Part shown: positions 1-13,764 of the stretch, in pieces
Layout of the letters: each line of letters opens with the position of its first letter
Position numbering within the stretch: the first letter of the stretch is position 1
Assembly: GCA_013331805.1 (NCBI GenBank)
Contig: DUFS01000058.1
Location: forward strand, 1-13,764
Direction: 5' to 3'
From: Candidatus Micrarchaeota archaeon
Lineage (GTDB): Archaea; Micrarchaeota; Micrarchaeia; Anstonellales; Anstonellaceae
DNA: 13,764 nucleotides
Translations under genes and position numbers: made by a program
The notes under the pieces: generated by a model
The model's input: the letters and a program-made list of their open reading frames with translations, nothing else
The model's database searches: none
Told to the model about the DNA's origin: nothing

Positions 1-1794
1 GGCATCAGATACGAGGGCGGAAGCGCCACCAACGGACGGATAACGGACTCGAACATATCCTCCACCACAGGCGGGCAAGCCATCCTTCTCTACAACGGAG
101 CGAACTACAACACCATAAACAACGTGAATGTCAGCAACCCTAACTATATTGCAATAGACCTTCAGGCAAACATCATCGGAACTGTAATCGCCAACAGCAC
201 CCTGAGCTCCAACGGTGGGTTGTATGGCATCAGAGTCTATGGCTCCAGCCACAATAATACGATCACCAACACATCAGTAACCACAGCAGGGGCAACGCAT
301 GGCGTTTATGTTACCTCAAGTTCAGCCAACGTTTCCATAGATTGCCAAGACAAGTCAATCATCGGCACCAACACCACCTCAACATACGGCGTCTATTCCG
401 ATAGCTTCAACACCACGATAAGGAACTGCCAGATAAGCAACTTTGAAAGCGGCATAAAGATAGATTCAACTACCTCGGCAACAGTGAGAAACAATACCGT
501 ATCCAATATCACAGGAGCCAATGGCTACGGCATCCTGCTGTGCAACTCTGCCAGTTCGCTCGTCACCAATAACACCGTCAACTCCAGCGGGCCAGCCTAC
601 ACTTCGATAGGGCTTTCCTGCGGCGGCCCGATAAACGACAATACCGTATCCAATAACATCGTCTATGCCTACAGCGAAGCATATGGTGCCATCTACCTTT
701 CCCTGGGTGCGAACAACAATCTGATTAGCAACAACTCGATAACTGCCATCGGCACGCACGGCATAGGCATAACCTACGGGACAAACAACAACAACACGCT
801 GCGAAACAACACGATAAGCATATCCGGCAGTTACAGCGGCATATACAATGGTCTGGCGGCCACCAACCTGACTATCGATTGCGCTGGAGCCACCATAACC
901 GGAAACAACAGTTCAAACTCGTATGGCATCTACTCCAACGGTTTCAACACCACAATCCAGAACTGCAACATCCTCTATTTCGCAAACGGGATTTATTTCC
1001 AAGGCGCAGCCAACGGGTCGGTGCAGGACAGCAATGTCACGAACAACACCGAGACCGGGGTGAAAATCCTGGCCTCCAACTACACCTCGCTTTCGTCAAG
1101 CTACGTCTGCTTCAACGCAATGGACATAGACAACTCAGGCACGGGGAACACCGGCTCAAACGACAGGTGCGACTCGTTCCTGGACTGGTCGGAAAACGGC
1201 AGGTCGGGCTGCGAGAGGGCATGCACAACTTTATGGCACAGGCTGTACGGCAACGTTTCCGGGCTTATCACCCTCGGGAACTCCAGCCTGTACCCCTACC
1301 TCTACAACTGGACCACGTCCAACGCAACGAACGTGTACATAACGGACTACGACTCCAGCCCCAGCTGGTACCAGCTCCAGGCAATCGGCAAGAACACCAG
1401 CAACGGCTCTGCCTCCAATGACTTCGTGGAGCTGGACATCGCCCTTAATGCAACGAGTTATGCGGACAACATCAACGTTTCGTTCTCCACAGACGGCTCG
1501 GCTCCCAAGGAGACCAGGAACTACACCATATGGGGCAAGCTGGTGGAAAACGTGCCCATTGCCAATTCCTCTGCATTCAACTCCAGCTTCAAGACAGGGG
1601 TGCTCTGGGACATGTCAGGAGGCGGCTCGGAATACAGCAATGTCACCAAGCAGACCACGGTCTGGATTGCCAAGGTGAACAAGAGCGCAACCGACGTGTA
1701 CGGCACCTATGACTTCCTCATTGAGATACCCTACACGCTCTCCTATTACCAGGCAGGGAACAACCTCGTTTCGCTTTATGCCGAGCTTGAGTAG
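1..1794 (+). CDS. Large extracellular right-handed parallel beta-helix (NosD/PbH1-like) repeat protein, 5'-truncated by the window edge; probable surface glycoprotein/adhesin
   Basis: The frame is open from base 1 (GIRYEGGSATNGRITDSNISS...), so the GTG at 124 is not the true start. Repeated G-I-Y/N-N-T-I-x-N-N-T-I beta-helix coils and very many N-x-S/T sequons. Distinct C-terminal domain (WHRLYGNVSG...FKTGVLWD...LYAELE) with no transmembrane anchor. Confidence 0.85.
   Translation, partial: GIRYEGGSATNGRITDSNISSTTGGQAILLYNGANYNTINNVNVSNPNYIAIDLQANIIGTVIANSTLSSNGGLYGIRVYGSSHNNTITNTSVTTAGATHGVYVTSSSANVSIDCQDKSIIGTNTTSTYGVYSDSFNTTIRNCQISNFESGIKIDSTTSATVRNNTVSNITGANGYGILLCNSASSLVTNNTVNSSGPAYTSIGLSCGGPINDNTVSNNIVYAYSEAYGAIYLSLGANNNLISNNSITAIGTHGIGITYGTNNNNTLRNNTISISGSYSGIYNGLAATNLTIDCAGATITGNNSSNSYGIYSNGFNTTIQNCNILYFANGIYFQGAANGSVQDSNVTNNTETGVKILASNYTSLSSSYVCFNAMDIDNSGTGNTGSNDRCDSFLDWSENGRSGCERACTTLWHRLYGNVSGLITLGNSSLYPYLYNWTTSNATNVYITDYDSSPSWYQLQAIGKNTSNGSASNDFVELDIALNATSYADNINVSFSTDGSAPKETRNYTIWGKLVENVPIANSSAFNSSFKTGVLWDMSGGGSEYSNVTKQTTVWIAKVNKSATDVYGTYDFLIEIPYTLSYYQAGNNLVSLYAELE
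328..993 (+). repeat. Internal protein-level repeat in the beta-helix protein (328-456 vs 865-993)
   Basis: NVSIDCQDKSIIGTNTTSTYGVYSDSFNTTIRNCQISNFESGI vs NLTIDCAGATITGNNSSNSYGIYSNGFNTTIQNCNILYFANGI: 22/43 identical without gaps, both Cys conserved. Confidence 0.85.
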
Positions 1795-1800
1795 GCTGCA

Positions 1801-1827
1801 TTTGCCCTGCCTATGGGGCGGGGCGGA
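1801..1827 (+). terminator. GC-rich hairpin just after the beta-helix gene stop
   Basis: GCCCTGCC (1804-1811) pairs with GGCGGGGC (1817-1824) with one G-U; extendable by wobbles. No clear U-tract follows. Confidence 0.4.
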
Positions 1828-1843
1828 AAGATGGTTGGAACAG

Positions 1844-1851
1844 TTATAAAT
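1844..1851 (+). promoter_or_regulatory. TATA box for ribB (probably leaderless mRNA)
   Basis: TTATAAAT ending about 22 nt before ATG 1874, with a purine-rich BRE-like stretch upstream. Confidence 0.65.
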
Positions 1852-1873
1852 CTTCAACGGCATAGCCGTGGGC

Positions 1874-2521
1874 ATGGGGGGCTTAGAGAAGGCTGTTTCT
1901 GCGCTCATTAAAGGGGAGTTCGTCATGCTCCATGACGGCAAGGGCAGGGAGAACGAGGCTGACATGGTGCTCCTTGCGGAAAGGATAACCCCTGAAAAGG
2001 TGCGGCAGATGAGGAAGGATGCCGGCGGGCTGATCTGCGTTTCAATGGACATGATTGCCGCAAAAAGGCTGAAGCTCCCTTTTGCGCTGAGCGTGCTTGA
2101 GGCTGCCAAAAACCCCCTGGCCCCAATGGGCAGGAAGAAAACCGCCTATGGCGACATGCCGGCCTTTTCAATATCCATAAACCACCTTTCCACTTTCACC
2201 GGGATAACTGACAATGACAGGGCGAAAACCATCCTGGAGTTTGCGAAACTGGTCAAAAGAAAGGGAGGAGTATCCGAGTTCAAGGGGAATTTCAGGGCAA
2301 TCGGGCACGTCTTTCTCCTGGTGAGCAGGGGATTGGAGAACCGGAGGGGGCATACCGAGCTTTCGGTGGAGCTTGCCAAAAGGGCGGGAGCAAACCCTGT
2401 GCTGGTGCTCTGCGAGATGCTATCTGATACTGGCAATGCGGCAACCAGGCAGGAGGCAATGTATTATGCAAGGAAGAAAAAGCTTGCATTCCTGGAAGGA
2501 AAGGAGCTGGTGAGAGGATGA
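1874..2521 (+). CDS. ribB: 3,4-dihydroxy-2-butanone 4-phosphate synthase (archaeal type)
   Basis: Motifs D-x-x-x-RENEAD, GGLICV, FSISINH..TFTGITDNDRAKTI, GHV, RRGHTE, LCEML. Start is ATG 1874 or GTG 1868. Confidence 0.95.
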   Translation: MGGLEKAVSALIKGEFVMLHDGKGRENEADMVLLAERITPEKVRQMRKDAGGLICVSMDMIAAKRLKLPFALSVLEAAKNPLAPMGRKKTAYGDMPAFSISINHLSTFTGITDNDRAKTILEFAKLVKRKGGVSEFKGNFRAIGHVFLLVSRGLENRRGHTELSVELAKRAGANPVLVLCEMLSDTGNAATRQEAMYYARKKKLAFLEGKELVRG

Positions 2522-2596
2522 AGGCAGGGTTTGCTGGTTGGAAGGAAATGGGATAATTGAGCCTGCGGGGCTTTAGCGGAAACGCATGCACGTGCC

Positions 2597-3634
2597 TCAC
2601 TTTACAATGAACAGCGCCTTTTGCAATAGCGGGTCTGAAAGATGGTATTTCCCATCTTTCTTTTCTACGAACGAATAGTCGACCAGCCTTCCAAGCGCAA
2701 AATTGAACAGGTTGGGGTTCAGCTGCTTTCCGAGCTCCCGCCCTGTTCTAGCCCTAAGCTCATCCCAACCGATACCGTCCGTGCTTCTGAGCATGCCAAT
2801 GTAGAGTTTCTTATTCTTGGTTTTTTTAAGAAAATGCACCAGTTCCGAAGCGGCAATCTGCGCTGCCCTTTGGCTTGTTTTTGCCAGTGCATCCTTGCTT
2901 CTCCTTATGCCCCTCTCATAGCCATATAGCGTGAGCCACCCTATCAGGCCACCAAGCTCTGCCACTGCACAGTCAATCTCGTCTGCGTCGATGCCTATCC
3001 CCAGCTGTTCAAATCCCTTCCCCAAATATTCCATCGCCTTGCTCTTATCAAGCCGGTTCATCACCACCTTTGTTATCTCCCTCCCGTACAGCGGGTGTTC
3101 CGAGTCGCTTTCGCCAAGGATTTCCTCAACCAGCCCTATTTCGCTTCCGGATATCACAAAAGAAACATGGGGGAAACGGTCATAGATGTAGGAAAGAACA
3201 TCCGCCAGGTCCTTCACTTTCATTCTTTGGGCCTCATCAACGAATACGCAAATTTGTCCGGAGCTCCGAATCTTCTTTTCCATCTCATTCTGGCTTCCGT
3301 TATCAAGCTTAATGTCAAACCCGACGCCAAAAGCGGAAAGGTTGAGGCTCTCTATTTTCCCGAAAATCTTTGGCTTGCCGGTTTTTGCAGTTTCGTAGAT
3401 TGCGGCAAAAACCTCCTTTTTCGGGTCAGCGACAATCCTGCCGTCGAGCCACAATTTCAGCCCCTTTGTTTCGTTATAAATCAAGTTGAGGAGGCTGGTT
3501 TTGCCCACCCGCCTGACCCCGACAACGGCGATTATCTTCTCCTTCCTCTCCAGGGCTTTCTTGACCTGCCCATATTCATAATCGTAATTGAAGAAGTCCT
3601 GCTTATTGCTTTTCGGCTCTATCTCGAAGTACAT
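2597..3634 (-). CDS. Archaeal AAA+/STAND-like ATPase (COG1672/ATPase_2 type) with C-terminal winged helix
   Basis: MYF...DFFNY N-terminus, Walker A GVRRVGKTS, Walker B VFVDEAQ, ISGSEIG, PLYGR, GGLIGWL, C-terminal wHTH ending L..YSFVEK.DGKYHLSDPLL. Confidence 0.88.
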   Translation of the reverse strand: MYFEIEPKSNKQDFFNYDYEYGQVKKALERKEKIIAVVGVRRVGKTSLLNLIYNETKGLKLWLDGRIVADPKKEVFAAIYETAKTGKPKIFGKIESLNLSAFGVGFDIKLDNGSQNEMEKKIRSSGQICVFVDEAQRMKVKDLADVLSYIYDRFPHVSFVISGSEIGLVEEILGESDSEHPLYGREITKVVMNRLDKSKAMEYLGKGFEQLGIGIDADEIDCAVAELGGLIGWLTLYGYERGIRRSKDALAKTSQRAAQIAASELVHFLKKTKNKKLYIGMLRSTDGIGWDELRARTGRELGKQLNPNLFNFALGRLVDYSFVEKKDGKYHLSDPLLQKALFIVK

Positions 3635-3655
3635 GGTGGTGTTTTGGGGGGCACA

Positions 3656-3720
3656 TTTATAAAGTTAAGTAAAATCGATATTTACTTAATCCAAGTTAAG
3701 TCAATTGAAGTCATATGAAG
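3656..3720 (-). promoter_or_regulatory. ATPase promoter: TATA box plus operator-like repeat array
   Basis: TTTATAAA (3656-3663) lies about 21 nt from the ATG at 3634. Perfect inverted repeat TTAAGTAAA-N7-TTTACTTAA (3665-3689), plus T(T/G)AAG copies at 3696, 3706 and 3716. Confidence 0.65.
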
Positions 3721-3786
3721 AATGTGCATTACGCGAAAATAGATTGGAAAAGATGCCGCCGCCTGCGCCCTCAGCGTAGATACTCC

Positions 3787-3793
3787 TTTAAAT
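3787..3793 (+). promoter_or_regulatory. Candidate TATA box for the ribC-ribH-ribD operon
   Basis: TTTAAAT, the only TATA-like element close upstream of the ribC ORF. Confidence 0.45.
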
Positions 3794-3857
3794 CCCCTTT
3801 TTCCTTGTTATGCGGGGCATGAATCCGATGAAACAACGCAAAATCCAGAAGGCTTCA

Positions 3858-3980
3858 GCATCGAGCAGCGGCTCGATGTCTGATGCGTTTTCCCAAGGAA
3901 AACGCGCATCGTCTCCTTTCTCCCCAACTGCTTCGCAAAGCGCAAGTGTTGCAAATATTGCCACGATGCGTCGTGGCAGT
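3858..3980 (+). other. Cluster of three perfect hairpins upstream of the conserved ribC core (candidate structured leader or palindromic insertion)
   Basis: CATCGAGC-agcg-GCTCGATG (3859-3878); GCGTTTTCC-caa-GGAAAACGC (3885-3905); TGCCACGA-tgcg-TCGTGGCA (3959-3978). Confidence 0.6.
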
Positions 3981-3989
3981 GCTTCTCAG

Positions 3990-4454
3990 TTGCGGATCGG
4001 GATAGTCGACACCATGTTTGCCAGGGTGGACATGGCTGCGTTTGCTGTTGATGAGATAAAGGGGAAGTTTCCTGGTGCCAGAATTGTGAGGAGCACTGTT
4101 CCTGGAGTGAAGGATCTGGCAGCAGGCTGCGTGATTCTGGACAGGAAGGAAAAGTGCGACGTTTACTTGGCGCTTGGCATGGTGGGAAAGGAGCCCATTG
4201 ACACGCAGTGCGGACATGAAGCTTCAATAGGCATACAGATGGCAAAGATGCTGCTTCGGAAGCACATAGTGGAAGCATTCGTGCATGAGTTTGAGGGAAA
4301 GGATGAGAAGGATCTTTATTCAATTTTCGAGGACAGGACAAGGAAGCACGCTGTGAATGCCGTTCTTCTGGTTTCCGACCCGAAGCAGTTGGAAAGGTAC
4401 GCGGGAAAGGGAAAGAGGCAGGGAAGAAGCGATGCTGGGGAGATAAAGAGGTAA
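3990..4454 (+). CDS. ribC: Archaeal-type riboflavin synthase (lumazine synthase paralog)
   Basis: RIGIVDTMFARVDM, TVPGVKDL, CGHEASIG, HIVEAFVHEFE, RTRKHAVN, AGKGKRQG match the archaeal RibC family. The homologous core begins at an in-frame TTG at 3990, but the frame is open back to ATG 3810, so the start is uncertain. Confidence 0.9.
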   Translation: MRIGIVDTMFARVDMAAFAVDEIKGKFPGARIVRSTVPGVKDLAAGCVILDRKEKCDVYLALGMVGKEPIDTQCGHEASIGIQMAKMLLRKHIVEAFVHEFEGKDEKDLYSIFEDRTRKHAVNAVLLVSDPKQLERYAGKGKRQGRSDAGEIKR

Positions 4455-4458
4455 TGCC

Positions 4459-4884
4459 ATGGAAGAAAAAAAAGTGAGGATCGGGATAGTGGGCTCGCAG
4501 TTCAACCTGGAGATAACTGCGCCCATGCTTTCGGAAGCGGTAAGCGAGGCGAAAAGAAAGGGTGCCGAAGTCGTTGCCGTGCTTGAGGTGCCGGGCGCTT
4601 ATGAAATACCGTTTGCGGTCTCCAGGCTTCTTGCCAGAAAGGACATTGACTGCGTGGCAACAGTGGGCGCTGTGATAAAAGGGGAGACCAAGCACGACGA
4701 GGCGATAATGGCGGCGATATGCGCTGAGTTGCTTTCGCTTTCTGTGAGGCATGGGAAACCCGTGGGGCTCGGCATTTCCGGTCCTGGGCAGACAGAGGCG
4801 CAGGCAAAGGCAAGGGTGAAAGACTATGCGCACAGGGCTGTGCATGCCGCGCTTCACATGGCGAAATTGAAATACCAGGGCTAG
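4459..4884 (+). CDS. ribH: 6,7-dimethyl-8-ribityllumazine synthase
   Basis: IGIVGSQFNLEIT, VPGAYEIP, GAVIKGETKHD, KPVGLGI motifs; GAGGT RBS upstream overlapping the ribC stop. Confidence 0.95.
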   Translation: MEEKKVRIGIVGSQFNLEITAPMLSEAVSEAKRKGAEVVAVLEVPGAYEIPFAVSRLLARKDIDCVATVGAVIKGETKHDEAIMAAICAELLSLSVRHGKPVGLGISGPGQTEAQAKARVKDYAHRAVHAALHMAKLKYQG

Positions 4885-5973
4885 GTGCTTTTTTTGGAAT
4901 GGAATGCAAGCGACAGGAAGTTCATGAAAAGGGCGCTTTTACTTGCGGCTAAGGGCGAAGGCAGGGTGTCACCCAATCCGCTGGTCGGCGCTGTTGTCGT
5001 GAAAAAGGGAAGGATTATTGGCGAGGGGTACCACGAAAAGTTCGGAGGGCCGCACGCAGAGGCGAATGCGCTGCGGGGAATTGATGCTGCTGGCGCTACT
5101 ATGTACGTGACACTGGAGCCCTGCTGCCCCTGCGTGCCGAAAAAGAAAACCCCTGCCTGCACGCCGCTTATTGTCAGGTCCGGCGTTACGCGCGTGGTGA
5201 TCGGGGCAAGGGACATACACCCCAATGTTTGCGGGATCGAGGAGCTGCGCGCTTCTGGGATAAGGGTGGAGGAAGGCCTGCTGGAAGAGGAATCGAAAAG
5301 GCTGAACGAACCTTTCATCTGGCGCTTGAAGACAGGGAGAGCCTTCTCTGTGGCAAAAATGGCGCAGTCCTTAAACGGGAGAATAGGCATAAGGGGAAAG
5401 GCAAGGGTGTGGCTTTCGGGAAAGGAGTTTGACAAATTCGCGCAGGTGATGCGGAGCAGGTACGATGCAATACTGGTCGGGATAAACACTGTTCTTGAGG
5501 ATGATCCCGCGCTCACATGCAGGATAAAAGGCGGAAGGAATCCGGTGAGAATAATCCTGGACAGCGCCCTTAGGGTTCCGCTTGGCGCAAAGGCTCTGAA
5601 GAATGCCAAAAGGGAGAAAGTGATCGTGGTTTCAGGCAAGGGGGGTACTAGGGGAAAAGCTGCAGCCTTGAGGAAGATGGGCGTGCGGGTGCTGCCGCTC
5701 GGGAACGGGAGAGTCTCGATAAAAAAGCTGCTTTACCTGCTGCCCAAGCTCGGGATAAGCTCCGTGATTATCGAGGGGGGCGCGAAAGTGACAGGCTCTG
5801 CGCTTGCCGAGGGAGCAGTTGACAAGGCTGTGGTGGCAGTCAGCAGGAAGAAAATTTTGGGAAGAGGGGCGGTAGCCTCGCCGTTCACGAAAAAAACGAT
5901 CCAGGGGCTCAGCAGGAGAAAAATGGGAAAGGACACGGTATACGAAGGCTACCTGAGCGAATACTCGAAATAG
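4885..5973 (+). CDS. ribD: Bifunctional diaminohydroxyphosphoribosylaminopyrimidine deaminase / 5-amino-6-(5-phosphoribosylamino)uracil reductase
   Basis: Deaminase: SPNPLVGAV, G.H...G.PHAE, YVTLEPC...C. Reductase: KMAQSLNG, DAILVGINTVLEDDPAL, IIEGGA. GTG start abuts the ribH stop; ATG 4924 is an alternative. Confidence 0.95.
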   Translation: MLFLEWNASDRKFMKRALLLAAKGEGRVSPNPLVGAVVVKKGRIIGEGYHEKFGGPHAEANALRGIDAAGATMYVTLEPCCPCVPKKKTPACTPLIVRSGVTRVVIGARDIHPNVCGIEELRASGIRVEEGLLEEESKRLNEPFIWRLKTGRAFSVAKMAQSLNGRIGIRGKARVWLSGKEFDKFAQVMRSRYDAILVGINTVLEDDPALTCRIKGGRNPVRIILDSALRVPLGAKALKNAKREKVIVVSGKGGTRGKAAALRKMGVRVLPLGNGRVSIKKLLYLLPKLGISSVIIEGGAKVTGSALAEGAVDKAVVAVSRKKILGRGAVASPFTKKTIQGLSRRKMGKDTVYEGYLSEYSK

Positions 5974-5990
5974 CCGTCCCAGGGGTTCTC
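5949..5990 (-). pseudogene. Orphaned 3' end of the gpmA-like gene (ENPWDGYFEYSLR*)
   Basis: Minus strand reads GAG AAC CCC TGG GAC GGC TAT TTC GAG TAT TCG CTC AGG TAG. The first 11 aa are identical to the C-terminus of the 7024-7662 protein. It overlaps the last 25 nt of ribD. Confidence 0.85.
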
Positions 5991-5991
5991 A
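5962..5991. repeat. 30-bp direct repeat, copy 1 (left flank of the Fic cassette)
   Basis: TACTCGAAATAGCCGTCCCAGGGGTTCTCA; 28/30 identical to 7040-7069. Confidence 0.92.
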
Positions 5992-5995
5992 GGCT

Positions 5996-6910
5996 TCACC
6001 TTTCAGTTTCACTCCTGAGAGTGTATTGCCCGACCAGCTGCCTTCCTAAGAAATTGGCAAAAGGCTTGTTGTCCCCAGCGTCGCCAGCCTCTATTGCGGA
6101 ATAATACTCCTGCTTGTTCTTCACGTAGATGATGACCGGCGGGAAGCGGTTTTTAATCAAAATCCAGTTGAGGATAAGCCTTGCCGTGCGCCCGTTCCCG
6201 TCGGTGAATGGATGGATTTGCACGAATCGGTTGTGGAGCCAAGCAGCAAGCTCGATTGGGTGGAGCTTTTTCCGTTTCTTTGAATATTCGGCGCACATCC
6301 CTTTCATCTGTTTTGGCACGTGTAGGGGGCTTGGGGGCCTCCATTCCGAACCAGTGATGCCGACCTGCGAATCGCGGTATTCGCCCTGGATGCGGCAGGC
6401 TGTGTTTTTCGTGACGTGGTATTGCAGCTTTTTGACAAATGCTTCGCTTAGCTGGCCCCTGTTGGCTTGTGCAAAATCCCAGGCATCCTTTCCGTTGATT
6501 GCCTCAATCACCGAGTCCGTGCCAGTGCCCTGGGGGGCGATTTTATCCGCCAATACGAGGGCGGTTTCCCTCAGGGTGAGCGGATTGCCCTCGATGGCAT
6601 TGGAGTTGTAGGTGAAGCGGATGACGAAGTCCTTTGGAATGGCGTCTTCTGGAAAGGACTTGAAAATGACTGCGGATGCGCGCAGGTCTTCGAGCTGTTC
6701 GGCAAGATCAACCTCCAAATGCTCGGCAGAATACGGCTTTGGGGCTTTTTTCTCAATTTCGACAAGCAATTCCTGTAGTTTCTCCCTTGGCGGCACTATC
6801 GGCCCAAGGAAAATCCTGACCTTTTTGACCTTGGTGGGTGAAACCCGGAAGCTTTTGACAAGGTAATAATAGGTGTGTGCCCCGTGCTTTTGCTTTTCTA
6901 TGAATGCCAT
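5996..6910 (-). CDS. Fic family protein (class II, autoinhibited AMPylase) with N-terminal beta-strand domain
   Basis: Canonical HPFTDGNGRTAR Fic motif and upstream inhibitory motif SNAIEGN (S/TxxxEG/N). N-terminus MAFIEKQKHGAHTYYYLVKSFRV...KVKKVRIFLG. Confidence 0.93.
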   Translation of the reverse strand: MAFIEKQKHGAHTYYYLVKSFRVSPTKVKKVRIFLGPIVPPREKLQELLVEIEKKAPKPYSAEHLEVDLAEQLEDLRASAVIFKSFPEDAIPKDFVIRFTYNSNAIEGNPLTLRETALVLADKIAPQGTGTDSVIEAINGKDAWDFAQANRGQLSEAFVKKLQYHVTKNTACRIQGEYRDSQVGITGSEWRPPSPLHVPKQMKGMCAEYSKKRKKLHPIELAAWLHNRFVQIHPFTDGNGRTARLILNWILIKNRFPPVIIYVKNKQEYYSAIEAGDAGDNKPFANFLGRQLVGQYTLRSETER

Positions 6911-6913
6911 TGT

Positions 6914-6990
6914 ATGGCTACAAAGTTAAAGTATATAAATATTGTGCCCATAATGACTACAAATATAGATATTATATAAAATGTAGCCAT
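6914..6990 (-). promoter_or_regulatory. Fic promoter: two tandem 39-bp inverted-repeat units, each enclosing a TATA-like element
   Basis: ATGGCTACA-N20-TGTGCCCAT (6914-6951) and ATGACTACA-N20-TGTAGCCAT (6953-6990). TATATAAA at 6932-6939 and 6973-6980; the first lies about 21 nt from the Fic ATG. Confidence 0.75.
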
Positions 6991-7023
6991 ATGATCAAAT
7001 TGTTGTCGCCTCATACCGGACGG

Positions 7024-7662
7024 TCAGATTTTGATGCTGTACTCGAAGTAGCCGTCCCAGGGATTCTCAAGTGACATCATTTCCTTAATCGAAAGCTTCT
7101 CAAAGTGCCTGCGGAAGGGGCGCATGGAGTTGCCGTGCGCCGATATTGCCACGTTCACACGGTTCTTCTTCATGTATGGAAGAAGGTCGCGAAGGAAGGC
7201 CATCACCCTTTTTTCCACCATTTTTATGCTTTCTCCCCCTGGAGGCGGGCGGCCGTAGCTTCTCCTTATGAGATGGAGCTCGGCATCAGTGTGCGTTCGC
7301 CTGTAGCGGTCGTGCGAGGTGCCTGACAGCTTTCCGTAGCTCCGCTCTATCATCCGGTCGTCGATGAATACTGCCCTGCACTCCGGATGGGATTTCAGCA
7401 CTTCAGAAAGCGTGTCCCTGGAGCGGGAAAGCGAGGTCTGGAAGGAAACGTCGATTTTCTTGCCGGAAAGCTTCCTTGCGATTTTTTTCGCCTGCGCCTT
7501 CCCGAATGGCGTGAGGCGCGAGTCCTTCCAGCCAGTGAAATAGCGGTTTTTATTGAAATAGGTCTGCGCGTGCCTGAAAAGGTAGATGGTCGGGCGGCTT
7601 CTTGCGCCCTTGATTGCGCGGCGCTTCCACCTGCCCGAAAAGTCAAGGCCGGATTTTTCCAT
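7024..7662 (-). CDS. gpmA: 2,3-bisphosphoglycerate-dependent phosphoglycerate mutase-like protein (histidine phosphatase superfamily)
   Basis: RHAQT..N....FTGWKD, ERSYG.LSG, IRRSY..PPPGGES, AHGNSMR dPGM-type motifs. Start moved to ATG 7662 because the TATA element lies at 7683-7690. Confidence 0.8.
   Translation of the reverse strand: MEKSGLDFSGRWKRRAIKGARSRPTIYLFRHAQTYFNKNRYFTGWKDSRLTPFGKAQAKKIARKLSGKKIDVSFQTSLSRSRDTLSEVLKSHPECRAVFIDDRMIERSYGKLSGTSHDRYRRTHTDAELHLIRRSYGRPPPGGESIKMVEKRVMAFLRDLLPYMKKNRVNVAISAHGNSMRPFRRHFEKLSIKEMMSLENPWDGYFEYSIKI
7040..7069. repeat. 30-bp direct repeat, copy 2 (inside the gpmA 3' end)
   Basis: TACTCGAAGTAGCCGTCCCAGGGATTCTCA; 1078 bp from copy 1. Confidence 0.92.
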
Positions 7663-7682
7663 GAACAAAGTGGGGCGGCAAG

Positions 7683-7690
7683 TTATAAAT
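7683..7690. promoter_or_regulatory. Single centrally placed TATA box, probably bidirectional
   Basis: TTATAAAT (+) / ATTTATAA (-) in a 50-bp divergent gap, about 20-22 nt from ATG 7662 (-) and ATG 7713 (+). Confidence 0.7.
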
Positions 7691-7712
7691 TCCTTGCACT
7701 GCAATCCCCCTC

Positions 7713-8348
7713 ATGGCAGAAACGGTTTTCCTGGTGCGCCACGGCGAGGCGGAGTCGAACGCAGGCAAGTATTTCGCAGGCTGGCTTCCCGACTCCCTCA
7801 CCCCGCTGGGAAAGCGCCAGGCAGTGGTGCTCCGCAAGAGGCTGGCAAAGGAGGGCATAGGAAAGGCGTTCTGCTCTGACCTTGCAAGGGCAAGGCAGAC
7901 CCTGGAGGCGATGGCGCTGCCCTGCAGGGTCGAGTATTCGGAGGCGCTCCGGGAAAAGTCATACGGAAAGTACGAAGGCCTGAAATGGGGCGAGGACGAG
8001 GACAGGTTCGACAGGTACCACATGGACGCCTATGCCCGCGCCCCTGGCGGGGAGAACGCAATCGAAGTCCAGAGGCGCGTGGTGGCATTCTTCGGCTCCA
8101 GGGTATTCAACGCAAGGGAGGAGAAGGTGCTGGTGGTGTCGCACCACGGCCCGATAGTTCTTCTTGCCTGCCATCTTCTGGGCATGCCGCTTTCGAACTG
8201 GAGGAAGCTCCGCCTGGGCAACTGCGGCTTGTGCATACTCACGCGCGAGGGGAAAATGTGGCGGCTCAAGCTGTGGAACTCCCTTTCGCATTTCGGCCTT
8301 GCGTCATTTTCGCCTCTGCTGTCAAAGGAAAAAAGAGCCAGCCGCTAG
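7713..8348 (+). CDS. Histidine phosphatase family protein (CobC/GpmB/PspA-like)
   Basis: LVRHGE, LTPLG..QA, SDL.RA.QT, LREKSYGKYEG, PGGE, VVSHHGPI, L.NCGL; lacks the dPGM-specific RRSY/HGNS motifs. Confidence 0.9.
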   Translation: MAETVFLVRHGEAESNAGKYFAGWLPDSLTPLGKRQAVVLRKRLAKEGIGKAFCSDLARARQTLEAMALPCRVEYSEALREKSYGKYEGLKWGEDEDRFDRYHMDAYARAPGGENAIEVQRRVVAFFGSRVFNAREEKVLVVSHHGPIVLLACHLLGMPLSNWRKLRLGNCGLCILTREGKMWRLKLWNSLSHFGLASFSPLLSKEKRASR

Positions 8349-8440
8349 AAGAATGTGCTCACTTTCCTGGCACCGGCTTGGCACATTTATTGCCAGAGTT
8401 GCACATAAAGGAGGCGATGCAAATGAAAAAGGACTAAATT

Positions 8441-8686
8441 ATGTGCAAAGCCCAGGAAGCCTATAAAATTTACAAACCCAAACCAGGGAGGGCCGATATT
8501 GAAATAATGTCCGAAGTGGCAGCTATAAACGCGGGCTGTCAAAATGACATCCACTTGGTCGGTGAAGATGGGCATTTCTGCGCTGAGAAAAATAGGGAAC
8601 TGTTGGGGCGTCTCTTCAAAATCAAGTGCAGATATTCGGCTGAGATGCTTGAGAACGGGCTTATCCGGACATTGCTCCAGAACTAA
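8441..8686 (+). pseudogene. Small ORF, possibly the C-terminal remnant of a PIN-like domain protein
   Basis: Lower-GC segment. ADIEIMSEV...IHLVGEDGHF resembles the D..I...A...L.T.D.HF end of PIN domains. The same frame continues upstream past a TAA at 8435. Confidence 0.3.
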
Positions 8687-8760
8687 AAGTTGTCTTGGAA
8701 GTCCGGTTAAAAGTGGCACCGCAGCATTTATGAATGAAAATGCCAGGCGCACGCAGGTTA

Positions 8761-8798
8761 TTTTATAAATCAAAATGCTGGATTAAGCTCAGGTGGTG
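8761..8798 (+). promoter_or_regulatory. Pilin promoter TATA box and RBS
   Basis: TTTTATAAAT at 8761-8770; AGGTGGTG at 8791-8798 before ATG 8801. Confidence 0.65.
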
Positions 8799-8800
8799 CG

Positions 8801-9256
8801 ATGAATTTTCGGAAAGGACAGGCGGCGCTTGACTTCCTGATGACATACGGGTGGGCGATCGCCCTAGTCGTGATAATCGCGGCCGTGCTCTTCGCCCTCG
8901 GGATTTTCGACGTGAGCAACTTCATCGGGAGCAGGGCAGCCGGATTCTCTGGCGTTGCGGTGAAGGGCTGGAAGCTCTCCCCAGCAGGCGACCTCACGGT
9001 CAAGGTGACCAACGAGGTAGGCCAGCTCATAACGATAAACTCCGTGAATGCCACCATAGGGGCCAACTCGTCGCTCAATTCGACCTCCATACCGCTTGCA
9101 GTGGGCGAGGACTCGCCGGACATTGTCCTTGGCGGCTTTTCCCCCCAGACCGCTGGCACGGGCTACACCGCCAAGGTGGTGATTTCCTACACAGACCGGT
9201 CGTCTGACTTCGATTATTCCTCGTCAGGCACCCTGACCGGCAAGGCAACCGAATGA
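8801..9256 (+). CDS. Archaeal type IV pilin-like protein with class III signal peptide
   Basis: MNFRKG/QAALDFLMTYGWAIALVVIIAAVLFALG: basic leader, G|Q cleavage site and hydrophobic helix, followed by a beta-rich domain; next to pilus assembly genes. Confidence 0.9.
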   Translation: MNFRKGQAALDFLMTYGWAIALVVIIAAVLFALGIFDVSNFIGSRAAGFSGVAVKGWKLSPAGDLTVKVTNEVGQLITINSVNATIGANSSLNSTSIPLAVGEDSPDIVLGGFSPQTAGTGYTAKVVISYTDRSSDFDYSSSGTLTGKATE

Positions 9257-9354
9257 GCCTTCCCTCCCATTTTCCCGGTCTTCCCCGTTGTTTTCCGGCT
9301 TCCCAATCGAAAGATTAATAATCCCAGCCCGAATAATCAAGGCAGGTGATCTTC

Positions 9355-9477
9355 GTGAAAGGGCAAAACCTCAAGGCTGCAAAGTCGAAAATCGAGTTAT
9401 GGGAAACCTTCAGCTCAGCATTGCTGGTGATAGTCTCCTTCTTCATAGGCCTCCTTGTTGGCCTGGTTGCCAAGTAG
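9355..9477 (+). CDS. Unannotated 40-aa single-pass membrane protein
   Basis: GTG start with AGGTGA RBS (9344-9349) and ATTAATA TATA-like element at about 9314-9320. Sequence MKGQNLKAAKSKIELWETFSSALLVIVSFFIGLLVGLVAK*. Absent from the supplied ORF track. Confidence 0.6.
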   Translation: MKGQNLKAAKSKIELWETFSSALLVIVSFFIGLLVGLVAK

Positions 9478-9489
9478 CCTTTGCACACA

Positions 9490-9521
9490 GGGCGTGGCAG
9501 CCTGCCCCTTTCCTTTAATTT
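9490..9521 (+). terminator. Weak hairpin plus pyrimidine tract between convergent genes
   Basis: GGGCG...TGCCC (9490-9507) followed by CTTTCCTTTAATTT. Confidence 0.35.
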
Positions 9522-10484
9522 CTAGATTCCGCCAGAAAGCATGCCGCCCAATATTGCGGATAGGGCGAACCTGATGCCAAATAGGATTCCCAGGGCAATG
9601 AGCGCGAGCATGGGGAAGTATTTCAGCCCCTCCACCCTCCTGCCCGAGGACATCACGCCCACGGCCATGCAGCCGAAAAACACGGTGATGATTATTGCCG
9701 AGGATGCGAACAGCGTAACTCCTTCTGAGGTGAGCGCCAGCTTGCCCTTGAAAATGCCGACCGAGCCTGCGAGCGCCGAGGCGCCTTGCGCGCCCACGCC
9801 GATCTTGCCCTTTATCAGGAGCATGATGTCCACCAGGAAGGTGGAGACGCCATAAAGGAGCGGCGCGCCAAAGGTGATTGCCGCCACTATGAATAGCACG
9901 TAATTCAGGATTATCGAGTTTATTTCCCGCCTCACGGACCGGAATTTCCTGATGTCAAGCGCGGTCTTTTCAAGCAAGTCGGCCATGTCCCCTCCTGAGT
10001 GCAATCCCTCCACGATGAGGCGGATGGTCTTCTCAAGCACGTTGGAGCGGATGTGCTCCCCTATCCCCATGATGACCTGTTCCAGGGGCATGCCCGTGAT
10101 GCTGTGCTTGCCAGCCTTGTTTATGGCTGCCGTGAGCGGCCCGAACTCCTCCCGGGCAGATACGATCAGCGCCTTGTCAGGGGTGAGCCCGGAGCGTATG
10201 TTGGATGCCACCAGGGACAGGAAGTCTGGCAGCACCTCCTCCACTTTGGAAGCCCGCGAGTTCGCGCCGAGTATGAGGTAAGTGTAGACCAGTATGTGGA
10301 TGGCCCCGAAAACCGCCAGGCCCCCCAACAGCGCGAATAGCGGGGCCTGGTAAAGCAGGGCTGCCACTGCCAGAAATGACACCGCGGAGACTATCAGAAG
10401 ATAGGCCGAGAAGCGCCTGCCCTCCATCTCCACGTCGTTGTACTGGAGGAGCTCGCCCCAAAGCGCGTTGTATTTTTTCAGCAT
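9522..10484 (-). CDS. Type II/IV secretion system F family membrane platform protein (TadC/FlaJ/PilC-like)
   Basis: VEEVLPDFLSLVASNIRSGLTPDKAL...EFGPL, GGDMADLLEKTA, several TM helices. ATG 10484 or TTG 10487 start with GGTGG RBS. Confidence 0.9.
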   Translation of the reverse strand: MLKKYNALWGELLQYNDVEMEGRRFSAYLLIVSAVSFLAVAALLYQAPLFALLGGLAVFGAIHILVYTYLILGANSRASKVEEVLPDFLSLVASNIRSGLTPDKALIVSAREEFGPLTAAINKAGKHSITGMPLEQVIMGIGEHIRSNVLEKTIRLIVEGLHSGGDMADLLEKTALDIRKFRSVRREINSIILNYVLFIVAAITFGAPLLYGVSTFLVDIMLLIKGKIGVGAQGASALAGSVGIFKGKLALTSEGVTLFASSAIIITVFFGCMAVGVMSSGRRVEGLKYFPMLALIALGILFGIRFALSAILGGMLSGGI

Positions 10485-10495
10485 CAATGCCCACC

Positions 10496-11395
10496 CTAGA
10501 TTGCCACGGACGGCCTCCTGCTCTCGATTATCCCTATGAACATGTACTGCACGAAGATGAGGGCGCCCAATATGAAAATGAACACGGTGTCCGTTATCGG
10601 CACCTCGACAAAGGAGGAGATGACCATCATGAATATGAGCGAGATGGTGGGCACGATGATGCAGACCATGAGGTACATGATGGCAAGGGAATTGAGCTGC
10701 GCCCCGTAATTGCGCATCTCTATCCTCTGCTCCTCCGAAAGGAACTCCACTATGTCCGAAAGCACAGGCCCAATGTCAGTGCCCGCCTTCACAGCATTGG
10801 ACATCTGCCAGAGTATCCTGCTGTAATAGTAGGAGGGATTGCGGGTTGCCGAGTCCTCCAGCGCATCAGCCAGGTTGATCCCCCCCTGCACGCTGGTCAC
10901 CACCTTCTCGAACTCCTCGGAAACCGCCCCGTAGCCGTGCGATGCCGAGACCAGCGCCTCGAAGAGCGGCACCCCTGCAGTGGTCTGTATGCGCAGGTGC
11001 CTTGCGGCAAACAGCAAGTCGCGGTCCATCGAGGCCACCTTCTTGTTGCCCAGCCACTTGGGATAGACCAGGCAGAACATGAAGACAACCAAGGAGGTGA
11101 GGAGCGCCGCGACAAGCGCCCAGAGGATCGGATTTTCGAATGCCATCTTGAAAAGCACCAGATAGGCAAGCACTTCGACCATGAGGAAGTAGATGAACGC
11201 ATTGAAAAGCGACAGGCTCACATACTCGCGCCCGGAAAGCTCGGAGTCCAGCTTGTAAAGCTCCTTTTCCACGAACTTGTTGAAGCGCAGCACATGCGAT
11301 GCTATCCCGAAGAAATAGTGCGCCAGGCCCATTGCCTGCCTCTGGGGAAAGAGCATCAGCGGCACCTTGACGTTGGGTCTTTTCACATCTCTCAT
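10496..11395 (-). CDS. Type II/IV secretion system F family membrane platform protein (TadB/TadC-like)
   Basis: MDRDLLFAARHLRIQTTAGVPLFEAL...YGAVSEEF, G....DALE, YGAQLNSLAIMY; four TM helices. Confidence 0.9.
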   Translation of the reverse strand: MRDVKRPNVKVPLMLFPQRQAMGLAHYFFGIASHVLRFNKFVEKELYKLDSELSGREYVSLSLFNAFIYFLMVEVLAYLVLFKMAFENPILWALVAALLTSLVVFMFCLVYPKWLGNKKVASMDRDLLFAARHLRIQTTAGVPLFEALVSASHGYGAVSEEFEKVVTSVQGGINLADALEDSATRNPSYYYSRILWQMSNAVKAGTDIGPVLSDIVEFLSEEQRIEMRNYGAQLNSLAIMYLMVCIIVPTISLIFMMVISSFVEVPITDTVFIFILGALIFVQYMFIGIIESRRPSVAI

Positions 11396-11409
11396 GAGAA
11401 ATCAGCGCC

Positions 11410-12948
11410 TCACTTGGCAATCTTCTTCATGAGGCTGTCGCGGTCCTCGTAATACTGGACTATGACCTTGCCTACCTCCTCCACGCTGTTTATCTTCTTG
11501 TCAGCAAGGTAGTGCAGGACACGGGCGCGCTCCTTTATCGAGGCCTTGATCTCCTCGTCGTCCATGCGCGTGTAGGTGCGGAGCGTCTCCAGCATGCGCA
11601 CGCTGGGGTTCTCCTCCTCGATCTTGTCGCGGCTGGAGCGCCAGCGGTAAACGATGTTCGCCCTGACGCTCTCGCCCTTTTCGGACGGGATGAGCTCGCC
11701 GATCTCGAACACGCGGCGGATGCCGCTCCTCCTGTCCCTGTACATTGAAAGCACAAAGTGCAGCGACTCCAGCACCACTTCCGGAAGCTCGATCGGGGGG
11801 CTGACCAGCCGCTTGAATGTTTCAAACACGGTTTCCGCGTGCATGGTCGCGTAGACCGAGTGCCCTGTGTGCATTGCCTCGAACAGCACCTCGGCCTCCT
11901 CTGCCCTGCGGATTTCGCCCACAATGATCCGGTCCGGGCGCATACGAAGAGAGTTCACCATCAGGTCCAGCATGGAGACCGAGCCCCTGCCGTCCCTGCC
12001 GCCCTCGCGCACCACCATGGGCACCCATTGCAGGTAGGAGGGGAGGGTGATCTCCCTGGTCTGCTCGATTGAAATTACCCTCTGGTTCTGGGGAATGAAA
12101 TTGCAAATCACGTTCAGTATCGAGGTCTTGCCCGCGCCCGTCCCTCCTGAAACCAGTATGTTCAGCTCGTACTGCATGGCAAGCCAGATGAATGCGGCCA
12201 CTTCCTCGGAAATGGTGTTCGTGAGAATCAGGTCAGTTATTGTCCAGGGCTTGCGCGCGAATTTCCGGATCGTGATGGTGTTCCCGAACATGGATATGGG
12301 TGTGAGCGTTGCGTTCACGCGGTCCCCGGAAGGGAGATACGCGTCGAGCAGCGGGTCCTGGGCGGTTATCTGCCTGCCCACTCGCCTTCCAATGAGGCTT
12401 GCGTAGTCCCAGATCTTAGCCTCGGTTTCCACCCTCAGGCTGCAGATGCACCATCCGTATTTCTTGTGGTAGAGCCAAATGGGCTCGCGGGCGGAATTGA
12501 TGCAGATCTCCTCCAGCCCGTCGTCGTGGAGCAGGAATTCCAGGTCGCCCATGCCCAACAACTCCTGCACCATGCGGCCTGCAAGCTCCTGCGCCTTCTG
12601 CTCGGTCAGCCTGGGGATCCTGTCTTTCACCAGTTTCAGCGCAAGCTCGTTGAATTTCCTCTTGAGCTCCGCCATGAGCTTGATATCCAGCACTTCCGCA
12701 GTGGTCAGCCTCACCTGCCTCAGAAGCTCTGTCTTCACTGTTTCAAGGTAGGCTGCTGTCGCAGGCTCTGGCCGGGGCACGACTACCGAATAAAAGGGCA
12801 CCTCCGCGGGCTTCTTGGAAATCGTTATGGTGGCCTCGATCCCGTCCGCGGAAATCTTGTAGCTCTCAAAAAGCTTGGCTGCGCCTTCCCTCTGGGCTTC
12901 TGGCTTTTGAGCCTCGGTTTTTGACGCGGCCTCTCTGGTCCCACCCAT
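11410..12948 (-). CDS. Type IV pilus/secretion assembly ATPase (CpaF/TadA/VirB11/FlaI family)
   Basis: ITIRKF, Walker A SGGTGAGKTS, LRMRPDRIIVGEIR (Walker B), His box MHTGH...TMHA. Confidence 0.95.
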   Translation of the reverse strand: MGGTREAASKTEAQKPEAQREGAAKLFESYKISADGIEATITISKKPAEVPFYSVVVPRPEPATAAYLETVKTELLRQVRLTTAEVLDIKLMAELKRKFNELALKLVKDRIPRLTEQKAQELAGRMVQELLGMGDLEFLLHDDGLEEICINSAREPIWLYHKKYGWCICSLRVETEAKIWDYASLIGRRVGRQITAQDPLLDAYLPSGDRVNATLTPISMFGNTITIRKFARKPWTITDLILTNTISEEVAAFIWLAMQYELNILVSGGTGAGKTSILNVICNFIPQNQRVISIEQTREITLPSYLQWVPMVVREGGRDGRGSVSMLDLMVNSLRMRPDRIIVGEIRRAEEAEVLFEAMHTGHSVYATMHAETVFETFKRLVSPPIELPEVVLESLHFVLSMYRDRRSGIRRVFEIGELIPSEKGESVRANIVYRWRSSRDKIEEENPSVRMLETLRTYTRMDDEEIKASIKERARVLHYLADKKINSVEEVGKVIVQYYEDRDSLMKKIAK

Positions 12949-12957
12949 GCTATCACT

Positions 12958-13620
12958 TCAAGGCTCGGGCGTGTGCAGCTTCATCTTCCCGAACAGGTTG
13001 TACTCCAGCCTCAAAAGCCCGTTCTTCTCAAGCGAATTGCTGTATTCCTCCACCTCGGCGACAGTGAGGTTGCATTTTTTCGCCACCTCCTCCGCGGTTG
13101 CCGAGCCGCGCCTGTGCACGTAATGCACGATGTGGTCTATCGCGGTATTGCCGCCCAGGTCGTCCAGCTCCTGCGCCTTGTCAGGCGTGCGCACCGGCAT
13201 CTTGCCGCCTTCGGAGAGCATTTTTGCAATCTCCTTCCGGAGGTCGGACACGCGCACCACGCCGATTACCTTCCTCCCCCTGTCCAGCACGGGTATCACG
13301 TCCACATTGCGGTGCACCAGGAGAAGGAACGCGGAAAGCAGGTCAGTGTCCGGGTGCAGCCAGGTCTTGGTGGAGCGTATGTGCTTGCTCACAACGTCGC
13401 TCCTCACCTTCGCGGTGTCCGCCCTGCTCACGCCGAATATCCCCTTCTTCAGGAACACGGCTGCAAGGTCGGATGTCATGAACATGCCCAGAAATCTCCT
13501 GGAGCGCACCACAGGCGCCTCGGACTGGTTACCCTCGGAAAGCTTTTTTGCGGCAAAGGCAAGCGTGTCGTCGGCCTCAAGAACGAGGAAATCCTTGCGC
13601 ATGATGTCAGAAATTTTCAT
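12958..13620 (-). CDS. CBS-pair (Bateman) domain protein with C-terminal winged helix
   Basis: MKISDIMRKD...APVV....LGM.....DL and DVIPVLD....IGVV...DL CBS repeats; C-terminus TAIDHIVHYVHRRGSATAEEVAKKCNLTVAEVEEYSNSLEKNGLLRLEY is wHTH-like. ATG 13620 has an AGGTG RBS; 9 nt separate it from the ATPase gene. Confidence 0.85.
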   Translation of the reverse strand: MKISDIMRKDFLVLEADDTLAFAAKKLSEGNQSEAPVVRSRRFLGMFMTSDLAAVFLKKGIFGVSRADTAKVRSDVVSKHIRSTKTWLHPDTDLLSAFLLLVHRNVDVIPVLDRGRKVIGVVRVSDLRKEIAKMLSEGGKMPVRTPDKAQELDDLGGNTAIDHIVHYVHRRGSATAEEVAKKCNLTVAEVEEYSNSLEKNGLLRLEYNLFGKMKLHTPEP

Positions 13621-13704
13621 CCAAAGCACCTAAGCTATCCGCACCCTTCCGGTTTTGTTCGCAGCCGATCTAACGCTGATTGTGTCGTTAGCCTCAACGT
13701 ATAC

Positions 13705-13735
13705 AGGATTTGACAATCCTATTGAAGCTTTTAAA
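13705..13735 (-). promoter_or_regulatory. Pilus operon promoter: TATA box with a downstream palindrome
   Basis: TTTAAAA (minus, 13735-13729) followed by AGGATT-N4-AATCCT (13705-13720) over the expected transcription start region. Confidence 0.5.
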
Positions 13736-13764
13736 CCTATATTGCTGCCGTAGTGTATCCGCGC

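Follow-up and report, generated by a model that had tools for sequence, protein, structure and literature searches.

A fic gene inserted into the last codons of a gpmA-like gene, with a spare gpmA tail left behind, in a Micrarchaeota genome

We analysed a 13,764-nucleotide stretch of contig DUFS01000058.1 from a Candidatus Micrarchaeota archaeon (assembly GCA_013331805.1), referred to as the window, and confirmed that a fic gene has been inserted into the last codons of a gpmA-like gene, leaving a spare gpmA tail behind. The insert is a variant of two modes already known, tail displacement and the insertion of att-flanked cassettes. Relatives have repeatedly used the gpmA tail as a docking site for other genes. 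The fic cassette may have entered as a 1078-bp circle by one reciprocal, host-made crossover in the gpmA tail, the explanation that we favour, at about even odds.

A fic cassette between two gpmA tails

Two 30-nt direct repeats, identical at 28/30 positions and 1078 nt apart from start to start, enclose fic and its promoter and no other gene (table 1). A search of the window with the 30-mer, allowing up to three mismatches, returned these two sites only, and two matches were obtained in 0 of 200 shuffles. A preliminary description of this DNA had reported the same repeat, distance and content, and re-measurement gave the same values. Its reading of the minus strand was also confirmed: the right copy is the end of a live His_Phos_1/dPGM-type gene, while the left copy, which is preceded by stop codons and is therefore an orphan, lies over the ribD 3' end. 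On the fic side, the junction falls 4 nt past the fic stop codon and abuts the first base of the orphan repeat. The two tails share about 30 nt, in which the longest perfect run is 14. Their 11 shared codons differ at four places (AAT/AAC, TAC/TAT twice and AGC/TCG), the serine codons at all three bases. Every one of these differences is synonymous, as had been pointed out. The accompanying argument that protein-level selection has shaped both copies is weakened, however, because ribD on the other strand also constrains 25 of the 42 orphan nucleotides.

Table 1. Features at the ribD-gpmA junction, in coordinates of the window (an asterisk marks a stop codon).
Feature	Position	Strand	Description
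ribD	4885..5973	+	Last gene of the rib cluster; PF01872, PF00383; TIGR00326 261 bits (cut-off 156); stop 5971-5973; last 25 nt lie opposite (overlap) the orphan gpmA tail
Orphan gpmA tail	5949..5990	-	ENPWDGYFEYSLR*, stop 5949-5951; holds left repeat 5962-5991; displaced ancestral chromosomal gpmA end
fic	5996..6910	-	304 aa; PF02661, 1.5e-23
fic promoter/operator (predicted)	6911..6995	-	Inverted pair ATGGCTACA / TGTAGCCAT; TATA-like box TTTATATA; third TGTAGCCAT directly before the ATG; GC in this region down to 0.37
Spacer, live gpmA stop to conserved fic promoter	6996..7023	-	Part of the inserted DNA
Live gpmA tail	7024..7069	-	...ENPWDGYFEYSIKI*, stop 7024-7026; holds right repeat 7040-7069
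gpmA-like gene (target)	7024..7704	-	2,3-bisphosphoglycerate-dependent phosphoglycerate mutase family; PF00300; TIGR01258 pgm_1
Second histidine-phosphatase gene	7713..8348	+	Divergent from gpmA; PF00300, 5.7e-47

The target gene scored 92.4 bits against the TIGR01258 subfamily model (cut-off 81.7) and did not reach the equivalog models, so that we use the cautious name gpmA-like. The gene probably starts at the ATG at 7662. Orthologues with 67-79% identity are present in 20 genomes of the genus, and the second histidine-phosphatase gene adjoins gpmA in 16 of the 20 relatives' loci. This head-to-head arrangement is conserved across the genus and identifies the side of the site that has stayed stable.

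The other side is empty in 9 of the 20 same-genus genomes with a gpmA orthologue, where ribD runs convergently to gpmA, the two genes being at most 3 nt apart or overlapping by up to 25 nt. Two of these genomes, G018 and G014, have a ribD that ends in ...YSK* and overlaps gpmA by 25 nt, the same register as the window ribD with the orphan tail. These genomes bear out the original convergent overlap of ribD and gpmA proposed in the preliminary description, which had named a ribD-fic-gpmA arrangement in all relatives as its refuting case. The spacer between gpmA and the fic promoter has no counterpart at empty sites and is unconserved among Fic units. No fic orthologue was found in the 22 other genomes of the genus, the best match there having 37% identity; orthologues of 59-78% identity are found in other genera and in another family. 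By this distribution, fic is a newcomer of foreign origin at the locus. The rib genes are syntenic in relatives, with ribD beside ribB and lumazine-synthase-like genes, so ribD did not arrive together with an old gpmA tail, and the alternative that had been built on such an arrival is excluded.

The live tail ends in x-I-K-I*, a normal gpmA ending in relatives (KIKI*, KIKV*; pattern x-[IV]-[KR]-[VI]*). The insert therefore carried a genuine gpmA tail and not a mere duplication of the target, and the live ending SIKI* agrees with the proposal that the insert brought a gpmA tail from another allele. On this comparison of endings, at least SIKI*, the distal part of the live tail, came with the insert. 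A donor allele, that is a gpmA gene ending in ...EYSIKI* and followed by fic, was found neither in 79 metagenome loci nor in the 20 genus loci. The SIKC* and SIKL* tails of other genera were rejected as donors, being unlike the live tail at the DNA level. We also set aside as evidence a 29/29 identity between the live tail of the window and one orphan tail of G003, because the two have codon use in common and only about eight of the sites could differ at all.

The assembly over the repeats, which the preliminary description had wanted checked, is upheld by a 2762-nt contig from run X2 of another study that spans 5760-8200, including both repeats, and by contigs from X9, X10 and X14 that each bridge single repeats. 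The metagenome locus L067 has the same arrangement, with Fic and gpmA proteins identical to those of the window. Joints of an excised circle or of an empty allele were absent from the contigs of four runs, assembled sequences in which rare variants are invisible.

The Fic protein and its orthologues

The Fic domain of the protein is FICD-like, and its active-site (HPFTDGNGRTAR) and auto-inhibitory (SNAIEG) motifs are both invariant in our Fic alignment (A1). Class II Fic proteins are defined by an HxFx(D/E)GNGRxxR active-site motif together with an N-terminal (S/T)xxxE(G/N) inhibitory motif. The window protein carries both, as a class II Fic/DOC protein and predicted auto-inhibited AMP-transferase. 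Its best solved relative is FICD (3e-27), in an alignment that covers both motifs, and it matches the PADLOC PDC-S04 and SoFic models. It resembles the class II FICD/HYPE-like AMP-transferases in these aligned motifs but differs in its N-terminal domain, which is predicted to consist of three beta strands and a helix (mean pLDDT 63, a model of moderate quality), in being encoded by a solitary gene and in having a putative palindromic operator. Most likely, the protein is a toxin- or defence-type AMP-transferase that is auto-inhibited and regulates itself.

Orthologues of this protein are solitary and patchily distributed across Micrarchaeota. The promoter/operator is kept upstream of them in eight other genomes (G043, G064, G135, G150, G081, G106, G090 and, more loosely, G174) despite differing flanks, and by this conservation the predicted element travels with fic. 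A sigma-70-type promoter scan was set aside as inapplicable to an archaeon. Four other orthologues lie between perfect target-derived repeats; the repeats are 23/23 both in G064, at a tRNA-Glu 3' end, and in G174. A flanking repeat is absent from 13 of the 16 operator-bearing Fic loci. G043 and G135 carry repeat-flanked Fic units and gave no PF00589 match, at genome completeness of 82% and 77%. When viral contigs were scanned with the Fic alignment for a vehicle, only distant Fic domains were returned, with at most 43% identity and without the N-terminal domain.

Repeated use of the gpmA tail and routes of insertion

Independent tail duplications recur at the gpmA end, in the window genome (G000), in G003 and on the metagenome contigs L106 and L141. 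Three tail copies in G003 bracket a 413-aa gene and a transglutaminase-like gene, forming two cassettes, and ORF413 shares 60% identity with ORF357, which is frameshifted and has been displaced to a position behind the last tail. In L106, the two tails are 113 nt apart and differ at seven positions; outside the last codon (Ile/Val), every difference is at a third codon base. In L141, two tails lie 755 nt apart and the cargo proteins are 96-97% identical to genes directly downstream of gpmA in G017. To judge from the matches in L141 and G003, the cargo can simply be DNA that normally lies downstream of gpmA in relatives. The start points of the orphan tails vary by event (ENPW, QMMAL, FEKL, TRAQMM), as random fragment ends would give. 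Inserts at the gpmA site of G006 and L064 have no orphan tail, and a search of 11 more loci where gpmA is followed by other genes gave no orphan-tail remnant of at least 15 matched bases.

At the informative sites of L141, the orphan tail matches the G017-type donor at 6/6 proximal sites and the live tail matches it at the next 4/4, with a single switch between donor and recipient inside CCGTGGGA. This pattern is reciprocal, as expected for a circle integrating by a single Campbell-type crossover, and such an exchange is directly supported at this sister event. The last two codons break the simple two-block pattern, since G017 matches the orphan at 3/4 sites there. The closure joint lies at the cargo stop codon, at a 5-nt TTTGA microhomology where the circle appears to have been closed.

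By analogy with L141, we infer that the fic cassette came in through the same kind of single reciprocal crossover. A small circular DNA of 1078 bp would have consisted of fic, its own promoter/operator and the last ~15 codons of gpmA from another allele. One reciprocal crossover in the near-invariant ENPWDGYFEY-coding stretch would have joined the circle to the chromosome, as in Campbell-type integration. The gpmA gene would thereby have taken over the tail brought by the insert, and the original tail, indispensable to ribD on account of the overlap, would have been pushed 1078 bp downstream and become the orphan. The crossover was presumably made by general short-homology recombination of the host and not by a recombinase of the element, the conserved gene end offering what may be the best island of sequence identity beside a tolerant intergenic spot. 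The outcome would be a cassette without a mobility gene that is now fixed in the population. Several observations count against this route, for which no donor allele was found. An identity of ~30 nt with a longest run of 14 is short for general recombination, and the last codons of L141, the 13 of 16 Fic loci without a repeat and the orphan-less inserts of G006 and L064 also weigh against it. So do the tyrosine integrases of the window genome, the integrase-rich G003 and G017 and the tRNA-Glu repeats of G064, a classical integrase signature.

No recombinase was found in the window, as the preliminary description had noted, or on the remainder of the 19,380-nt contig, on which no PF00589 or PF00239 gene is present. 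A genome-wide search for trans-acting recombinases, which had also been suggested, yielded two PF00589 tyrosine integrases in the window genome, on other contigs (C60 and C64) and at other sites, and no PF00239 gene. PF00589 genes number 17 in G003 and 11 in G017, both relatives rich in cassettes, and 6 of the 9 empty-site genomes have none. Integrase homologues were found beside or downstream of gpmA in 0 of 20 genus loci, and only two of the 79 metagenome loci, each belonging to another genus, gave weak, distant matches; there were none beside those Fic orthologues whose neighbours were scanned. We rejected some further candidates. The serine recombinases downstream of gpmA in L068, L135 and L080 are part of a gpmA-PAC2-recombinase neighbourhood that is conserved in other genera and are not tail inserts, and a resolvase fragment of L106 is 3.6 kb distant, within an island that also contains a DDE transposase and a HepT/MNT pair. 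Nor does a 42-nt repeat on contig C66 provide a clear parallel, because the gene that carries it is itself accessory (5/23 genomes) and its homologues end before the repeat. A TCGAA-like core shared among different repeats of the window genome was judged to be due to chance.

It is possible, though in our view rather doubtful, that the two tails represent the attL and attR sites of a non-autonomous element, CIME-like or a decayed stump, and that a tyrosine integrase acting in trans recognises the gpmA 3' end. Integrases recognise tRNA 3' ends, and the target-derived repeats that restore the target gene, the G003 tandem array with its resemblance to accretion at an att site, the perfect repeats of the G064 and G174 Fic orthologues and the PF00589 counts given above are all in keeping with such an enzyme. 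The crossovers of the window and of L141 are also both compatible with one core, CCNTGGGA. However, neither the gpmA cassettes of the genus nor the scanned Fic neighbourhoods have an integrase in or beside them, and the repeat-flanked units of G043 and G135 occur in genomes that gave no PF00589 match. Repeat lengths from 17 to 137 nt and the varying orphan-tail starts at one gpmA site speak against a trans-acting integrase as well, as do the cargo of L141 and G003, which is native gpmA-downstream DNA of relatives with no dedicated element, and the microhomology at the L141 joint.

Homology-facilitated illegitimate recombination of a linear fragment would produce an identical final map: the gpmA body or tail would act as the anchor and the far end would be joined illegitimately upstream of the recipient tail, with no circle involved. 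This mechanism has been proposed for the orphan arrays that follow conserved gene ends at rhs loci and in the T6SS clusters of Vibrio (PMC5361080). The tight fic-side junction against the first base of the orphan repeat and the microhomology at the L141 joint would both suit it. We nevertheless regard it as improbable, because a linear anchor predicts a wholly recipient-type orphan, whereas the proximal orphan tail of L141 is donor-type at all six sites, as the circle predicts. That no tail was borrowed at all, the repeats reflecting a transposition-like target-site duplication, an in-situ duplication or a chimeric assembly, is hardly credible: the repeats directly flank the insert, as perfect short repeats do some Fic orthologues, but the copies run into different complete gpmA endings (SIKI* and SLR*) with serine codons unlike at every base, no transposase, terminal inverted repeats or conserved termini were found, and both repeats are spanned by independent contigs.

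Relation to known systems and significance

Two known cases of displaced gene ends are rhs, on which Jackson et al. reportedly worked in 2009, and the T6SS of Vibrio. In the effector-immunity arrays of Vibrio cholerae T6SS and in rhs, displacement at conserved ends is attributed to homology-facilitated illegitimate recombination (PMC5361080). As described there, the incoming DNA brings its own conserved 3' region and the old end becomes a downstream orphan; repeated events build arrays, as they do in G003, and no recombinase is associated. The gpmA site differs in that ~14-26 codons of a metabolic housekeeping gene without polymorphic function are duplicated, in that the cargo is unrelated to the target gene and the host is a DPANN archaeon, and in that one event (L141) has a reciprocal pattern indicating a circular intermediate.

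CIMEs are defined by the loss of integration and transfer genes and the retention of attL and attR (PMC6323972). The fic unit shares several features with CIMEs and with integrase islands at tRNA or gene 3' ends: it is free of integration genes, its two direct repeats stem from the 3' end of the target, the target gene has been made whole again, and inserts at the site accumulate in tandem. Of the features expected of an integrative element, it thus has target-derived repeats and a restored target and lacks an adjoining integrase gene. Unlike those elements, it has no cognate integrase-bearing counterpart at the gpmA site among 20 genus loci and 79 metagenome loci, the repeat limits vary by event, some cargo is plain chromosomal DNA and the unit is a single gene of ~1.1 kb.

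In Campbell-type integration, a non-replicating circle enters by one homologous crossover and the homology segment is duplicated on both sides. It is known mainly as a laboratory tool with hundreds of bp of homology. Each repeat copy is then a donor/recipient hybrid, as in L141; at the gpmA site, in contrast to the laboratory tool, it would be a natural route of gene gain acting on 30-90 nt. Integron cassettes are similar in that single-gene cassettes stack promoter-proximally at one docking site and older ones are pushed back. Here, however, an IntI gene and an evident attC-type site are lacking, the repeats consist of gpmA coding sequence and each cassette appears to have its own promoter. 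A literature search, mostly at abstract level, returned no paper on tail-flanked Fic cassettes or on this insertion mode in DPANN archaea.

A much broader extension, which we consider unlikely, is that Micrarchaeota exchange cassettes without recombinases, using the near-invariant 3' ends of housekeeping genes and tRNAs as universal docking sites. Units would pop out as circles via their flanking tail copies and pop into the same site of other strains through a single short-homology crossover made by the host, and the passengers would be single-gene toxin or defence units (Fic, PIN, a retropepsin pair, transglutaminase-like proteins and AAA ATPases). If true, such exchange would be a functional analogue of the integron without an integrase, and no passenger would have been more successful than the solitary Fic unit with its portable promoter/operator.

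Because the genomes of DPANN archaea are tiny and contain few recognisable mobile elements, their gain of accessory genes is poorly understood. The gpmA locus provides a clean, datable example, empty in relatives, filled here and occupied by arrays elsewhere, in which genes are added one by one at the conserved end of a housekeeping gene. Each addition repairs the target and leaves no mobility gene behind. The locus also marks the solitary, predicted self-regulated Fic gene as unusually transferable among Micrarchaeota. If 30-90 nt of identity suffice for host recombination, the mere fact that tRNA genes and conserved gene ends remain identical between otherwise diverged genomes would make them hot spots, which would be relevant to the long-standing question of why islands are concentrated there.

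A duplicated gpmA end around fic

The window opens the 19,380-nt contig C81, of which it is the first 13,764 nt, in a 1.19-Mb genome of 83 contigs (G000; 91.5% complete). As the preliminary description had claimed, the fic cassette lies between two copies of a 30-nt direct repeat (28/30 identical); on the minus strand the right copy is the end of live gpmA and the left copy an orphan end, and the codon differences in the 11 shared codons are all synonymous (4/4). The 30-mer has no further near match in the window, and two matches occurred in 0 of 200 shuffles. Past the repeat, both copies encode plausible gpmA endings though the DNA is unrelated. Assembly across both repeats, on which the description had made its reading depend, is corroborated by a 2762-nt contig that was assembled from another study's run (spanning 5760–8200, 8 differences); contigs from three more runs each bridge one repeat. 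Neither an empty-allele nor a circle joint was found in the assembled contigs, a data type blind to rare forms.

Features of the fic locus and adjacent genes in the window
Feature	Position	Strand	Remarks
8-nt repeat	2564–2571 / 3811–3818		TGCGGGGC
ATPase_2/AAA_14 gene	2597–3634	-	between ribB (end 2521) and next rib gene (start 3810)
349-aa ORF	3808–4857	-	probably not a gene
Lumazine-synthase-like gene	3810–4454	+
Lumazine-synthase-like gene	4459–4884	+
ribD	4885–5973	+
Orphan gpmA tail	5949–5990	-	reads ENPWDGYFEYSLR*; stop codons just upstream
30-nt direct repeat	5962–5991 / 7040–7069
fic	5996–6910	-	304 aa
Conserved fic upstream region	6911–6995		inverted pair ATGGCTACA / TGTAGCCAT, TATA-like box, third TGTAGCCAT
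AT-rich promoter region	between fic and gpmA-like gene
gpmA-like gene	7024–7704	-	dPGM family; live end ENPWDGYFEYSIKI*
Second histidine phosphatase	7713–8348	+

Orthologs of gpmA (67–79% identity) were found in 20 of the 22 other genomes of the genus. The proposal that ribD and gpmA originally met convergently is borne out in nine of these 20 (G001, G008, G018, G014, G012, G015, G010, G013 and G002), where the two genes face each other, their ends lying up to 3 nt apart or overlapping by as much as 25 nt. In G018 and G014, ribD ends in ...YSK* and shares 25 nt with gpmA, as the window's ribD does with the orphan tail, and the DNA past the orphan tail is homologous to that past their live tails. 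In G006 a transglutaminase-like gene on a 1.4-kb insert separates gpmA from ribD; the remaining ten carry other genes downstream of gpmA. No fic ortholog was detected in the 22 other genus genomes (best match 37% identity); orthologs occur in another genus of the family (78%) and in several genera of another family (59–64%). Because relatives have the empty site and fic orthologs lie only outside the genus, fic is the newcomer at the gpmA–ribD site and the orphan tail the ancestral gpmA end.

Reuse of the gpmA tail and topology of insertion

A degenerate tail pattern searched across 42 genomes of the family revealed more than one tail copy only in G000 (two) and its congener G003 (three). The order in G003 is gpmA, tail 1, a 413-aa gene, tail 2, a transglutaminase-like gene, a tail scrap, tail 3 and a 357-aa gene. 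The 413-aa and the frameshifted 357-aa genes are 60% identical, and both resemble the gene after the gpmA tail in metagenome locus L141. Since their upstream regions are also similar, we read this arrangement as an older allele displaced by a newer one that brought its own tail. A metagenome scan for the gpmA locus matched at least 122 stretches, and 79 loci were fetched. Among these 79, three contigs have two tails: L067, a twin of the window with the same map and identical Fic and gpmA proteins; L106, with 113 nt between tails; and L141/L142, with 755 nt holding a 69-aa gene and a retropepsin-like protease. The L106 tails differ at seven sites, third codon bases throughout except in the last codon (Ile/Val). 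An orphan remnant was sought beside the inserts of G006 and locus L064 and was absent.

About 0.4 kb past the L106 orphan tail, 25 residues from the C-terminal end of the retropepsin-like cargo protein are present as a fragment (84% identical), and next comes an island that holds a HepT/MNT pair, a DDE transposase and part of a resolvase; earlier cassettes leave remnants that build up at this gpmA site. In three loci of other genera (L068, L135, L080) a serine recombinase of 256–268 aa (Resolvase and Recombinase domains) lies 1.6–4 kb downstream of gpmA, past a PAC2 gene; it was rejected as an insert at the tail, the neighbourhood being conserved.

It is well supported that tail-bearing DNA entered through a crossover within the conserved end of gpmA and pushed the old end away. 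The L141 cargo shares 96–97% protein identity with the genes directly downstream of gpmA in G017, and 90–93% with those in G022. The live and orphan tails of L141 differ at 18 sites, of which the first four fall within the junction region. G017 then matches the orphan copy at six sites, each proximal to TGGGA, and the live copy at the four that come after; the last two codons break the pattern, G017 agreeing with the orphan at 3/4 sites. This one switch, which falls within CCGTGGGA, gives the reciprocity to be expected if a donor-tail circle joined the resident tail by one crossover. A linear fragment anchored by homology would instead leave a wholly recipient-type orphan, whereas the proximal sites of the L141 orphan are of G017 type. 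The other junction lies at TTTGA, common to the cargo stop-codon region (G017/G022) and gpmA TTTGAGAAGCT, and is therefore a microhomology joint, which would close the circle. A donor allele of the window's fic cassette was sought and not found, so we infer the same circle route by analogy with L141; the two repeat mismatches flank CCCTGGGACGGCTA, which is consistent with an exchange at the same point.

Host recombination or an integrase in trans

We favour host short-homology recombination as the source of the crossover, because orphan limits differ from event to event, the cargo includes plain chromosomal gpmA neighbours of relatives, and one joint uses microhomology. A serious rival is a trans-acting integrase, the cassette being a CIME-like unit (a cis-mobilizable element without its own integrase). 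The reported lack of a recombinase near the cassette holds for the whole 19,380-nt contig, and no serine recombinase was found in the G000 genome; the two tyrosine integrases found elsewhere in it (contigs C60 and C64) speak for the rival, as does a Fic ortholog at a tRNA end. PF00589 matches occur in 12 of 23 genomes of the genus, number 2, 17, 11 and 2 in G000, G003, G017 and G006, which have inserts at the gpmA site, and are absent from six of the nine empty-site genomes, but the genomes are related, so the test is not an independent one, and the same would be seen in any genome rich in transferred DNA. Two genomes with repeat-flanked Fic units, G043 (82% complete) and G135 (77% complete), have no PF00589 match.

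The C64 integrase (locus L190; 430 aa, 5791–7083, minus strand) is flanked by perfect 24-nt direct repeats (5452–5475 / 6998–7021, 1546 nt apart), one within its own N-terminal coding region, and the downstream ORF opens on a copy of integrase residues 20–54 (74% identical). This recalls integrases with an att site inside their own gene.

As far as the cited accounts go, the closest precedents are displacement, C-terminal or sequential, at rhs and T6SS loci, ascribed to homology-facilitated illegitimate recombination (PMC5361080), and CIMEs, which are att-flanked and lack an integrase (PMC6323972). Our literature search returned no account of such insertion in DPANN archaea, nor of solitary Fic cassettes.

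Other inserts and the Fic unit

The genes on either side of the window's ATPase_2/AAA_14 gene, ribB and the next rib gene, are adjacent in relatives (e.g. G018, G010, G002), and for this reason the ATPase gene is taken as a second insertion on the same contig as fic. It is flanked only by the 8-nt repeat, which may be due to chance. The 349-aa ORF is antisense to the two lumazine-synthase-like genes, its apparent matches in relatives are a reflection of these genes, and a search for a family match gave none. Elsewhere in G000, a perfect 42-nt direct repeat on C66 (locus L185; 12639–12680 / 13374–13415, 735 nt apart) brackets a lone PIN_2 gene (147 aa) adjoining a second Fic gene (324 aa, 35% identical); the gene bearing the left copy is accessory (5/23 genus genomes). 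On C28 (locus L186) a 45-nt repeat, 89% identical (26772–26816 / 28253–28297, 1481 nt apart), brackets a lone AAA_14/DUF4143 ATPase gene, and its right copy covers the 3' end of a further AAA_14 ATPase gene. On C42 and C41, too, ATPases of a similar kind are carried between short repeats.

Fic orthologs are solitary among housekeeping genes (tmk-tRNA, a Pelota/eRF1-like gene, ArgRS, a methyltransferase, a glycosyltransferase), with no integrase among the scanned neighbour genes. Four are bracketed by perfect repeats of target DNA: in G064 a 23-nt repeat at a tRNA-Glu 3' end, in G174 one of 23 nt downstream of tmk, in G043 one of 17 nt at the 3' end of the eRF1-like gene, and in G135 one of 137 nt at a TPR gene's 5' end. 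A scan for the operator gave 16 Fic loci in Micrarchaeota-titled records, three with such flanking repeats and 13 with none. Directly beside the G090 ortholog (locus L218), the 3' end of a 241-aa gene is present twice as a 104-nt repeat, 88% identical (4309–4412 / 6221–6324), with a 112-aa gene and an Orn/DAP decarboxylase in between; this is a tail duplication in another family of the same order.

The Fic protein encoded in the window aligns with human FICD over both the inhibitory motif (SNAIEG) and the loop of the active site (HPFTDGNGRTAR), and two PADLOC Fic models for candidate defence systems, PDC-S04 and SoFic, also match it. A structure model gives its N-terminal region three strands and one helix, at fair confidence (whole-model mean pLDDT 63). 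The ~85 nt upstream of the fic ATG are conserved in orthologs of eight other genomes. Three operator-like sites of 9 nt each, set around the TATA-like box, precede every Fic ortholog (the window and loci L213, L215, L216, L219, L199, L201 and L218) and suggest autoregulation by the predicted, unassigned N-terminal beta domain. With putative binding at these sites, the gene and its upstream region look like a portable, probably self-repressed expression unit.
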